Assembly (NCBI GenBank): GCA_048882325.1 | Contig: JBHLRS010000010.1 | Location: forward strand, 1 to 64,000 | Length of the DNA stretch: 64,000 nucleotides | Source of the DNA: Candidatus Thorarchaeota archaeon | GTDB taxonomy: Archaea; Asgardarchaeota; Thorarchaeia; Thorarchaeales; Thorarchaeaceae | Direction of reading: 5' to 3' | Shown: positions 1 to 64,000 of the stretch, in pieces | How the letters are laid out: each line of letters starts with the position of its first letter | Numbering within the stretch: the stretch's first letter is position 1 | The notes under the pieces: generated by a model | What the model was told of the DNA's origin: nothing | Seen by the model: the letters and a program-made list of their open reading frames with translations, nothing else | Databases searched by the model: none | Program-made: the position numbers and the translations under genes

Positions 1-513
1 GGTAAGAACATCACAGAAATACTGTCACTCACCATTGATGAGGCTCTGGAGTTTTTCGCCGATATTCCAAAGATCGCAGACAAACTGCAGACGTTGGTTG
101 ACGTTGGCCTCGGGTATCTACAACTTGGACAACCTGCCACACAGTTAAGTGGAGGAGAGGCCCAGAGAATGAAACTTGCATCAGAGCTCTCCCGAAAGGC
201 AACAGGTAGAACACTCTATCTTCTCGATGAACCAACAACAGGGCTGTCAGCCTCAGATGTCCATGTCCTCCTACGAGTCATCAACCGTCTTGTGGATGCA
301 GGCAACACAGCAATCATTGTGGAGCACAACCTCGAGGTGATAAAGACAGCAGATTGGGTCATAGATCTCGGGCCTGAGGGTGGTGATGCTGGAGGTGAGT
401 TGATCGCGCAGGGTACTCCTGAAGAGCTCTGTGAAGCGTGGAAGTCATATACAGGGAACCATCTTCGGGATGCAATCTATGGTCCGAATGTGCGATATGG
501 TCCACTGAACTAG
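1..513 (+). CDS. uvrA: Excinuclease ABC subunit A, C-terminal part (truncated by window start)
   Basis: Frame open from base 1 ([19 protein letters not shown]...). Contains [21 protein letters not shown], Walker [17 protein letters not shown] and DLGPEGG, all typical of the second ABC domain of UvrA. Confidence 0.96.
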
Positions 514-590
514 TTCATCTAATTTCTGGATTGACAGTGACTTGGTATATCTCCTCTTGAGTTAATTTGATTCTATTACTGGACAATGAA

Positions 591-2462
591 CTAGCCTACA
601 CGCTCCTTCCGACAGATTTCACCAAACATTACTATAATGACAACAGTTGAGAATCCCACCACGACTCCTGCTGCTAATGGTATGGGATTGAATGACTCGG
701 GCGTTGGTGTTGGTGTAGATGTTTGTGTTGTCGAGATGGTCTGATTAGTGGTGATTGGAAGAGAACGATCAGGAGCATAGTAGAAGTTTTGATTATAAGA
801 GAGCTCATAATATTCCCCAGGATCAGAATCTGTGAGGTTGAAAGGTCCTGATGTGACATGAGGATGAGTAGGATTAAAGCTTGGATTCCATGTTTCCCAG
901 CCTTCATAACCAATACCATAGGCATCGTTGAAGATGTGTTTTGGTATAATCCACTGATACGCAAATTTTGAGAAATGCCAAAAAGATTCTGTACTGAATT
1001 CAAACACTACTCTGTACGGAGTGGGTGACCAGATGCCAAATAGAGATCCCGAATCAAATATGTTCGTGATATTTGCCATCATAATGTAGTTGAACGTGAA
1101 GGATACATCTTCAGCAGTCAGAGGCATACCATCAGTCCATGTCGCATTGTGAATGATACCGATTGTGAAACGACTATGGCCTTCTGGTACAGCCTCGTTG
1201 TCAACATGTTTCTCAGTGATTAAGGATTTAGCAAGATCTCCTATTGGATATCCTTCTGGGTCTCTATCATATAATGATGAGTAGAGCATATCTAAGATGT
1301 TTCTTGAATAAGGAGAGTTTGTAGTAAAGATATTGAATGAATTTGGCTCTTGGCTGGTAGCTACATTAAGAGTTCCTCCATAGCCCCCCTCAATCCTATG
1401 GACCTTCCGCATAGTCCATGGTCCAGTGATGTAAGCAGTCATATCTGGGACATGACCAGTGAACTTGTCATTCCTATACCCCTGCATGTAGATGTTCTGA
1501 TATATGACAATCCTCGGAACGTTATAATGCAGGATTTTCTGCATCTCAGCAGCGGCCTCATACACTTCTTCATAGGTCGTTCCATGTAGGAGTTGATCCC
1601 TCCAGGAATCATATGTTGTGTTCACAAAGTTCGTTGGATTCTCGTATGGTACGTCAGCGTATTCACTCCAGTACTCGTATGCGAGCCAATCGACTTTGGT
1701 ACTATAGAAGTTGAGACCGTAGAAAACCACATCATAATCCCCATGGTTGTCTAGCCTTGAGATGTATTCATTGAACTCCGATGCACGGGCTTTTGCGTCT
1801 ATGTGGAGTTCCCTACAAGCGTCCACTCCAAATTGAGCAGAGCCACCTGAGAGCTCACAAGAGGATGAAGCATATTCGAAAACGATGTCAAATGGCGATC
1901 CATCAGGAGCTCGCCGGAACCCTGTTCCTGGATCAATGGTGAAGTTTAGATTGTCCAAGATTGCATTTCCTATGTCCGGTCTAGCGTCATAGTAGTGCCA
2001 TTCGAAATCATCCTCTATGCAGAAGTCGCTGACATAGGGTACAACTGAATCATGTTCTCTAGAAAATCCATCCATAATCATTGATGTCATCTCGTACTTG
2101 TCTAGTGCATATGCAATAGCTCTTCTCAAGCCGCTGATATTCAATGGATACTCTCGACAGTTGATTGTATAATGACCATATCCGTTTCTGAGCGCACTAT
2201 TAATGTCAATGTACTCATCCTCTTGAAGCTCCATGAAATGAACTGGATCAAAGAAACTATTGTCCATATCAATATCCCCCCTCTGGAGTGCGAGAATCCT
2301 CTGATCTTGGTTAGCAATCACCTTGTAGACTATCTTGTCTATATATGGCCCTTCTTTGAGTGATGAACTACTAACTCCTTCTACTTCAAGACTTGATGCA
2401 AGTGCAAGTAATAACACCGACATGATAATTAGAGCAATGAGTCGCGACCTCACCCCTATCAC
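591..2462 (-). CDS. Family-5 (OppA/DppA-like) ABC substrate-binding protein, circularly permuted, C-terminally membrane anchored
   Basis: Signal peptide; motifs LRRAIAYALDK, GGTLNVATSQEP, ATWTDGMPLTAEDV, VTSGPF; Thr/Pro linker, then TM helix and basic tail. Confidence 0.88.
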   Translation of the reverse strand: MIGVRSRLIALIIMSVLLLALASSLEVEGVSSSSLKEGPYIDKIVYKVIANQDQRILALQRGDIDMDNSFFDPVHFMELQEDEYIDINSALRNGYGHYTINCREYPLNISGLRRAIAYALDKYEMTSMIMDGFSREHDSVVPYVSDFCIEDDFEWHYYDARPDIGNAILDNLNFTIDPGTGFRRAPDGSPFDIVFEYASSSCELSGGSAQFGVDACRELHIDAKARASEFNEYISRLDNHGDYDVVFYGLNFYSTKVDWLAYEYWSEYADVPYENPTNFVNTTYDSWRDQLLHGTTYEEVYEAAAEMQKILHYNVPRIVIYQNIYMQGYRNDKFTGHVPDMTAYITGPWTMRKVHRIEGGYGGTLNVATSQEPNSFNIFTTNSPYSRNILDMLYSSLYDRDPEGYPIGDLAKSLITEKHVDNEAVPEGHSRFTIGIIHNATWTDGMPLTAEDVSFTFNYIMMANITNIFDSGSLFGIWSPTPYRVVFEFSTESFWHFSKFAYQWIIPKHIFNDAYGIGYEGWETWNPSFNPTHPHVTSGPFNLTDSDPGEYYELSYNQNFYYAPDRSLPITTNQTISTTQTSTPTPTPESFNPIPLAAGVVVGFSTVVIIVMFGEICRKERVG

Positions 2463-2721
2463 CTGAATAACGCACTTTGTTAGGTTCTTTCCTGTATTAT
2501 TTTTTTTGATAAAGAAAAGGTAGCTGGCTCAGACTGCTCCTTAAACTTTGGAACTCTATTTCTTTACGGGAGTCTTCTTCAGAATAGGAATCACGAGAAA
2601 AACAACTACTGCATCGGCCCTCTAATGATAAGTAACATAGTCATATCCAATGGTGGGTCTATAACTTGCATGAGAACTTGTTCAGGCAAGGAATCTGGTT
2701 GAAGAGCAAAGGGCGTCCTGT

Positions 2722-4626
2722 CTAGGGATTAGTATCCTCAAGGGATCTATAGCGAATGATTAGCAGGACCATTACAATGATGATTACAGATGATGCTCCT
2801 GCTATTGCAGCAGATGCAATTTTGAGGAGGTCTAATGGATTGTGGTTTCCGGGAGGTGTGTCAGGCACTGGGTAATCTGATGACACTTGGTAGTCTGTGG
2901 TAAATGCGTCGAACTCCGGATAGAACGCAAAGTCTGGATTGCTGCCGAGCTCATAGAATGAAGCAGGCTCAAAGTCCTCGAAAACATAGGGGCCTGAGGT
3001 CACATGTGGTGCTTCAGGGTCGTACACAGGATCCCAGCTCATCCATCCATCATATCCAATAGTTTCATTGAAGATATGTTTGGGGATGATCCTGGTGTAT
3101 GCAAACTCTGAGAAATGCCAGAATGATTCAGTGCTGTACTCCATGATGACCCTCGTGGGAGAAGGCGCATATGCTGCAACAAAATCGGTCATTGGTTCGA
3201 TAGGTGTGATTGGCCTCGTAATTCCTGCCTCGAACATGTATGTGTGAGTGAATGCAACATCCTCTGCAGTTACTCGGACACCATCACTCCATGTCGCGTT
3301 GTCAATGATGTCTATGGTGAATCGGGTGTGACCATCTGGGACAGAAGAATTGTCCGCATGAGTCTCAGTGATCATTTGTCTGACAAGATAGGGAAATGGT
3401 GTCAGATCGGGTGCAAGAGTGAAGAGTGATGGCCAGAGCTCATAGAACATGCTCTCTGAAACCATATTACTATCGAGAAAGATGTTGAAGCTGTCTGGGT
3501 CCGTGCTGATTCCCACAGTGACAGTGCCACCTGGTTCTCCATCTATTTTGTGGATCTTTCTCATGGTCCATGGTCCACTGATATGCCTCCCAAGGTCGGG
3601 GACATGCCCTGCGAATTTGTCATTTCTGTATGGCTGCAAGTATATGTTCATGTAGACGACAAGTCTTGGGACATTGTATTGGAGAATCTTCTGCATCTCA
3701 GAAGCAGCTTCATACACCTCATCATAGGTTGTCCCATACAGGAGTTGATCCCTCCAGCTGTCGTATGTTGCATTTCTGAAGTTGCAGGGGTTCTGGTACG
3801 GGACGTCAGCATACTCACTCCAATATTCAGACCCAAGCCAATCAACATCATAGTCGATGAAGTTGAAAGCGTAGAAGACCATGTCATAGTCTCCGTGGCT
3901 GTCTAGTCTGGAGATGTATTCGTTGAACTCAGCTGCCTGGACACTAGCATTGACATCTAGAGACCTGAGAGCGTCAACACCAATCTGAGCGGTACAACCA
4001 GCAATCTCTGGTGATGATGAGGTGTACTCAATGACCACATCGAATGGTGAGCCGTCAGGTGCGAGCCTGTAGCCTGTCCCTGAATCAATACTGAAGTTGA
4101 GATTGTCAAGGATCTGATTCCCGATGTCAGACCTATTGGTGTAGTAGTGATAGTCCAAGTCATCCTCAATGGACCACCCATTCGCATATGGGACGACTGA
4201 ATCATGAACTCGTGAGAATCCGTCAAAGATCTCGACTTGAACAGCGACCTTGTCAAAGGCATAAGCGAATGCTCGTCTAAAACCGCTGATGTTCAGAGGA
4301 TACTTAGCACAGTTAATAGTGATGTGTCCGTATCCGTTTCTGAGCGCACTATAGACATCAATGTCCGGATCTCCATCCAATGATGCATAGAAGTACTGAG
4401 GTGGAGTAAAATTTAGATCCATCTCTATGATTCCTGATAGAAGGTCTAGGACGCGTTGATCCTGATCGGGTTCAACAAGATACACAATCTTGTCAACATA
4501 TGGTCCAACATTCAATCCGCTTGGTTGGTTTCGGAGAGCTGCTGAGAAACTGGGAGATAGCATCAGGGGTATCAGGAGTAGAATGCACGATAACGCGATG
4601 CTCCACAGTTTCCTCAATTTTCTCAC
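2722..4626 (-). CDS. Family-5 ABC substrate-binding protein paralogue 2, circularly permuted
   Basis: Same motifs (FRRAFAYAFDK, GGTVTVGISTDP, ATWSDGVRVTAEDV, VTSGPY). Likely start is GTG 4626 (MRKLRKLW signal peptide); the ORF track start is 4677. Confidence 0.86.
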   Translation of the reverse strand: MRKLRKLWSIALSCILLLIPLMLSPSFSAALRNQPSGLNVGPYVDKIVYLVEPDQDQRVLDLLSGIIEMDLNFTPPQYFYASLDGDPDIDVYSALRNGYGHITINCAKYPLNISGFRRAFAYAFDKVAVQVEIFDGFSRVHDSVVPYANGWSIEDDLDYHYYTNRSDIGNQILDNLNFSIDSGTGYRLAPDGSPFDVVIEYTSSSPEIAGCTAQIGVDALRSLDVNASVQAAEFNEYISRLDSHGDYDMVFYAFNFIDYDVDWLGSEYWSEYADVPYQNPCNFRNATYDSWRDQLLYGTTYDEVYEAASEMQKILQYNVPRLVVYMNIYLQPYRNDKFAGHVPDLGRHISGPWTMRKIHKIDGEPGGTVTVGISTDPDSFNIFLDSNMVSESMFYELWPSLFTLAPDLTPFPYLVRQMITETHADNSSVPDGHTRFTIDIIDNATWSDGVRVTAEDVAFTHTYMFEAGITRPITPIEPMTDFVAAYAPSPTRVIMEYSTESFWHFSEFAYTRIIPKHIFNETIGYDGWMSWDPVYDPEAPHVTSGPYVFEDFEPASFYELGSNPDFAFYPEFDAFTTDYQVSSDYPVPDTPPGNHNPLDLLKIASAAIAGASSVIIIVMVLLIIRYRSLEDTNP

Positions 4627-4686
4627 CCGAATCCGCTCTAAATAAATGCATATTCTCCTAAAATGTCTTGGATTCAATCAATGGAA

Positions 4687-6540
4687 CTACTTTGGGCGCC
4701 TGTAGCGGCGAATGACCTCCCCCAGAACTATTACAATAACTGCGATTGATGCTCCAAAGGTGGCAGCAAGAAATACGTCCATGAGGTCGTCTGGCTCTGG
4801 ACTTGTTGGTTGCGTGGTCGTAGTGGTTGATGTAGTTGGTTCAGGAGAACGATTAGGTGCAAAGTAGAAGTCGGGGTTGTAGGAGAGGGTGTAGAACTCA
4901 CCTGCATTGTAATCTTCGAAGGTGAAAGGGCCTGAGGTCACATGTGGTTCTACAGGGTCGAACACAGGGTTCCAGGTTTTCCATGCCTCATGCCCTATAC
5001 CAGTGACATCGTTGAAAATGTGTCTAGGGATTATCTTGGTAAATGCAATGTCATAGAAGTGCCAGTATGATTCCGAACTGAATTCAAATATGACTCGATA
5101 TGGTGTTGGTGACCAGACGCCATACAGGTCACTCAACGGCAGAAGAATGGTCGCATTCGCATCAAGCATGTAGTTGTAGGTGAAGGCGACATCCTCTGCT
5201 GTGAGTGGTACACCATTACTCCAAGTGGCATTTCTAATGATGTCAAATATGAAACGAGAATGCCCCTCTGGAATTGATGAATCATCTGCATGTGTTTCAA
5301 ACAGAATGGACTTAGCTAGATCAGGTACTGGCTCATTACCCGGACCATAATCATAGAGAGAGGAGTACAGGTTTTCTAGGACTATGTTTGAATAATCTGA
5401 ATGTGTAACAAAGATATTGAATGAGTCTGGCTCCTGACCGATTGCAATATCAACAGTTCCTCCAAATGAGCCACTCAGTCTTCGTATATTTCTTGTAGTC
5501 CACGGACCTGAGATGCCCTTCGTGAGGTCTCCAACATGTCCCGTAAACTTATCGATACGATATCCTGAGTTGTAAATGTTCTCATAGATGACGATTCTGG
5601 GAACATTAAAGTGTAGAATTCTCTGCATCTCTGCAGCCGCCTCATAGACCTCTCCATAGGTTGTCCCGTGTAAGAATTGGTCACGCCAATAATCGTAGGT
5701 TGCATTCACAAAATTAGTGGGATTCTTTTGATATACATCCACATTTTCTGACCAATATTCATCTGCTAGGAACCGAGCATCATTTCCCTCAAAGATTGCT
5801 CCATAGAATACAATATCATAGTGACCATGATTGTTTAATCTATCAAACATATCCGCGTATTCGACAGCACGTCTCTGTACATTAATGTGAAGTGACTCAC
5901 AAGCCCAGACCATAATTTCTGCCGTTGCACCTGGTAACTCACAGGCAGGTACGTATTCCATTGTGATATTGAAGGGTGAGGCATCTGGTGCCAACCTGAA
6001 TCCAGTTCCAGGATCAATGGTGAATCCCAAATCATCAAGAATCGCATTTCCAATCCATGGCTGTGCAGTGTAGTAATGCCATTCCAACTGGTCTTCGACA
6101 CACCAATCCATGGGATAGGGAACAAGTGAGTCATGTAATTGCGAATAACCATCCATGACTAATTGCATGTGAGCCTCTTTGTCCAATGCATATGCAATTG
6201 CCCTTCTCAGTCCACTGATGTTCAGTGGGTAGTCTCGACAGTTGATTGTATAATGCCCATATCCATTTCTGACAGTGGAAAAATAGTCAAGATCTGGATT
6301 ACTGTCAAATATCGACTGATGAACTGGGTCGAAAAATGAAGAATCAAGATCGATGTCCCCACTCTCGAGTGCAAGCATACGTTGGTCCTGGTTCGAAATC
6401 ACCTTGTAAACAAGACTATCTATATACGGTCCAACTCTCAGTGAGTGTGGGATATCCTCCTGAGCTACAGCAACCAAGCTACTTGTTAATGGAAACAATA
6501 GCGCACTAATCATTAGAAGTGCGAAGATTCTTCTGCTCAC
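4687..6540 (-). CDS. Family-5 ABC substrate-binding protein paralogue 3, circularly permuted
   Basis: Same motifs (LRRAIAYALDK, GGTVDIAIGQEP, ATWSNGVPLTAEDV, VTSGPF); Thr-rich linker, TM helix, RRYRRPK tail. Confidence 0.88.
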   Translation of the reverse strand: MSRRIFALLMISALLFPLTSSLVAVAQEDIPHSLRVGPYIDSLVYKVISNQDQRMLALESGDIDLDSSFFDPVHQSIFDSNPDLDYFSTVRNGYGHYTINCRDYPLNISGLRRAIAYALDKEAHMQLVMDGYSQLHDSLVPYPMDWCVEDQLEWHYYTAQPWIGNAILDDLGFTIDPGTGFRLAPDASPFNITMEYVPACELPGATAEIMVWACESLHINVQRRAVEYADMFDRLNNHGHYDIVFYGAIFEGNDARFLADEYWSENVDVYQKNPTNFVNATYDYWRDQFLHGTTYGEVYEAAAEMQRILHFNVPRIVIYENIYNSGYRIDKFTGHVGDLTKGISGPWTTRNIRRLSGSFGGTVDIAIGQEPDSFNIFVTHSDYSNIVLENLYSSLYDYGPGNEPVPDLAKSILFETHADDSSIPEGHSRFIFDIIRNATWSNGVPLTAEDVAFTYNYMLDANATILLPLSDLYGVWSPTPYRVIFEFSSESYWHFYDIAFTKIIPRHIFNDVTGIGHEAWKTWNPVFDPVEPHVTSGPFTFEDYNAGEFYTLSYNPDFYFAPNRSPEPTTSTTTTTQPTSPEPDDLMDVFLAATFGASIAVIVIVLGEVIRRYRRPK

Positions 6541-6613
6541 CCCTACTCACCCTGCTGGATTATAGGATGACACTACAATTCTGACAGTTTTAATTCTTTG
6601 GACTCTTGATTGT

Positions 6614-7258
6614 TCACAGTTTGACTGCTATGGTACAACCTTCTCCAATTGGAAGGATTGTACTATCGACTTTGTATTCCAGAAGCTCTCTGTTGAATCT
6701 GTCAATTGCTTTCGTTGAATCATTCCACTGTTCTTGAGGTCTTATTGGTGGCCATAAGGTATCATCAACAAGGAAGAGCCCTCCCTTCTTCAAGACTCTG
6801 ATGCAATCAGCGAGCATTACGGGATACCCTCGTTTGGTTGAGTCTTGGAATACGACATCGAATGATTCCGATTCCAACCCTGCCAGGATTTCTATTGCAT
6901 CTCCTACAATAATCTCTATGCTGTCAGACACTCCCTCTCTTTCGAATGCCTTTTTTGCAATGTCAACAATGGATTCATCAATCTCAATTGTAGTGACTTC
7001 ACCTCCAAACTTCTTCGCAGCTAGTGCAAGAGATGTCGTTGAGAAACCAATGCTCATTCCTATCTCCAGAACCCTCTTTGGTCTGGCAAGAGTCAGAAGG
7101 ATGTTGAACAAGCGAGCCATCTCATCCTCAATAGGCGGTCCGAAGCTCTCAAGACCTGTAGCGTTAATGAAATCATCAAGCCTCAGTCTATCGGTGTCCT
7201 TGTAGATGTCATCGATGTAATCCCAGGCTTTCTGACAATCAAATGGAACTTCACTCAT
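6614..7258 (-). CDS. SAM-dependent O-methyltransferase (CCoAOMT/YrrM-like family)
   Basis: RVLEIGMSIGFS, FDVVFQD, LKKGGLFLVDDTLW, LPIGEG. Confidence 0.85.
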   Translation of the reverse strand: MSEVPFDCQKAWDYIDDIYKDTDRLRLDDFINATGLESFGPPIEDEMARLFNILLTLARPKRVLEIGMSIGFSTTSLALAAKKFGGEVTTIEIDESIVDIAKKAFEREGVSDSIEIIVGDAIEILAGLESESFDVVFQDSTKRGYPVMLADCIRVLKKGGLFLVDDTLWPPIRPQEQWNDSTKAIDRFNRELLEYKVDSTILPIGEGCTIAVKL

Positions 7259-7651
7259 ACTGAAACATAGTTAACCTTCCTTTATGTGGGTTCAGCAATG
7301 GGCAGTTTGGTGATGACTCTCAAAACATTGACTGAACACGAAAACGCGCCTTCCCTTTCGATTTGTCGAACAATGTTTCAAATTATCTCAATGAAAAAGC
7401 CAGAATTCTAAAGGTCAATCACTGTTCATAATTCTCTCTCTCTATAAAGGGGATTTATGAAATCTGAATTATGTCAAAAAATCTTTCAAAAACCTCTATT
7501 TCTCTATAAAAAGTCAATATATGACCTTTTGATAGAATAATAATAGGCGAATACAATACGCACACGGTATATAACAGGAATTTCAACAATCGAATATGGT
7601 TGTTCATCTCTGACAACCATTCGCACTGTCCGCCGGGAGGACGTAGCACAC

Positions 7652-8167
7652 ATGACACTAAGAAACGAGTCCACTGACTCAACGCCAACAATGGCATCGA
7701 CAACAAAGACAACAAGTACTATTTACGAAGAAGACCTCAGAAGGAGAATTGCCACTTTTCCGAGAGACGTACTCGCATGGTTTGCACTAGGGAAATATCT
7801 ACGAGCTGTGGGACGACTCAAGGAGGCAGAGGAAGCACTTCGTAAGGCTGTTTCAATAAATTCAGGGCCTACTCCCTTCTGGGAGGAGCTCGCCCTCACA
7901 CTCGTTGACCAAGGACGATTAGATGAGGCCTATACAATCTGTGATCGGAATCTACGTCACAACGTCGACTCCATTCAGAAGAGGGTCGCTGAATTAAGGA
8001 AGCTCGAGAGGTCTACAGACTCTGACTATCCGAAAGAAACCTCACCTTGTGTAGCTTGTCCAGAGTATACTTACTATGGATGTTCTCGCGGCTCCGAGTG
8101 TGACGCGATTGTTCGATGGCGCTCAGCTATGGCCAATATCATACCAAGTATGAAGGACCGAACTTGA
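7652..8167 (+). CDS. TPR protein with C-terminal four-Cys motif
   Basis: TPR helices (AWFALGKYL...EAEEALRKAV; FWEELALTL...GRLDEA); C-terminal PCVACPEYTYYGCSRGSECDAIVRW. Confidence 0.75.
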   Translation: MTLRNESTDSTPTMASTTKTTSTIYEEDLRRRIATFPRDVLAWFALGKYLRAVGRLKEAEEALRKAVSINSGPTPFWEELALTLVDQGRLDEAYTICDRNLRHNVDSIQKRVAELRKLERSTDSDYPKETSPCVACPEYTYYGCSRGSECDAIVRWRSAMANIIPSMKDRT

Positions 8168-8260
8168 ACATACCAAAACTAGGTTAAGCGCACCTTCCGA
8201 ATCACTGATTTATGGTAGTCTTATCAAGACAAATACATACAGACTGTTGGAAGGAACCCG

Positions 8261-10072
8261 ATGTCGGATCTCAAAGCGCTCGTCCAAGATTTACCTGAAA
8301 GTCCAGGCGTGTATCTCTGGAAGGACGAGAAGGGAACGATTCTCTACATTGGTAAAGCAAAACATCTCCGAAGAAGAGTCAACTCATACTTGAGGAAATC
8401 AGGGCATTACAGAAGGATTGAGGAGATGATGTTCTATGCAAGAGACCTCGAAACCATCCTTACTAACACTGAACGGGAGGCACTTGTTCTAGAGCAGACA
8501 TTGATCAAGAAACATCAACCAAGATACAACATTGCGTTGAAGGATGACAGACGACATGCTTGGGTGCGGATGGATCCCACCATGAGATATCCTGTCTTTG
8601 AGATTACTCGGGATGCTGAGAAGGACGGTGCGACATACTATGGACCATATGGGAGTACGAAGCGTCTCGAACGGTTTCTTGACACAATCAGGAAATCTAT
8701 TCCAGTAGCTATGTGTAAGGACCCGGAAAAAGAAAAGCGAGCATGCATGGATTATCATCTGGACCGCTGTACTGGCCCGTGTGAGGACCACATCTCTGAA
8801 GAAGATTACAGGGTTCTTGTTAATCAGATGAACTACTATCTTGAAGGCCGTCCGGATGACCTCCGGAAGTCTCTACAAAAACAGATGGAAACCGCTGCAA
8901 ATGAGGAAAAGTTTGAGAAGGCTGCAGAGCTGAGGGACCGACTCACAGACCTAGAAATCCTACTGAGCAGACAAAAGGTTGTCCGCTATGAAGGTTCACA
9001 TAGCGACATTCTAGGCATCTCGCGAACGGAGCAGGCTGCACTCATTGACATGTTGATAATCCGTAACGGAAGAATGATTGGAGTTGACAACTTCTATTTT
9101 GAGATAGATCTAGACACTCCAGACGCTGAAGTACTCACTGCTTTCATTGAGCAATTCTACTTCACTATCCCACGATTGCCTGACCAGATAATCCTCCCTT
9201 GTGAGATATCAGAGATGAATGAGCTAAGCTCGTGGCTTTCTGATATCAATGGACATTCAGTTCAGATTATGTTACCAGATGATGATAGGACCTCTGAGCT
9301 AGTGGAAATGGCAAATAAGAACGCACATCGTGCACTGAGGAAGATGTTGATTCTCGGTGAGAGTCAAGATGAGATTGTACATGAAGGGGTCAAGCAGCTG
9401 AAGGAGGCACTCAGACTCGCTCAAGCTCCAATGCGGATTGAGGGTTTTGATATAGCAAATATCCAAGGTACAGATCCGACTGGTTCATGTGTGGTCTTCA
9501 AAAATGGTGAGCCCTATAACAAGCGTTATCGCATGTTCAAAGTCAGAGTCAAAGAAACACCTGATGACTATGCAATGATGCGAGAGGTAGTCTATCGCAG
9601 ATATTTTGGTGTCCTTGAGCGACGTGATGTTCTTCCAGACCTTATTTTGATTGATGGCGGTAAAGGGCAGCTCAAGATGGCACTTGAGGCTTTAGAGGAA
9701 CTAGGACTTGATTATGTCCCTGTGGTAGCGCTTGCCAAGAGGGAAGAGACCATGTATACCCGCGACAATCTCGATGGTGTCAATCTCGAGGTTGGGTCAG
9801 AGGGTCTTCGTCTTGTTCAGAGAATTCGTGATGAAGCACACAGATTTGCGCAGCGGTATCATCACAAGCTTCGGGAAAAGAGATTCACCGGGTCCATTCT
9901 CGAGGATGCTCCGGGCATTGGCCCCAAGCGACGGATAGCATTACTACATGAGTTTGGAAGCTTTGAGAAGGTTAAGGAGGCTACAGTGGAGCAGCTCACC
10001 CAAGTTGAAGGTATGACGGAAAAGACAGCTCTTGCTCTTAGAAAATGGTTGGATAGCGATGAAGTTTTTTGA
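8261..10072 (+). CDS. uvrC: Excinuclease ABC subunit C
   Basis: GIY-YIG domain (PGVY...LYIGKAKHLRRRVNSY), UVR domain FEKAAELRD, RNase H-like RIEGFDI and LILIDGGKGQ, IRDEAHRFA, HhH GIGPKRR. Confidence 0.97.
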   Translation: MSDLKALVQDLPESPGVYLWKDEKGTILYIGKAKHLRRRVNSYLRKSGHYRRIEEMMFYARDLETILTNTEREALVLEQTLIKKHQPRYNIALKDDRRHAWVRMDPTMRYPVFEITRDAEKDGATYYGPYGSTKRLERFLDTIRKSIPVAMCKDPEKEKRACMDYHLDRCTGPCEDHISEEDYRVLVNQMNYYLEGRPDDLRKSLQKQMETAANEEKFEKAAELRDRLTDLEILLSRQKVVRYEGSHSDILGISRTEQAALIDMLIIRNGRMIGVDNFYFEIDLDTPDAEVLTAFIEQFYFTIPRLPDQIILPCEISEMNELSSWLSDINGHSVQIMLPDDDRTSELVEMANKNAHRALRKMLILGESQDEIVHEGVKQLKEALRLAQAPMRIEGFDIANIQGTDPTGSCVVFKNGEPYNKRYRMFKVRVKETPDDYAMMREVVYRRYFGVLERRDVLPDLILIDGGKGQLKMALEALEELGLDYVPVVALAKREETMYTRDNLDGVNLEVGSEGLRLVQRIRDEAHRFAQRYHHKLREKRFTGSILEDAPGIGPKRRIALLHEFGSFEKVKEATVEQLTQVEGMTEKTALALRKWLDSDEVF

Positions 10073-10161
10073 TTTTCCTTTCGTTATCTGACAGAATGAT
10101 ATAAAGGCGTAACATGAACTTCATCAGATACAATCGTTTGAGCCGAATTCACAGGAGTGTA

Positions 10162-10407
10162 ATGGAAATGCCCATCAAAGTCTTCCTCGCTGTCAACTCT
10201 AAATATGGCAAGGCTCAAGAGGTTCAGAAAAGACTGAGATCCATTGATGAGGTCAAACTCGCTTGTTCCATCTCTACTGGGTCCTACGATGTAGTGGCGA
10301 TGATTGAAGTCCCATCACTCGATGAGTATCGCACTTTCTCTATCGACAAAGTTAGCGCAGTCCCAAATGTCACTAACTATACGTCGTTCATTATCATGGA
10401 TGAGTAA
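10162..10407 (+). CDS. Stand-alone Lrp/AsnC ligand-binding (RAM) domain protein
   Basis: STGSYDVVAMIEV and V..V..YTSFII pattern; no HTH. ATG 10162 follows an aggagtg RBS-like sequence. Confidence 0.78.
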   Translation: MEMPIKVFLAVNSKYGKAQEVQKRLRSIDEVKLACSISTGSYDVVAMIEVPSLDEYRTFSIDKVSAVPNVTNYTSFIIMDE

Positions 10408-11758
10408 TTCCAGTTTCTCCATTCATCAATTCGATGTATGTCTTGTTTCGTCGTTTTCCATAAATCAAGAAGATTCCGAGGCCGATTACTGAGAGTAATC
10501 CTCCCATTTGCAGAACAAAGAAATCCAATGACGGGATAAGGATCACACAGGTTACAAATCCAACTAGTGGAACGACTGGGTACATTGGTGTTTTGAAGGT
10601 CCCAGGGACACTGAGGCCTTTCCGGCGTAGAACGATTACTGATATGTTCACAATAGACTGAGCAATAAGATATCCGAAGACTGATAGCTGTGCTACCCAT
10701 AAAACGTCTGCAGATAGTGTGAAACTGCTCACAAGTAGGAAAACCAGAATCAAAGCTGCTACTGGAACTTTCTGCTTTCTGCTTATTCTGTTGAGCGATT
10801 TCGGAAGGAATCTGTCTCTCCCCATTGAATACACAATTCTGGCACCAGCAAGGAATGTCGCATTCAAGGCTGCATAATTTGACGCAGCCATACCCGCCAT
10901 GCCAATGACTAAGCCACCTGATCCTAGCATAACAGAGAATACATCAGCTATAGGTGTGAAGGTGTCTGCAACTTCGGTGAAGTGTGTCACTCCTACAATG
11001 ACCAGTGATGCAGCCATATAAACCGCTGTTCCAATTAGAATAGTCAGAAAAATGGCTTGTGGAACATTCTTAGCTGGATTCTTGATTTCCTCAGAAGCTG
11101 CTGTCACTAGATTATATCCTACAAAGCTGATATACAGTAATGCAACAGTCGCAACGAAATCTGTTATCTTTGAATTCTCAGCGAAGAATGGTATCAGATT
11201 TGATGGCTCCACAAACTGGAGCCCAATCGCGACAAAAGCAAACAGTATGACTGCCTGAGCGAGATTGAACACACTCAAAACTCCGGATACACTTTTTATA
11301 CTGATGATATTGGTGATGAATGTGATACATATTATTCCAAGGGCAATCACTACGACATATTGCAAACCATTCGGAATGAATGTGGCTAATGTATATGCCA
11401 CTGCTAATGCGTATAGTCCACACGCGACAATATTGCCTATCATCATGAACCAACCAGTTAGAAATGCTGGAAATCCTCCTATTGTGTCATGGACAAACGT
11501 ATACCCCCCTCCTTGCTTTGGAATTGATCCTGCCATTTCTGCATAGTTGGCTGCAGTAAACATTGCAAGAATCCCAGTGAAGAGGTATGCAAAGATCAAT
11601 GCTGGACCTATCATTCCAGCGGCAGTTCCAGAGATGACGTAGATTCCACCACCAAGCATTGCTCCAAGACCAATATTCGTTGCCCCAAAAAGACCTAGAT
11701 TTCGACCAAACTTTTCATTTGCCTGTTCGTCATCGATAGTTTCTGTCAATTGATGCAC
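10394..11758 (-). CDS. APC-family amino acid permease
   Basis: GAMLGGGIY, YAEMAGSIPKQGGGY, SEEIKNPAKNVP, RIVYSMGRDRFLP; about 12 TM segments. Confidence 0.92.
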   Translation of the reverse strand: MHQLTETIDDEQANEKFGRNLGLFGATNIGLGAMLGGGIYVISGTAAGMIGPALIFAYLFTGILAMFTAANYAEMAGSIPKQGGGYTFVHDTIGGFPAFLTGWFMMIGNIVACGLYALAVAYTLATFIPNGLQYVVVIALGIICITFITNIISIKSVSGVLSVFNLAQAVILFAFVAIGLQFVEPSNLIPFFAENSKITDFVATVALLYISFVGYNLVTAASEEIKNPAKNVPQAIFLTILIGTAVYMAASLVIVGVTHFTEVADTFTPIADVFSVMLGSGGLVIGMAGMAASNYAALNATFLAGARIVYSMGRDRFLPKSLNRISRKQKVPVAALILVFLLVSSFTLSADVLWVAQLSVFGYLIAQSIVNISVIVLRRKGLSVPGTFKTPMYPVVPLVGFVTCVILIPSLDFFVLQMGGLLSVIGLGIFLIYGKRRNKTYIELMNGETGITHP

Positions 11759-11884
11759 CGTCGCTAGATTTCGTTAGTAACTCCCGCGGAATCTCTGATT
11801 CGTTCTGGCTCCCCCAACTACATGACTTTTGAAGCTTTTTCTAACACATTTTTCGGTTTCCGTTTGAAACTACACACCTTCAAG

Positions 11885-11892
11885 TTTAAATG
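11885..11892 (+). promoter_or_regulatory. Putative TATA box of ferredoxin copy 1
   Basis: TTTAAATG preceded by AAG, 69 nt before ATG 11954. The same motif recurs at near-identical spacing before copy 2. Confidence 0.5.
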
Positions 11893-11953
11893 GAGTTACA
11901 CTTCGCAAAATCAACGGCGGATTTGCATAAAATCCGAAGACAGAGTGATTTCA

Positions 11954-12133
11954 ATGATCTGGAAAGTCAACGATAACTGTACTGCATGTGGAACCTGTGC
12001 TGACGTTTGTCCTGTTGATCCGACCTTGTATGTGATTAACGACAAAGCTATCTATCAGGTAGATCGAGCAGACGAGTGTACTGAGTGCTATGCCTGTGTT
12101 GATAGTTGCCCCGAGGGCGCTATTGAGGAGTAG
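11954..12133 (+). CDS. 2[4Fe-4S] ferredoxin, copy 1 (59 aa)
   Basis: CTACGTCADVCP and CTECYACVDSCP. Start ATG 11954 inferred by alignment to copy 2 and the gagtgat RBS. Confidence 0.92.
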   Translation: MIWKVNDNCTACGTCADVCPVDPTLYVINDKAIYQVDRADECTECYACVDSCPEGAIEE

Positions 12134-12226
12134 AACTCAAGCGATAACAACACCAATTTGCAATGTGAGTGAGGGGTGACCCGACAGGAATGGGTGTTTC
12201 TTGTCTCTTTGTACATAACCCCGAAG

Positions 12227-12234
12227 TTTAAATG
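12227..12234 (+). promoter_or_regulatory. Putative TATA box of ferredoxin copy 2
   Basis: AAG-TTTAAATG, 71 nt before ATG 12298; conserved with copy 1. Confidence 0.5.
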
Positions 12235-12297
12235 CTGAGATGAGCCGCACCACAAATGCAGGACTCGATTTAGAGTCTTAAGAAGAAGTGATTCACA

Positions 12298-12480
12298 ATG
12301 ATTTGGAAGATAACTGACGCTTGTACAGGAGAAGGAACTTGTGCCGATGTCTGTCCCGTTGACCCAACCCTATTTGTGATTGAAAACGACAAAGCTATCT
12401 ATCAGGTAGATCGAGCAGACGAGTGTACTGAGTGCTATGCCTGTGTTGATAGTTGCCCCGAGGGCGCTATTGAGGAGTAG
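12298..12480 (+). CDS. Dicluster ferredoxin, copy 2 (first motif C-x2-E-x2-C)
   Basis: CTGEGTCADVCP and CTECYACVDSCP. Confidence 0.92.
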   Translation: MIWKITDACTGEGTCADVCPVDPTLFVIENDKAIYQVDRADECTECYACVDSCPEGAIEE

Positions 12481-12529
12481 AACTCAAACGATAATGACCC
12501 GAACTTACAATGTGAGCGAGGGGCAATCC

Positions 12530-12561
12530 GACAGGGGCGTCCTGTATAGGACGTTCCTGTC
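12530..12561. terminator. Long hairpin between convergent genes
   Basis: gacaggggcgtcct-gtat-aggacgttcctgtc forms a 14-bp stem with two G-U pairs. Confidence 0.55.
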
Positions 12562-12575
12562 AGTGACATTCTTTC

Positions 12576-12836
12576 TTATTCCTTCACTTTATACGCATCA
12601 CCAAGTACTGAGTCAAAAAACTCCTTCAGTGACTTCTCATTGAGACTGATTCTCACATGTGCGAACTTGTCCGAGCTTGGATCAAATGTACCTGTGATCT
12701 GTTCAATCTGAGAAACATCATCTAGCATTAACATTGTGCGGGCTTCATCAACCTCTTCATGCATCCCAAATTGCTCACGAATCTTATCCATGGCTTCACG
12801 ATATTCCTCAGGACTCACTCTGTAGAACAGCTTCAT
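12576..12836 (-). CDS. Hypothetical protein (86 aa)
   Basis: Clean ORF with a ggag RBS upstream and protein-like composition. Confidence 0.7.
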   Translation of the reverse strand: MKLFYRVSPEEYREAMDKIREQFGMHEEVDEARTMLMLDDVSQIEQITGTFDPSSDKFAHVRISLNEKSLKEFFDSVLGDAYKVKE

Positions 12837-12937
12837 GTGATGAACTCCAGCGAATTCTGAAATTTGATATTACAGGGGAAGGTATAAGTGATTCAGTAGG
12901 ACGAAGCTATGACTAGACAAGTCGGGAGGACTTTGAC

Positions 12938-14623
12938 TTGAGGAATAACCACCACAAACTAATCAGTTTCTTTATGGTCACTCTTCTGTTGTCTGGATTT
13001 ATACCACTCCTGGTATCCCCGGACTCTTTCATGGCTGAACCACAGAGAGCGTATACGCCCTCTGCATTCACCTGGCAGACCTTCAATAGGAACATGAACG
13101 TGACCACTTTCGTATCACCAGATGGAAGCCATGACACACTATGGCACTTCCTTAACAATGCACAGGATAGTATCTATGTCGAGATCTTCGGGGTTAACAA
13201 TCCGTATATCCTTGACCTCATTCATGAGTTGCATACGACCAAACCTTCACTGGAGATGAAGTTCCTCCTCGGATGGAACAGTATTGGATACTATAGTCCC
13301 AATGACTATGTGGCAAACAATCTCACACTGCTAGGTTACCCAGTGAAATGGACAAATGACTCTGAGTTTACTTATGCTCATCAGAAGTTTGTAATCATTG
13401 ATAATAAGACCACAATTGTTCACTCAGGTAACTGGGCAAAAACAAGCTTCCCCGAGGATGGCATGAAAGCCAACCGAGAATGGAGCATCGCAATGACTGA
13501 CATAGTTGTCACTGATTACTACAGAGATGTCTTCGATTATGACTGGAGTAATGGTATTGACTACGATGCAGGAATTCATGGTACAGGGTCTCCTTTGAGC
13601 TATTCTGAAACTAGTAGTACTTATGCTCGACCCTTTGCCACTTCAGGGGAATTCTCTGGTCCGATGAATGTTACACCAATCTTCAGTCCTGATACGAGCC
13701 TGCAAGGTATTCTGTACTGCATCAACGCAGCCCAGGCAACATTAGACATTCAGATTCCGTACTTCACCAATTGGAATGAAACAGGGAGTGTTGAACAAAT
13801 TCTGGATGCGATAGTTGCAGCCAAAAATCGTGGAGTGACCGTCAGGGTAATCTCAGAGCAAGATTATGATTTTGAAGAGGTCGCAGGTCTCTTCCACGAA
13901 CATAACATCCCAATAGTCTGGCAAGACACTCGTTGGTTCACAGCCAATCATAATAAGGGAATAATCGTAGATGGTCGCATTGTTCTAATCAGTAGCATCA
14001 ACTACAGCGACAATAGCATCGAGAACAATCGAGAGGCTGGAGTCATCATTGAAAATGAAGATGTTGCGCAATGGTACTTGGATGTCTTTGACTTCGATTG
14101 GAGCATCGCTGATTTTGACCACATCAATTTCGTGAATCTGTACTGGTCACCAAATATTCCTACAAGTGCCACTTCCATTGATGTGATTGTTTATGGCCAC
14201 GAGCTTTACTCCGCCCCAATTACTGACGTGAGCCTTGGGGTGAAAATTGGATTAGGTGCTTGGAGCAATTACACAATCACAGGAACCGTCTTCGCATCAG
14301 CAGAAGGCGATCTTGAGAACTACAATCACACTATCCCCGCACAGGCTGATGGTACTAACATCACCGTTCAGGCAACAATTGTGGCTGGTGGTTTAACATA
14401 TGTAGGTGAAGAGATGGTCATCCGGGTACGTGATTCCATCGGACCCATTACTGAACCACCCACAACAACAACACCGTCAACTACATCGACCACAACAACA
14501 CCATCAACAACTCCACCCCCCGGTGATGGTGATCTTGCTGCTCTAATCGCAGAACTGCTGCCATATATTGCACTAGCTATAGTCGCTGCAATAGGTGCGA
14601 TCTGTATCAAGAAGCGGAGATAG
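12938..14623 (+). CDS. Exported phospholipase D-superfamily protein with C-terminal membrane anchor
   Basis: Two HKD motifs (HQKFVIID..SGN; HNKGIIVD..SIN) and NRE motifs; signal peptide; Thr-rich linker, TM helix, KKRR tail. Confidence 0.9.
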   Translation: MRNNHHKLISFFMVTLLLSGFIPLLVSPDSFMAEPQRAYTPSAFTWQTFNRNMNVTTFVSPDGSHDTLWHFLNNAQDSIYVEIFGVNNPYILDLIHELHTTKPSLEMKFLLGWNSIGYYSPNDYVANNLTLLGYPVKWTNDSEFTYAHQKFVIIDNKTTIVHSGNWAKTSFPEDGMKANREWSIAMTDIVVTDYYRDVFDYDWSNGIDYDAGIHGTGSPLSYSETSSTYARPFATSGEFSGPMNVTPIFSPDTSLQGILYCINAAQATLDIQIPYFTNWNETGSVEQILDAIVAAKNRGVTVRVISEQDYDFEEVAGLFHEHNIPIVWQDTRWFTANHNKGIIVDGRIVLISSINYSDNSIENNREAGVIIENEDVAQWYLDVFDFDWSIADFDHINFVNLYWSPNIPTSATSIDVIVYGHELYSAPITDVSLGVKIGLGAWSNYTITGTVFASAEGDLENYNHTIPAQADGTNITVQATIVAGGLTYVGEEMVIRVRDSIGPITEPPTTTTPSTTSTTTTPSTTPPPGDGDLAALIAELLPYIALAIVAAIGAICIKKRR

Positions 14624-14636
14624 TATTAAGAATCCA

Positions 14637-14672
14637 GAGGCCCCTCGAGTTGGGGCCTTCCCATTTTCTTTC
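14637..14672 (+). terminator. GC hairpin plus pyrimidine tract
   Basis: gaggcccc-tcgagtt-ggggcctt followed by cccattttctttc. Confidence 0.6.
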
Positions 14673-14684
14673 AACGTTAGTTGT

Positions 14685-15278
14685 CTATTCTGCCTTCTCT
14701 GCCATTTCAGCGAACTTCAGACAGCTCTCAGCATCAGCCTCCTCACCACGCTTCTGGTGAAGACCACCTGCAATACGATAAGCTCTAGCAACAGCAGGCC
14801 AGTTCTCTTGAGCATCTAGACATAGTGCTAGTGCTTTCCATGTTTCAGGATTACTCGAGTCATACTTGATTGCGTTGTTGTAGGCTTTGATAGCCTCGTC
14901 AATTCTCAGTAGACTCTCCAACGCTCGTGCTTTCTTCTCCCAGAGATCTGCATTCTCTGGCACATGCTGCAAGCCTTCATCTGCAACTTTGTTTGCCTCT
15001 TCAAATGAACCAAGAGTAAGGTATGCTTCTGCTTTGTTTGAATGAGCACGAGGATCGGTTTCTGAAATGCTGATTGCCAAATCAAACGCAACCATTGCCT
15101 CATTCTGTTCGCCAATGTGAATGTGAGTCAGACCCATTTCATTCAATGCATCGAGGTCATCTGGGTTGAGTTGCAATGCACTTCGATAGGCCTCGATTGC
15201 CTTCTTGTTTTGACCTTGCTGTCGTAGAGATCTTGCTCTGGCTATTCTCTGGTCGAAGGTCTGCCCATCTTGTGACAT
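14685..15278 (-). CDS. TPR protein
   Basis: About five TPR units (AIEAYRSALQLNPDD, AIKAYNNAIKYDSSNPETW). Likely start is ATG 15278. Confidence 0.85.
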   Translation of the reverse strand: MSQDGQTFDQRIARARSLRQQGQNKKAIEAYRSALQLNPDDLDALNEMGLTHIHIGEQNEAMVAFDLAISISETDPRAHSNKAEAYLTLGSFEEANKVADEGLQHVPENADLWEKKARALESLLRIDEAIKAYNNAIKYDSSNPETWKALALCLDAQENWPAVARAYRIAGGLHQKRGEEADAESCLKFAEMAEKAE

Positions 15279-15414
15279 AGTTAGCTGTCCACTACTTCTA
15301 GTTTTAATCATATTTCATGCAGATGTCACTGTTTTTGGCTAAATCTATCAAGACGTAAGGATTTTAACAGGGCCGCTCACTCACCAGTCCATCCTTAATC
15401 CAGAGGAAACACGA

Positions 15415-15972
15415 ATGAACGATGATGAAGATACTTTTTTCGAAGATGATGACTACGACGAAGAAGACGAGGAAGAGGAAGACAGTTTTCCTGATGACGA
15501 ATATGAGGACGACGAAGACTATGACTCTATCGACGCTCTATATGATACAGGTGAAGGACGTTTTGCTAACTTTGCTGAAGACCCTTGGCCTCCGACCACG
15601 TTCATTCTGATCTTGATTGGACTTTTTATAGTTCTGCTGACCCCTCCACCACTATGGGCACTCTGGAACTATTTCATCATTTCAGACTACTTCATGATGA
15701 TCATTGGTGGTGCAGCAGCTGCCTATTCTATTGTTGCATGGCATCGAGCTGGACAACACAGATTGCGCTGGGCCGCAGTGACAAACTTGTTTGTTGTACT
15801 TCTCATCGTTGTCATAACCACAATTGACACATTCAGCTGGGTGTTTTACCTGCGTTCGATATTCCCGGGAGTTGAAACACCAATCCTACCCTTAGCATTG
15901 GTTCTAGCAGTTTTCTCGATATACTCACTTTGGGTTATTCAGAGGAATTTTGCCCAACCAACAAGGCGTTAA
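15415..15972 (+). CDS. Membrane protein (about 4 TM) with highly acidic N-terminus
   Basis: First ~44 aa are dominated by D/E, followed by four hydrophobic segments. Confidence 0.75.
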   Translation: MNDDEDTFFEDDDYDEEDEEEEDSFPDDEYEDDEDYDSIDALYDTGEGRFANFAEDPWPPTTFILILIGLFIVLLTPPPLWALWNYFIISDYFMMIIGGAAAAYSIVAWHRAGQHRLRWAAVTNLFVVLLIVVITTIDTFSWVFYLRSIFPGVETPILPLALVLAVFSIYSLWVIQRNFAQPTRR

Positions 15973-15985
15973 TCAGGTGTTTGAA

Positions 15986-16354
15986 ATGAGTGATAGCGTT
16001 CAAACGCTAGATGAACTCATCTCCATAATTCGGAAATTTGTGGAAGACAGAAACTGGGAACAGTACAACAAACCAAGTGCTCTTGCGGTATCTGCATCAA
16101 TTGAGATGGGTGAACTTCTTGAATTATTTCAATGGAAGTCCGACGAAGAGATTCTCGAAGCTCTGAAGGATAAAGAGTTCATCTCAGCATTGGCGGGGGA
16201 GGTAGCTGACGTGATGGTATATCTTCTGCGGATTTGCGATAAGGCTGGTATTAATCCAACTAAGGCTATTGCTGAGAAGATGGAACAGAATGCGAAGAAG
16301 TACCCAATTGAAGAATGGGAAGGCAAAGCCCCCAGTAAGATCAATCGGTTGTGA
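15986..16354 (+). CDS. MazG-like nucleotide pyrophosphohydrolase (dCTP pyrophosphatase type)
   Basis: RNWEQY..P..LA.S..IEMGELLELFQW, GEVADV..YL, KMEQNAKKYP. Confidence 0.9.
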   Translation: MSDSVQTLDELISIIRKFVEDRNWEQYNKPSALAVSASIEMGELLELFQWKSDEEILEALKDKEFISALAGEVADVMVYLLRICDKAGINPTKAIAEKMEQNAKKYPIEEWEGKAPSKINRL

Positions 16355-17138
16355 TAAGTCTAGTATAAAGTTCTGGCCGTCTATCCATTATGAGATCATT
16401 TCGTTTCGTAATCGACTTGTCATCTGCTAAAGAAGGATTGATGTCTGCATAAGCAAGTCCAACTTCATCTCCTAGAACTGTCGCTAGTCTGGTTCCATTG
16501 GTGTCTGTGATTTGAGAGTTTCCAGAAAAAACCACACCTCGTTCAGTGCCAATGCGATTTGCTGTTGCTGTGAATACAGAGTTCTCAATGGAGCGTATCA
16601 CCATCGCATTCTGACAGAACGGTAGAACGAGATTGGACGGGTGGAGAATTACCTGCGCGCCTTTCAAAGCTAGGACTCTCGCCACTTCAGGAAATGCCCA
16701 ATCGAAACAAATCATGACTCCAAATCTTGCCCCATTGAATTGAAAGACGGGAGGTTCTTCGTTCCCTGGGATGAACCAGTCCTTCTCGTTCAAGAAGAGA
16801 TGAATCTTGCGATAAGTCAGAATGTGCGAACCATTTGCAAACACAGCTGCGGAGTTGTAAAGTCCGTGTGATCTTTTTTCACAGATACCTGCAACAACAA
16901 GCCGATTGGATTTTGACCAGTTCAGCAGATCATTTGAGAAGACACCTGTGGAGATTTCCTCTGATGCGAATAAAGCCTCCTCTTGATTCTCAAAGACATA
17001 CCCTGAGTTACACAGTTCGGGGAGAACAAGGACATCGACATTGCTCTGTGCCGCTTTATCGAGAATTGATCTCACCCTTGATTGATTCTTATGAATATCC
17101 GTCACTACTGGTTCCATCTGTCCAACAGCCAGTCTCAA
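16341..17138 (-). CDS. Carbon-nitrogen hydrolase (nitrilase/amidase family)
   Basis: Catalytic triad motifs VLPEL, YRKIHL, ICFDWAFPE. Confidence 0.92.
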   Translation of the reverse strand: MRLAVGQMEPVVTDIHKNQSRVRSILDKAAQSNVDVLVLPELCNSGYVFENQEEALFASEEISTGVFSNDLLNWSKSNRLVVAGICEKRSHGLYNSAAVFANGSHILTYRKIHLFLNEKDWFIPGNEEPPVFQFNGARFGVMICFDWAFPEVARVLALKGAQVILHPSNLVLPFCQNAMVIRSIENSVFTATANRIGTERGVVFSGNSQITDTNGTRLATVLGDEVGLAYADINPSLADDKSITKRNDLIMDRRPELYTRLITTD

Positions 17139-17204
17139 CTTGGTTTCACCTTGTCTTCCTAATCTTTGGTGGGCTTTGTTTCCTTCGGTCTAAAAGAGGA
17201 TGAG

Positions 17205-17227
17205 TTGCGCCTGGGTGACTGGCGCAA
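17205..17227 (-). terminator. Hairpin downstream of mtnP
   Basis: ttgcgcc/ggcgcaa stem followed on the minus strand by ...tcctctttt. Confidence 0.45.
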
Positions 17228-17238
17228 TTATTCTTGTT

Positions 17239-18108
17239 CTAAAACAAACCATTCTGCATTGCAGTCTGGCAATCACAGCTCGCGTCCTTAGGGATATTTG
17301 CAATCATCTCAAAGGTCAACTTTCTGACCCTCTCAACATTTTCAGACATTGTCTTTAGGACCATTGCATGAGTGACAACTTCGTCAGCGTGCACATCGTA
17401 ATCGGTTGGCATCGAAATGTTCACGAAACAGATTCCTGCCTCACGAGCAAGAGCTGCCTCAGGATATGCAGTCATCCCTATGACTTCCCAACCCTGATTG
17501 TGATAGAACATTGATTCAGCCCTTGTTGAGAATCTTGGTCCATTTATACATACATAGGTGCCTCCATCGTGAACTTTGTACTTCACTTGAGCAGCTGTTT
17601 CTACTGCGACCTTTCGCAGTTCTGGACAGAATGGTTCTGCAAAGGGTAGATGGGCTATTGTCCCCTCTTCGAAAAAGGTGTCTTTGCGAACTCCCATTGT
17701 CCGGTCAAAAAGTTGGTCAGCAATCACAAACTCTCCTAGCTTGACTTTTTTTGGTTGAAGACTGCCAGTGGCCGCGGGACTAATGATTCGTTTCACTCCC
17801 AGAGCCTTCATTCCCCAGATGTTTGCTCTGTAATTGATCATATGCGGAGCAATTGTGTGTCCTCGTCCATGTCTTGCAAGAAATGCAAAACTGCGTCCTT
17901 TAACAGTTCCTAGAATGAAATTATCAGATGTTGCTCCGTAGGGTGTGAACACCTTTACCTCGATTGGATTTTCAATCACATCAGAATCATAATTCCCTGA
18001 GCCACCAAACATACCTATCTCAATAGGAAGAAGTTTCTGTAATGCATCTGCCTGACTCCTGTCAGCGGGGACTACTGATAGTTTTGCTTCAAATGCCATT
18101 TTCTCCAC
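17239..18108 (-). CDS. mtnP: S-methyl-5'-thioadenosine phosphorylase
   Basis: GGSG, TPYG, LARHGRGH, INYRANIW, GPRFSTRAES, GMT.YPE, TDYD. Confidence 0.92.
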   Translation of the reverse strand: MEKMAFEAKLSVVPADRSQADALQKLLPIEIGMFGGSGNYDSDVIENPIEVKVFTPYGATSDNFILGTVKGRSFAFLARHGRGHTIAPHMINYRANIWGMKALGVKRIISPAATGSLQPKKVKLGEFVIADQLFDRTMGVRKDTFFEEGTIAHLPFAEPFCPELRKVAVETAAQVKYKVHDGGTYVCINGPRFSTRAESMFYHNQGWEVIGMTAYPEAALAREAGICFVNISMPTDYDVHADEVVTHAMVLKTMSENVERVRKLTFEMIANIPKDASCDCQTAMQNGLF

Positions 18109-18774
18109 CTATTCCTTCATTCTCCATGCTTTGTCGAGTGGATACTCGATGACATCAAGAAATCCCATGTGCGCTTTGATTTTCGATAGCTGATCGTCAG
18201 AGAGTACAACGTTATTGTATTCACGAAGATGTTTCTTCAACTCCTGAGTACTCATCTCCCTTACCTTCTCTCCCTCGAAGATTTTCTTGATAAGTGCAGA
18301 TATATCCTCATAGAAGTTCCAAGGCCATATTTCCCAAGCCCATGCAATCTCAACTCCAAAATAATCTGGAACAAACTTTGAACCTGCGATGTGCATAAGT
18401 GTGGCACTCTTCACGTCAGCTGCACCTTTCTCTTTTACATGTTCAACAGCCATCGTGAGGCTTTCGCCTGTGTCTGTAATATCATCAATAACCAAGACCT
18501 TCTTTCCGTTAACATCTCCAACAAGGGGACAAGTTAGTTTGGCTTTACCATCCTTTGTTGCAGTCACACCCCAGTGATCCACCTTCACCGAATACAGGTC
18601 CTTGACCCCTAATAGATCACATGCAATCCTGGCATGAACCCATCCGCCTCTAGCAATTCCGACGATAGCATCTGGCCTCCACCCAGACCTCTTCACCTTC
18701 GTTGCTGTTTGATAGGCGTAGTTGTAGATATCATCAAAATCAAGTACATAGCATAATGGACCTTTAAGCTCCAT
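18109..18774 (-). CDS. Purine phosphoribosyltransferase (Gpt/Hpt-like type I PRTase)
   Basis: GIARGG and PRPP loop VLVIDDITDTGESL; PDYF; W..WPW. Confidence 0.88.
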   Translation of the reverse strand: MELKGPLCYVLDFDDIYNYAYQTATKVKRSGWRPDAIVGIARGGWVHARIACDLLGVKDLYSVKVDHWGVTATKDGKAKLTCPLVGDVNGKKVLVIDDITDTGESLTMAVEHVKEKGAADVKSATLMHIAGSKFVPDYFGVEIAWAWEIWPWNFYEDISALIKKIFEGEKVREMSTQELKKHLREYNNVVLSDDQLSKIKAHMGFLDVIEYPLDKAWRMKE

Positions 18775-18861
18775 AATAGTCAGCCACCGAGGTATCGATT
18801 TCTTTCAGACTATGATAAAAAGATGTCCCTTCGCCTTTTGCATAGAAGCTTGACTTTGAAC

Positions 18862-19701
18862 CTAAGAAACCTCAAGTGAGAGAGTATCAAATTTCCCTGG
18901 TTGATAAGTAATTCTGAAGGAGAGGACATGACCCACATCGACATCAATCGGCTCCGTCAATGGGATAAGGAGTGGCTTCCATCCATCCTTCATATTCAGC
19001 GTAATGTCGTCTAATAACTTAGATTCGAACACTCCTACCACTCCGTGTACTACTCCTTTGTCAACAGCTTTGAATTGCAGAGTGTTGTCTATTCTTGTAT
19101 CTCGTTTCAACTTCGTTAAATCGATTGACTCAAGGACCTGCATATCCGCTAGGTCTCTTGTGACTTCACGAGTTGCAGTTTGAACAACTCGTGGGAATTC
19201 GAGGTCATTAAAGCGAAATCGCTCCCAGATATCAGTACACTCCACGGGTACGAGAAAGATTGTGATTTCTTGAGGTAGGATTACACCATCGGATTTCAAA
19301 ATGTGTTCAACTGCATGAGCAGAAGCTGGAATCTGTTGTTCAACCAACATAATAGATGACAGCATTTCACATATCACTACATCTGCTTTGTTGTCCGGGA
19401 CATACTTTTCGAAATGACTCTCGACAAACTCTATAGCGTCGTCTACCTCATTCATCTTTGCAGCTATTCTAGCGTATTGGATTGACTCAGGATTTATGTC
19501 AATGGCTGTAACCTTATCAGCACCAGCCTTTGCAGCGAGTATAGCCAGTACTCCTGAACCAGTCCCTATGTCAACAACGTAATCTCCGTCTTTCACAACT
19601 CTACCAATGGCTCTACTGAATTTCTCAATCCTTGATTTCTGCCCCAGAAGGTTGGCTGCATGCAGCATAGTGAATGGAGTTGCATAATCTCGGTCGGTCA
19701 T
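18862..19701 (-). CDS. SAM-dependent methyltransferase with PRMT-like architecture
   Basis: VVDIGTGSGVLAILAAKAGA, KADVVICE, E-x8-E loop, ILKSDGVILP, C-terminal beta-rich domain. Confidence 0.82.
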   Translation of the reverse strand: MTDRDYATPFTMLHAANLLGQKSRIEKFSRAIGRVVKDGDYVVDIGTGSGVLAILAAKAGADKVTAIDINPESIQYARIAAKMNEVDDAIEFVESHFEKYVPDNKADVVICEMLSSIMLVEQQIPASAHAVEHILKSDGVILPQEITIFLVPVECTDIWERFRFNDLEFPRVVQTATREVTRDLADMQVLESIDLTKLKRDTRIDNTLQFKAVDKGVVHGVVGVFESKLLDDITLNMKDGWKPLLIPLTEPIDVDVGHVLSFRITYQPGKFDTLSLEVS

Positions 19702-19804
19702 CTATTTTTGCCATATCAAATCTTACTTATAATAGAGATGTGAGCGAGCGGTTGCCAAGTTAGTAGAGAGACCCTTGGTTGACAACATATAGGACAGCAT
19801 CACT

Positions 19805-20965
19805 TTGCCCGAAGAGATCATCAGTTCTGCAATGGTAGCTCTTGAGGAAGGCCGCCCTCATGATGCAATTGCTGCACTAGAACCCCTCGTCGAAGAAGAT
19901 GATGAGAATGTCGACGCTTTAGTATGTCTTGGGATGGCTTATGTTCAAGCTGAAATGCCTGAGGAAGCTGTGAGGGTGCTTGAACAAGCTGACAAACTTG
20001 TAGAGCAACACTGTGTCGTTGAGCTATTCTTGGGACGTGCCCTCTGGGCACTCGGGAAGATTGACTATGCAGAAGATAAAATCCGAGAAGCTCATAGGCT
20101 GGACCCGTCTGAGCCTGAAGTCTGGCTGGATCTTTCAAGAATCCTGTACAGGAAAAATGAGTATCGCGAAGCACTCGAGATTCTCCAACAAGCATTGGAG
20201 CGATTTCCAAATGAATTAGAATTGATTGGTCTCTATGCATTGACACTCTATAGATTAGGTGATTTTACTGCCGCAACAACAGAATGGGCTAAGGTTCATC
20301 GCTTGAATCCAGACCTGATGGCTGCAGTTTCGAACTATGCTTATCTCTTACTTATTCAAAACCGTTCTTTCGAAGCTGCACCTTTCGTGGGTCATGCCAA
20401 TATAGTTGATCCGGATGACTATCGTGCACAAATCTTGTTAGGTGAACTGCGATTTCAATCGGGTGAGCATGATGGTGCAAAAGAGTGTTTCAGCAAAGTT
20501 GTTAATCAGGATCCTGCAAACATCGAAGCATTATCACGTCTTGCTGTCCTTGCCCATCTTGCACGTGATACTGAGGGCTGTAATCACTATCTTGAGCGTG
20601 CAGAAGCTGAACTTGGCCGAGACCCAGAGTCCTGGAGAGGACTTTGTGGGGTATATCCACTACTCGGTATGGATGAGAAATACATCGACTGTTTGGTTCA
20701 GTGGACCAAAGCCGATCGTGGTGCTGCGGCACCTTGGGTCGCTCTAGCACACGAGTATGATAAGCTAGGGAGGCTTGAATACGCTCGGAATGCATGGAGG
20801 GTCGTTTTTGAGTTACGTGGATATGTCAAAATTAGGTGCAATGGTTGTAAGAAAGAAGCTAGAATTCCCTATGATGAAACAAAGGGGTTCGATGTCTATC
20901 AAGACTTTTTGTGCGGAGATTGTGGCGCGAAGATTAACATGCCAGCAGGTCTTGCATTGACCTAA
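19805..20965 (+). CDS. TPR protein with C-terminal Zn-ribbon/rubredoxin-like domain
   Basis: Multiple TPRs followed by CNGC...CGDC. Confidence 0.85.
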   Translation: MPEEIISSAMVALEEGRPHDAIAALEPLVEEDDENVDALVCLGMAYVQAEMPEEAVRVLEQADKLVEQHCVVELFLGRALWALGKIDYAEDKIREAHRLDPSEPEVWLDLSRILYRKNEYREALEILQQALERFPNELELIGLYALTLYRLGDFTAATTEWAKVHRLNPDLMAAVSNYAYLLLIQNRSFEAAPFVGHANIVDPDDYRAQILLGELRFQSGEHDGAKECFSKVVNQDPANIEALSRLAVLAHLARDTEGCNHYLERAEAELGRDPESWRGLCGVYPLLGMDEKYIDCLVQWTKADRGAAAPWVALAHEYDKLGRLEYARNAWRVVFELRGYVKIRCNGCKKEARIPYDETKGFDVYQDFLCGDCGAKINMPAGLALT

Positions 20966-20977
20966 TGTGATGAGCCA

Positions 20978-21427
20978 ATGAACGAAAGACACTATCCTCA
21001 TCTTCCGATTCCTGGAGTTGGAGCAATTGTCGTTGGTCCTAGAGGGATCTTACTTGCACGACGTGATAAGGATCCAGCGAAGGGCCTGTGGAGTATCCCG
21101 GGCGGCGGGGTTGAATTGGGAGAAACTCAGAATGAATCTGTTATCCGTGAGGTGAAAGAGGAAACTGGTATAGCATGTGAGGTTCTAGAGTTTGTAAGTA
21201 CTGCAGATCTCATATCTCACGACATTTCAGGTAATGTTGAATATCACTTCCTTTTGAACCACTATCTTGCTCGTGCACTCACTGAGGACACCAAACCTGA
21301 GACTGAGGATGGCGAAGTAGGTTGGTTTCATCCTGACAGACTCCCAACAGACATTGCTGATGATAGAATCAAAGTACTACTTCTCTCTGTTCGAGATAGA
21401 ATTCTTGAAGTCATGAATGAAACGTAA
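20978..21427 (+). CDS. Nudix hydrolase (ADP-ribose pyrophosphatase-like)
   Basis: Nudix box GGGVELGETQNESVIREVKEETG. Confidence 0.92.
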   Translation: MNERHYPHLPIPGVGAIVVGPRGILLARRDKDPAKGLWSIPGGGVELGETQNESVIREVKEETGIACEVLEFVSTADLISHDISGNVEYHFLLNHYLARALTEDTKPETEDGEVGWFHPDRLPTDIADDRIKVLLLSVRDRILEVMNET

Positions 21428-21542
21428 GACACCTGTATTATACAGCGATATATCAGATATCCACTCTGCCACGAAATATAAAAGCCATTGATAGGACTTC
21501 ATGTAACGAGTCTTTCCAGACCTAAGGACGTGTAGAAATACA

Positions 21543-22007
21543 ATGTTCAGAACAATAATGGCATTACTAATTTGTTTAGTGGCAGCTATCATTATAGGGG
21601 CTTTCCAAATTTTGGGCCTCGGAATCGCTGATATTCAGACTATTGTCGGTAGCTCGGATATCACTGGTGAATTGATGGCTAAAGGCGCACTCCTCTTCGG
21701 AGGGCTGCTATTCCCATACACCCTTGCAACAACAGCTCAAGTCTACTCTCCCTTAGTAGCACTAGGAGTTGCTGGCTTTATTGCTGGCTTAATCTCCAAG
21801 AGCGGTGTTCGCATGCTCTTCGTTTCAATAATTTCTTTGGTACTCTTCTTCTTGGGTTACTATGTTCTTACCCTCGTTGGAGACCCAACAAATCTTGATG
21901 CAATGCTTATGATTGCAAGGAACATGGCTATCGACCTTGGCGTCGCCTTTGGTCTGCTATTCATTCCAGGAATTATTGGTGCATCACTAACATCCGAGGA
22001 CTATTAG
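21543..22007 (+). CDS. Hypothetical membrane protein
   Basis: Four or five hydrophobic segments. Confidence 0.75.
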   Translation: MFRTIMALLICLVAAIIIGAFQILGLGIADIQTIVGSSDITGELMAKGALLFGGLLFPYTLATTAQVYSPLVALGVAGFIAGLISKSGVRMLFVSIISLVLFFLGYYVLTLVGDPTNLDAMLMIARNMAIDLGVAFGLLFIPGIIGASLTSEDY

Positions 22008-22023
22008 TCCTCTTAATGAAGCC

Positions 22024-22052
22024 GGGGGCTTTTGCCCCCTACGACCTTTTTT
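22024..22052 (+). terminator. GC hairpin plus T tract between convergent genes
   Basis: gggggc-tttt-gccccc followed by tacgacctttttt. Confidence 0.6.
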
Positions 22053-23556
22053 AATTAACTAGTTGTCTAGCTAATATAGAAGAAGTAAGTTCTAGGAATT
22101 CATCCAAATGTGCTCTTTGTATGAACGCACCTGCAGCCATGGGGTGCCCACCTGCCTCAGCTATAAGTTTACCATTCTTCTCATTGAGGATATCTGCGAC
22201 TTCCACGAACACCTCTTTGAGGTTGACTCCTCTGTCGATAAGTTGCTTATGCGCACGCCCAGAAAGTTTCGCTAGAGGACTATCATCGGTTGTGTTCCTG
22301 CTTACCCCAATGACTGGTCGGTCAGTTGGTATGATCATTGATCCCTGTGCCATCCCAATAACTATACCAATTATAGTATCAGGTGTCTGAGGATCATCTA
22401 CAACATACATTCCATCCATCTCTTTATAGCCATCCGCCTCCTCAAGACGTCGAAGAGCACCTGCCAGGTTTGCTCTATGCTGTTGTAGCAGTACCTTACC
22501 TTCAGCAAAAGCTTCAGAATCTCTCATGCAAACGCCTACCCCGACTTCTGGACGTCGATTCCGGCCACAGGCGTTTAAGAGGGTTGAGAATTCTTTAGCG
22601 CTCCTCATCTCCGTCTTTGGTGGACGTTGCGATAAAACTATAGTATCACCGATTATTCCCTGTGCCACTCTTGGGTCATTGTAATGTTCAAGTACAACCT
22701 GAATGATGCCCTGAATAGCAAGTTGCTTCTCACTGGATTCTAGGTCCATCCATGTTCTCCATTCCTCTCCTGACTTCATATCAATGTCAAGGTCCTGAAA
22801 GAACGCATAGCAAGCATCCTCTGCTCCTGTTAGCCCTGGGAGATATGGGTCAGTTGCATATTGGAGTAGGTACGGTAGAGGTCGAGTGTGGATGCCAAAA
22901 AATGTGAGATCTCTCATGACCTCTAGAAATCCTGAGTCTTGCCCGAGCTCAACAATCTCTTTGTTAATACCCACAAATCCTTGTCCGTAGTAATCTTGAA
23001 GGTCTCCTGTTGCTCCCACAATGGCTAGTTCGGAAAGGTCAACATTACTTGTTGAAACAAAAAGAGCGAGCAGGAATGCGGTTCCAGCTCCTGAAAGATC
23101 ATAGCTGCCACTTAGTCCATGTTGAGATGGATTCACCTCGATTAGTTTCGAGGAGTGGTCGTTGGAAGACGATGTTTTTGGATCATCAGGAGGTAAATGA
23201 TGGTCTAGGATGATTATTGATTTCACACCTTCAATTTCCAAGATGTACTTCTTTACTAACTCAATTTGTCCAGTACCGAAGTCACTGAAAATGACTAAAT
23301 CTGGCTTATACTCACGGACGTCCTTCTCTATCTCTACGATAGTTTCAGAGTTAATCTGATGGACATTCTTCCATTCAAACTCTTTCTCCTCTCTCTCAAG
23401 CATAAGCGCAATTATGGCCAAAGAGGAGATACCATCAGCATCTATGTGAGAGAATGCAGAGACTTTCTTTGAATGCTTGACTATCTTGGAAGCTTCAACG
23501 AGAAGTGTTCCCATCGACTCAGGTATAGACTCGTAAAATCTCTCCATTTTTCCCAA
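22051..23556 (-). CDS. DHH-family phosphoesterase, archaeal RecJ/Cdc45-like exonuclease
   Basis: SHIDADG, FSDFG, ILDHH, GATGD, LNACGR, DHHA1 motif GGHPMAAGA. Confidence 0.9.
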   Translation of the reverse strand: MGKMERFYESIPESMGTLLVEASKIVKHSKKVSAFSHIDADGISSLAIIALMLEREEKEFEWKNVHQINSETIVEIEKDVREYKPDLVIFSDFGTGQIELVKKYILEIEGVKSIIILDHHLPPDDPKTSSSNDHSSKLIEVNPSQHGLSGSYDLSGAGTAFLLALFVSTSNVDLSELAIVGATGDLQDYYGQGFVGINKEIVELGQDSGFLEVMRDLTFFGIHTRPLPYLLQYATDPYLPGLTGAEDACYAFFQDLDIDMKSGEEWRTWMDLESSEKQLAIQGIIQVVLEHYNDPRVAQGIIGDTIVLSQRPPKTEMRSAKEFSTLLNACGRNRRPEVGVGVCMRDSEAFAEGKVLLQQHRANLAGALRRLEEADGYKEMDGMYVVDDPQTPDTIIGIVIGMAQGSMIIPTDRPVIGVSRNTTDDSPLAKLSGRAHKQLIDRGVNLKEVFVEVADILNEKNGKLIAEAGGHPMAAGAFIQRAHLDEFLELTSSILARQLVN

Positions 23557-23621
23557 TAAACTGTCCTCTAGTGTATAATATAAGTTGGCCGCTCTATGGT
23601 AACGAGTGAGCTAAGTGGTTT

Positions 23622-23963
23622 TTATTCCGTTACTCTCATTGCTCGCGATAAGGCTAGAAACATCACCAAGAACACGCTTGCTACAGCTGCCAATACTTTG
23701 GCAACTCGTTGCCATCGTGTTAATGGGACTTCCATCTCTTTCAGTTCATTGGTGATTTTTCTAAGGTACACTCTACGTTCAGTGTATAGTGCTTCCTGGT
23801 CATCAAGTATCGAAGAGTATTCTGTCCAGCTCTGGTAGAGTGGGGTTTCAGGACTTGTCTTGAGCCATTCGTACCACTGTTCTAGAATTTCTTCGCGGTG
23901 GGGTGAGGGGAATCCATTGATTGTTTCATGGATTGTACTCTCCCAGTCATCTGGTAGCGTCAT
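23622..23963 (-). CDS. Hypothetical tail-anchored membrane protein
   Basis: Helical soluble region with a single C-terminal hydrophobic helix. Confidence 0.7.
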   Translation of the reverse strand: MTLPDDWESTIHETINGFPSPHREEILEQWYEWLKTSPETPLYQSWTEYSSILDDQEALYTERRVYLRKITNELKEMEVPLTRWQRVAKVLAAVASVFLVMFLALSRAMRVTE

Positions 23964-24137
23964 ATCTCTGTGTGCACCTCATTATTCCCGGCAGAGGGAC
24001 AATAAATGAGTCGTCTTTGTAGATTATTAAGTGTTGACTGTTCGCGCGCGGTTTGCGCAATCTGACTAATTTCAGATAGTTCACTCTTTAAATGAATCCA
24101 AATGCGCATTCACTATCCATTTCCTCAAAAAGATAGA

Positions 24138-24662
24138 TTATCTCATTTTGGCTAGTTCTTTACCCCACTCTTTAATGTCAGATCTGAGTTTCGATAGGTC
24201 CTGTGGACTAATGGTATCAACTCTACCGTATGTCTTGAGAATCCGTGTCCAACGTTGCATTTTCACGATGAGGTGACCTGCGACTCCTTTTCCTTCCAAT
24301 ATTTCAGCTGATTCATTGATTCTCTGTGCGAGATCACTAGCAATGACACCTTCTCTTACCTGAGTTTCAAGAGTGTCTAAGACAGCTTGCAGATTAGACA
24401 CAGCTCCTTTTTCTGCAATGCTTGGTCCAGTTGCAGCTAAAGCTGCAGGAGTAGCAGTTTCCAATTCCTTTACCAACTTAATCAGCTCATCTAGACGTTC
24501 TGTGTTGGCATTGACTGCTAAGGTAAGTTCTGAAGTGTTTTCCTGAACTTCAGTGATTCCAGAGATGACTTCAATCATCCTGTTCAACATCTGTGTGAGT
24601 CTATCAATAGCTCCATTGATCTCTGTGAGCTTTGCTCTAACATAGGTGTCTTCTTCGCTCAT
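24138..24662 (-). CDS. Hypothetical coiled-coil protein
   Basis: N-terminal heptads, Ala/Pro linker, helical C-terminal domain. Confidence 0.75.
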   Translation of the reverse strand: MSEEDTYVRAKLTEINGAIDRLTQMLNRMIEVISGITEVQENTSELTLAVNANTERLDELIKLVKELETATPAALAATGPSIAEKGAVSNLQAVLDTLETQVREGVIASDLAQRINESAEILEGKGVAGHLIVKMQRWTRILKTYGRVDTISPQDLSKLRSDIKEWGKELAKMR

Positions 24663-24836
24663 AGTTTATTCCTCGAACCTGAGGGTGCTCTATATGGCAC
24701 GTAATGGCTCGTCATCCAAGTGTTTGAAGATTAAGCTTTCTGTGTTGTTTAGATACTATAATGCTATGCAAGTCCATAAGCTAATACTAATATCTACTTT
24801 AGAGGTGGTTTCATAATACTGAGAGGTTAAGCAACA

Positions 24837-25187
24837 GTGTATGTCATAAACTTCAATGAACGCGAGGAAACTCCTGTTGATATGGCTGATAGCAAGGATG
24901 TCTACATGCGCTGGTTAGTTGGTAGACGAACTGGAGCTAAGACATACGCTATGCGTCTTTTCGAGATTAAACCGGGAGGGATAATTCCACTTCACACACA
25001 TCCTGAAGAACATGAGATTTTCATTCTCGAAGGTGAGGCTAAAGTTCTTGGTGGAAACGAGGGCTTGGTTGCAAAGAAGGATGATGTTGTCTTTGTACCC
25101 TCTGACCTACCTCATGGCTACGACAATACTCAAGGTACGAAATCCTTTCGTTTCATTTGCGTGATACCTTTGCTGAAGAAAGAGTAG
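24837..25187 (+). CDS. Cupin domain protein
   Basis: PLHTHPEEHEIFILEG...VFVP...PHG. Confidence 0.9.
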   Translation: MYVINFNEREETPVDMADSKDVYMRWLVGRRTGAKTYAMRLFEIKPGGIIPLHTHPEEHEIFILEGEAKVLGGNEGLVAKKDDVVFVPSDLPHGYDNTQGTKSFRFICVIPLLKKE

Positions 25188-25230
25188 GTAGTTTTTTCTT
25201 ACTGACTTTCTTGTCTGTATGAGGAGTTAA

Positions 25231-26040
25231 ATGATGAATCTCAACGGCAAAAAGCTTTGGATATTCGATGTTGATAACACGCTTATTCATGATGTTGAAC
25301 ATCCAACTCCATTCGATGATGCATTAAAATTCTGGAATTCGCTTGAAAAGAAGGGATACGAACTCGCGATTCTAACAAATGTAGGCAGACTGTCATCGAG
25401 ACAAGTAAATGCTGCTATTTCTAAAGCTGGTTTCAAGATTCCAGTGGAACGAGTGTTTACAGCTGGAGCTGCAGCCGCGGCATATGTGCATAACAGACAA
25501 CCGGGAGCTCGTTGTTTTGTCATTGGTGAGGGTGGTGCACAGGAGGACTTTGTTGCCCGAGGACTGGATGTTTCTAACAATCCTCCAATCGATTTTGTTG
25601 CAGTTGGGGCCGATCGTGGGATGACATTTGATGAACTTAACTTTGCCACCAAGATGGTCAAAGGAGGTGCACCTCTCATTTGCATCAGTGGAAGTCGCGA
25701 TTATCCTGGTGTCTATCTAGGTTCAGAGGACACATTCATCGGTGAATTATCAATTGCAGCTGCAATCGAACATGCTACAGGTGTCCAAGCAGTAGTGGTT
25801 GGAAAACCTCTTCCAGAGATTCTTGTCGAAACTGTGAAGGCATTGGGACGCACTGTGTCCGATGCAGTTATGGTTGGAGACAACCCCAATTCTGACATAG
25901 CTGGCGGTAACGCAGCAGGCATGACCACAGTTCTCGTTAAGAGGAATCCTGACGACATCATAGCCTATGAATCCGGTGAACTTGACACTACTCCAACTGT
26001 TACAGTCGAGTCTCTTGAGGACCTCATTTCCGAAATTTAA
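25231..26040 (+). CDS. HAD-IIA hydrolase (NagD family)
   Basis: FDVDNT, LTN, VGKP, MVGDNPNSDI. Confidence 0.92.
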   Translation: MMNLNGKKLWIFDVDNTLIHDVEHPTPFDDALKFWNSLEKKGYELAILTNVGRLSSRQVNAAISKAGFKIPVERVFTAGAAAAAYVHNRQPGARCFVIGEGGAQEDFVARGLDVSNNPPIDFVAVGADRGMTFDELNFATKMVKGGAPLICISGSRDYPGVYLGSEDTFIGELSIAAAIEHATGVQAVVVGKPLPEILVETVKALGRTVSDAVMVGDNPNSDIAGGNAAGMTTVLVKRNPDDIIAYESGELDTTPTVTVESLEDLISEI

Positions 26041-26083
26041 ACAACTCACAATACTCAAAGGGACTTTGATTGATTAGTAACTT

Positions 26084-26767
26084 ATGACACGTAAAGGACC
26101 TTTGATTCATTTTGAGGTTAAACGAGCCAGTTTAAGTGTCGGAATGATTGTCCTTGATGAGCTGAAAGTTGGTAGGTCTACTCCGTACTTCGAGGAGTAT
26201 GAAAAAGAAACCTTCAATGAGATTCGATCCCACCTGACACTCGAAGACGCAAAGGATGACCCTATCTTTCGTTCGTACCGAGACCTCTACTGGTCATTCG
26301 GGATGGACCCCACCAAGCTGCGTGTTTCCAGTGAGGCTGTACTGAGAAGGATCCTCAAAGGATTGAACCTTTGGCGTATCTCAGATGTCGTAGATATCGT
26401 TAACCTCGCTTCTGCATATCATAAAGTACCAATTGGGCTAATTGATCTATCCAAACTGAAAGGTGACCTATACATCAGAACCGCAGCCAATGGAGAGTTG
26501 TTTCAAAGGATTGGGGGCAAGATAATTGTCTGTCGTGGTCGCGAGATTGTCGTTGCTGATGATGAGAAGATTGTATGTTTTGGCTATGCCACACATGATT
26601 CTGAACGCACAATGATAACCAATGATAGTAGAAGTGTTCTTGTGCTCCTCTATGGTTCGGAAGCTGTCACAGGCGAAGTGATGGATGAAGCTCTGAAGAT
26701 AACCCTAGACATGATTGACCAATGGCTTGACTGCAGAGTGTCCGAGCCGGAAATCGTCTATTCCTAG
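26084..26767 (+). CDS. Stand-alone B3/4 domain protein (PheRS-beta editing-like)
   Basis: YRDLYWSFGMDPTKLRVSSEAVLRR, VDIVNLAS...PIGLID, DSERTMIT. Confidence 0.88.
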   Translation: MTRKGPLIHFEVKRASLSVGMIVLDELKVGRSTPYFEEYEKETFNEIRSHLTLEDAKDDPIFRSYRDLYWSFGMDPTKLRVSSEAVLRRILKGLNLWRISDVVDIVNLASAYHKVPIGLIDLSKLKGDLYIRTAANGELFQRIGGKIIVCRGREIVVADDEKIVCFGYATHDSERTMITNDSRSVLVLLYGSEAVTGEVMDEALKITLDMIDQWLDCRVSEPEIVYS

Positions 26768-28743
26768 AACTCCAGGAATGGCTGACCGAGAACAATCCTC
26801 TCAAGGAGACTGTTCTTGCTGGCCTTATTCACCATCTGTTCGAATTGCTTCTTGAGACGAGCCTCATCTACATAATCTGGTTCTTTAATTCCCATACTCC
26901 CTATTACCAATTGTAGCATATATTCGAATTCATATTGGAGGTAGTCTTCCTTTCTGGTCTTTTCTTTTCTTGTCACTTCTTTCTTTATTTTCCTTGCCAA
27001 GCCCTGCTTGAGTGCTTCTCGTGTTTCAGTCAGGTAGAATGACATTGACTTCTCATAATGAAGCTCGCCTCGCTTGACAAGCTCCTTCAAGAATGGTAAA
27101 CCGAAAGTTCGTCTTGCAATGGCTTCGATCCTTGCTACAAATGCATTGATTATATCCTCGTAGGACAGCATCCCTGCTTGACCCTTTGTTTCGAAGACCT
27201 TGTCAGTTGGTTTTGCACTCTTGAATTTCTCCTTCTTAGCAGCCAGAAGTTGCGCTCGTTCTTTTCTTGCCGCCTCATCAGCCGCAGCCTTTTCAGCCTC
27301 AAGGCGTTTCCTCTCGGCTTCAGTCTTTGCGGCTTCGATTTGTTTCTGGCGTTCGAGTCTCCTCTTCTCTCGTTCTGCTGCCTCTCGTTTCTCTTGTTCT
27401 ATTCTCTCCTGCTCTAGTTTTTTGAGTATCTTCTCTTGTTCCGCCCTCAGTTTTTGCATGTGGGTTTGAACATCCCTCTCTGTAAGTGTGATGTGCTTGG
27501 TCAGTAGCCAACGGACACCAATATGATTGACTTTTGGTTTCAGGTCTGCAGATGAGAAGATGAAACTAGCTGTCTGTTGCCCTGGTAACTGAGTAATGAT
27601 CTCTTCAGACTCTTTTTCTCCAGCTATAGGTTCGAGGATTCGCTCCAAAACCTTCAGAGATTGCTCACTACTAATGCGACCAGCAGATATTGTGTTGAAC
27701 TGTTCAAATGCTTTGTAGTCGATGTCCTTCGGACTTTGCGTTGCTATTAGACATTCGATTCCATATTTCCGTGCTTGACGGAACAGAAGCAAAAAGGTTT
27801 CTTTGGGTCCTGGAGCCTTCATTCCCGCAGGAATGAAAGGGGCTGCTTCATCTTGAAATATCATCATTCGTGGTTTCTCAGTGAAACCTTGTCGAAGCAT
27901 CCATGAGTACAGCTGGTTTAGCACAATTGCTATGAAAAAGTGCTTCTCCTCCTCGCTTCGAAGCGTCTTCAGAAAAATCACGTTTATTGGTGTTTTGCCA
28001 TTTACGGATTTTGTGAGATGATCAAAATCGATGTTACCCTCTTCTTTGAAGAGCAGCTGCGATGAGCCAACAGTCAAACTTCGAATACGAGTTGCTAATG
28101 TTTGTCTCTCAGAGAACTTCATGAAAGGTTCGAGATCAACTCCGACTGTTTCTTTATCTGCCACCAGCATGTCAGCCAATTCTGACAACTCATCAATTTC
28201 CGTCTTCTCCGTTTCCCAGATGGTTCTAAGAAGCTCATAGACTGCCGCAAATGCCTTTCCCTCCCATGATCTCGACAATCCTGCAACTTTCATCAAGACT
28301 TTTACAAGTGTTCTTGCGGAATTGTCAAGCAAACGAATAATATCATCCTGATCTGCATCTCTATCAGGTAATTTCAAAGGATTGATTGAGATAGCGAGAC
28401 CTTTGCTACTAGCAGGTGTATAGACCCTCACAATTGTTTTGTCCATGTACTCCTTGAGTCTTTCAGGAGGGACTCCTTTCGATTTCAATTCGGTGGGGTC
28501 TCCAGGTAACATCAGCGATGCGATATCACCCTGGGGATCAAAAGCCAGTATGGGAATGCCTTGCATCGCTGCTTCTTCCAAGATACACTTGGAGAGAACA
28601 GTCTTCCCAGATCCTGTTGAACCAAACACTCCTCCGTGTCTGCGAAGGAGATCTACACCAATCTCAAATTTTTCCTCTGTTCGTTTTCCTTCCTCGTCAA
28701 GTTTGAATCCTAGCCAGAGCTTGTCTGCCATATCGAACACCAA
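26764..28743 (-). CDS. HerA/FtsK-superfamily (DUF87-like) ATPase with charged helical C-terminal extension
   Basis: RHGGVFGSTGSGKT, FDPQGD, FQDEA, RQARKYG..LIATQSP.D; long E/K/R/A helix after the motor. Confidence 0.87.
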   Translation of the reverse strand: MVFDMADKLWLGFKLDEEGKRTEEKFEIGVDLLRRHGGVFGSTGSGKTVLSKCILEEAAMQGIPILAFDPQGDIASLMLPGDPTELKSKGVPPERLKEYMDKTIVRVYTPASSKGLAISINPLKLPDRDADQDDIIRLLDNSARTLVKVLMKVAGLSRSWEGKAFAAVYELLRTIWETEKTEIDELSELADMLVADKETVGVDLEPFMKFSERQTLATRIRSLTVGSSQLLFKEEGNIDFDHLTKSVNGKTPINVIFLKTLRSEEEKHFFIAIVLNQLYSWMLRQGFTEKPRMMIFQDEAAPFIPAGMKAPGPKETFLLLFRQARKYGIECLIATQSPKDIDYKAFEQFNTISAGRISSEQSLKVLERILEPIAGEKESEEIITQLPGQQTASFIFSSADLKPKVNHIGVRWLLTKHITLTERDVQTHMQKLRAEQEKILKKLEQERIEQEKREAAEREKRRLERQKQIEAAKTEAERKRLEAEKAAADEAARKERAQLLAAKKEKFKSAKPTDKVFETKGQAGMLSYEDIINAFVARIEAIARRTFGLPFLKELVKRGELHYEKSMSFYLTETREALKQGLARKIKKEVTRKEKTRKEDYLQYEFEYMLQLVIGSMGIKEPDYVDEARLKKQFEQMVNKASKNSLLERIVLGQPFLEF

Positions 28744-28799
28744 TCATCCTGCTAACAAGTTTCTAGTTTTAAGAGCCTTTCCAGTATTGCATAAAGTAG

Positions 28800-28836
28800 T
28801 AAAAAAGAGAAAGAGTGGATGGAGATACTCCATCCA
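28800..28836 (-). terminator. Hairpin plus T tract
   Basis: tggatggag-ata-ctccatcca (28816-28836) followed on the minus strand by ctctttctcttttttt. Confidence 0.65.
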
Positions 28837-28843
28837 AACTTAA

Positions 28844-29464
28844 CTATTCTCCGACTGGCTCATATCTTCTTCCGAGGAAGAACACGATGACTACAACTAG
28901 AACAAACGCCATTAGAAAGAGTGCTCCAGATGCCCAACCGTAAGAGAATGTTGTCTCGATTATACTCATGGCAAGATAGACACCTGCCATGATTACTCCC
29001 AAAATAAGTGAAACAAGCATGAACCTTGAGGTCATCTCTTTCACTTGTCCTGTTTCAGCTCCCTCTGCAATCCTGCTACCAAAGAAGACAAACACAAAGA
29101 GGAAAATGTATGCTATGACAATCATAGTTCCCATATCAAACAAGTATTCCTGTACAGTTTCTGTCGTGCCCGCTAGCAGACCAAAGGTCAGTAGGGTTCC
29201 CAGTGCATGGACGTATACAAGCATATTCGACACGAGCTTATCATCAGGATGCACAAATCCGGTGATTTCTGTGAATGTATTGATTATGCTTATCAGGAGC
29301 ACAACTCCTAGCACAATCAATGCTCCAAGCCAAATATAGAATGGATACAACAACTGCTCTGGAGTTGCAGAAACAGAATCGAGTATATACTTCACGATGA
29401 TCGTAAAGCCCAATAATGTCAGTCCTATTCCTGAAAGAAAGTTTCCAATAGTAGTGACTCTCAT
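28844..29464 (-). CDS. Hypothetical 6-TM membrane protein
   Basis: Six hydrophobic segments; strong ggaggag RBS. Confidence 0.78.
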   Translation of the reverse strand: MRVTTIGNFLSGIGLTLLGFTIIVKYILDSVSATPEQLLYPFYIWLGALIVLGVVLLISIINTFTEITGFVHPDDKLVSNMLVYVHALGTLLTFGLLAGTTETVQEYLFDMGTMIVIAYIFLFVFVFFGSRIAEGAETGQVKEMTSRFMLVSLILGVIMAGVYLAMSIIETTFSYGWASGALFLMAFVLVVVIVFFLGRRYEPVGE

Positions 29465-29560
29465 TAATCTCTCCTCCTGGAGGTAGAGTAACTATCGACA
29501 AAACAAGCTTAGTTTCTATTAACTCTTTGCTGTTACCCCTGTCCTACTAGGTAAAAGCTC

Positions 29561-30790
29561 TCATTCGTCTTCAATAATTACTGGTGCTGCTTCTTCTAGG
29601 AAGTAAGTTCCAATACATGCCACAATAATGAAAACCGCAACTAGGATAGCTAGACCGATGAGTCCAGTGGTATAGGTTTGATAACTCCAGTCATAGGCTA
29701 TCTGACCAGCTAAGGGCCCGATTATCATCCCCGTTCCAAAGAAAATACTGTAGACCCCCATTGTACTTCCTCGTGCCTCTTCTGTAGATATGTCAGTGAG
29801 ATATGCCATTGCTGCAGGTGCGAATGATCCCGCAATGAATCCAAGAGTTGGAAGAAGTGGCCAGATGTTCCAGATAGCGGCAAAATCCTCCGCATTTGCA
29901 ACCAGAAGATACGCTAAGGCACCAAAGCCAAGCAGACCCACAATGATGAACGGTCTGCGTTTCATTAGATAGTCTGATAGGTGTCCCATCACAATTATTC
30001 CAAATATCAGAGAAACTCCAAGTAAGGCAAATAGGATTAACATGTCCGTAGCAGTGAGAGAGAAGTATTCCTCTATGATATGCTTGACTTGAGATATCAT
30101 CAGTCCGTATAATGATATAATTGGAATGTAAACAGGAAGCATCTTTTGGATTCGCCTGTCGCTTGCAACCTCCTTCAAAAGAGCAGCCATACTCACATCT
30201 TCTTTGTCAGAAATAATGCGTGTTTCTTTGATTAGTAGGATAGCTAGAATGCCGCTGATGGTACAAGCTACAGCGGCTGCAAACAACAGAGTACTAGCTG
30301 ACCAACCAAACTCAAGTAGAATGATTCCAAGTCCAAATCCCCCAGCGAGTCCTGCTAGTGTTGACAGGTCGTAGTATCCCATTAACCTGGCTCTGTTAGT
30401 TTCTGAAGAGGCATCAGCAATCATTGACAATGTAGATGTAACCTGTGACGCAGCTCCAAGTCCAAATAGTACAGCTAATAGGAATGCAAGAAACTCAAAT
30501 GTGGCAAGTCCAAACAGGAATGCAGCCAAACCTGTCATGAACAAGCTCGCCACAAAGATTGGTTTTCTGCCAATCTTGTCACTGTATGAACCAAAGAATG
30601 AAACTGAGCTCAGCTCAGCAATTGGATAAATAGCGAGAACCACTGCAACTCCCCAGCCCTGCAGACTACCACCCATGTATGTTTCACTTGATATTACTGC
30701 TATAGTGACATAGAACGATGCCCGCATTATTAGCGTCACTAAATACAACATCATGAGGGTCAGGAAATGTCCCGATTTTCTAAGTCCCAT
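29561..30790 (-). CDS. MFS transporter
   Basis: Motif A GSYSDKIGRKP and GHLSDYLMKRRP, RGSTMG; 12 TM. Likely start is ATG 30790. Confidence 0.92.
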   Translation of the reverse strand: MGLRKSGHFLTLMMLYLVTLIMRASFYVTIAVISSETYMGGSLQGWGVAVVLAIYPIAELSSVSFFGSYSDKIGRKPIFVASLFMTGLAAFLFGLATFEFLAFLLAVLFGLGAASQVTSTLSMIADASSETNRARLMGYYDLSTLAGLAGGFGLGIILLEFGWSASTLLFAAAVACTISGILAILLIKETRIISDKEDVSMAALLKEVASDRRIQKMLPVYIPIISLYGLMISQVKHIIEEYFSLTATDMLILFALLGVSLIFGIIVMGHLSDYLMKRRPFIIVGLLGFGALAYLLVANAEDFAAIWNIWPLLPTLGFIAGSFAPAAMAYLTDISTEEARGSTMGVYSIFFGTGMIIGPLAGQIAYDWSYQTYTTGLIGLAILVAVFIIVACIGTYFLEEAAPVIIEDE

Positions 30791-30980
30791 ATAGCAGGTC
30801 TCCTTGAAATGTAGGTCTGGCCCGTGCATTAGCGTTTATAAGCTTGGTAGTAGGAACAAATGTACCAAGACAGGTAGGTGCCTCCTGGACCAGTTGTGTC
30901 CTAAATCTTGTAGTGCATCTCTGGAATTCACGAAGGGTTTAAATCGCTCCTAGGAACGAACCTCAACATGGTGGCAAGAT

Positions 30981-31751
30981 ATGAGTTGGGTCGCTAAAAT
31001 AATCAATGGAAATCCTGATGAGTTCTCCCATGCGAGATTAGTAAAGTATGGAATAGGAAGTCATCCCGGTCCGCGTACCAAGCTTACACTCAGCAAAACA
31101 AGCATCAAATTCAAGGCGGATCTTGACCAAGAGAAGGATATTGTTCGAGGATATCTCATGGGCGCACCAAGTGGTTCTCATAAGGTCAAGGGAACAATAA
31201 TCACATACAGTGACCGACAAGATGTATATGGTCAACTAAACATGCCGCTTTCCTGGAAGAAATCAAAGGGTAAAGGTTCACCAGTCTTCAAGTCCAAGGT
31301 TGATGAGGTGGCACCGTTAGAAGACATCAAAGCACTCCTTGACGTGGATGATCCAACAACTTTCTATCTTCTCTCTCTTAATCCACGAGATGGAACAAAG
31401 CCGTGGAAGGTGACAACCAAAACTTCTTTCCCCAAGGGTGGACCAAAGGGTGATGAAGAAGCAGATGATGAGAAAGACCCGGTTTTCACTAAAGGAGCTC
31501 TTGGAAACACACCCGAGCTCTTGGAGTATATACTCGATACCTATGTACCCGACTTCAAGGAAATGGTTGGCCCAAAGACAAAGAACATCATGATTCGAAA
31601 CAACTTGATGATTGACGACATTGTTATTCCGGATGATTCATCTCTTAGTTTCTCAGAAAAGCGGCGTCTTGCCAAGAAAAAGGGTAAACTGATTCGTTCC
31701 GTTTCAATTGATGGGAAAGAACATACATCTGAGTATGATTTCTTTGTGTGA
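30981..31751 (+). CDS. Hypothetical basic protein
   Basis: Long Lys-rich ORF with an upstream TATA-like tttaaa. Confidence 0.75.
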   Translation: MSWVAKIINGNPDEFSHARLVKYGIGSHPGPRTKLTLSKTSIKFKADLDQEKDIVRGYLMGAPSGSHKVKGTIITYSDRQDVYGQLNMPLSWKKSKGKGSPVFKSKVDEVAPLEDIKALLDVDDPTTFYLLSLNPRDGTKPWKVTTKTSFPKGGPKGDEEADDEKDPVFTKGALGNTPELLEYILDTYVPDFKEMVGPKTKNIMIRNNLMIDDIVIPDDSSLSFSEKRRLAKKKGKLIRSVSIDGKEHTSEYDFFV

Positions 31752-31819
31752 CAACAAGACCGTGACGTTTAAATTCGAATCAAAAAGCGTGCCCTACAAG
31801 TAAAGAAGAGGCGAAATAC

Positions 31820-32017
31820 ATGCAAGGATTTGAAGGATACTATTTCCCATTGTCGCTCCTATTCATACTTCTAGGAGTCTTTGCCGCTGGATGGTTGATT
31901 ATCCACATTGAAAAAGGTCGCCACTTCTCAAGATTCAAGGTTGGTTCTGCCTTGTTCCTCGCATCAATCTTGATTGGTTTTGGTATTCATTTCCTGCTTC
32001 TCTCTGGCGGAATGTAG
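31820..32017 (+). CDS. ost5: Ost5/TMEM258-like oligosaccharyltransferase accessory subunit
   Basis: 65 aa, 2 TM. ASILIGFGIHFLLLSGG aligns with TMEM258 ASLFMGFGVLFLLLWVG (recalled), and the TM1 G..F...W pattern also matches. Confidence 0.75.
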   Translation: MQGFEGYYFPLSLLFILLGVFAAGWLIIHIEKGRHFSRFKVGSALFLASILIGFGIHFLLLSGGM

Positions 32018-32137
32018 GACTCCCAGCTGCGATAATTGCTAGCTACTCCGAACGAACAACCGTTATTTAGCCACTCTGTGCACTAGATTTGCTATCCGTT
32101 AGAGGACCGCATATTTCAGGATAAGAGGAATCTTGAC

Positions 32138-33325
32138 GTGTTGCTAGAACCTGACATTCAGAAACTAGCTGTTGAGAGTCGTGCAAGGCTGGTTCAAGAA
32201 TTTGCTGAGAAGTACGCCAATCTAAGAGAGCGAGTAAGGCGTGTTCCAGAGACAGATGCTTGCAAGATTTCTGAAAATCTATCCTGTCCCTTAGAGGTTG
32301 CTATGATAGCATACATAATCAATATGGATGGTATCATGGGTGTAAAGCAGGCTGTGACACTCCTTAGTGCTGAGCTACAAAGAAGAGCTATCATCGGAGA
32401 GCATGTACCCAACCTTCCTGGTAATATCATGGAGTTTGCCCTGACTGAAGGTAGATGGATACTTCACCTTTATGGCAGTCTGGTGCGGCAACTCGAGCTA
32501 CAAGTCAGAGGATTGGCTAACCTCGAAGAGGGAATCGAAGGAACCTCAATTGAAGTAGAGAAAGCACTGTCAATAATTGCTGCTAGGACGAAGATGTCTG
32601 AAACCATTATTGCCCCAGTTATTGAAGAGTGGCATAAAGACCATCCAAAAGCGACAAACAAAGACGCACTCGTAGCTTTTGGGCAAGCCATCACCAAATG
32701 GAATGTCAACACGCTAAACGGAAAATTTCTACAGATTCAACGAAGAAATCAAGCATTGTTTAGGGTTCTTAGAGAAAGCCTTCTTACTGCTTCTGACTCA
32801 TTCATGATGGACTCAGCAATTGCTCGCCTTGACACATTGATTGATGAGTTAGGTAGCCCATTTGAAGAAATGACCCTACGTGCAGTTTCACACCTTCTGC
32901 TTCACATCGCACCCCGTCAAGCTACTGGAAAGGGCGATAGGTCTCCATATGTTTCGGTAGGAGTATCTTCAACTAGAGGGAATAAAGCAGAACCTGATCT
33001 CTCATCTCCCTTTGACTTTCTTGAGCGAGATGTCAAGCTAGCGAAGAGACGAAAAGGTGAGGAACGAGTTGTGTATCTGAAAGAGAAAATCGCTCGTGTA
33101 CTGCGTGTCTTAAGGTACCAAGAGAATACACACTCAGAGTGTGTAGAAAAGTGTCTGATGGAGCTTGTGGATCGACTTGAGATTAAAGAATCTCCGGTTG
33201 AGAAAGTGATTGAGGATTCCAAAGCAGCCCTCTCAAGTGCACCTGAAACTCAAAGAGATATGCTCTCTGTGAAGATTGTCTTTGACTTTGTCACCTCTAA
33301 TATCTATGGAGAGGAAGCTGCATGA
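32138..33325 (+). CDS. Hypothetical all-alpha protein
   Basis: 395-aa ORF overlapping the next gene by ATGA. Confidence 0.75.
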   Translation: MLLEPDIQKLAVESRARLVQEFAEKYANLRERVRRVPETDACKISENLSCPLEVAMIAYIINMDGIMGVKQAVTLLSAELQRRAIIGEHVPNLPGNIMEFALTEGRWILHLYGSLVRQLELQVRGLANLEEGIEGTSIEVEKALSIIAARTKMSETIIAPVIEEWHKDHPKATNKDALVAFGQAITKWNVNTLNGKFLQIQRRNQALFRVLRESLLTASDSFMMDSAIARLDTLIDELGSPFEEMTLRAVSHLLLHIAPRQATGKGDRSPYVSVGVSSTRGNKAEPDLSSPFDFLERDVKLAKRRKGEERVVYLKEKIARVLRVLRYQENTHSECVEKCLMELVDRLEIKESPVEKVIEDSKAALSSAPETQRDMLSVKIVFDFVTSNIYGEEAA

Positions 33326-34098
33326 GTAAGGAGCAGACTCCACTCTACTGGTTGATTGAGATTGAGAGCTATGACTATCAAGTTGGAGCGTTCAAGGATG
33401 CCGACCTGTCTGGAAAGGCACTAATTCTATCAAACCAACTTTGGTCAATAATCAGAGGGACTAGTGTTTATTCTGTTCTCATTGGACCTGGTATCTTCAA
33501 AGGTATTGCCACAAAAAAAGGCATTCAAGTTGATGTCTTAGAGTATCTATCCGCCCTCATGTTTGATCCAACAATGATACGATTTGACGAACCACTTCCG
33601 CAGGTTGACATTGTAAATCCTGAAGTGATAGACCCAATGGGCGCTCGAAAGCAAGAAGAGATCATAACAGTGATTCGAAATCTAGTTATGGAAAAAGGCA
33701 ACGTCCTTGCTGCGGACCCTCTCGCTAAGGTTCATGCAAAAGCCAATGTCCCACAGATGGTTCATTATGAAGAGATTTTCGAAAAGATCAATGTTTCTCA
33801 TGTTTCAGGAATTCAAAGAGCTAAGTTCATTCTCGCTGGGACAAATGGCCCAATGTACAAATCCTTTGTCGAGTATTTCAACGACAATAAGTTCACACGC
33901 AAGGAAAGCACCAAAGTTATGGCTACACCTTTCTACAAGTTCAGCAGTTTCATAGATATTGACGTTATGTCCGACTGGATGATTGTGGAGAAGGCTGGCG
34001 TCGACTCAAAAACAGGTATTGAAGCTATTGGTGAGGAGTTTGAACGAACTCTATCAATTGTGGAAAAGGAGCGCGAGTCTTACATTTATGATCTCTGA
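33322..34098 (+). CDS. Hypothetical protein
   Basis: 258-aa ORF translationally coupled to the upstream gene. Confidence 0.75.
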   Translation: MSKEQTPLYWLIEIESYDYQVGAFKDADLSGKALILSNQLWSIIRGTSVYSVLIGPGIFKGIATKKGIQVDVLEYLSALMFDPTMIRFDEPLPQVDIVNPEVIDPMGARKQEEIITVIRNLVMEKGNVLAADPLAKVHAKANVPQMVHYEEIFEKINVSHVSGIQRAKFILAGTNGPMYKSFVEYFNDNKFTRKESTKVMATPFYKFSSFIDIDVMSDWMIVEKAGVDSKTGIEAIGEEFERTLSIVEKERESYIYDL

Positions 34099-34152
34099 TG
34101 CAACCGTAAGAGTCTTTGGTAGAAAGTTTCGCTCCACATGTGAGGACTCTCG

Positions 34153-36774
34153 TTGGAGGTAGCTGATACTGACATTCAGAAGCGGCTCAAAAAGCCCTAT
34201 ACACTTGTTTTTAGGGCTGGTAGACAAGAGTTCACAACCAGAGTCGATATCTTTTCCGATGTCTTACGGGACAGACAACGTTCGATTCTTGGTGGTATGG
34301 TTGAGTATGGTCTTAAGCAAAACAGACTGCTAGAAATCAAACGATTCTGGTTCACCAAGTATAACAAACCTATATATTATCAGCCAAAGGAAACTCACGA
34401 AATCATTAGAAAGGCAAAGAACATCGTTATCCCTAAGGCACAAAAACCTGATTTCTTAGAAGATCTCAAAGATTTACTATCTCGACTTAATGCACAAACA
34501 CCTAGAGTTGTTCCAACCTGTCAACATTGCCTGAGAGAAGACCGACTCACTGTCTTAACTAAGCGTAATGCAGTGAAGATAACTGAAAATCAAGTTGTAT
34601 GTACAAGCTGCGGTCAAGGGGACCTCAAAGTCGAACTGAAATCGATGGGTATTCATCTATCTAGAGCTATGTTGAATCAACTAGAGCGACAGGTCTCCAA
34701 GGTGAAGTCCATTCCTCGGATTGTGGATATGATGACTCCTGGGTTTGACCCTACAGGTGACCCAGATTTGACATTGATTGATACTGTAATCGCGAAGGAC
34801 GCTGGACCTATTCGGAAAATCTCGGAACTCCCACTTCCGGAACAATTCAAGGAGAAGCTTCACTCGGAAGGATTTGAAACTCTGCTACCCATTCAATCTC
34901 AAGTCATAGATGCCGGTCTGTTGAAGGGTGTGAATATGCTAATTGTTTCTTCAACCTCCTCGGGAAAGACTCTGTTAGGAGAACTAGCAGGAGTTCCAAA
35001 AGCCATCCAGGGTAGAAGGATGATCTACATGTCTCCTCTTGTTGCTCTGACAAACGAAAAGTATGAGCAGTTTCGAAAGTCGTACAAATCACTAGGTTTG
35101 AGAGTTGGCATCAAGGTAGGTATGTCTCGTCTTGATGTTGGTGATGAAGGTAAGCCAATTGTGGACACGGACATCACTAAAGCAGACATTATCTGTGCGA
35201 CCTACGAAGCTCTTGATCTCATATTCCGGTCAGGTGACACCTCAGACCTCGGTGATGTGGGAACAGTGGTGATTGATGAGATCCAAAATCTCGCTGATCC
35301 AGAACGTGGCCCAGAACTGGATGGACTTCTTGCGCGGATGAGGATGCATTTTCCTCAGGCGCAATATCTTGCGTTGTCTGCCACTGTTGGATCTCCGGAG
35401 GTTCTCGCTAAGGAGCTTCGAATGAAACTGGTGAACTATGAAGGCAGACCTGTTCCCTTAGAGCGACATCTCGTCTTTGCTCGTTCTGACGAGGAGAAAC
35501 GATCCATGATTCGCCGCTTGGTCAATCAAGAATTTCGTCATGTAAGTAGTTCAGGCAACAAAGGTCAGTCGATAATCTTCACTTATTCACGTAGACGTGC
35601 TCATGCTTTGAGTGATTGGTTGAGGGAGCACCGTGTATCAACATCTGTGTATCATGGAGGTCTCTCGTATTCCCGCCGCCGACGAACAGAGCACTCCTTC
35701 GCAAAACAAAAGTTCTCAAGCATTGTCACCACTGCCGCCCTTGGAGCTGGTGTTGATCTTGCTGCCTCGCAGGTCATCTTTGAGTCATTAGCGATGGGTG
35801 CTGACTGGCTCTCAACCGCTGAGTTTGAACAAATGCTCGGCCGTGCAGGTCGACTTGGTAAGCATGACCGGGGTAAGGTCTACATGTTGGTTCAACCGGA
35901 GAAGAAGTATCACGGTGGCCAAGACAAGGCTGAAGATGAGATAGCTGTGGAATTGTTGAATGGGATAATCGAAGATGTTGAACCTTTTGCAGACAAGGAG
36001 ACTTGTGCTGAGCAGATTCTAGCAACTATTTGTTCTACAGGTCTTGTGGATCTAAAGGATGTAGCACGAGCATACAAGCGTATGCTCTCGATGTCAGTTC
36101 CCCCCTCTGAAGCTCTCAAGCATCTAGTTAAAACCCACATGGCTCGTGTCAAAGAAGGAGGAATCCACCCGACTGATCTCGGAAGAGCCACCTCACTTTC
36201 ATTCTTGACACCAAGTTTGGGAATGGAGGTCATGAAGCTGACAGCCAGCTATGATGTCACCGATATCGCAATCATGCTTGAGCCATTTGAGAATGTGTAT
36301 CTCACTGCAAAGCTTCAGGAAGAAGTAAACTCCGCATTCAGGACCCATATGCCAACGCGACTCTTCTCTGGAGTGTTCAGTGAAATAGGCGATGCAAGTC
36401 GACCGAAGGGAGGAGCTGGTAGGCTTCCACAGTGGGTGTTTGAGGTGTTCGGAAAATGGACTACTACCTTCTTCAACTGTGGGTGTCGAGAATATCCTGA
36501 ATGTGATCATGGGAAGGTTCGCCTCGGAAGATGGTTGGTCGAGAAGCGAAAAGAGGGCTTCAATCCCTCAGGACTTGCTCAGAAGCTCCATGATGATTTC
36601 GAGTTATGGGCATATCCAGGAGATATCTTCTCGTGGTTAGATTCACTGATTCACAGTTTCAAGGCTGTACAGAGAATTGCGAATGTTGCCGGCAAAACTG
36701 ATATCAGTGTTGAGATTGAAAGTCAGATTGCGAAAATCGAGAGACCGCTTGACCAAGAAGCAAGTAGCGAATAG
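34153..36774 (+). CDS. Archaea-specific Ski2-like SF2 helicase (ASH-Ski2/COG1202 type)
   Basis: N-terminal CQHC...CTSC; LLPIQ, SSGKTL, DEIQ, LSAT, YHGGL, QMLGRAGR; C-terminal CGC..P.C..G and AYPGDIFSWLD domain. Confidence 0.88.
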   Translation: MEVADTDIQKRLKKPYTLVFRAGRQEFTTRVDIFSDVLRDRQRSILGGMVEYGLKQNRLLEIKRFWFTKYNKPIYYQPKETHEIIRKAKNIVIPKAQKPDFLEDLKDLLSRLNAQTPRVVPTCQHCLREDRLTVLTKRNAVKITENQVVCTSCGQGDLKVELKSMGIHLSRAMLNQLERQVSKVKSIPRIVDMMTPGFDPTGDPDLTLIDTVIAKDAGPIRKISELPLPEQFKEKLHSEGFETLLPIQSQVIDAGLLKGVNMLIVSSTSSGKTLLGELAGVPKAIQGRRMIYMSPLVALTNEKYEQFRKSYKSLGLRVGIKVGMSRLDVGDEGKPIVDTDITKADIICATYEALDLIFRSGDTSDLGDVGTVVIDEIQNLADPERGPELDGLLARMRMHFPQAQYLALSATVGSPEVLAKELRMKLVNYEGRPVPLERHLVFARSDEEKRSMIRRLVNQEFRHVSSSGNKGQSIIFTYSRRRAHALSDWLREHRVSTSVYHGGLSYSRRRRTEHSFAKQKFSSIVTTAALGAGVDLAASQVIFESLAMGADWLSTAEFEQMLGRAGRLGKHDRGKVYMLVQPEKKYHGGQDKAEDEIAVELLNGIIEDVEPFADKETCAEQILATICSTGLVDLKDVARAYKRMLSMSVPPSEALKHLVKTHMARVKEGGIHPTDLGRATSLSFLTPSLGMEVMKLTASYDVTDIAIMLEPFENVYLTAKLQEEVNSAFRTHMPTRLFSGVFSEIGDASRPKGGAGRLPQWVFEVFGKWTTTFFNCGCREYPECDHGKVRLGRWLVEKRKEGFNPSGLAQKLHDDFELWAYPGDIFSWLDSLIHSFKAVQRIANVAGKTDISVEIESQIAKIERPLDQEASSE

Positions 36775-36844
36775 CAGTTACAGTTTGCAAGTAACAGATA
36801 TATCGCACCGAGTATATTTCTCAGCTTAGCGTGGCTGATTTGAG

Positions 36845-39800
36845 TTGAAGCGTAGGTCAGTTCTGTCAATCTCTGTTATAGTGTTATTTCTTTTTCTTCC
36901 GTTTATTTCGACATCGCTAACACTACCATTGACAACAGCACAAGGTGAGGAATTACCTCCATGGGAGCATACGAATGGACCCTATGGCGGGCTTATCAAC
37001 TCAATAGAGATGGATCCCACTAATCCCAATGTTCTCTATGCGGCAGGAGCTGGTGATTCAATCTTCAAATCTGTTAATGGTGGAGATACTTGGAATGCTG
37101 TAGGGTATCTACCAAAGTCAATCCCGAAAGTTGTAGACCTCATTATTTCACCAACTAATCCCCAGATCCTCTATACATTAACAGCTGGGTCAAGAGACTG
37201 GGGTACGGTCGGTGAAGTCTATATCAGTACAAATGGTGGAGAAAACTGGACTCTGACAACTCAGGATATGAGTGTATTCCACATCGCTCTCCATCCAACA
37301 AATCCAATGGTCCTACTTGCTGTAGCTTGGGGTAACTTCGTATATCTTACAACCAATGGTGGTGTTTCCTGGACAAATGTGACCGGTAACCTTCCTTTTG
37401 GTAGCAAAATTGGTGTAGCAATTAGTGGGGATAATGACTACTGGGTTGGTGTGGATGGAGCTGACAATGGGAGCCTGTACCATACCACAGACGGTGGAGG
37501 TACTTGGAATTTTCAGAACCTCAACCAACCAGCTGAAACCTTCATCAATAACATCATGGTTCATCCATCAAACAGCAGCATTGTTTTTGTTAGTGTCACA
37601 ACAGCCCCCGATGCGCCTGTAGACCCTGATACTGATTATATATTCCGAACTGGCAACGGAGGCGCCTCTTGGCAAAGTATAAACACACTTGGTACAATGA
37701 GAATTCTCGCTGTCGAACCATCGACTGGCGGTGATACAATCTACGGATCCCTGACTGGAATCTATATTTTTAGAACACACAATCTTGGTCAGACTTGGAT
37801 TAACATGACCCCTCCTCCCTCAACTAGTGACATCAATGACATTGCCATTGATTATACTGACAACAATACAATCTACATTCCAAAAAGGACCTATGGCATT
37901 TACAAGAGCGTGGACGGAGGAACATCATGGACGACGCTGACTAACGGCATCTACAACACAAATGCCTGTCTTGTCGTAGCGTCTCCTGTCGAGGCTAGCG
38001 AAACAGTTTATGTTGCAGCGGTTGAAGGAACTGGCACATTTCGAACAGACGATGCTGGTAATTCATGGTCTTGGTTGGATGGAGGAGGGATTACTCATCC
38101 CTTTGCAGATGAACTACGGTTCAATCCTCACAATCCAGACACAATCTGGCAGATAGCTGATATTGGACAGATATTCATTTCATATGATAGAGGCGCAACG
38201 TGGATAAAGAAGTACCACCCGCAACATGGTTACGGATTTCGTTACTCGTCTGTTCAAACTATCAAAGCAGCACCTTCAGATCCCGACATTCTATATGCAG
38301 TTAAAAGCGGATGGGGCCCTTTTCGGAGTGGGGATGGGGGCAGAACCTGGGACTTCCTTGCTGAATCCGAGGTTGACTACTCATATACACTCGCAGTTCA
38401 CCCAACGGATCCAAGTACAGTTTATAGTGGATATAATCCCAAACCATTTCAGGATTGGGCAATGGTGCGAAAATCAACAGATGGTGGGCTCACTTGGCAG
38501 ACTGTCCTTAATGTCACTGCCTCTGATGGTATAACTTCCATTGCGATTGATCCTGCAGATCCCAACATTGTATATGCTGGAAGTATAAGCGAAACAGGGG
38601 GTGAGATCTACAAGACCTTTGATGCTGGTCTGAATTGGGAGAAACTGAATGATAACTTTACAATGTCTACGGTTATGGCTCAGCCGCAACTTGTGGTAGA
38701 TCCTACCAATCCTGGAGTTGCTTACATTGGCACTTGGCTTGGAGGGACATGGAGGACTAATGACGCTGGCATGACTTGGACCTTGCTTGAAACTGCTCCT
38801 GATTCAGCGACTGCTATTAAAATTGATCCTCAGAACAACAATGTCCTCTATCTAGCTGATAGATCCTCTCCAACCCTCTGGAAATCACTTGACGCAGGAG
38901 AAACGTGGTTTGATATTGCAGACTTCACCTCTGAGGGTGCCTTCCTTGTGAACAATGTATATGCTGATGGAGATGTTTTATACTGTACCACTTTTGGTCC
39001 TCCGCCAACTAGTGGAAAGCTCTTCAAGTCGATTGATGCTGGTGCGAACTGGACTGACATCACAGGTATATTGCCCAGAAGTGTTTTGGATATCGATGTC
39101 GATCCGATTAGTCCTGAGATTGTTTATGTGACCACTCATGTCAAAGGTGCATACAAGTCAATAAATGGTGGAACAACATGGAGTGAGCTGGTGAACTTTC
39201 CAGATATTGGAGGTTTTGACATTGAGGTAGATCCCGCAGATTCTAACATATTGTATGTCGCGGCTCTGGGAAACACTTCAATACCCTCTTGGGTTGATCC
39301 AAGGAACTTCACCTTTGCCGACAGCTCTGGAGTCTACAAGTCATTTGATGCTGGATTGACTTGGTCAAGTGTCCTCAATACAACCAACAAGTGCAGAGCA
39401 ATTCGGATGCATCCAGGTAACTCATCCATTCTCTTTGCTGCAGTACATGATGACGGAGTCTTTGTGAGTCAAGATGCTGGGACAAATTGGGTGAATTATA
39501 ATACAGGTCTCGACACAACAGGTCTCACTTCATTAGATGTTCAAGGAGATACGATTTATGTTGGTACTCAAGGTTATGGTGTATACTCTGGAAACATAAA
39601 CCCTTCTGACTACTCAATCACCTGGCAATCTAGTCGAAGTAACAGACCTGTGCCACAGGTCTACAGCATGCAGATTATAATAGATCCTCACAATTCGAAT
39701 CGAATCTACGTTGGAGCCTATCCCGGTGGACTATATCGTTCTGATGATGGCGGGGCGACGTTCTATGACAAGAATTTCCAGACACCAAGTATCATTGCTG

Positions 39801-41113
39801 AGGATCCCTTCCGTCAGGGATACTATTCTTTTGATTTACTATTCAGCAACTCAAGTGAGGTTTGGTTGGGTACATGGGGTGGAGGAATGTTCAAGTCTTA
39901 TGATGCAATGGATCATAATGTCCATGCTGATGGAATTGGAAATACAATGCTGGGTAAACATGTCTACCAGATTAAAGTAAATCCGAGTCCACCTTTCACG
40001 GTCTATGCAGCCACGGAAGAGGGGGTTTTTCTGACAGAGGATTCTGGAGCAACATGGATTAACTTCAGCATGGGTCTTGACTCATTGCAGGTTCGCTCCT
40101 TTGAAATCACGTCGAGTGGAAAATTGTTATGTGGAACTCTAGGTTATGGCATTTATGAATATAATAGCACACTGAATCAATGGGTTCAGCAACCACCATT
40201 TTCTAATCTTGGGAATGTTTGGCCCATCTGGAGTGATCGACCATCATATCAATACTCAACCCTATTGTTCCATCCCGTGAACCCTGATATCATATACATA
40301 GGGGTATTTCCAGCTGGTATATTCATGAGCACCGATGGTGGGAACAGCTGGGTTGAAAGTAACACAGGTTGGACAAATGATGGAGTGTTTGCTTTGGAAA
40401 CTCATCCACAAGACCCTGATATAATCTACGCGGGGACATACAATGGAATCTCTCGCTCTTTGGATGGTGGTCACACATGGGAGATGTGGGATGATGGCTT
40501 TCCTGCTGAGCAATGGACTTTCTCAATTGCATTCGACAATAGAGACCCAAGTGTAATGTATGCATGCTCGAAAAACGGTGAGAATGAAGGGAACGGCAGA
40601 AAAGACTTTGGTGGCACCGTAATGAAGAGCATCAATGGTGGAGAACATTGGTATGAAATCACAGATGGTTTGAACATCACCCAAGAGTTCTACAAGATTA
40701 TTGTAGACAAATTCAATCCTGATGTTCTCTATCTCGCCACTGAATTCGAAGGTGTATTCATTTCATACAATGGCGGCGATCTCTGGGAGCCTTGGACTGA
40801 TGGACTCACAAATCTGCGTGCTGGCTCGAGCGGGAACAATATCGCCAATCCACTGGCACTGTCCGCAGATGGACGCTACCTATACTTTGGTACTTTCGGG
40901 ACTGGAGTATTTAGGCGGGCCACACTCGGTCCTCCTGTCACAACAACAACTTTACCAACTGGTACACAGCCTACTTCAACGATTTCGTCAACAACGCCAA
41001 CAACAGGTCCTGGAATTCCCTTGCCAATTGAGATTCTGGCTATTACTGCTGGAGCAGCTTTGGTAGCCATCATTGCAATCTTGGTAATAATACGAAAGAA
41101 GGGTAAATCATGA
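36845..41113 (+). CDS. Large exported Asp-box/BNR beta-propeller protein (Vps10/GH74-like repeats), C-terminal membrane anchor
   Basis: Many S/T-x-D/N-G/A-G-x-T/S/N-W boxes and DP.NP..LY blades; signal peptide; Thr linker, TM helix, RKKGKS tail. Confidence 0.88.
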   Translation: MKRRSVLSISVIVLFLFLPFISTSLTLPLTTAQGEELPPWEHTNGPYGGLINSIEMDPTNPNVLYAAGAGDSIFKSVNGGDTWNAVGYLPKSIPKVVDLIISPTNPQILYTLTAGSRDWGTVGEVYISTNGGENWTLTTQDMSVFHIALHPTNPMVLLAVAWGNFVYLTTNGGVSWTNVTGNLPFGSKIGVAISGDNDYWVGVDGADNGSLYHTTDGGGTWNFQNLNQPAETFINNIMVHPSNSSIVFVSVTTAPDAPVDPDTDYIFRTGNGGASWQSINTLGTMRILAVEPSTGGDTIYGSLTGIYIFRTHNLGQTWINMTPPPSTSDINDIAIDYTDNNTIYIPKRTYGIYKSVDGGTSWTTLTNGIYNTNACLVVASPVEASETVYVAAVEGTGTFRTDDAGNSWSWLDGGGITHPFADELRFNPHNPDTIWQIADIGQIFISYDRGATWIKKYHPQHGYGFRYSSVQTIKAAPSDPDILYAVKSGWGPFRSGDGGRTWDFLAESEVDYSYTLAVHPTDPSTVYSGYNPKPFQDWAMVRKSTDGGLTWQTVLNVTASDGITSIAIDPADPNIVYAGSISETGGEIYKTFDAGLNWEKLNDNFTMSTVMAQPQLVVDPTNPGVAYIGTWLGGTWRTNDAGMTWTLLETAPDSATAIKIDPQNNNVLYLADRSSPTLWKSLDAGETWFDIADFTSEGAFLVNNVYADGDVLYCTTFGPPPTSGKLFKSIDAGANWTDITGILPRSVLDIDVDPISPEIVYVTTHVKGAYKSINGGTTWSELVNFPDIGGFDIEVDPADSNILYVAALGNTSIPSWVDPRNFTFADSSGVYKSFDAGLTWSSVLNTTNKCRAIRMHPGNSSILFAAVHDDGVFVSQDAGTNWVNYNTGLDTTGLTSLDVQGDTIYVGTQGYGVYSGNINPSDYSITWQSSRSNRPVPQVYSMQIIIDPHNSNRIYVGAYPGGLYRSDDGGATFYDKNFQTPSIIAEDPFRQGYYSFDLLFSNSSEVWLGTWGGGMFKSYDAMDHNVHADGIGNTMLGKHVYQIKVNPSPPFTVYAATEEGVFLTEDSGATWINFSMGLDSLQVRSFEITSSGKLLCGTLGYGIYEYNSTLNQWVQQPPFSNLGNVWPIWSDRPSYQYSTLLFHPVNPDIIYIGVFPAGIFMSTDGGNSWVESNTGWTNDGVFALETHPQDPDIIYAGTYNGISRSLDGGHTWEMWDDGFPAEQWTFSIAFDNRDPSVMYACSKNGENEGNGRKDFGGTVMKSINGGEHWYEITDGLNITQEFYKIIVDKFNPDVLYLATEFEGVFISYNGGDLWEPWTDGLTNLRAGSSGNNIANPLALSADGRYLYFGTFGTGVFRRATLGPPVTTTTLPTGTQPTSTISSTTPTTGPGIPLPIEILAITAGAALVAIIAILVIIRKKGKS

Positions 41114-41368
41114 TGTGACATTGTCCTTCTCAATCTCAAAGAGAACACGAATGTTTCCTACTAGATCTGGAGGCATAGAGTCGAGGTTCAGGTCTAACCA
41201 TCTGTGTAGGTCTCTCCTAATAGCCTCCTTCTGCTCTAGTTCAGCAGGAAGTTCTGACCTGTCTTCAGAAACCAGATGGAAATGAGAACATCCACAACTA
41301 CAAGCTCCTTCGAGGACCATATCAATGTCAACAGAAGTCTTTCCGCATGATCTACAAACGAACATCAT
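41108..41368 (-). CDS. Small Zn-ribbon protein (OapC/DUF2072-like N-terminus)
   Basis: CRSCG...LEGACSCGCSHF. Confidence 0.65.
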   Translation of the reverse strand: MMFVCRSCGKTSVDIDMVLEGACSCGCSHFHLVSEDRSELPAELEQKEAIRRDLHRWLDLNLDSMPPDLVGNIRVLFEIEKDNVTS

Positions 41369-41494
41369 CTTGACCTAGCTCCAAACAAATGCATCAACAA
41401 GTATCTATGAGGATTGGTATGGCTTAGGTAATACAGCCCATTTCAGGACTAGACTTATTTGGTGCGTGTTAACGCATGTTTTGGGGCGATGCAG

Positions 41495-41752
41495 ATGGCG
41501 CGAACTTGTACACTTTGTCATGAAAAGTCTAAGATTCGCTGTGACCGTTGTCGCAATGAGTTCTGTCAGGATCATGCAATTAAATGTCCTTCCTGTGGCA
41601 CGATAACATGCATCCGTGACTTGAATCGAAAGGATGTCTGTATAGCATGCAATAAGCATCTGGAAATCTGTCCTGAGTGCCTCCTGAATGGCAGAATAGT
41701 TCGAACGATTTCTGGCTTCAAGCAATGTCCAGAATGTGGATGGAGTGGTTAA
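41495..41752 (+). CDS. Small multi-zinc-finger protein (14 Cys, B-box/AN1-like start)
   Basis: MARTCTLC-x7-CDRC-x4-CQDH followed by further CxxC pairs; start ATG 41495. Confidence 0.72.
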   Translation: MARTCTLCHEKSKIRCDRCRNEFCQDHAIKCPSCGTITCIRDLNRKDVCIACNKHLEICPECLLNGRIVRTISGFKQCPECGWSG

Positions 41753-41997
41753 AACCAAAACAGAGCTAATAGAAATAGGCTGACTGCAACAATAGCTGCT
41801 ATCACCCATGTTCTTCTTCCATAGCCCCAGACGATTGGGATTGGACCAAGTAGTATAATTCCCCTGCTTTCTCCTTGTTGTTCTCCTGATGCAAAATCCG
41901 AGCGCATCAAAACCGATGCTATCCCTGAAATGATGATGAACACACCAGTGATGATCAAAGCACAGGCTATCAGGTCAATGAAATCTCCAGCTTGCAA
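41749..41997 (-). CDS. DUF131/TIGR00304-family small membrane protein
   Basis: Signature GIILLGPIPIVWG between two TM helices. Confidence 0.8.
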   Translation of the reverse strand: MQAGDFIDLIACALIITGVFIIISGIASVLMRSDFASGEQQGESRGIILLGPIPIVWGYGRRTWVIAAIVAVSLFLLALFWF

Positions 41998-42002
41998 TCA
42001 AT

Positions 42003-42566
42003 TCACCTCGCATCGAATACAGTGCTTGTCAAATCGAACTCCATCCTCTCGTATCCACCAACCTCATCACCCTCTTGGGCCCAGAGAGTAACAAGGTCGT
42101 TATAGATTTCAAAGTCTAAGGTTGTTTCAATCTGTCTAATCTGAGTGCCTACGGGAAATCTCCAAATAATCTCAAAGTCATATGGAGCTTCCTCCTCCTC
42201 CAACCAAGTTTCAATCTTGTTCGAACCATTTTGAAACCTTCCAGCGAAGTCAATCAGATATATCACAGACACCACTTCTGTGGCTCCTTTTAGAAAAATA
42301 TCGCAATAATCTACTCGGGATCGAACACGCTCACTATTGATTTCCACCCTCTCTTTATCAAGAAAGTATTGCATGTTATCCACTAGTTTTTCAACCTCTT
42401 TTCTCAATAGATGCTCATCACGGATTACTCTGCGATAGTATCTTTCAGGATCTAGATACTCATAGCTCAGACGTTCATGTATCTCGCCAGTTCTCGAAAC
42501 AGAGAAGAACGAATCAGCATGCACTGGTTCAACCAGCTCTGATAGAGCTCTTTCCAAAATCATCAC
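42003..42566 (-). CDS. Hypothetical acidic protein
   Basis: Tightly packed in an operon with the MBL gene. Confidence 0.75.
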   Translation of the reverse strand: MMILERALSELVEPVHADSFFSVSRTGEIHERLSYEYLDPERYYRRVIRDEHLLRKEVEKLVDNMQYFLDKERVEINSERVRSRVDYCDIFLKGATEVVSVIYLIDFAGRFQNGSNKIETWLEEEEAPYDFEIIWRFPVGTQIRQIETTLDFEIYNDLVTLWAQEGDEVGGYERMEFDLTSTVFDAR

Positions 42567-43568
42567 CTACTCGAGTGGTACGGCATTGATGCCGCTCTCT
42601 GAAAGATGTTTTGAAAGGATTCTCCCATTTTCAGTGAAGCAATAGGCTACTCTAGGATTCACCTCAGTGGCAAAGTCAATCAGACCATTGTAATCGGAGT
42701 GCGCACTCAATGGAAAGCCTCTTTCTCTGAATTTACCTACAGTCCATCCAGAGAGATTGAAGTATTCAAGTTTCGACTCATACTTTGTAAACTTGCTACC
42801 TATATTCCGTTTCATATTGTCGACTGTGTGACGAAATGATGAAGTGACAATGACTGCACCTTCCTCAAGCACTTCAGTCAGATTGTGACTGTACACAGCA
42901 TGATGTTTCAAGTCGACTCCATGTCTCTTATAGACACTGCAAATCTTGTCAATGCTTTTATTGCCAGATACAACCCTGAATCCTCCACTCTGCAGAAGAG
43001 CGATTGCTTCTTGGGATTTTCCTAAGGAATATGCATGGAAAAGAGGGATTTTTCCTTCATCCACCAGTTTTGCTGCTGCATCTAATATACTCTCATAGAT
43101 TTTTTTCCGTTTTGGAAAGATCCATTGCGGTGCCCCGTATGTAGCCTCAGTTATCAATACATCCGCTTGAACTGGTTCAGCTGCTTTGTGAACCAGACTG
43201 TCGACATTGTTGAAATCCCCAGTATACAGAACAGTGAGATCATCATTAAACTCCAGTAAAAACATCGTAGACCCAAGCACATGTCCTGCATCCAAGGCAG
43301 TTATGTTGACTCCTATCTGCCCAAACATATCTCCATATTTGATGATGGTCTTATTCTCGAACTGGATTGACCTTCTTGCTTGCCATGTTTCTATGGTTCC
43401 CTTTGTGGCTATGATGTGCTCTGCCTTCATAAGTCCCCCAATGTGGTCCGAATGAGAGTGCGTTAGAAGTGTAGTTTCACCTTTAACCCCAGTATCCAAA
43501 GCTAGTTTCACGTCACCATACTCCAGCAGAAAACCAGTACCACTTTTTTTCAGGCTGATAGTAGACAT
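42567..43568 (-). CDS. MBL-fold beta-CASP nuclease
   Basis: THSHSDH, AGHVLGS, YTGD, EATYG, YSLGKSQE, SAHSD. Likely start is ATG 43568. Confidence 0.88.
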   Translation of the reverse strand: MSTISLKKSGTGFLLEYGDVKLALDTGVKGETTLLTHSHSDHIGGLMKAEHIIATKGTIETWQARRSIQFENKTIIKYGDMFGQIGVNITALDAGHVLGSTMFLLEFNDDLTVLYTGDFNNVDSLVHKAAEPVQADVLITEATYGAPQWIFPKRKKIYESILDAAAKLVDEGKIPLFHAYSLGKSQEAIALLQSGGFRVVSGNKSIDKICSVYKRHGVDLKHHAVYSHNLTEVLEEGAVIVTSSFRHTVDNMKRNIGSKFTKYESKLEYFNLSGWTVGKFRERGFPLSAHSDYNGLIDFATEVNPRVAYCFTENGRILSKHLSESGINAVPLE

Positions 43569-43627
43569 ATGATGACCTTCCTGAGAGAGACTTGTGTCGA
43601 ACAAAAGGGTTTCCAAGCACCTACACC

Positions 43628-44515
43628 TTAGAGTGGTTTCCTTAACAGTGATAACTTCCTACATGAGGATTGGTTGCTTTTGTTCTCAAGGGCCTGAGCG
43701 AGGTTTCCCTGTCCCTCACCGACCAATGGTAACTCTATTTTTGTCATACCACTTTCCAAAGCCATTGCTATTAGAGCATCAGCGAGTCTTTCCCAACTTA
43801 GTCTTTCAGGGTCTGAAACCACCGGATAAATACAGAACCTGTCCGATAGTTTCCAGAATCCAACAACAGCCTCTGTTTTTCCGTTTCTTTCTATCGTAAC
43901 TAGACAATTCATTTCCACAGAAAAATCTCGCGCCAACCATACAAGCGAGTTAGTGAGTCCCATAGGTTTACTCTGGTCCCATATTAGCTCCCTCACTTCA
44001 TCAGAATTGACCTCCTCTGTCCAAGCGAGAGGGGTCTTGTCGATACTTTTATCCAATGTGAACGACCAGTGTTCAAGATTCGCTATTTTTAAGAAACCAA
44101 TCCGCTTAAGAATCTCAGTTGCCCAAGGGTCTAATTCCAGACTTAGTGGAAAGCTCAGAGGATTTGTACTTCCATCCCGTGATACTAGTGCATCGACATC
44201 TCGGATTGCTACAGTCTTGAAGAAGGGTAAGGATGATTTGATAATCTGGAACGCAGCTGAGTCTCTGAACTCCTTTTCAACTGCGACAGATGCAAGCACC
44301 ATAGCAAGTCTTGTCTTGTCTCTGTAGATTGAAGTTCCGCCAATGATCTTGTTCTCCAATGATGAAACGAATGTGATACTCTCTGGCAGGAGTAAGAACG
44401 ATTTAGCAAGATTATGGTTCTTGTAGCTGGTTTCACTTGTTTCTCTCAGGATTTTCAACCATACCTCGACCTGATCTTTGCTCAATCTGCCATTGAACAT
44501 GACTGGTTTATCCAT
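43628..44515 (-). CDS. Hypothetical protein, possible degenerate tandem GNAT fold
   Basis: LASVAVEKEFR and LKRIGF resemble GNAT motifs A and B. Confidence 0.55.
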   Translation of the reverse strand: MDKPVMFNGRLSKDQVEVWLKILRETSETSYKNHNLAKSFLLLPESITFVSSLENKIIGGTSIYRDKTRLAMVLASVAVEKEFRDSAAFQIIKSSLPFFKTVAIRDVDALVSRDGSTNPLSFPLSLELDPWATEILKRIGFLKIANLEHWSFTLDKSIDKTPLAWTEEVNSDEVRELIWDQSKPMGLTNSLVWLARDFSVEMNCLVTIERNGKTEAVVGFWKLSDRFCIYPVVSDPERLSWERLADALIAMALESGMTKIELPLVGEGQGNLAQALENKSNQSSCRKLSLLRKPL

Positions 44516-44632
44516 CAGGTTCCCTCGAATATTCCTGTACTTCCTATTCTAATGGTTGGTTGATGTGCGACTCATAAGTCATATGCAGCTCTCATCGAAG
44601 GGTTTATTCACTGTCAGGGAACATCTTGGAAG

Positions 44633-45628
44633 TTGAAAATGCAGTCGCTTGTATTAACTGCAGATGGTCTTCAACTTGCAGACACGCCAATACCGCCCCT
44701 CATGCCTGGCGATGTAAGAATTGAGATTCGTTCTGTAGGTATCTGTGGAACTGATTTAGCAATATGGAAAGGTGATTATGAAGCACCTCTTCCAATCGTA
44801 TTGGGCCATGAAATTGCAGGGGCAGTACACGAAAGCTCAGTTCCTGATATAGTACCCGGAACCATTGTTACAACAGAATTGGATATAGCATGCGGACGTT
44901 GTTGGTATTGCAGAACAGGGAATCGTCATCATTGTGCAGATAAAGAGGTTCTAGGTATAACCCGAGATGGAGGTCTATCGGAGTATATCAGTGTTCCAGC
45001 TGAGTTGATCCACCCGTTGCCAGCTGGCGTCGATGTTGTGTCTGGCACATTTGTTGAGCCACTTGCTTCTGCCATAAAAACTGCGTTAGTGAGCCCTGCT
45101 GAAGAAGGCGAAGCAGTACTCATCATTGGTAGCGGGAAGATTGCTTTGCTGCAGGCTCAAGTCTATGATGCGAGTGGTGCGGATGTCTATATCGTTGGAA
45201 GAAATAGATGGCAATTGGGTCTCGCTCGACAACTAGGACTAATGAGTACATTGGACGTAAGTAACGAGAACTGGAAGAATAAGATTCTTGAAGTCACGCA
45301 TGGAGTCGGACCTCGAATTGTAGTTGAGGCCACTGGTAATACTGATGGGATTGGTATGGCATTTGACATTGTTAGGAATGGAGGAACCATCAATCTCAAG
45401 AGTATGCATGGTTGTGATTTCCAAATAGATCCTTCAAGTATTGTGTCAAAAGAATTGACAATCAACGGAGCCAGTAGTGGACCATATGACAAGGCCATAG
45501 AGATGCTTCAATTGGGGAGAATTGAGGTGAAGCGTCTAGTATCTAAGTCATTCAGTCTAGAAGAAGGACCAAAGGCCTTCGAGCATGCAGCTCAACCGTC
45601 TGTGACAAAAGTAGTAATCAACATCTGA
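44633..45628 (+). CDS. Zn-dependent medium-chain alcohol dehydrogenase
   Basis: GICGTD, LGHE, CGRCWYC...HC, VEPLA, IIGSGKI. Confidence 0.93.
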   Translation: MKMQSLVLTADGLQLADTPIPPLMPGDVRIEIRSVGICGTDLAIWKGDYEAPLPIVLGHEIAGAVHESSVPDIVPGTIVTTELDIACGRCWYCRTGNRHHCADKEVLGITRDGGLSEYISVPAELIHPLPAGVDVVSGTFVEPLASAIKTALVSPAEEGEAVLIIGSGKIALLQAQVYDASGADVYIVGRNRWQLGLARQLGLMSTLDVSNENWKNKILEVTHGVGPRIVVEATGNTDGIGMAFDIVRNGGTINLKSMHGCDFQIDPSSIVSKELTINGASSGPYDKAIEMLQLGRIEVKRLVSKSFSLEEGPKAFEHAAQPSVTKVVINI

Positions 45629-45639
45629 GGGATTTATGA

Positions 45640-46914
45640 ATGCCTCAGTTCGATACTGACCTTCATATACACTCCTCTCATTCGATTGGTGTCAGTAAGG
45701 TCATGACTATTCCGATGCTTGCACAAGGTGCTAAGGAAAAGGGACTACAAATCATAGGGTCGGGTGACGCAACTCAACCTGATTGGCTTCAACATCTGGA
45801 AAAGCACCTCTCACTCAAGGATGGTATTCTGAAACATAATTCAATTGCATTCATTCCGACTGTAGAGATTGAAGACATCGAATCTATTCATCATATCGCT
45901 ATACTCCCAGATTTTGAGTCCGTCGATAAATTGCGAACCTCACTCAAACCTCATTCTCCTAACATTGATGATGAATGGGGCGGACGACCTCGAGCTCGAA
46001 TAGATGGAGAAACACTCGCAGGATTCGTTCGGGAAGCAGGTGGCATGTTAGGACCTGCGCATGCTTTCACACCATTCAGGTCAATCTTTCGAGAGAACAA
46101 ACATTCGAGTCTTGAATCATGCTATGGTCATGAAACACCTCACATTCATTTTCTAGAGTTAGGTCTCTCCGCAGATTCTACTACAGCGGATTTTATTCCC
46201 GATCTTAGGCGACTGACATACATAACATCAAGTGATGCACACTCTCCATCACCTAACAAACTTGGACGTGAGTTTGTTCGATTTGAAATGAAAGAACCAA
46301 CTTATGACGAGTTGAAGCTCGCGATCATGAGGAAAAGTGGACGAAAACCCCTGTTGAATGTTGGACTCGATCCAAGACTTGGAAAATACTTTCTCTCATT
46401 CTGTTCCAGTTGCAGACGGACGTTGATTGTCCAGGATGGAAACGCCTCACCGAGCTTTGATAACCTGAATATCTACATTAGCTGCGAAAATAAAACAGAA
46501 CGGAAACGTCTGTTAGACGACATTCACGGACGAAAGGTGATATGCCCAGCAGATGGCAAGAAGCTGAGACTCGGTGTCAATGACCGCGCTGCTGCAATTG
46601 GGGATGGGGAGGTGAAAACGCCATCTCATCGTCCGCCTTATATGCGCATTGCACCACTCCTCGATATTATTGCTCTGTCTCTTGATGTGAAATCCGCCTC
46701 CTCAAAACGTGCGAGGTCTTTATACGACCAGATGCGTGAAAGATTCGGTCCCGAAACACTCATCGTTACAGAAGCTCCCATAGAGGAAATACAGGAACTC
46801 AATAAACGAGTTGCCCAGTTGATCGAAGCATACCGGAACAAGTCGATTGGATACATAGTGGGTGGTGGAGGTCGATATGGAACACTCATACCCCCGTGGG
46901 AGAGTAATCGGTGA
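45640..46914 (+). CDS. endoQ: Endonuclease Q (PHP domain with Zn finger)
   Basis: DLHIHS.HS, GPAHAFTP, ELGLSAD, SDAHS, LGRE, DPRLGKY..C..C, LGV.DR, HRPPY, GGGGRYG. Confidence 0.88.
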   Translation: MPQFDTDLHIHSSHSIGVSKVMTIPMLAQGAKEKGLQIIGSGDATQPDWLQHLEKHLSLKDGILKHNSIAFIPTVEIEDIESIHHIAILPDFESVDKLRTSLKPHSPNIDDEWGGRPRARIDGETLAGFVREAGGMLGPAHAFTPFRSIFRENKHSSLESCYGHETPHIHFLELGLSADSTTADFIPDLRRLTYITSSDAHSPSPNKLGREFVRFEMKEPTYDELKLAIMRKSGRKPLLNVGLDPRLGKYFLSFCSSCRRTLIVQDGNASPSFDNLNIYISCENKTERKRLLDDIHGRKVICPADGKKLRLGVNDRAAAIGDGEVKTPSHRPPYMRIAPLLDIIALSLDVKSASSKRARSLYDQMRERFGPETLIVTEAPIEEIQELNKRVAQLIEAYRNKSIGYIVGGGGRYGTLIPPWESNR

Positions 46915-47219
46915 TGACTGTAGTACGTGGCATAATTCGAGAGATTGGTAAAAGCAGGACAACTCGGGTTGCTGCCCGTCGTTGGTATGGAACTACTGAT
47001 TTAGTGATTCAGCATGAAGAAACTGGTCAGACCTACAGTGTACGCTTATCTGCAAATGTCATGGATCGATGCAGGTTTCTACCACGTGTTGGCATGAAAG
47101 TCATTCTTCATGGGTATGTTGAGGAAGCTGAGTATGGACTCTCCGACTTTGTGGTTTCCAGGGTGACTGACATCAAACGAGAAGGAGCAGGCGTAAAAAA
47201 AGTTCACAAACTGGACTGA
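46911..47219 (+). CDS. Small putative OB-fold protein
   Basis: VRGIIREI...LVI...ETG...VRL...VGMKVILHGYV pattern; overlaps the endoQ stop (GTGA). Confidence 0.6.
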   Translation: MMTVVRGIIREIGKSRTTRVAARRWYGTTDLVIQHEETGQTYSVRLSANVMDRCRFLPRVGMKVILHGYVEEAEYGLSDFVVSRVTDIKREGAGVKKVHKLD

Positions 47220-47222
47220 ATC

Positions 47223-47522
47223 CTACCTCTTTTGTCGAATTATAAAAGCTGGTGCTAGAATCCATTGAGATTTACATTTGGGGCACTTTCCTGGTGCTCT
47301 TGCTGACTTTCCTACTTTAAATGTAAATTGACATTTGCCACAGACTGCGGGACGGATAAGGAGTTCTTTGTTCTCTCTCTTCACTGATTTTGAGATATGG
47401 TCTATGTCCTCATATACAATGGACCGTTTCTTAATGTCCAACCTTTCGCAGATTTCCTCCGCTGTCATTGGATGTTCAATCGTTTCCAAGAGAGCCGCGA
47501 TTGTTTCCCTTCTTGTTGGCAT
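47223..47522 (-). CDS. Archaeal HTH plus Zn-ribbon transcriptional regulator (COG3357-like)
   Basis: TRRETI..LL, VYEDIDHISKS, PAVCGKCQF.F...PGKCPKCKSQWI. Confidence 0.85.
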   Translation of the reverse strand: MPTRRETIAALLETIEHPMTAEEICERLDIKKRSIVYEDIDHISKSVKRENKELLIRPAVCGKCQFTFKVGKSARAPGKCPKCKSQWILAPAFIIRQKR

Positions 47523-47640
47523 TACAATCAGACTATGAAGGTCTGAAGAAATATACTTTGGGCTGTACAGTGTTTTGAACAGTCTGTACAAAACGTAGAG
47601 TCATATTCTTTCTAATCGAGGTATTTTATGTGATGTAAAA

Positions 47641-48339
47641 ATGAAAGATTACAACACTGGTGTATCAAGTAAGGTAATGGCCTCAGTCTTAGCCGCCGTG
47701 GTTTTGACAGCCGGTGTAGTTGCCGTCGCCATTTATTTCCCTAGTATTAATGAACCAGAACCTCCGGTTCCTACAAGCCTTGGAGCCAGGACTGCAGACT
47801 TCCTTAACTCGATGCGAAACAATGTACAGCATTATTTCATTGCTAACTGTAGCTTGGTGAATGAAGATCTCACCAGTTTCTATGCTCAATCAGAACCTAC
47901 TGCGTTTGTAGATGGTGTCATGATGAACCGAACAGAAACTGGCGGGACTATCGATGTACTCTTCTCACCATGGAGTGCGGGAGTAATCGGTAGCGGTGCA
48001 TTATCCACTTCACAATGGGACAGTTTGAGTGGTCTCATAGTGGATGATGGAATTGGACAGATGAATGAATCCGAAACACCCGGTGGAGAATCTATGTATC
48101 CACTGGATCTTTACTTTGCAATGTTCTTTGATGACTTGACTTGCTTCTTTTTGCAATACTCAAGTATTGAAGGCCTTGTCATAATTCAGAACGGAACCTG
48201 GACAGGTGAGTACTGGGATGGGAATCCAATTGTGGCTTCATTTGGCGAAATCTACTGGCTTGTTGAGGATGGACATCTCGCTACTGCGATTGACGCACTC
48301 TATACTACAATAACTTCAACTGTAAGCTACCCAGAGTGA
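47641..48339 (+). CDS. Hypothetical N-terminally anchored acidic protein
   Basis: N-terminal TM helix, Pro linker, acidic extracellular-type domain. Confidence 0.72.
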   Translation: MKDYNTGVSSKVMASVLAAVVLTAGVVAVAIYFPSINEPEPPVPTSLGARTADFLNSMRNNVQHYFIANCSLVNEDLTSFYAQSEPTAFVDGVMMNRTETGGTIDVLFSPWSAGVIGSGALSTSQWDSLSGLIVDDGIGQMNESETPGGESMYPLDLYFAMFFDDLTCFFLQYSSIEGLVIIQNGTWTGEYWDGNPIVASFGEIYWLVEDGHLATAIDALYTTITSTVSYPE

Positions 48340-48372
48340 TGGGCTTTGCGCCCATCCTCTCAATTTTATTTG
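48338..48372 (+). terminator. Hairpin plus T-rich tract
   Basis: gatgggc-tttgc-gcccatc followed by ctctcaattttattt. Confidence 0.5.
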
Positions 48373-48399
48373 ATGAATGCAATAATCCTCTGTGGTTAA

Positions 48400-48846
48400 A
48401 TGAATAGAGAAGATGACAAGGATTTAGTCGACAAGCTCCTCAAGGGCCGGACAATGAGTGTTTACGCTTTGCTACTCGCCAATGGTGAAATGGGTGTGAG
48501 AGATGTCCAGAGAGCCTTGAGCTTCTCTAGTCCAAGCCTTGCCCTTCATCACCTGACAAAACTATCAGAGCTTAATCTAGTCACTAAGGATGTTGATGGA
48601 GTCTACAGTGTTACACGAACTGTCAGAGTTGGATCACTATCCTTATTCATCAAGTTTGGCACACGACTTCTTCCGAGATTTCTTTTCCTTGGAACACTGT
48701 TCAGTGCAATGTTGGTGATATACCTCATTATCTTCTCATCATGGCCCTTGACTGGAGGAGATATAATGTTCATTGCCATGAGTTTGATTGCCATTCTGCT
48801 CTCCTTTTATGAAACACGCAGAATTTGGCTTTTAAAGCCATTTTGA
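48400..48846 (+). CDS. Winged-HTH transcription factor with two C-terminal TM helices
   Basis: GVRDVQRALSFSSPSLALHHLTKL...LV.KD..G.Y followed by two hydrophobic helices. Confidence 0.82.
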   Translation: MNREDDKDLVDKLLKGRTMSVYALLLANGEMGVRDVQRALSFSSPSLALHHLTKLSELNLVTKDVDGVYSVTRTVRVGSLSLFIKFGTRLLPRFLFLGTLFSAMLVIYLIIFSSWPLTGGDIMFIAMSLIAILLSFYETRRIWLLKPF

Positions 48847-48925
48847 TATCTCGGTAACTTTGAGAGGAAGATATAGGTCTAAATGTGTTGAAACACTACT
48901 TACTTGTGTTGAGTAGAAACTAGGG

Positions 48926-50200
48926 ATGACATTAGCTTTGGAACAGATGAAACTTGAACCCCAACCTGAGAAGGTACAGAGGCTGTCATATAATGATAGA
49001 GTGTGTGCTAGATGTATGGGGCATCGTCATCTCTGTGGAGTTAAACCATGTCCAATTCTGATGAGAGCCAAAGCACAGGCTCGAATTGATGAAGCATTCA
49101 CCGGAACTGATCTGACCGGAGCATCTCCTCCATCGGTTTTTGTTGGTGAAGCTGGATATCCCAAAGTTCTTGCAGGCCCTCTTGTCCCCCCTCTCCGTTC
49201 AGACGAAGCACGGTACATGGAGCGTCCAGACTACTGGCTTACTAAGAGTATCGATGAAATCTTAGCACTTAGATTCAGTCTTGTCCGCACGAAGAAGTAC
49301 ATTCCCGTTACAGCTGCTCAGGATCCTACAAGGGAGCTTGCTGAAACGCAGACTCTTGCATTATCAGAATCACCGCTTGTGTCGGAAGCGACTCTACTCA
49401 AGAGACCTCAATTCACAGCTGTACTATCTGATGTCACTCTCCCTCTTGGTCCCTCTGCTCCTCTTCGGACGTTCAAATTGGAGGACAATCCAAAGGTCCC
49501 TAAAGTGATTGATCGTGTGACATCCGATACCGACCTATTAGCTGTGAGTGGTGTCCGAGATCTCTTCGACAGTGGTATTAGACTTGAACATATCACAAGA
49601 CTTCTCTCTGTGGGAACACTTGGTCAGAAGAAGACACGAAGACTCGTACCCACCAAATGGAGCATCACCGCGACAGATGACATAATAGGAAAACAACTCC
49701 ATAAAGAAGTCTTACGGAATCCCTGGATCAATGATTATAGAGTCAGCATCGATAATGCATTAGGCAACACAGTTGCACTTCTCTTTCTACCAAGTGGATG
49801 GCAGTTTGAAGCGATGGAGTCCTGGCTTGGTGGGCTCAAACCACCAATCATCACTGATCATGAATGGTTCAAGGGCAGAAAGGATTATGCCAGAAGAGTA
49901 GTTGGAGCATACTATGCAACCAAACTCCCAGTACTTGAGTATCTTGTCAACATTCGAAGACAAGCGGGAGTCATCGTATTCATGGAGATTGACCCGCAAC
50001 ACTGGGTACCCCTTGGTGTCTGGAGGTTCAGAGAGATTGCTAAGAGAGCATTGGAAACGAATGTGAGGAGTTTCGGTACTCTTGATGAAGCGTTACAGGA
50101 AATTTCAGGTCATCTTCGCATACCTATGCACCGCTGGCTTGAATCTAGCAAGATATACCCAGAATTCAGAAACCAGACTAAACTTACTGACTTCTGGTAA
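48926..50200 (+). CDS. nreA: DNA repair protein NreA
   Basis: CARC...LCG..PCP, SPPSVFVG..GYPKV..GP, RRLVPTKWSITATD, GAYYA, PLGVW; C-terminal PIP box QTKLTDFW. Confidence 0.93.
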   Translation: MTLALEQMKLEPQPEKVQRLSYNDRVCARCMGHRHLCGVKPCPILMRAKAQARIDEAFTGTDLTGASPPSVFVGEAGYPKVLAGPLVPPLRSDEARYMERPDYWLTKSIDEILALRFSLVRTKKYIPVTAAQDPTRELAETQTLALSESPLVSEATLLKRPQFTAVLSDVTLPLGPSAPLRTFKLEDNPKVPKVIDRVTSDTDLLAVSGVRDLFDSGIRLEHITRLLSVGTLGQKKTRRLVPTKWSITATDDIIGKQLHKEVLRNPWINDYRVSIDNALGNTVALLFLPSGWQFEAMESWLGGLKPPIITDHEWFKGRKDYARRVVGAYYATKLPVLEYLVNIRRQAGVIVFMEIDPQHWVPLGVWRFREIAKRALETNVRSFGTLDEALQEISGHLRIPMHRWLESSKIYPEFRNQTKLTDFW

Positions 50201-50272
50201 AACTCTCCAATGAATCTATCATACATTTGTCTTTTAATATATTCAACAATAAGAATAAGCGGAGAGTTTGAT

Positions 50273-51619
50273 ATGCGCGCTACGAAAAGTAAATTCATGA
50301 CCCTGTGGGTCCTGATTCTTTTAGCAATACCATACATTCTAATTCCCAATGCCAGTGCTTGGACAGCTGGTGATGAGGCCGCTATTTTTGGTCACACCTT
50401 TGAAGAAGAGTACTGGACAAATGATTCGCTCTTTGTTGAAGGCGCGGAGGGGAATGGAAGTTTAACAACATCATTTGTGAATGTTGGTGATTTTGAAGCA
50501 TTTTTGATTGCATTCAATGAGTTCAATCATACTAATGGTCAACAACTGATTGTACCATATCAGCTGTTTGGAATGCACTTCATCACACCTGGAAATCAAG
50601 AGGTCTTTATTGGTGCAATCTTTGCATTCTTATTGGTGCATAATGAAACCTATGGGGACAATCAGCTACCAGACATCGGTGCTACCAAGGATGACGCTTG
50701 GTATGTCGTGCCGATAGCTAATGCAACTACATGGCCTGAATATACTCCGTCTGTTGAACCCATTCCTGCCACAAAGCTTGGTGATAATCATTACCGAATG
50801 GGAATGCACTACTATAACCTGACTTGTAGGATTGTATCTGCAACGGGAGGTTTCTGGCTCTCTCTAGCTTTTCCGATTCTTGAGGTTGTCATCAGTGAAC
50901 TCACTATCGAATATGACATCCTAATTGATGAGAGTGGAGAGGTACATTCTGAAACTCTGTATACTATAGGTCAGGTCAAAGAACTCAACTTATTGGGCTT
51001 TGAACAGAATCCCAGTGATATCATCACTGATAATATGGAGGTTTCTGCAGTTCACTTCTTGTCCATCTTTGCAAGTGAATACTCAGTAGTTGGTACAACC
51101 AGTGGTAACACTATCGTATCCCCGACAGATACTACCCCAATGGATGAAGATGTAACAATTGAAGTTGGTGCATCTGGTGAACGCGCCTTCGATATAGGAT
51201 TTGGTCGTTCATATGATCTCATCAATGAAACGACCGATACTGTGGAAAGCAGTGGTCTGACTGCCATTAACACGCTGCTTGGTGTTAGGCTTAGTGACCT
51301 TATCCTTATCCTGTGGCAGGCACCGTTATCTGCATGGCTCTTTGCACACATGGCTTATGGTCTATCAGCCCAGCTACAGAATACGTATGCGACAGTAGGT
51401 GGTATGATCGCCAATGTCAATACAGCCTTCACCAACACAAACTGGTGGTATGGTGTCACATTCCCAACTTGGAACGGACTTCGAGTTGAACAGGATCCAG
51501 TATATGTTGCCTACACCAACTTAGGTACAGAACCAGCCACTGGTGGTGGTCTAGGTGCGATCATCTTGATTGTTGGTGTTGTCGCTGTCATCTATATACT
51601 AGTCCGACGACGACGCTGA
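50273..51619 (+). CDS. Hypothetical exported surface protein with C-terminal anchor
   Basis: Signal peptide from ATG 50273; acidic, with N-x-S/T sequons; GGG-TM-RRRR tail. Confidence 0.78.
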   Translation: MRATKSKFMTLWVLILLAIPYILIPNASAWTAGDEAAIFGHTFEEEYWTNDSLFVEGAEGNGSLTTSFVNVGDFEAFLIAFNEFNHTNGQQLIVPYQLFGMHFITPGNQEVFIGAIFAFLLVHNETYGDNQLPDIGATKDDAWYVVPIANATTWPEYTPSVEPIPATKLGDNHYRMGMHYYNLTCRIVSATGGFWLSLAFPILEVVISELTIEYDILIDESGEVHSETLYTIGQVKELNLLGFEQNPSDIITDNMEVSAVHFLSIFASEYSVVGTTSGNTIVSPTDTTPMDEDVTIEVGASGERAFDIGFGRSYDLINETTDTVESSGLTAINTLLGVRLSDLILILWQAPLSAWLFAHMAYGLSAQLQNTYATVGGMIANVNTAFTNTNWWYGVTFPTWNGLRVEQDPVYVAYTNLGTEPATGGGLGAIILIVGVVAVIYILVRRRR

Positions 51620-51632
51620 TAATTCTGAATAA

Positions 51633-51678
51633 TCCCTGGGTTCCGAGTTGGAACTCCAGGGACCACTCTTTCTTTTTT
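51633..51678 (+). terminator. Hairpin plus T tract
   Basis: tccctgggttcc-gagtt-ggaactccaggga followed by ccactctttctttttt. Confidence 0.65.
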
Positions 51679-51730
51679 AATATCGGGCAATTTAAGAGAT
51701 GTTTGGAAGACATAGCTCTTAGAGGACCTG

Positions 51731-53248
51731 ATGGTGTTATATGAGAGAATCTGCAGATTCAGTGAACGAGTCGCAGGAGGTTCAAGCCGAAGGAGAGATG
51801 ACAAGGAACTTCAACGTGCAGTGAAATTCCTCTCTCCACTCATGGAAATAACTGTCAAAGGCGTTGGTGCAGCTGCCAACCTTTTGTCAGTCCTTGTACT
51901 CCTTCTTCTGTTCTCTCTACTCTCATTCCTCCAGCTCAGTCTCCTCATCGTTGCTCCGCTCGCAGGAATGGCTGCTGTTGTGACATACTATATCATCGTG
52001 ACATATCCTGTTTCAATGATGAACAGTTACAAGCTAGGTCTCTCAGAAGAAGCTGATCTAGTCTTCGAGCAGTTCATTCTCGTTTTCCAGTCTGGAGGTA
52101 CGATCTTTGACGCAATTGAGATGGTGGCGCAGTCCGATCACCCCTATCTCTCAAGTGCATTCCAGCAGATGATTAGCCAGATAAACGAAGGTACACCCCC
52201 AGAGACCTGCTTGATGGAGTTCGCCAAAGACCAACCCTCCGATGATCTTCGGAGGTATTTCACTGCAATAGTTTCATCGCTAGAAAAGAAGACTGACCTA
52301 CTTGAAACACTCTCAGGAGAGTCATTTGAAGCAGACCTAGCTCTTCGACAGAAGAACTTGGAGTTAGAAAGTCGATTGTTGATTGTGGCTGCACTAGTTA
52401 CCTATGTCCCAATCATGTTCACTTTAGCAATCTCACTTGCAGGTTTTGCCACGAGTTTCCTTGTGCTACTAGTCGCTCCTGTTTTCATATTGATGAACGC
52501 TTTGCTAAAGAGTCGTTTCTCTAGACAGTTTTCAGCTTATTTTGACCGTCCAAGAGAGTCGTCAATTGTTGCCCCTACACAGAATCAAATCATCGCCGAG
52601 TATGATGCATTTCTCAACTTCCTTATCCTATTAGGTGAACGACTGAGGTCTGGGGATACTCTTGAAATTTCATTGGACTCAATACGGGATGACTTAGAGA
52701 TTGAAGTCCAGAAACTTGTTGATATTGCAATAGATACTGTTTACATCGAGGATGCGAGTATTGAAGAGGGTATGGCTCGAGCTTCTGAAGCAGCATTAGG
52801 ACAAAGAGTTTCCCAGATGTTCAATATGGTGGCAGTGATGTGCGAAACCTCTGCTCACTCCGCTGGTGACAGGATCTCAAAAATTGCTACACGCCTTGTT
52901 AAACGATCAGCAGTTGCAAAAGAACGGGACTCTATCATTGCGGCACAGAGAATGAAGGTCTATCTGCTTACAATCACAAGTGCTGCAGTGCTAGGTATGC
53001 TTGCTTCGCTCTCACCATTCCTTTTCATTAGTTCTTTACTTTCCCAAGGTCCAACATGGACACCAGGAAGCATTACTACACTTGACATCCTGCCTTTGTT
53101 ATTGACCCTAGGAGTCACAACGCTTTCAACCGGATATCAGAATACGCGTATGGTAGGCGGGACTCGACCGGTAGTAATCGGGCTGGTCTGTGGTCTCTTG
53201 TTTTGGATATCATTTACACTATCATCGTTAATGATGGTTCTGGGATGA
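51731..53248 (+). CDS. Type II secretion F-domain (TadB/TadC/ArlJ-like) membrane platform protein
   Basis: Two repeats of SG.T...A...(..)G...E..L/M separated by TM pairs (QSGGTIFDAI...GTPPETCL; RSGDTLEISL...SIEEGM). Confidence 0.7.
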   Translation: MVLYERICRFSERVAGGSSRRRDDKELQRAVKFLSPLMEITVKGVGAAANLLSVLVLLLLFSLLSFLQLSLLIVAPLAGMAAVVTYYIIVTYPVSMMNSYKLGLSEEADLVFEQFILVFQSGGTIFDAIEMVAQSDHPYLSSAFQQMISQINEGTPPETCLMEFAKDQPSDDLRRYFTAIVSSLEKKTDLLETLSGESFEADLALRQKNLELESRLLIVAALVTYVPIMFTLAISLAGFATSFLVLLVAPVFILMNALLKSRFSRQFSAYFDRPRESSIVAPTQNQIIAEYDAFLNFLILLGERLRSGDTLEISLDSIRDDLEIEVQKLVDIAIDTVYIEDASIEEGMARASEAALGQRVSQMFNMVAVMCETSAHSAGDRISKIATRLVKRSAVAKERDSIIAAQRMKVYLLTITSAAVLGMLASLSPFLFISSLLSQGPTWTPGSITTLDILPLLLTLGVTTLSTGYQNTRMVGGTRPVVIGLVCGLLFWISFTLSSLMMVLG

Positions 53249-53309
53249 TGTAAGAATCATTTATTTACGCAGGTGCTTATTGCGGATGTAGTTAGGATGA
53301 GGTGTAACA

Positions 53310-53981
53310 ATGCTACAAATCCCATTTTTCGGTTGGACTTTAGCAGAGATCATGGCGTTCTTCATGGACGAATGGATTATCGCATGGGTGTTGATTCTCT
53401 CAGGCGGTCTTCTCGCAGTCTGGCTATTGGAAAACATCACTGATCCAATCCCATTATTAGGCACAATATTCGACGGACTTGTCGCAGTTGGAACCTACAT
53501 TGGCTTCTTTGTTGGAATCCTCGACATATTCGTTGGATATGTGGTTTGGACAACTCAGCCTGATGCAATTATTGTATCAGGAATGCTTGTCCTGATGGGA
53601 TTCTGTCTGGTCATGAGGATATTATCGAAGTTCCCACTAGCCTTGGTGTTTGCCTTGGCTATTGCAGTTTTCGTTACAGCGACAATGTATGGCTTCGTAC
53701 AACCATTGACAAACAATGCAACCTTAATGGCCATACCAGGTGTTGCTAATGCAGTCAATTTCCTGATCTCGGGAACAGGGCTCTTGGTATTTGGTTTCAT
53801 TATATTCTGTGTTGCATATGTGATTGGCGGATTGATAATCAAACTGATACAGCTAATAGGAAAGATATTCGCATCACGTCCAGTGAGTGTTCTCGTTGGT
53901 ATCGCTGCGATAGGTGTAGGTGTGATTATAATCCTCAATCCGACTCTGCTTGGACTCATAATTCCTTGGCCAGCTCCGTAA
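53310..53981 (+). CDS. Hypothetical polytopic membrane protein
   Basis: About six hydrophobic segments; gaggtg RBS. Confidence 0.75.
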   Translation: MLQIPFFGWTLAEIMAFFMDEWIIAWVLILSGGLLAVWLLENITDPIPLLGTIFDGLVAVGTYIGFFVGILDIFVGYVVWTTQPDAIIVSGMLVLMGFCLVMRILSKFPLALVFALAIAVFVTATMYGFVQPLTNNATLMAIPGVANAVNFLISGTGLLVFGFIIFCVAYVIGGLIIKLIQLIGKIFASRPVSVLVGIAAIGVGVIIILNPTLLGLIIPWPAP

Positions 53982-53984
53982 TTT

Positions 53985-54018
53985 AGAGGGGTGCTTCACC
54001 CCTCTTTTTCTGTTTTTT
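53985..54018 (+). terminator. Hairpin plus T tract between convergent genes
   Basis: agaggggtg-ctt-cacccctct followed by ttttctgtttttt. Confidence 0.68.
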
Positions 54019-54022
54019 CAGG

Positions 54023-54283
54023 TCACTTTGGTTTTCGTATCTCACGGAAGTAGAGGAATTTGAGGTCCCTATCTTGGTAAAACTTTGCAGCGGCATCAAT
54101 CGCTTTCTTTGCCGCAACTATACCATCGTGCCACTCTGAAACATAGAATTTTTTGTCAGGGTCATGTTGAGCATCAGCTAGAGTAAAACCATCAGGAAGG
54201 TCAAACTCTTCAGGCGCAAGTAGTGCAACCCGAAATTTCGACAGACCACCCTCAGACTCCAGCCAGAGTTCACAGTATGTCAT
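54023..54283 (-). CDS. Hypothetical protein (86 aa)
   Basis: Clean ORF convergent on the terminator. Confidence 0.68.
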   Translation of the reverse strand: MTYCELWLESEGGLSKFRVALLAPEEFDLPDGFTLADAQHDPDKKFYVSEWHDGIVAAKKAIDAAAKFYQDRDLKFLYFREIRKPK

Positions 54284-54469
54284 AGATAATCCAGTGGGTT
54301 CTGTATCTGATGCCGATTAAGGTTTCTAGTAGACATACACTGAACCAAAGTTTGCCCAAAGAATTCAAATAGATGCTTGTATGCATATCATTTAGGTCTT
54401 CGTAGACCTGAATAGAATCTATGAGGATATGAAGACCTGAACGAGAGAAACTGCGGAGAAGAAGCGGGT

Positions 54470-55105
54470 ATGTCGTTGAGAATAGAAGAGTCGATTTTGC
54501 TAAAGGAGAAGGCTGAGTTAGAAGCAAAAGCTAGCCCTAGTCAGGCTGACAAAAAAAGACTCGAAGATATAAAGGAACTCCTCAAAAAGAAAATCATCAG
54601 TGTAACGATGAGTCAGTCATTAGTCAATAGAATAGATGATCTTGTCCAAGAACGTGTAGGTCGTTCTCGAGCCCAATTAATTGAGGATTCAGTCAGATGG
54701 TTCCTAGACTTCACTGTCCATAAGTGGAATGAACGTGGTGTTTATGTTAACTCCTCAAGAGCAGTCTTCGAATCAGAATCTATGTCCTCCCTTTTCTTCT
54801 CAAAACTCACACCGACTGATCAGTATGAGCTGGGTGAAACCGCGGGTAGCCAGTCCCCAATTGCAGATGTCGTTCGGCTTTTCCATGGCGGTGACCCAAC
54901 GGATGAAGACAGTCGTGACTTGGTTCTCGGGCTTCTTCAGGACAATGGATGGGGCTCAATATCTTATGACAAGGGATTGATCGTTCTTGGCAGTCCATTC
55001 TATCCCGGTCCATTCATCCGTGGATATCTAGAATCCCTTCTCAACGTGAAACTTGAAGTTGTTGAAACCACTTCTAAGGAAAATGTAGCTCTAAGAGTCA
55101 AATGA
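54470..55105 (+). CDS. Ribbon-helix-helix (CopG/NikR-like) regulator with V4R-like C-terminal domain
   Basis: IISVTMSQSLVNRIDDLV...SRAQLIEDSV; YELGETAG...GWGSI...FIRGYLE. Confidence 0.78.
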   Translation: MSLRIEESILLKEKAELEAKASPSQADKKRLEDIKELLKKKIISVTMSQSLVNRIDDLVQERVGRSRAQLIEDSVRWFLDFTVHKWNERGVYVNSSRAVFESESMSSLFFSKLTPTDQYELGETAGSQSPIADVVRLFHGGDPTDEDSRDLVLGLLQDNGWGSISYDKGLIVLGSPFYPGPFIRGYLESLLNVKLEVVETTSKENVALRVK

Positions 55106-55154
55106 GTCTAGAAACATCTAACTGTATCAAAACTCGTTGAAGAGAGAAGATGTT

Positions 55155-55580
55155 CTACCATTCCTGACCGATTTCGAGTATCTCAAATTCGCTCTCGTAA
55201 AGTCCCGGGATACTTTCGATGGTGGATCTAATAGTTGCTTGTTTATCCTTGATATTATCTGCTGAGAAATAAACTTCATAGATGCATCTGTTCTGTTCGA
55301 AACAGAACCCTGTAGTGAAAAGGACTTTGAGGTCATGTTGTTTGAATAGTTGAGTCATGGTTTGCATGAGCGCAGGATTAACCTTCTCGACCTCCAACCT
55401 AACTCGAGCTCCGCCCTCCTTCATCATCGGGATAAGGCGAATCTCCCCTGACCTCTCGAAGTAGATAACCATCGCAGCCTTCATGTCCTTCAACTCAGCG
55501 TTCTTGAAGAAATCATCTGGAAGGCTAATCTCCTTCTTCTTATGAACGTCAGCTATCATTCCCTTTGTAATACCGGCCAA
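55155..55580 (-). CDS. AbrB-like plus ACT-like domain protein
   Basis: N-terminal V.KKKEISLP...GEIRLIP (swapped hairpin-like); C-terminal beta-alpha-beta-beta-alpha-beta pattern. Confidence 0.55.
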   Translation of the reverse strand: MAGITKGMIADVHKKKEISLPDDFFKNAELKDMKAAMVIYFERSGEIRLIPMMKEGGARVRLEVEKVNPALMQTMTQLFKQHDLKVLFTTGFCFEQNRCIYEVYFSADNIKDKQATIRSTIESIPGLYESEFEILEIGQEW

Positions 55581-55751
55581 ACAAATCGCCTCTTACCTGT
55601 CCTTGTGGTTGAAGGTCATTACAGTATTTGAGTCTTTAGCGAATGTCGCTAAAGAGCAATCTCGTAAAAGCGTACTATATATAAAATATCAAAAACTCAT
55701 GGACTGCATTGGAGAACAGACTCCAAACCTAAAACTAGGAGGAACTCATGA

Positions 55752-55874
55752 ATGGCAAAAGAAGGCGGAATCTATGTCTGTGATGTCTGTCAGCAAGTTA
55801 TTGAAGTCAAGAAATCTGGAGTAGGTACTCTTGTTTGTTGTAACCAACCAATGAGATTATACGAAGGAGATTGA
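55752..55874 (+). CDS. Desulforedoxin (stand-alone FeS4 domain), 40 aa, absent from the ORF track
   Basis: Translated by hand: MAKEGGIYVCDVCQQVIEVKKSGVGTLVCCNQPMRLYEGD*. Has Y-x-C-x2-C...G-T-L-V-C-C...M and an upstream ggagg RBS. Confidence 0.9.
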   Translation: MAKEGGIYVCDVCQQVIEVKKSGVGTLVCCNQPMRLYEGD

Positions 55875-55952
55875 CCTTCCCAAATTTCACACTTGACAAT
55901 GTTTATATCTACCCTAGCGGGGCGGAGCCAACACTTCTTGGGGTGTGTGAAC

Positions 55953-56510
55953 ATGATTGAAATACCCAGTGCTGTAATTCGAACTAGAGGTCTTCTTAAC
56001 TTACGAGCATATTCTGTGAATGAAGTTCTGGAATATGACGATAGATATGTGATGTATCCTACGAGGGACATCCTTGGTGAAATCAGCAAGTACGTTGTTT
56101 GGATACTCAAAGAACAGAAGGTTATCGGAGTTGCATATGTGAAGGATCTCGCTCGTGAGATCGAAGAAACAGAATCCCGAGGTGGAATGCTCGTTGGTGG
56201 AGAGCGTTTCACACCTGCAGCTAAGAAGATAGCAAAGATTTCACGTGTTGAGCTTGTTGACGGTGGTTATGCATCATTCGACCTCTTTCAACATGAACTG
56301 GTTCCTACACACATCATCGCGGCTGAAGATGAGATTCAACTAGTTCTTGACCATTATGGGATTGAGAAAAGCAAACTGCCTCGAATTTTCAGGGATGATC
56401 CTGCTGTCAAAGTTTTAGGCGCACGACTTGGACAAGTTATCCGGATCGAGCGTGATAGTCCAACAGCTGGAAAAACTTACTACTATCGGTTGGTTGTAGA
56501 CTCAAACTAA
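55953..56510 (+). CDS. rpo5: RNA polymerase subunit Rpo5/RPB5 with N-terminal jaw domain, paralogue A
   Basis: C-terminal HELVPTH...LPRI..DDP..K.LGA..GQVIRIER.SPTAG..YYYRLV. The ~105-aa N-terminal domain has KVIGVAYVK...GGMLV...FTPAAKK. Likely start is ATG 55953. Confidence 0.92.
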   Translation: MIEIPSAVIRTRGLLNLRAYSVNEVLEYDDRYVMYPTRDILGEISKYVVWILKEQKVIGVAYVKDLAREIEETESRGGMLVGGERFTPAAKKIAKISRVELVDGGYASFDLFQHELVPTHIIAAEDEIQLVLDHYGIEKSKLPRIFRDDPAVKVLGARLGQVIRIERDSPTAGKTYYYRLVVDSN

Positions 56511-56584
56511 GCTAAAATTCCTTTTCAAAATCATTGATTTAACAATGTTTATATCAATGGCTTTGAATCGAGTCGTTATCACGG

Positions 56585-57160
56585 GTGTTTTCTATCTTGT
56601 CAGAGCTACCTGAAATTCCAGCTATTGTACTTAAGACTCGGGCATTACTTGCTCTTCGAGGATTTACTGTTGACGAACTTCTCGAGTATGATGATAGGTA
56701 TGTCCTCCATCCTACCCGAGATTCTGAAAAAGGATTACTCAAATATGTTGTATGGATTCTGAAGGAGGAGAAGGTTGTGGGGGTAGCTGTAGTCAGAGAA
56801 CTCGTAAAAGAGATGGAAGAAACAGAGTCTCAGCGAGGTATGCTCGTGGGTGGAGTTCGTTTCACTCCTGCATCGAGTAAATATGCGAGGGTATCTCGTG
56901 TTGAACTTGTAGAAGGTCATTACGCTTCCTTTGATCTGTTTGGTCATGAGATGGTCCCAACTCATGTAATAGCTGAGGAACCAGAGATTCAACTTGTTCT
57001 TGAGCACTATGGAATAAATAAGACACATCTTCCGCGAATCCAAAGCAGAGACCCTGCGGCACGTGTTCTTGGAGCTAGACCAGGTCAGGTAGTAAGAGTT
57101 GAACGTTCGAGCCCAACTGCAGGAATATCATACTATTATCGTCTAGTTGTCGACTCCTAG
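56585..57160 (+). CDS. rpo5: RNA polymerase subunit Rpo5/RPB5 with N-terminal jaw domain, paralogue B
   Basis: HEMVPTH...LPRIQSRDPAAR.LGARPGQVVRVERSSPTAG.SYYYRLV; collinear with paralogue A over the full length. Confidence 0.9.
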   Translation: MFSILSELPEIPAIVLKTRALLALRGFTVDELLEYDDRYVLHPTRDSEKGLLKYVVWILKEEKVVGVAVVRELVKEMEETESQRGMLVGGVRFTPASSKYARVSRVELVEGHYASFDLFGHEMVPTHVIAEEPEIQLVLEHYGINKTHLPRIQSRDPAARVLGARPGQVVRVERSSPTAGISYYYRLVVDS

Positions 57161-57162
57161 TC

Positions 57163-57939
57163 TTAGAGGACGAACAATCCCAGTCGCATTGCAGCCAGAA
57201 ACATCACTGCACATGAAATCATTGGCAAGGTCACATTATCTGTTCCTTTCGGACTCACCAGTTCTACAATTGTTGCAGTTATCGCACCACTAAGTGCTAA
57301 TACAATCATCTCAAACCATAGAATTCTTCCACTAGTCACAAACACGGGATTCACCAGACTGAAGATACCAAACCACCAGAACGCAAGTAATGCACCTAGA
57401 AAACCGAATGTGAACACAGCTAGAGTTCCAGGTATACTTCTGTTCGAACCAAAAATCACGTGGGTTGAGTTCTTTCCATACTTCATTCCTATGGGAGCAC
57501 CCATTCCATCACCGAACATCATCATGTGAATGGCTGCTGCTGCTACAAAATAGATCTCGTAATACCCAGTGAATGTGAAAATTCCCGTCAGGATTGTTAT
57601 GGACACTGCATACCAAAATGGCCCTCTCACACTATTATTCTCTAAGTCCTCAGGGCGAGCCATCGCAGCAAAGAAACCACTGAACCTGTCGGTGTTTGCA
57701 AGAGCAAGCATAATTACGAAGGTCAGAGCAACAAGTGTCGCAACCCAGGGGTGAGGGTAAAATGGCACAGTCCATATTGCCGCTCCTGCAAACAGGTGCA
57801 CAATTCGCCGTGTCACCTCTGGGCCCAAATTCCGTTTCTTCCTTGCAATGTCAGCAACCGTTAGTACAATCACTGCATAGACTACGGCGATGAAGTAGAC
57901 AATAATGTCACCGAGTACAATTGAGAACTCCACTTGCAT
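57163..57939 (-). CDS. Polyprenol/phytol/dolichol kinase family (CTP-dependent) membrane protein
   Basis: TRRIVH, GPFWY, FGDGMGAPIG..YG, RSIPG, ATIVE...GTDNVTLP. Confidence 0.88.
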   Translation of the reverse strand: MQVEFSIVLGDIIVYFIAVVYAVIVLTVADIARKKRNLGPEVTRRIVHLFAGAAIWTVPFYPHPWVATLVALTFVIMLALANTDRFSGFFAAMARPEDLENNSVRGPFWYAVSITILTGIFTFTGYYEIYFVAAAAIHMMMFGDGMGAPIGMKYGKNSTHVIFGSNRSIPGTLAVFTFGFLGALLAFWWFGIFSLVNPVFVTSGRILWFEMIVLALSGAITATIVELVSPKGTDNVTLPMISCAVMFLAAMRLGLFVL

Positions 57940-58001
57940 CCCTGTTCACTTGAGAGTGGTCGGATGTATACTGATGGATATATCTATCGGCGGAAATCAA
58001 G

Positions 58002-58820
58002 CTATTTTTCGACAGCCTTCGAACGAGTTCCTGTTGCTTTTTCAAGGTCGGAGATGGCATCTTCAACATCTTTCTTTATCCTTTCAGCGTCCAAACCTCT
58101 AGCTGAAACCCAGACCTTGATCCCCTTTGATGTGCCATAGGGTTTTGGTAGCGATTTTATGTATACGGTAGGGATCTTCTTCATTACCGAGTCGATAGCA
58201 GGTGCAAAAACTGACTCGTCTTTCATCTCGAATTCAACTATCTGTTCATAGAATTTCTGAACCACATTTTCTTTAATCCAAGGGACAACAGAGTCATTAA
58301 AAATAAATTTCAACTCAGATGGTACACCCGGCAGGCAGAATATTGTTGTCTTCCGGTCATTAATCCTAACGCCAGGTGCTCCACCCACACGATTGTCTAA
58401 TGGAATCGCTCCTTCAGGTAATTGAGCCATCTTCTTTCTTGCATCAGTGAGATCTGATGTTTTTACAATACCTTTCCCATGAAGGACTTTGTACTGTCGC
58501 TCGATAATCTTCAGAGCTTCTTCGTTCTCAACAAGGTTTCTTTTTAGGGCTACTGCAATTGCTTTCAAGGTCATGTCATCATGGGTTGGACCGAGTCCGC
58601 CTGATGTTATGATGATGTCACAATTCTCTCGCACAAACTCCAATGCCTTTCCAATTTCCTCGATTTCATCGCGGACGGATACTAATCGTCGAATATCCAC
58701 GCCTAATGGAACAAGGTTCGTTTCCATCCAATGGCAATTTGTTTCCAGAACAATCCCATCAAGGAGTTCATTTCCAATCGCAAGGAAACCCACAGTCAAG
58801 GATTTCTTATTTGTGACCAT
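58002..58820 (-). CDS. CinA N-terminal/COG1058 molybdopterin-binding-fold protein
   Basis: IGNELLDG...TN, SGGLGPTHDDMT, GGAPG, LPGVPSE. Confidence 0.9.
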   Translation of the reverse strand: MVTNKKSLTVGFLAIGNELLDGIVLETNCHWMETNLVPLGVDIRRLVSVRDEIEEIGKALEFVRENCDIIITSGGLGPTHDDMTLKAIAVALKRNLVENEEALKIIERQYKVLHGKGIVKTSDLTDARKKMAQLPEGAIPLDNRVGGAPGVRINDRKTTIFCLPGVPSELKFIFNDSVVPWIKENVVQKFYEQIVEFEMKDESVFAPAIDSVMKKIPTVYIKSLPKPYGTSKGIKVWVSARGLDAERIKKDVEDAISDLEKATGTRSKAVEK

Positions 58821-58823
58821 GAT

Positions 58824-59489
58824 CTACACATCCTTATTCTCTGGTTGCAATTCTGCATCGAGGTGTTCGATTAGTGTCTTGAACGTATCAAGACGCTCTG
58901 CAGCTATTTTCTTTCCGCGCTTGGTCACCATGCATGCAACAATGTCAGTGGCTAGAGGGATGAACTCGTGAAGGCTTTCCACTATCTCGCTTATGCTTCT
59001 TCCAGGAAATAGCCGGATACCATTCAGTAACCCTTGAGTGAATCCAATCATTCCAAGCTTCAGCAGCTTGTCCGCTTCCCAAAGAATTTGCGCTTCTATT
59101 GGTTCGAGAGGTTCTTTAATTGTTAGACCAACGTGCTTCTCGATGACATCAGCTACATGTTCAATCGTATTTTGATTCACCTTTTCAGCACTGAGTATCT
59201 CCTTTGCCATCTCTGCACTAGCAACACCATGATGTTCTGCAGGAATGCCTCCAATCCCTGGTTTTGCTAAGTCATGCAACCACGCTGCAAGTGTTATAAC
59301 CTTGAGGTCAGCCTCAGTTCCTGTCGCCAAGACTTTCGCAAGGTCTACCACCTCATCAATATGGTCCAATCGGTAGTTATAGAGTGGAACTAATTGCTTC
59401 TCAGCTGCAGTACTCCACTCTTCCTTAGCCGCTTTTCGTGTTGATGTCTCGACAATCTCTCTGAGTTTCTTCTCGATATCAGTAGTCAT
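58824..59489 (-). CDS. HD-domain phosphohydrolase
   Basis: DHI..V, AAWLHDLAK, EHH, EADKL. Confidence 0.88.
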   Translation of the reverse strand: MTTDIEKKLREIVETSTRKAAKEEWSTAAEKQLVPLYNYRLDHIDEVVDLAKVLATGTEADLKVITLAAWLHDLAKPGIGGIPAEHHGVASAEMAKEILSAEKVNQNTIEHVADVIEKHVGLTIKEPLEPIEAQILWEADKLLKLGMIGFTQGLLNGIRLFPGRSISEIVESLHEFIPLATDIVACMVTKRGKKIAAERLDTFKTLIEHLDAELQPENKDV

Positions 59490-59534
59490 TTTTGGTCAGC
59501 ATATGTTCACAGTATTGACCTACTTATCAAAGTA

Positions 59535-60302
59535 TCAATGGGTTCTGATTTTTGAATAGAGCCTCAATGTGTTCTCAAGAGTTATCTCACGAACCTCCTC
59601 TTCATCTCTTCTCAACAATCGGGAGATTTCTCGAACAACAAGGGGTAAATTAGAAGGCACATTTCGTTCGCCCCTTTCAGGCGCAAGAACTGGACTGTCT
59701 GTTTCAATGAGAAGACGTTCAATAGCTACTGCTTTCACAAGTTTCTGTTTTTGGGGGGACCTAACCACTGATGTTGGGATTGAGAAATAGTATCCGAGGT
59801 CTCTTGAGGCAACTCGTGCTAGACTGGCTTTCCCATCGAATGCATGTAGATGTACATCTCGGGCGTTGTTTTCTTCTAGTATTTCAAGAGCTTTCTTACC
59901 AGCAGAACGTGAGTGGACCTGGATTGGAATTTTCATAAGGTCTGCAAGACCAACCAGTTTCTCAAAACAAGCCCTCTGCTTCTTTCGCTCTTCATGATCC
60001 CTTACAAGATAGTGATCAAGGCCAGTTTCTCCGATTGATATGAATCTGTCACTATTAGACTCAATCCAATCAATCGCTTGAGGACATATATCATATTGAG
60101 TGGGATTAAGCCCAACTGATGCGTATACATTTTTGTACTTCTCAGCAATCTTACATGCTTTGTTCCAAGATGCCTTTTCAATACCAGATGTTATAATAGA
60201 GATATCTAGTTCACGAGCGGTTTCAATAATAGAATCCCGGTCTGAGTCAAATTCCTTCGTTTCAAGGTGACAGTGCGAATCAACATATCGTGGTTCGGTC
60301 AC
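59535..60302 (-). CDS. tatD: TatD-family nuclease
   Basis: DSHCH, IGETGLD, VHSR, LHAF, LLIETDSP. Confidence 0.93.
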   Translation of the reverse strand: MTEPRYVDSHCHLETKEFDSDRDSIIETARELDISIITSGIEKASWNKACKIAEKYKNVYASVGLNPTQYDICPQAIDWIESNSDRFISIGETGLDHYLVRDHEERKKQRACFEKLVGLADLMKIPIQVHSRSAGKKALEILEENNARDVHLHAFDGKASLARVASRDLGYYFSIPTSVVRSPQKQKLVKAVAIERLLIETDSPVLAPERGERNVPSNLPLVVREISRLLRRDEEEVREITLENTLRLYSKIRTH

Positions 60303-60314
60303 ACCATGTCATCT

Positions 60315-62165
60315 CTATGACTTAATGTCAAACCAGTCAGGATACTCTGGAACACCTCTAGTCCCAAAGTCATAGTTCCAGAAGACCATCTTGTTCTCAC
60401 CTTGCTTTCTCTCAAACTCAGCCTCAACGAATAACCGTTCGACTGCCTCATTTCGGTCAGTCTTAATATACTTCCCAACAAGAGTGCTAGCACCCTGTTT
60501 CTTAGCTTCATTCATCAAATAGGTAAGGAATGTCTTCTCAACAGTTTTTCCCATTGCTCGACATGAGAAAGTGAGGACCTCCATATTCCACTTGCTATCT
60601 TGTTTGCGGACTAGTGACACTCCGATCAGGCCATACTCTCCATACTTATCGTCAAGATTGACAACATAGATCTTATAGTCATCAGACTTGTAGAAGTCAA
60701 GAATCTGTTCCTTTGTATAGCGGATTGCCGTTGCATTCAACTGGTTGGTCCTTAGGATCAACTCAGTCACTCTACCCAGATTCTCTGGTTTCGCTTCGCG
60801 CATCCAGAGTTGCATGTTACACGCTCGTAGGAATGATTCTTTGTCGAAAAACTGTCTCTCTACACTATCTCTCATTGCCTGCTGAGCGTACATCATGACT
60901 CTCTTCGAACTTTCCTCTGTTATCTTGCCAACAGGTTCAAACTCTACTCTATTCAGAGCATGAAGAATCTCCGTGTCTGGCAGAACAAGTACCTCTGGCA
61001 AGAATGTCTTGATCTGGTCTCTTTCATACGGATTGTCATCAAAGAAAGCAATAGAGTCAATACCAATATTGAGTTCTTTGGCAATCTCTGCAAGGTTTTG
61101 CGCTTTGTCATTCCAATTTATCTTCTTAATGGCAAAGAGCTTGGAACTATCACCCAATATCTCATCCACTAAAGGAACCAATGTGCTGTCATTCTTGCTC
61201 GAGATTGCTAGGATAATTCCTCGTTTAGTAAGTAGCTCGAGTGCCTTCAAACGATTAGGGTGAAGATTAATCCCTTCGACACCATCATCTCTGAGAATCC
61301 CATCCCAAAGCGTATTATCAAGGTCTATCACTGCGCATTTGATGCGTCTTCCGTGTCCTGTGATTACCTTGAGATGGTTAATCAGGTCATGCGCAACGGT
61401 GACAGCCCCTTCTTGAGTAAGATGCTCATAAATGCCATCCGCATCACTCTCTCGGATTTGATGGCCCACACCAGCAGATAGGAATGCTTCATCTATTGAG
61501 AGGACATAGATATCCTCTTCATTCTTACTCATCTCTAAGTACATGAGGTCAAGATGTATGAGAAATTCTCGGAGACTGTAGGCATTGCTAAGATGCTTGT
61601 AGTCAAATCTTCCATGTGCTGGTCGGATTGTCAGGGGATAATTCATCACAATGTAAACAGCTGAGAGCTTATCCCGAGCGACTTTAATTCCTTCTAGGAT
61701 TCTATCCCTTGCTTGCATCAATTGCTCTTTTTGCCTAGTAAAATCAGTTGCACCATGCTGAATATCAAAGATGTAGTTTCTAATGTCTTGGACATCACTC
61801 ACAACAACGACACTTGGCGCAAATGAATAAAGTCCTCCCTTCTCGTCATTAAATGCCAGAAATGGATTTGATGGTTCACTATGATCAAATGTGTGATAGC
61901 ATTGAGCACCGTTCGCCTCTAGGTACTCTTTCATGAATGATAATTCACATCCCCCCACAAAGCCAATCTTTTGAGTAGAAAGGAACTCTCTGTCCGCCTC
62001 AGTTGCTTCAGCAGACATAGGAGGTCTAGCAGCTCTTCGTGTTTCCTCTGTGAGTCTTCGAATGATGTAGTTCCTATATTTCCTATCTCGGACTAGTCTT
62101 CTGACAATGTTCAGCATTCTCTGGACCTGCACATTCTTCACCATTGTCTTGTCTAGTTCCACCAA
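60315..62165 (-). CDS. FkbH-like HAD-IIIC glyceryl transferase/phosphatase with C-terminal GNAT-like domain
   Basis: KCAVIDLDNTLWDG, SSKN, INWNDK, FFDDNPYER, RTNQLN, DKYGEYG, SCRAMGK. Confidence 0.9.
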   Translation of the reverse strand: MVELDKTMVKNVQVQRMLNIVRRLVRDRKYRNYIIRRLTEETRRAARPPMSAEATEADREFLSTQKIGFVGGCELSFMKEYLEANGAQCYHTFDHSEPSNPFLAFNDEKGGLYSFAPSVVVVSDVQDIRNYIFDIQHGATDFTRQKEQLMQARDRILEGIKVARDKLSAVYIVMNYPLTIRPAHGRFDYKHLSNAYSLREFLIHLDLMYLEMSKNEEDIYVLSIDEAFLSAGVGHQIRESDADGIYEHLTQEGAVTVAHDLINHLKVITGHGRRIKCAVIDLDNTLWDGILRDDGVEGINLHPNRLKALELLTKRGIILAISSKNDSTLVPLVDEILGDSSKLFAIKKINWNDKAQNLAEIAKELNIGIDSIAFFDDNPYERDQIKTFLPEVLVLPDTEILHALNRVEFEPVGKITEESSKRVMMYAQQAMRDSVERQFFDKESFLRACNMQLWMREAKPENLGRVTELILRTNQLNATAIRYTKEQILDFYKSDDYKIYVVNLDDKYGEYGLIGVSLVRKQDSKWNMEVLTFSCRAMGKTVEKTFLTYLMNEAKKQGASTLVGKYIKTDRNEAVERLFVEAEFERKQGENKMVFWNYDFGTRGVPEYPDWFDIKS

Positions 62166-63040
62166 TCAGGATGTATCAGAACCTGCACAATCTGACCTGG
62201 TTTAGCTTCATATATTCTGTCAAAGAGGTAATTACTGCCCAGTCTGCTTAAACGCTTCCCTCCTGCATCACTGAGGTACATATCATATTTCATGTCATAT
62301 GCAGATGAAACCTTCAGAGCTATTTTGTCCACACTATCCCAGATAGTTCGATTTTTGTAGTGTTTTTGACCATGTGCAGCTACTGCACTTACCGGAGCAA
62401 TCTCACGTAGTTTTTCAATATCCGACTTGAGGAGCTCGATTGCCTCCTGTTTGTTTCCCTTAGCAACACTTAGCGTTTCATAATGCAGACCAATTCGAAA
62501 ACCACTTTCCGCCAGATGAGCTACTATAGGCCGAGCTTCTTCGAAGCTATATTTCTCTGCATGAAGTCTAAAGAAGTAGGTCGAATGGATTCCATATTTC
62601 TTCTCAATCTCAGACATCTTCACAGTTCTTGATAACGAGATGTCAACATCATGACGTAAGCATACATTTACTCTCTCTGGGTCAATGTGTCCTTCAACAT
62701 AATCATCAAGTGAGATAATCGAGAATGCTTCGGACTTCAGACCCTCGAGCAACTCCTTGAATCTAGCAAATGAATAATCGGACCACCATATCATTGAGTA
62801 AGGTATCAAAGGCAGAATGATTAGGAACCCAATAAATCTGAGCCACATCGCTACCAGGAATTCAAACCAATTCCAAGTAGCATAAACCGCGATAAGGTAT
62901 GATGCAACAATTAGAAACGGGTATAACCGAACCATGTCGAATATCTGTGTAGCATAGCGGTATTGTTTCACAAGCGAGAAGATTACAAATCCAAATATCG
63001 CAATTGACAATCCCAGCAACAATACCTCAACAGGTTCCAT
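62153..63040 (-). CDS. Membrane-anchored polysaccharide-deacetylase-like protein
   Basis: Three N-terminal TM helices; LRHDVD, STYFF, IGLHYE, AAHG, LSD.GG, LIHPDWW. Confidence 0.72.
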   Translation of the reverse strand: MEPVEVLLLGLSIAIFGFVIFSLVKQYRYATQIFDMVRLYPFLIVASYLIAVYATWNWFEFLVAMWLRFIGFLIILPLIPYSMIWWSDYSFARFKELLEGLKSEAFSIISLDDYVEGHIDPERVNVCLRHDVDISLSRTVKMSEIEKKYGIHSTYFFRLHAEKYSFEEARPIVAHLAESGFRIGLHYETLSVAKGNKQEAIELLKSDIEKLREIAPVSAVAAHGQKHYKNRTIWDSVDKIALKVSSAYDMKYDMYLSDAGGKRLSRLGSNYLFDRIYEAKPGQIVQVLIHPDWWN

Positions 63041-63101
63041 TGTCCTGATTCCTTCCTAGCTGCTCACAAGTTTGACTTGATATAATCATTATGTCAAGAC
63101 A

Positions 63102-63989
63102 CTAGTTGTACTCGTACCCCTTTAAAAACTGGAACTCTTTTACACGCTCGAGGGTCTTCTTGATGAGATCATCATTCCATTCAGAGGTATCTCTTGTCGT
63201 CTTAGGTCTGTCAAAAAGAATGTCTGCACAGGCTTGTAGGTAGTCATCAGGTGCTTCGATACCAAGGAAATTGCAAACACTCTTCATTATTGTCTTTGAA
63301 TCGTTGATAAGATCCTCAAGTTTGAATTCCAAGAAGAGAGTTGAATCTATTTCCTTCTTCAACTTCTCAACCGTTTCACAAAGCGAGAAGTAGAAATCGA
63401 TTGCTGTTGGTAGGTCAAGATTCTGTCTTTTACTGATTGTACTAATATTGTCGAATGGGTTTCTGACTACGTGAATGATATAGACTGGCATATCAACCTC
63501 TTGTTCCAGAGCGTCAAGGAGGTTTGGAGAATCTTGCAAGCGTTGTGTACTCATCCCCCCCTTCTTATCCCCAATTACTATGAGTTCATGGTCATAGGTA
63601 CCCTGCCATTGCCCCTTCACATCATATGCATATCCCGTCCAGGATCTCCCTGTCTTCGAGAATTCATGGGAATTCCTTTGCATCATGTAAAAGAGACGCT
63701 CTTTGCTATAACCCCATTCCACAAAACCCAAGGCATCTAATTCATGCGCAATGATCGCCTTCGGGTGTGCATCAATGAGAGACCCAACCAGACTGTGTCC
63801 GCTTCGGGGGTATCCAACAAACATGCAATACTTCTTCACTTGCCGATAGAGTTTCCTGTGTCTGAATCCACCAATCCTTGTGATGAATGATAGAAGGAAC
63901 CGTCTTGCAAAGGTATACTTCGCAAGTCTGTTCAAAATACGAAGTCCAGTTCCTCTGACTCGTCTAGGAAAGAGAATCTCGTTCAGCAT
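63102..63989 (-). CDS. Sulfotransferase family protein
   Basis: PAPS 5'-loop GYPRSGHSL..SLIDAHP, GDK, IHVVRNPFDNIST, EDL. The true start may lie at or beyond the window edge. Confidence 0.85.
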   Translation of the reverse strand: MLNEILFPRRVRGTGLRILNRLAKYTFARRFLLSFITRIGGFRHRKLYRQVKKYCMFVGYPRSGHSLVGSLIDAHPKAIIAHELDALGFVEWGYSKERLFYMMQRNSHEFSKTGRSWTGYAYDVKGQWQGTYDHELIVIGDKKGGMSTQRLQDSPNLLDALEQEVDMPVYIIHVVRNPFDNISTISKRQNLDLPTAIDFYFSLCETVEKLKKEIDSTLFLEFKLEDLINDSKTIMKSVCNFLGIEAPDDYLQACADILFDRPKTTRDTSEWNDDLIKKTLERVKEFQFLKGYEYN

Positions 63990-64000
63990 CTTGGAATCGG

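Follow-up and report, generated by a model that had tools for sequence, protein, structure and literature searches.

A compact methyltransferase of predicted PRMT fold from Thorarchaeia, a candidate arginine methylase

The double-E loop of protein arginine methyltransferases (PRMTs) binds the guanidinium group. A literal THW loop is the signature of type I PRMTs, PRMT5 being devoid of its His, and PRMT9 carries TPR repeats N-terminal to its catalytic module. To our knowledge, most reviews treat arginine methylation as a eukaryotic modification. A published analysis derives the eukaryotic PRMTs from a bacterial radiation (Aravind et al., PMC3417536); they are thought to stem from bacterial secondary-metabolism peptide methylases, and bacterial PRMT-type domains occur in peptide-antibiotic operons (PMC3417536). 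Our literature search turned up no biochemical study of any archaeal enzyme of the PRMT type. We analyzed a 64,000-nt window (positions 1 to 64,000 of contig JBHLRS010000010.1, Candidatus Thorarchaeota archaeon) and computed the fold, motifs, conservation, distribution and synteny of one methyltransferase (MTase) encoded in it. As judged from sequence and model, the gene encodes a compact PRMT-fold SAM-dependent methyltransferase that is a candidate arginine methylase. With moderate confidence, we regard it as a compact stand-alone SAM-dependent N-methyltransferase with PRMT architecture, most likely methylating arginine and representing a divergent branch of a prokaryotic radiation.

The MTase gene (P0001; 18862..19701, minus strand) is an intact ORF with an ATG start and a translation of 279 aa; it is the sole long reading frame at these positions and the only full-length copy in its genome (G000). 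All the motif strings quoted in an earlier sequence-only reading of this DNA are found in the translation. When the single MTase sequence is searched against the PDB with phmmer, the best 60 matches are all eukaryotic PRMTs (E = 3e-17 to 1e-10). A 20-orthologue profile reaches E = 5e-25; in its alignment with PRMT8, which spans residues 19-269, both MTase Glu residues coincide with the PRMT double-E and DGW coincides with THW. The AlphaFold (AF2) model has a pLDDT of 94.2, and the top 50 Foldseek matches of this model are all PRMTs (TM 0.75-0.83). VIA-align superposes 268 of the 279 residues on PRMT1 with a Z of 28.2 and an rmsd of 2.5 Å, and Z is about 28 for PRMT1, PRMT3, PRMT6, PRMT8, CARM1 and TbPRMT7. 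The C-terminal beta-barrel (residues 145-279; 18865..19269, minus strand) is delimited by a Pfam PRMT5_C match, predicted strands and a structural alignment that reaches residue 279. PRMT5_C (PF17286) covers residues 147-265 with 32.6 bits against a cut-off of 30.3, PRMT_C gives no match, the barrel strands are predicted at a pLDDT above 93, and generic methyltransferase Pfam matches span residues 31-146. The PDB matches, the Foldseek result and the VIA Z of 28 bear out the earlier proposal of a PRMT-like enzyme with a beta-barrel, since they recover the Rossmann domain, the barrel and the double-E loop. Sequence and model indicate that the MTase fold is a full PRMT core, a Rossmann domain plus a beta-barrel, and not that of PrmA, and the Thorarchaeia enzyme is probably a small soluble protein made of this one domain pair.

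At the position of the dimerisation arm, the HMM alignment to PRMT8 gives a shortened segment (residues 155-187; 19141..19239, minus strand), where two query gaps make the MTase about 13 residues shorter in total. In the model, this segment forms a single short helix (156-160) and is otherwise coil. The arm had been described as short or absent: it is short, but not absent, as residues 155-187 are present and R161, F169 and Q174 are invariant.

The database names of this protein point elsewhere. Its best Pfam and NCBIfam names are PrmA, many orthologues are called "50S ribosomal protein L11 methyltransferase" at NCBI, and JGI uses "predicted RNA methylase"; were these labels right, the MTase would be an L11 methyltransferase (PrmA) or an RNA methylase. 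However, the PrmA match does not extend beyond the Rossmann domain, taking up positions 154-240 of a 296-position profile, and the TIGR00406 score of 61.5 bits is one third of the curated NCBIfam cut-off of 183.15. The MTase lacks the PrmA N-terminal domain, has about 35 helical residues before motif I and possesses the PRMT barrel. In PDB searches, PrmA chains are absent from the top 60 for the MTase and rank far below PRMTs for one relative, and no RNA-related feature was seen in the protein. The domain architecture predicted from sequence and model already contradicts an L11 methyltransferase identity, and we give the database labels almost no credence. The PrmA name can be traced to the shared class I Rossmann domain. 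At JGI, more than 20 orthologues are named "predicted RNA methylase", which we take to be the COG4076 label, while others are named "PRMT1" or "type II PRMT". Because JGI gives the same proteins both kinds of name, the choice between PRMT and COG4076 posed by the sequence-only reading is a false one. The fold assignment thus corrects a widespread annotation error, in which these proteins are called L11 or RNA methylases.

The N-terminal helix of the MTase (H14...L18-L19...R24; 19630..19662, minus strand) aligns to a helix with the pattern H..ML.D..R in mouse PRMT7 and Arabidopsis PRMT4.2 and corresponds to the PRMT helix over the cofactor/substrate pocket. All MTase orthologues compared share L19 and R24, and nearly all share L18; R24 is also nearly invariant among 74 distant homologues. 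R24 aligns with the PRMT Arg that binds the SAM carboxylate in PRMT1 structures. Motif I, VVDIGTGSG (residues 42-50; 19552..19578, minus strand), is the glycine-rich SAM-binding loop of the Rossmann domain, and its G46, G48 and G50 are invariant, also across the 74 distant homologues. It is followed by the post-I motif VTAID (residues 64-68) and by motif II, KADVVICE (residues 105-112). The double-E loop EMLSSIMLVE, with E112-x8-E121 (19339..19368, minus strand), aligns to the double-E of PRMT4.2, PRMT7, PRMT3 and PRMT8, and E112 and E121 are invariant in 20/20 and 24/24 orthologues. Motif III, ILKSDGVILP, occupies residues 134-143, and the barrel contains HGVVGVF (residues 219-225) and DGWKPLLIPL (residues 239-248). 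Within the latter, D239-G240-W241 (18979..18987, minus strand) aligns to the THW of PRMT8 and is invariant in 24 orthologues; the Trp is kept, while Thr-His is replaced by Asp-Gly. As PRMT5 also lacks the His, this loop leaves PRMT membership undecided. Taken over 24 orthologues from 17 genera, the invariant residues are R24, G46/G48/G50, D107, E112, E121, G139, P143 and D239-G240-W241.

By analogy with PRMTs, the N-terminal helix would cover SAM, with R24, the glycine loop and D/E68 holding the cofactor in place, and the substrate side chain would enter between the Rossmann and barrel domains. The guanidinium would be positioned and polarised for methyl transfer by E112 and E121, W241 of the DGW loop would line the substrate pocket, and an arginine of a protein or peptide would be methylated at an omega nitrogen. 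Given the PRMT-like E112/E121 pair and W241 pocket, this is the most likely reaction by analogy, and the MTase likely methylates arginine. We infer this acceptor, as we do the substrates and the role of the neighboring TPR protein discussed below. The two product-type positions of PRMT1 (M48 and M155) are Leu18 and Gln123 in the MTase, so that, together with DGW, the pocket deviates from those of all PRMTs characterised so far, and the enzyme might use a different acceptor. The enzyme could then be a PRMT-fold methyltransferase acting on another acceptor (lysine, an N-terminal amine, glutamine, a peptide or a small molecule), like the bacterial secondary-metabolism peptide methylases. Besides the loss of the THW His and the replacement of two Met residues that shape the PRMT1 pocket, several observations speak for such an activity: the gene of the relative P0307 has radical-SAM and YcaO genes around it, a setting that would suit a peptide methylase just as well; the clade that the Thorarchaeia MTase joins in the IQ-TREE tree lacks THW throughout; and bacterial PRMT-type domains are found in peptide-antibiotic operons (PMC3417536). 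On the other hand, the Thorarchaeia gene is surrounded by housekeeping genes, and its vicinity contains no biosynthetic cluster. Secondary-metabolism genes, moreover, rarely belong to the single-copy core of an entire order, as this one does. Both Glu residues of the double-E loop, with its guanidinium-binding role, are also invariant. We consider a different acceptor a serious but unlikely alternative to arginine methylation.

The nearest structural neighbors of the MTase are many bacterial PrmA+PRMT_C clusters, with TM values of 0.84-0.91. That bacterial clusters share the fold so closely, and that PRMTs have been derived from bacteria (PMC3417536), argues against the premise of the sequence-only reading that PRMTs are eukaryotic. 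The MTase is about equidistant from PRMT1, 3, 4, 5, 7 and 9 (55-66 bits). P0286, a bacterial-type relative with THW, reaches 127 bits with PRMT6 and PRMT1, about twice the 66 bits of the MTase, which is thus the more distant of the two from eukaryotic PRMTs. In trees built from prokaryotic representatives only, with no eukaryotic PRMT sequences included, FastTree and IQ-TREE both place the Thorarchaeia clade beside P0130/P0307, with support of 98 and 97. P0307, a protein of an uncultured archaeon encoded within a radical-SAM/YcaO cluster, is the nearest outside relative of known source; look-ups of the gene context of P0128 and P0129 gave no telling neighbors. In the IQ-TREE tree, the Thorarchaeia clade joins a non-THW "EM-type" group, and the double-E loop in some MTase relatives resembles the PRMT7/9 loop (E-[ML]-[LF]-D-T..LI.E). 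A specific affinity to PRMT7 was not concluded, as FastTree and IQ-TREE disagree on whether the EM-loop group is the sister of the Thorarchaeia clade. A search for longer proteins yielded just three, all of them fused forms; eukaryotic PRMTs were not among the results.

The distribution of the MTase was determined in a sample of 301 Asgard genomes. Full-length matches occur in 71 of the 76 genomes of family f1 and in the single genome of family f2, both of the Thorarchaeia order, while barrel-covering relatives, all distant, occur in only 3 of 223 other Asgard genomes. Within this sample, the MTase is thus carried by nearly all members of the Thorarchaeia order and by hardly any other Asgard, and it appears to be a vertically inherited, single-copy core gene of this order. 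The earlier attribution to an Asgard genome agrees with the homologues, which carry the names Thorarchaeota and Sifarchaeia. Two kinds of matches were rejected as not PRMT-like. Rossmann matches of roughly 550-610 aa in Asgard families f12 and f22 are methyltransferase-CdhD fusions, with a ferredoxin domain also present in one of the two examined, and the Methanobacteriota matches L066 and L067 are generic membrane-anchored methyltransferases without the barrel.

These data bear on whether the MTase is an Asgard eukaryotic-signature protein, that is, a vertical relative of an archaeal PRMT ancestor, with arginine methylation predating eukaryotes. An Asgard host, solved-structure matches that are best for eukaryotic PRMTs throughout, and a genome encoding RGG-tailed SSB and Csl4 proteins that resemble classical PRMT substrates are in keeping with this idea. 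However, beyond the Thorarchaeia order the 223 genomes of the Asgard sample yield only the three distant barrel-covering relatives, the MTase has 55-66 bits to each PRMT against 127 for the bacterial-type P0286, its nearest structural and sequence relatives are prokaryotic, and the published analysis derives PRMTs from bacteria (PMC3417536). We find such an ancestry very improbable; distribution and similarity temper the eukaryotic-signature view and point to the known prokaryotic radiation. The MTase looks like one divergent branch of a broad prokaryotic PRMT-fold radiation and not a direct Asgard forerunner of eukaryotic PRMTs, a placement based on bit scores, distribution and published work, not on a rooted phylogeny.

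The most constant neighbor of the MTase gene is a lineage-specific gene on the plus strand (19805..20965) for a 386-aa protein with TPR Pfam matches and a C-terminal four-Cys zinc ribbon. The ribbon comprises C345, C348, C370 and C373 (nt 20837-20923), all four of which, like P380, are conserved without exception in 24 orthologues. The two genes diverge from a 103-bp spacer (19702..19804), which contains an AT-rich TATA-like element, TTATAATA (19727-19734), located 26-33 nt upstream of the MTase ATG, where it may act as the MTase promoter element. The head-to-head pair is kept in 23/23 loci examined, including that of the sister-family genome G112. Of the 76 family f1 genomes, 67 have a match to the C-terminal 100 aa of the TPR protein, in almost every case just one copy, and none of the 223 genomes sampled beyond the Thorarchaeia order has one, so that the MTase and TPR genes have the same phyletic range. 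Among the TPR matches listed for which the MTase position was also listed, all lie about 1-2 kb from the MTase. Synteny of an 8-kb block is conserved in the family, and because the whole block is syntenic, the adjacency of the two genes is partly inherited gene order. Complex prediction for the MTase with the TPR/zinc-ribbon protein gave a score of 0.00, which is evidence neither way. We regard the TPR/zinc-ribbon protein as a candidate adaptor or partner of the MTase, or a candidate substrate.

RGG-rich tails are also present on proteins encoded in genome G000, namely an SSB-like OB protein at C11:6120-6620 and a Csl4-like one at C9:14915-15697. A eukaryote-style system can be imagined for Thorarchaeia, in which the compact PRMT, guided by the TPR/zinc-ribbon protein, would methylate RGG/GAR-like tails of multi-copy SSB paralogues and of the exosome subunit Csl4. 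If this were true, RGG methylation would be an archaeal or a parallel invention. SSB tails are, however, equally RGG-rich in Asgard family f12, where the Thorarchaeia-type MTase was not found, and the co-occurrence of RGG tails was rejected as support for the MTase because it does not discriminate. A search of the genome for reader domains of the Tudor and SMN types gave no match, the control genomes being uninformative for this search. We consider the complete system improbable.

Downstream of the MTase, two abutting minus-strand genes encode a PRTase (18109-18774; Pribosyltran family match) and an S-methyl-5'-thioadenosine phosphorylase (MTAP, mtnP; 17239-18108; PNP_UDP_1/MTAP family match). 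These neighbors had been proposed to handle SAM by-products beside the MTase, a link that proves weak: MTAP acts on methylthioadenosine, whereas methyl transfer releases S-adenosylhomocysteine. From genus to genus, the MTase-PRTase spacer measures anything from 70 to 780 bp; in the sister-family genome G112, neither the PRTase nor the MTAP gene accompanies the MTase orthologue; and a TATA-like element, TTTTTATCATA, lies 37-48 nt ahead of the PRTase ATG. An MTase-PRTase-MTAP operon was rejected on these grounds, and the PRTase and MTAP genes are probably an adenine-salvage unit of their own, syntenic neighbors outside the MTase system.

As a minimal PRMT that an entire Asgard order has conserved, the MTase lends itself to structural and mechanistic studies, and it opens the question whether archaea methylate arginine at all. 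Compared with PrmA (TIGR00406, PF06325; PDB 1ufk, 3cjt), it shares the class I Rossmann SAM-binding domain, but it lacks the L11-binding N-terminal domain and has a C-terminal barrel that is absent from PrmA. With the eukaryotic PRMTs (PRMT1/3/6/8, CARM1, PRMT7 and PRMT5; PDB 1or8, 4ryl, 5fqo, 6izq, 4m38, 4gqb), it shares the two-domain core (Z about 28, 265-278 aligned residues), the N-terminal helix with its conserved Arg, motifs I, post-I, II and III, E-x8-E and the Trp of the THW loop. It differs from them in its length of only 279 aa without N-terminal extensions or accessory domains, in having DGW for THW and an arm segment about 13 residues shorter, in its identity of 17-23% with no specific affinity to any paralogue (55-66 bits each), and in its archaeal host; the MTase is known here from sequence and model. 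The bacterial PRMT-type methylases (PrmA + PRMT_C PF22528; PMC3417536) are likewise prokaryotic PRMT cores, stand-alone or fused (TM 0.84-0.91), are also mislabelled as L11 methyltransferase, and in some cases carry TPR fusions. Most of them, however, have retained THW together with a loop of the SE(T/L)(L/I)G type, and they resemble eukaryotic type I PRMTs more closely, whereas the Thorarchaeia MTase hits PRMT5_C rather than PRMT_C and has housekeeping neighbors instead of a biosynthetic operon. A PRMT core associated with TPR is also seen in PRMT9 and in bacterial TPR-PRMT_C fusions (PDB 6pdm, 7rbq, 8rbk; P0318, P0330 and atlas clusters), the bacterial fusions having the TPR part N-terminal to the catalytic module. 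In Thorarchaeia, by contrast, the TPR protein is encoded by a separate divergent gene and has its own zinc ribbon, and as the bacterial TPR fusions lie elsewhere in the tree, the TPR association looks independent.

The methyltransferase gene at 18862-19701 on the minus strand of the window is an intact ORF with an ATG start that encodes a 279-aa protein (P0001), and it is present as a single copy in its genome. The PRMT motif strings quoted in the sequence-only reading are all found in its translation: motif I VVDIGTGSG (residues 42-50), post-I VTAID (residues 64-68), motif II KADVVICE (residues 105-112), the double-E loop EMLSSIMLVE (E112 to E121, with E-x8-E spacing), motif III ILKSDGVILP (residues 134-143), HGVVGVF (residues 219-225) and DGWKPLLIPL (residues 239-248). 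The AlphaFold2 model of P0001, with 74 homologues as input, has a mean pLDDT of 94.2 and a pTM of 0.89. Its top 50 PDB matches in Foldseek are PRMTs only (TM 0.75-0.83), and VIA-align superimposes 268 of the 279 residues on rat PRMT1 (Z 28.2, rmsd 2.5 Å), with equivalent values for PRMT3, PRMT6, PRMT8, CARM1, yeast Hmt1 and T. brucei PRMT7. These structural matches firmly indicate that P0001, as modelled, is a complete PRMT core with a Rossmann domain and a β-barrel. The ORF, the motifs and the fold thus confirm a PRMT-like enzyme at this locus. The dimerisation arm had been described as short or absent; the segment at this position (residues 155-187) is indeed short, about 13 residues less than in PRMT8, but it is present and holds invariant residues.

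PrmA is the top-ranked Pfam/NCBIfam family for P0001, but this match is confined to the Rossmann part (profile positions 154-240 of 296), and its 61.5 bits fall far short of the NCBIfam cut-off of 183. PRMT5_C (PF17286), a barrel domain family, matches residues 147-265 above its curated cut-off; this ORF is its only match in the 3.6-Mb genome, and no match was found in 14 control prokaryotic genomes. The best 60 PDB sequence matches of P0001 are without exception eukaryotic PRMTs (E = 3e-17 to 3e-10), among them Arabidopsis PRMT4.2, PRMT7, PRMT3, PRMT5, PRMT9, PRMT1, PRMT6, PRMT8 and CARM1. With a family profile, the E value improves to 5e-25, and residues 19-269 align with PRMT8, placing E112 and E121 on the double-E loop and DGW on THW. 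NCBI labels homologues "50S ribosomal protein L11 methyltransferase"; the JGI labels are "predicted RNA methylase", "protein arginine N-methyltransferase 1" or "type II protein arginine methyltransferase".

Conservation was assessed in two alignments, one with 20 database homologues and the other with 24 orthologues out of genomes from 17 genera. In both, P9, F10, L19, R24, G46/G48/G50, D107, E112, M113, E121, Q123, G139, P143, R161, F169, Q174, G220, F225 and D239-G240-W241 are invariant. The N-terminus including M1 is kept among full-length database homologues, indicating that the start is correct. By analogy with known PRMTs, SAM would lie under the N-terminal helix, where R24, the glycine loop and the acidic residue that follows strand 2 would grip it, and the substrate side chain would enter between the Rossmann and barrel domains; E112 and E121 would hold a guanidinium group in a pocket lined by W241. 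Arginine methylation is predicted, with moderate confidence, as the most likely chemistry of P0001. DGW stands in place of THW, and Leu18 and Gln123 occupy two positions that are Met in PRMT1; given these differences, the product type and, strictly, even the acceptor may differ from those of characterised PRMTs.

The methyltransferase lies in a syntenic block found in 16 further genera of the family, in which genes for a nitrilase-like protein, MTAP, a PRTase and the methyltransferase share one strand, TPR/zinc-ribbon, Nudix and membrane protein genes occupy the opposite strand, and a RecJ-like gene follows on the first strand; MTAP and the nitrilase-like gene do not fall within every stretch examined of these genera. 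In the genome from the sister family (G112), only the methyltransferase, TPR and Nudix genes are still together. The PRTase (18109-18774) and MTAP (17239-18108) genes, both on the minus strand, had been described as handling SAM by-products. They abut each other, with a TATA-like element ahead of them in an 87-bp spacer, and lie 70 to 780 bp from the methyltransferase, depending on the genus. In addition, the substrate of MTAP is methylthioadenosine, but the by-product of methyl transfer is S-adenosylhomocysteine. A SAM-by-product operon is therefore unsupported, and we read the two genes as an adenine-salvage pair that is only syntenic with the methyltransferase. Methylthioadenosine is a selective PRMT5 inhibitor, which makes the adjacency of MTAP to a PRMT-like gene nothing more than a curiosity.

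The constant neighbour of the methyltransferase is a divergently transcribed gene across a 103-bp spacer (19805-20965, plus strand), encoding a TPR protein of 386 aa whose four-Cys ribbon is invariant. Its start in this genome is a TTG at 19805, supported by the N-terminal residues conserved in orthologues. The C-terminal part of the protein occurs in 67 of the 76 family genomes, nearly always once, and was not found in any sampled Asgard genome outside the order; wherever both positions are listed, the two genes lie 1-2 kb or less apart. Because TPR-PRMT_C fusions occur in bacteria and eukaryotic PRMT9 carries N-terminal TPRs, a functional pairing of the two proteins is plausible. Between this genome and the loci taken from its congeners (L004-L015), identity is 53-68% for the methyltransferase, 67-84% for the TPR protein, 82-92% for the PRTase and 85-92% for MTAP. 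The methyltransferase and TPR genes thus outpace their neighbours in divergence, the methyltransferase being the fastest of this strongly syntenic block; its catalytic motifs are invariant.

Homologues carry the source names Thorarchaeota, Sifarchaeia and Promethearchaeota. A sample of 301 Asgard genomes gave full-length matches (E below 1e-96) in 71 of the 76 genomes of the family and in the single genome that represents the sister family within the order. Only three of the other 223 Asgard genomes have a barrel-covering relative (E = 1e-24 to 1e-30), and the two readable whole (L032:3256-4509 in G297, 417 aa; L033:3899-5224 in G240, 441 aa) are of a different subtype. In this subtype, seven residues separate the two Glu of the SEP-ISN-LLLEG loop, (S/T)W replaces THW, and the protein is extended at its C-terminus by about 130 aa that lack a Pfam match. 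The remaining matches outside the order are limited to the Rossmann domain. Two long ORFs of this kind were examined as PRMT relatives and rejected: both (L058:686-2473 in G052 and L060:705-2348 in G102, minus strand, about 550-600 aa) fuse a class I methyltransferase to a CdhD (corrinoid/acetyl-CoA synthase delta) domain, and the G052 protein additionally has a 4Fe-4S ferredoxin domain.

Two proteins of the same genome are candidate substrates, judged by their sequences. One is an SSB-like OB-fold protein (Pfam Ssb-like_OB; contig C11:6120-6620; L036:1007-1504, plus strand) with a eukaryote-like RGG/GAR C-terminal tail; the genome has five matches to this family, with paralogues on C45:23811-24991. 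The other is a Csl4-like exosome subunit (C9:14915-15697, minus strand; L037:1004-1750) with ECR1_N and a Cys-rich ribbon, ending in an Arg/Gly-rich tail of about 40 residues that, to our knowledge, is not usual in archaeal Csl4. The SSB-like family is multi-copy, with RGG-rich tails, both in Thorarchaeia (up to nine per genome) and in another Asgard family, f12; since the enzyme was not found in f12, RGG-tail substrates have no phyletic support.

Only eight clusters of a library with 1.8 billion representatives are close to P0001 (E below 1e-30), and more than 2,000 match at E below 1e-10, many full-length at 27-37% identity; the closest match among 5.8 billion proteins has only 69% identity. 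The ESM Atlas ranks the protein's own Thorarchaeota cluster first, followed by bacterial clusters (Acidobacteriota, Actinomycetota, Pseudomonadota, Gemmatimonadota and Cyanobacteria), some with fused TPR repeats, which have PrmA and PRMT_C domains and TM values of 0.84-0.91 across the whole model. Most of these bacterial-type relatives have a literal THW loop, and one THW-type relative, P0286, matches PRMT6 and PRMT1 over its full length at 127 bits, compared to 66 bits for P0001. Trees of prokaryotic representatives recover a monophyletic Thorarchaeota clade (support 99), which they place beside P0130 and P0307 (support 98 in FastTree, 97 in IQ-TREE); IQ-TREE, not FastTree, joins to these a group with a common E-M-[LI]-x-[ST]..[LI].E.Q loop. 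P0307, the closest non-Thorarchaeota relative of known source, is a 313-aa PRMT_C-positive protein of an uncultured archaeon (6001-6942 of contig CAZKED010000018.1; L061-L065). Its gene has four radical-SAM genes on one side and a YcaO gene on the other; this is a peptide-modification cluster, and it looks like an archaeal RiPP-type one in which the tailoring enzyme has the PRMT fold. Among representatives outside the family, the nearest is P0128 (29% identity in two matched stretches), a 577-aa metagenomic protein (L069:1059-2792) with two tandem methyltransferase modules, which recall those of PRMT7 and PRMT9. The implied ancestry of eukaryotic PRMTs is not supported for the Thorarchaeota protein, given its distribution, bit scores below those of the bacterial-type P0286 and the published analysis (PMC3417536), which traces the eukaryotic enzymes to a bacterial radiation. 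The prokaryotic PRMT-fold relationships found here agree with Aravind and colleagues (PMC3417536).

What the first reader, a model, noticed from the sequence alone, without database searches (positions are those of the whole stretch)
55953..57160. Two tandem eukaryote-type (two-domain) Rpo5/RPB5 genes outside the rpo operon
Seen: two adjacent ~185-190-aa paralogues, diverged at many codons so not an assembly duplicate. Each has an intact Rpo5 assembly domain plus a ~105-aa N-terminal domain (W..KE.KV.GVA.V+.L..E.EE....G.LV....FTPA). Established: canonical archaeal Rpo5 is about 80 aa, lacks the restriction-endonuclease-fold jaw domain of eukaryotic RPB5, and usually precedes rpo2/rpo1. The N-terminal pattern matches RPB5 KVGIKTIK...RALIV...MTPSAK as I recall it. 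No rpo2 follows here. Inference: this archaeon may build RNA polymerase variants with alternative jaw subunits, reminiscent of RPB5 paralogue specialisation in plant Pol V and trypanosomes, or these are RNAP-independent RPB5-like factors.
Basis: partly seen in the sequence, partly recalled or inferred. Interest (0 to 1): 0.85.

Follow-up and report, generated by a model that had tools for sequence, protein, structure and literature searches.

The report
Tandem archaeal Rpo5 genes with RPB5-type jaw
This Thorarchaeote (an Asgard archaeon) has two neighbouring, intact genes for RNA polymerase subunit Rpo5, each carrying a dead Mrr-type nuclease domain homologous to the "jaw" half of eukaryotic RPB5, which the papers I could read call eukaryote-only, so this part of our polymerases probably arose in archaea.

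Summary
rpo5-A (55953-56510, 185 aa) and rpo5-B (56597-57160, 187 aa; a GTG at 56585 is a less likely start) are 69% identical. They are the only Rpb5_C genes in a 93%-complete Thorarchaeota genome and are unlinked to rpo2.

Each protein is an about 105-aa N-domain plus a canonical RpoH/Rpb5_C domain. The N-domain passes Pfam Mrr_cat but has lost the catalytic D and QxK. It folds confidently (pLDDT 93.5) as a PD-(D/E)XK domain. As a profile without the C-domain it hits only eukaryotic RPB5 among solved structures, and the E-value improves from 3.8e-5 to 3.3e-7 with broader sampling. Pfam Rpb5_N itself does not match.

The long form is the sole rpo5 in most Asgard families and in many Bathyarchaeia, and it never sits beside rpo2. 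Short forms always do.

The pair arose at the base of this genus. Both copies show dN/dS of about 0.06-0.07 and each has its own conserved TATA/SD signals. Four species later lost copy B, and other Thor genera duplicated rpo5 independently. Whether A and B build alternative polymerases is untested, because RNA data were unavailable.

The scan has reported the two-domain form before on other genomes, including one Thor pair.

The parts
55893..55908 (+). Promoter-like element of rpo5-A: TTGACAA-TG-TTTATAT (BRE/TATA-type)
   Evidence: Read directly from the sequence. The same element is conserved before the upstream copy in 13/13 tandem genomes of the genus and before single-copy rpo5 across the family. 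Function is inferred, not shown.
55940..55945 (+). Shine-Dalgarno-like GGGGTG, 7 nt before the ATG of rpo5-A
   Evidence: a conserved GGGTG/GGTG precedes the start codon in the genus and family.
55953..56510 (+). rpo5-A, 185 aa: two-domain RNA polymerase subunit Rpo5/H (upstream paralogue)
   Evidence: ORF. Pfam Rpb5_C 4.3e-25 plus Mrr_cat 7.6e-6. NCBIfam RpoH 94.9 bits against cut-off 83. AF2 pLDDT 86. Orthologue clade supported at 100/98. dN/dS 0.069.
55953..56267 (+). rpo5-A N-domain (residues 1-105): inactivated Mrr_cat / RPB5-jaw-like PD-(D/E)XK domain
   Evidence: AF2 of the domain alone gives pLDDT 93.5 and pTM 0.85. VIA Z is 10.4 to AF1548, 9.8 to NucS and 9.1 to Arabidopsis RPB5. Profile against PDB sequences hits only RPB5, at 3.8e-5 and then 3.3e-7. 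The catalytic D and QxK are lost.
56268..56507 (+). rpo5-A C-domain (residues 106-185): Rpb5_C assembly domain
   Evidence: Pfam positions 1-73/73. 52-55% identical to Pyrococcus/Thermococcus Rpo5 with rmsd 1.5 A.
56539..56554 (+). Promoter-like element of rpo5-B: TTAACAA-TG-TTTATAT, a duplicate of the one before rpo5-A
   Evidence: Conserved before the downstream copy in 13/13 tandem genomes of the genus.
56583..56587 (+). Shine-Dalgarno-like GGGTG, 9 nt before the TTG start of rpo5-B (it contains the alternative GTG 56585)
   Evidence: cacGGGTGtttt...TTGtcaga is conserved in the downstream copies of the genus.
56597..57160 (+). rpo5-B, 187 aa from TTG 56597 (191 aa if GTG 56585): two-domain Rpo5/H (downstream paralogue)
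   Evidence: ORF. Pfam Rpb5_C 4.3e-25 plus Mrr_cat 6.4e-7. NCBIfam RpoH 88.6 bits against 83. Orthologue clade supported at 98/85. dN/dS 0.064. Predicted docking on the Rpo1'' core scores ipSAE 0.75 against a best control of 0.00.
56597..56920 (+). rpo5-B N-domain (about residues 1-108): inactivated Mrr_cat / RPB5-jaw-like domain
   Evidence: Mrr_cat 29.9 bits over residues 21-111 of the 191-aa form. About 61% identical to the N-domain of copy A. The catalytic positions are lost as in A.
56921..57157 (+). rpo5-B C-domain: Rpb5_C assembly domain
   Evidence: Pfam positions 2-73/73. All confident predicted contacts with Rpo1'' fall here (B residues 108-123, 146-154, 168-185).

Best explanation
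These are two functional paralogous genes for RNA polymerase subunit Rpo5 (RpoH), both of the long, eukaryote-like form. The C-terminal ~80 residues are the universal archaeal/eukaryotic assembly domain, which docks on the C-terminal part of the largest subunit (Rpo1''). The N-terminal ~105 residues are an Mrr-type PD-(D/E)XK nuclease domain that has lost its catalytic residues. It is the archaeal counterpart, and most likely the ancestor-like form, of the RPB5 'jaw' domain, which in eukaryotic polymerases lies beside downstream DNA and is a docking site for regulators.

In genomes with one long gene, that gene is the only rpo5, so the long form is the polymerase subunit. In this genus a tandem duplication that included the promoter produced copies A and B at the base of the genus. 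Both have been kept under strong purifying selection.

Inferred, not shown: the two proteins compete for the single Rpo5 site and give two polymerase populations that differ in their jaw, with modest specialisation. The N-domains have diverged more than the C-domains, and there is one charge-reversing change beside the Rpo1'' contact loop.
For: Domain identity. These are the only Rpb5_C matches in the 93%-complete genome.

The long form is the single rpo5 in 7+ other Asgard families and in Bathyarchaeia.

Short forms always lie directly upstream of rpo2, and long forms never do.

The N-domain profile alone against PDB sequences gives RPB5 as the top 11 hits, with E 3.8e-5 from 13 sequences and 3.3e-7 from 45 more diverse sequences. 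The next non-RPB5 hit has E 0.086.

For the full-length model, the top 31 Foldseek hits are RPB5 chains aligned over 140-200 columns. For the N-domain model (pLDDT 93.5), VIA Z is 9.1 to Arabidopsis NRPB5A (model 1-105 against chain 4-128), tied with Mrr-like nucleases.

The domain aligns end to end with genuine Mrr_cat domains but has lost the catalytic D and QxK.

Pair history: the upstream clade (100/98), the downstream clade (98/85) and their union (96/91) are all supported. The four single-copy species nest in the upstream clade (99/99).

dN/dS is 0.069 (A) and 0.064 (B), below 0.09 in each domain, and paralogue dS is saturated.

A duplicated TTGACAA..TTTATAT + GGGTG signal stands before both copies in 13/13 genomes.

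Copy B against the Rpo1'' core: score 0.75, best of 3 controls 0.00. This mark was reached by 58 of 80 solved complexes and 2 of 110 mismatched pairs. The runs agree in at least 55% of contacts and the partner pLDDT is at least 81. Like complexes (archaeal RNAP) are solved, so this shows likeness and not proof.
Against: Pfam's Rpb5_N model (PF03871) does not match either protein or any frame of the genome. Only weak sub-threshold hits appear in a few other archaeal long forms.

Relative to database size, the N-domain is closer to active Mrr_cat nucleases (E about 1e-8 in 1.8 billion) than to eukaryotic RPB5-N, and no obvious eukaryotic RPB5 was seen among the best 150 representatives. An independent fusion in archaea and eukaryotes is therefore not excluded.

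Structure alone cannot separate RPB5-N from Mrr-like nucleases, because their Z-scores lie within about 1.

No confident contact of the N-domain with Rpo1'' was predicted.

No expression or protein data were available.

Only 4 strictly fixed A/B differences exist and there is no systematic charge difference, so specialisation may be slight. Four species of the genus manage with copy A alone.
Confidence: 0.7

Rival explanations
1. Only copy A is the polymerase subunit. Copy B is an RNAP-independent RPB5-like factor or a regulatory decoy that competes for the Rpo5 site or for jaw-binding partners.
For: Four species of the genus have lost B but kept A. Single-copy relatives show that one gene suffices. 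B carries the radical D148R change next to the predicted Rpo1'' contact loop.
Against: B keeps every invariant residue of Rpb5_C and scores above the RpoH equivalog cut-off. Its C-domain evolves as slowly as that of A (dN/dS 0.054). It is predicted to dock on Rpo1'' through the canonical surface (0.75 against control 0.00; like complexes are solved, so this may be memory).
Confidence: 0.15
2. This is a redundant or dosage duplication. A and B are interchangeable Rpo5 subunits kept for expression level or robustness, without functional specialisation.
For: There are very few fixed differences (4 strict, 14 relaxed) and no charge shift. The promoter and SD architecture are identical. B has been lost repeatedly without obvious replacement.
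Against: Both copies have been retained, with clean orthologue clades and saturated dS, across at least 13 species. Tandem duplication of the same gene recurred independently in at least 3-4 other genera of the family, and 0 of 200 bootstrap trees give one origin. The N-domain has diverged more (61%) than the C-domain (74%). These patterns are more typical of sub- or neofunctionalisation.
Confidence: 0.2
3. The archaeal N-domain and eukaryotic RPB5-N are convergent. An Mrr_cat domain was fused to Rpo5 in archaea independently of the event that created the eukaryotic jaw.
For: PF03871 gives no match while PF04471 passes. Genuine Mrr nucleases are the nearest non-Rpo5 relatives in the exhaustive search. 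The patchy distribution (Asgard families and Bathyarchaeia, but absent from a 135-genome Asgard family) allows for transfer.
Against: The domain order and junction with Rpb5_C are the same. Full-length alignments to yeast and Komagataella Rpb5 run continuously through both domains. Among all solved structures, which include Mrr-like nucleases that match structurally (1y88, 4xqk, 4f0p), only RPB5 is hit by the N-domain profile, and the hit strengthens 100-fold with broader archaeal sampling. The shared motif is VG[IV]..[IV][KR]...M.EE....[GA].[IL]V....[MY]TP.AK.
Confidence: 0.15
4. The N-domain is an active nuclease, making the proteins RNAP-tethered restriction or repair enzymes.
For: Pfam Mrr_cat is passed above the gathering score, and the PD-(D/E)XK fold is confidently predicted.
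Against: In an alignment with 10 genuine Mrr_cat domains, the invariant second D of DGG-[IV]D is V/E/L/F, the Q of QCK is W/K/R and the K is L/V/Y/A in the Rpo5 N-domains. The only invariant Rpo5-N positions (R18, G59, T87) are structural.
Confidence: 0.02

Closest known systems
Eukaryotic RPB5 / RPABC1 (shared subunit of Pol I, II, III; Pfam PF03871 + PF01191; e.g. PDB 1dzf, 5x4z_E, 7eu0_E, 9mu7_E)
   Same: Both have a two-domain layout with a PD-(D/E)XK-fold N-domain followed by the Rpb5_C assembly domain. Full-length sequence alignments are continuous. The N-domain profile hits only RPB5 in the PDB. RPB5 chains are the top 31 Foldseek matches of the whole model. Both N-domains are catalytically dead.
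   Different: The archaeal N-domain is about 105 aa, against about 140 aa in eukaryotes. It fails Pfam Rpb5_N and passes Mrr_cat, and it aligns end to end with active Mrr nucleases. The archaeon has one polymerase, so the subunit is not shared between enzymes.
Canonical archaeal Rpo5 / RpoH (about 80 aa; e.g. Pyrococcus 8cro_H, Thermococcus 4qiw_H, Sulfolobus 2waq_H)
   Same: The C-domain is 52-55% identical to the Thermococcales proteins, with rmsd about 1.5 A. It passes the NCBIfam RpoH equivalog. Docking on Rpo1'' is predicted.
   Different: The canonical proteins have no N-terminal domain and are encoded directly upstream of rpo2. The short forms in Asgard genomes keep that position, whereas the genes here are long, duplicated and far from rpo2.
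Mrr_cat restriction endonuclease domain (Pfam PF04471; Mrr-type, Type IV/ISP nucleases; structural relatives AF1548 1y88, NucS 2vld, MspJI 4f0p)
   Same: The fold is the same (Z 8-10.4), Pfam is passed, and the structural core motifs are shared (VGV..VREL, G-ILITT-FT, IEL-DG).
   Different: The catalytic D and QxK are replaced by non-catalytic residues. The domain is fused to an RNAP assembly domain instead of to DNA-recognition or ATPase modules.
Plant RPB5 paralogues NRPB5 / NRPE5 (Pol II/IV versus Pol V; PDB 7eu0_E, 8hil_E, 8hyj_E)
   Same: There is more than one RPB5-family paralogue in one organism, differing mainly in the N-terminal half. Both plant proteins appear among the sequence and structure matches.
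   Different: The plant paralogues serve distinct catalytic cores. Here only one rpo2 was found, so any specialisation would be between isoforms of a single enzyme. It has not been demonstrated.

Membership tests
Rpo5/RpoH/RPB5 family (RNA polymerase subunit 5) | Rpb5_C assembly domain above curated thresholds | tested here: met
   PF01191 scores 87.7 bits against cut-off 23.5 in both proteins. NF007129 RpoH equivalog scores 94.9 and 88.6 bits against 83.
Rpo5/RpoH/RPB5 family (RNA polymerase subunit 5) | It is the organism's Rpo5: no other homologue is available to fill the essential subunit | tested here: met
   Only these two PF01191 matches exist in the 93%-complete genome. Long forms are the single copy in relatives.
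Rpo5/RpoH/RPB5 family (RNA polymerase subunit 5) | Binds the C-terminal part of the largest subunit (Rpo1'') | tested here: met
   Prediction only. Copy B against the Rpo1'' core scores 0.75 with a best control of 0.00. The mark was reached by 58/80 solved and 2/110 mismatched pairs, contact agreement was at least 55% and partner pLDDT at least 81. Like complexes are solved, so the pass may be from memory. Copy A was not run.
Rpo5/RpoH/RPB5 family (RNA polymerase subunit 5) | Gene located directly upstream of rpo2 (typical, not strictly defining) | tested here: not met
   rpo2 is on contig 58 and is preceded by a tRNA. In the single-contig relative G370 the genes lie at 281 kb and 2177 kb. Short forms do keep the position.
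Eukaryote-type two-domain RPB5 (PF03871 + PF01191) | N-terminal PD-(D/E)XK-fold 'jaw' domain fused in front of Rpb5_C | tested here: met
   AF2 N-domain pLDDT is 93.5. VIA Z is 9.1 to NRPB5A (99 residues aligned, rmsd 3.2), 7.9 to ASFV RPB5 and 7.1 to NRPE5. RPB5 chains align over 140-200 columns to the full model.
Eukaryote-type two-domain RPB5 (PF03871 + PF01191) | Match to the Pfam Rpb5_N model above its gathering score | tested here: not met
   There is no PF03871 hit at E<=1 in either protein and none at E<=10 in any frame of the genome. Only sub-threshold hits (17-19 bits against 27) appear in other archaeal long forms.
Eukaryote-type two-domain RPB5 (PF03871 + PF01191) | Specific sequence similarity of the N-domain to RPB5-N independent of the C-domain | tested here: met
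   N-domain-only profiles against 177,635 PDB sequences give RPB5 from animals, plant and yeasts as the top 11 hits. Best E is 3.8e-5 (13 sequences) and 3.3e-7 (45 sequences), with no other significant hit. A single sequence finds nothing.
Eukaryote-type two-domain RPB5 (PF03871 + PF01191) | N-domain sits at the lower jaw beside downstream DNA in the assembled enzyme | not testable with these tools
   This needs a multi-subunit structure. The two-chain prediction gave no confident N-domain contacts.
Mrr_cat restriction endonucleases (PF04471) | Pfam match above the gathering score | tested here: met
   26.5 and 29.9 bits against 21. Reciprocally, the N-domain profile retrieves proteins scoring 100-170 bits on Mrr_cat.
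Mrr_cat restriction endonucleases (PF04471) | Catalytic D ... (Q/E)xK residues | tested here: not met
   In the alignment with 10 genuine Mrr_cat domains, the invariant D, Q and K are replaced in all 13 Rpo5 N-domains examined. It is an inactivated derivative, not an enzyme of this family.

The most novel reading that the evidence does not exclude
The RPB5 jaw was not a eukaryotic invention. An Mrr-type nuclease domain was captured by Rpo5 in archaea (Asgard and Bathyarchaeia lineages), lost catalysis, left the rpo operon, and was inherited by eukaryotes. In addition, Thorarchaeota repeatedly evolved two polymerase isoforms with alternative jaw subunits, a prokaryotic forerunner of the RPB5 paralogue specialisation seen in plant Pol II/Pol V.
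Probability: 0.3. Interest if true: 0.85.

Novelty: new variant of a known kind. Interest (0 to 1): 0.7.

Why it matters
The papers I could read treat the N-terminal half of RPB5 as eukaryote-specific. [quoted passage not shown] Another calls it 'a eukaryotic N-terminal module' (PMC1802627, abstract). A survey of PD-(D/E)XK families lists Rpb5_N as Eukaryota only (PMC3424549).

An archaeal long form that bridges Mrr nucleases and RPB5-N in sequence gives that domain a concrete origin. It also adds a polymerase feature to the list shared by eukaryotes and their archaeal relatives. It makes the function of the jaw testable in a simpler system, for example by yeast chimeras or recombinant archaeal RNAP.

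The tandem pair adds something not reported for archaea in the papers searched: paralogous versions of a core RNAP subunit, kept for a long time and duplicated recurrently. This raises the possibility of polymerase isoforms in an organism with a single polymerase.

Tried and rejected
- **Single N-domain sequence against PDB sequences:** no relevant hit. A profile was needed.
- **Pfam Rpb5_N searched over the whole genome:** nothing.
- **The search for homologous proteins with lengths 'longer':** crowded out by chance candidates and uninformative.
- **ARAGORN upstream of rpo2:** it found no tRNA, but Rfam did.
- **Assembly artefact or recent duplicate:** rejected. The proteins are 69% identical, dS is saturated, and clean orthologue clades span 13 genomes.
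- **One ancient duplication explaining all pairs in the family:** 0 of 200 bootstrap trees support it. Concerted evolution before each genus radiated cannot be excluded.
- **Systematic charge or pI difference between A and B:** none found.
- **Third N-domain match in this genome (contig 11):** a separate 264-aa Mrr_cat protein without Rpb5_C, unrelated to RNAP.
- **Active-nuclease reading:** rejected on the catalytic residues.
- **Literature:** seven searches found no paper describing a two-domain archaeal Rpo5. Subscription papers and supplementary tables were not searchable, so prior mention cannot be excluded.
Full report
**What is there.** On the + strand the window holds two adjacent ORFs. 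rpo5-A runs from 55953 to 56510 (185 aa). rpo5-B ends at 57160. The two proteins are 69% identical over 182 residues without gaps. Both match Pfam Rpb5_C over the whole model (E 4.3e-25) and pass the NCBIfam RpoH equivalog cut-off (94.9 and 88.6 bits against 83). Their N-terminal ~105 residues pass Pfam Mrr_cat (26.5 and 29.9 bits against 21), while Pfam Rpb5_N gives no hit. Names attached to close homologues place the organism in Thorarchaeota, where such proteins are annotated simply as 'RNA polymerase subunit H'.

**Signals and the start of copy B.** Each gene is preceded by the same element. TTGACAATGTTTATAT stands at 55893-55908 and TTAACAATGTTTATAT at 56539-56554. A GGGTG motif follows 7-9 nt before the start codon. 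This arrangement is conserved before both copies in all 13 tandem genomes of the genus, and before single-copy rpo5 across the family. I read it as a BRE/TATA promoter plus a Shine-Dalgarno site that was duplicated together with the gene. That reading is inferred from conservation and position, not shown. The GTG at 56585 lies inside the GGGTG motif. TTG 56597 has the spacing seen in copy A and is conserved, so copy B is more likely 187 aa than 191 aa.

**Are these the organism's Rpo5?** The genome (93% complete, 89 contigs) has no other Rpb5_C match. Its rpo2 lies on another contig and is preceded by an intron-bearing tRNA, not by rpo5. The same is true in relative G001. In the single-contig relative G370 the rpo2 and rpo5 genes lie at 281 kb and 2177 kb. 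Across 40 relatives every genome has Rpb5_C. Outside this genus it was a single copy in that sample, usually in an open frame of 190-245 aa. In my sample all four short forms (81-125 aa frames) lie directly upstream of rpo2, and none of the long forms does, in any family. Since Rpo5 is a universal archaeal subunit and the long gene is the only copy in those genomes, the long form must be the polymerase subunit there.

**What is the N-domain?** Folded alone from 27 sequences it gives a very confident model (pLDDT 93.5, pTM 0.85) with the alpha-beta-beta-beta-alpha-beta core of PD-(D/E)XK nucleases. An exhaustive structural comparison puts three matches within about one Z unit of each other: the Mrr-like AF1548 (Z 10.4), NucS (9.8) and Arabidopsis RPB5 (Z 9.1, model residues 1-105 against chain residues 4-128). 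ASFV and Pol V RPB5 follow at 7.9 and 7.1. Foldseek gives the same mixture. Fold therefore shows the superfamily but does not decide between RPB5-N and nucleases.

Sequence does discriminate. A profile of the N-domain only, built from 13 sequences, hits only RPB5 chains among 177,635 PDB sequences. The top 11 hits come from human, pig, cattle, Drosophila, Arabidopsis and yeasts, with a best E of 3.8e-5. With 45 more diverse sequences the best E improves to 3.3e-7, and the next non-RPB5 hit has E 0.086. Nucleases that match structurally and are in the PDB (1y88, 4xqk, 4f0p) are not hit by sequence. Full-length phmmer alignments to Komagataella and yeast Rpb5 run continuously through both domains. 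For the two-domain model, the top 31 Foldseek hits are RPB5 chains aligned over 140-200 columns.

**Relation to Mrr nucleases.** The exhaustive search of 1.8 billion representatives with the N-domain profile found 578 proteins. Ranks 1-52 are almost all Rpb5_C carriers or fragments of them. Below that come genuine Mrr_cat nucleases (100-170 bits on Pfam Mrr_cat), at E 1e-8 to 1e-5. Relative to database size, that is stronger than the RPB5 signal.

An alignment with ten such nucleases is collinear from end to end and keeps the structural core. However, the second Asp of DGG-[IV]D is V/E/L/F in the Rpo5 N-domains, and the Gln and Lys of QCK are W/K/R and L/V/Y/A. The only invariant positions in the Rpo5 N-domains are R18, G59 and T87. 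The domain is therefore an inactivated Mrr_cat domain that lies, in sequence, between active Mrr nucleases and the more diverged eukaryotic RPB5-N. This explains why Pfam assigns it to Mrr_cat and not to Rpb5_N. The most economical reading is a single capture of an Mrr domain by Rpo5, later inherited and further modified in eukaryotes. Convergent fusion is not excluded, and I give it about 15%.

**Distribution.** The N-domain profile matches 216 of 400 genomes of the phylum. It is found in nearly all families, with a few exceptions: one family has it in 1 of 135 genomes, another in 2 of 14, and several small families lack it. Records with organism titles show the long form in Thorarchaeota, Jordarchaeia, Sifarchaeum, a record labelled Hermodarchaeota, and Heimdallarchaeota. 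Outside the Asgard group it occurs in many Bathyarchaeia and in a record labelled 'Thermoproteota archaeon'. In those records the N-domain scores E 1e-17 to 1e-25 over its full length. The feature is thus not Asgard-specific. The scan has already reported it on other genomes: 40 notes in at least 36 genomes, including one Thorarchaeote tandem pair. My tests agree with those notes.

**The pair.** A careful maximum-likelihood tree of 66 long forms gives three well-supported groupings for this genus: an upstream-copy clade (100/98), a downstream-copy clade (98/85), and their union (96/91). The union excludes the pairs of other genera. The duplication therefore dates to the base of the genus. Four species with one gene (G001, G006, G012, G017) nest inside the upstream clade next to G009 (99/99), which indicates secondary loss of copy B. 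In G001 a 6-kb locus shows only one gene.

Tandem pairs in four other genera of the family do not join either clade, and no bootstrap tree gives a single origin (0 of 200). Duplication of rpo5 therefore recurred, unless older pairs were homogenised by gene conversion before each genus radiated.

Within the genus, dN/dS among orthologues is 0.069 for A and 0.064 for B, and it is below 0.09 in each domain. dS values are near saturation, so these figures are approximate. Paralogues are saturated at synonymous sites. Neither copy is decaying.

Divergence between A and B is greater in the N-domain (about 61% identity) than in the C-domain (about 74%). Only four positions are strictly fixed between the types (L4I, N16A, D148R, V152A), or 14 under a relaxed criterion. 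There is no systematic charge difference.

**Assembly test.** Copy B was predicted together with the Rpo1'' core from the same genome (residues 130-520 of P0286). The score was 0.75 and the best of 3 controls was 0.00. That mark was reached by 58 of 80 solved complexes and 2 of 110 mismatched pairs. The runs agreed in at least 55% of contacts and the partner's pLDDT was at least 81. My own alignment was used, so the calibration counts hold only roughly. Archaeal RNAP structures containing this pair are solved, so the pass shows likeness to them and does not show that this copy binds. All confident contacts are in the C-domain (B residues 108-123, 146-154, 168-185). The two type-specific C-domain substitutions (B151 and B155 by my numbering) lie within or next to the 146-154 contact loop without being listed as contacts. 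No confident N-domain contact was predicted, which fits a mobile jaw but does not demonstrate one.

**Mechanism, with what is shown and what is inferred.**
- Shown: there are two intact, long-retained, selectively constrained genes. The C-domain is a canonical Rpo5 and the N-domain is a dead Mrr-type fold. The N-domain has specific sequence similarity to RPB5-N. The long form is the sole rpo5 in many lineages and is unlinked to rpo2.
- Inferred: the N-domain occupies the lower-jaw position beside downstream DNA, as in eukaryotic polymerases. A and B compete for the single Rpo5 site and yield two enzyme populations. The jaw was inherited by eukaryotes.
- Untested: expression of either copy, any functional difference between A and B, and any binding partner of the N-domain.

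**Literature.** Seven full-text searches found no description of a two-domain archaeal Rpo5. A 2026 survey of small-subunit evolution across archaea modelled Thorarchaeota and Bathyarchaeota Rpo5 without commenting on an N-domain (PMC13257274). A 2018 review lists Rpo8 and Elf1, but not Rpo5, among eukaryote-like features of Asgard and TACK polymerases (PMC7289017). Subscription papers and supplementary tables could not be searched.

**Verdict.** This is a new variant of a known subunit family: the archaeal long form, here as a conserved tandem pair. It is of clear interest for the origin of the eukaryotic polymerase. The idea of alternative polymerase isoforms is plausible but open.

Noticed in passing
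window 55752-55874 (+): A 40-aa ORF just upstream of rpo5-A encodes a stand-alone desulforedoxin-type domain (Pfam Desulfoferrod_N, E 1.3e-12, 35/36 model positions). It has its own A/T-rich upstream region and a GGAGG motif. It is too short for default ORF lists.
   Followed up: partly
L140:2828-3050 (G000 contig 58, start of rpo1''): Rpo1'' begins with a Lys/Thr/Ala/Pro-rich low-complexity tail of about 75 residues (KKTT/AAKKP-type repeats; a weak, below-cut-off hit to the histone H1-like HC2 family, 31.5 bits) and ends in a short basic tail. A DNA-binding extension on the largest subunit would be unusual.
   Followed up: no
L057:23-128 (G000 contig 58) and L058:820-925 (G001): The slot directly upstream of rpo2, where canonical archaea have rpo5, holds a conserved tRNA gene of about 106 nt (Rfam 56-57 bits). 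ARAGORN missed it, presumably because of an intron.
   Followed up: partly
P0140 (481 aa), P0168 (436 aa), P0175 (378 aa), P0236 (293 aa); G039:C63:11510-11713 (465-aa frame): Some Rpo5 homologues carry two or three tandem dead-Mrr/jaw-like domains in front of Rpb5_C. In one Asgard family most genomes give 2-3 N-domain matches. This points to multi-jaw versions of the subunit.
   Followed up: partly
L036:1102-1896 (G000 contig 11): A separate 264-aa protein has a C-terminal Mrr_cat domain (35.3 bits) and no Rpb5_C. It is the only other match to the N-domain profile in this genome (E 3e-4).
   Followed up: partly
L127 and L129 (JASFPO010000003.1 and JASFPO010000055.1, one Bathyarchaeota MAG): One Bathyarchaeota bin holds two unlinked long-form rpo5 genes on different contigs. 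This may be a second, non-tandem case of Rpo5 paralogy, or bin contamination.
   Followed up: no
P0172 (220 aa) and P0154 (561 aa): P0172 combines the jaw-like or Mrr-like domain with an Smr nuclease domain. P0154 reads as an N-domain, then part of a Cpn60/TCP-1 chaperonin, then a partial Rpb5_C, and is probably a gene-call or assembly chimera.
   Followed up: no
window 57163-57939 (-), 55155-55580 (-), 54023-54283 (-): Three neighbours have no Pfam match at E<=0.01: a 258-aa multi-pass membrane protein directly downstream and convergent with rpo5-B, a 141-aa protein, and an 86-aa protein. The 211-aa gene at 54470-55105 has only a weak ribbon-helix-helix hit.
   Followed up: no
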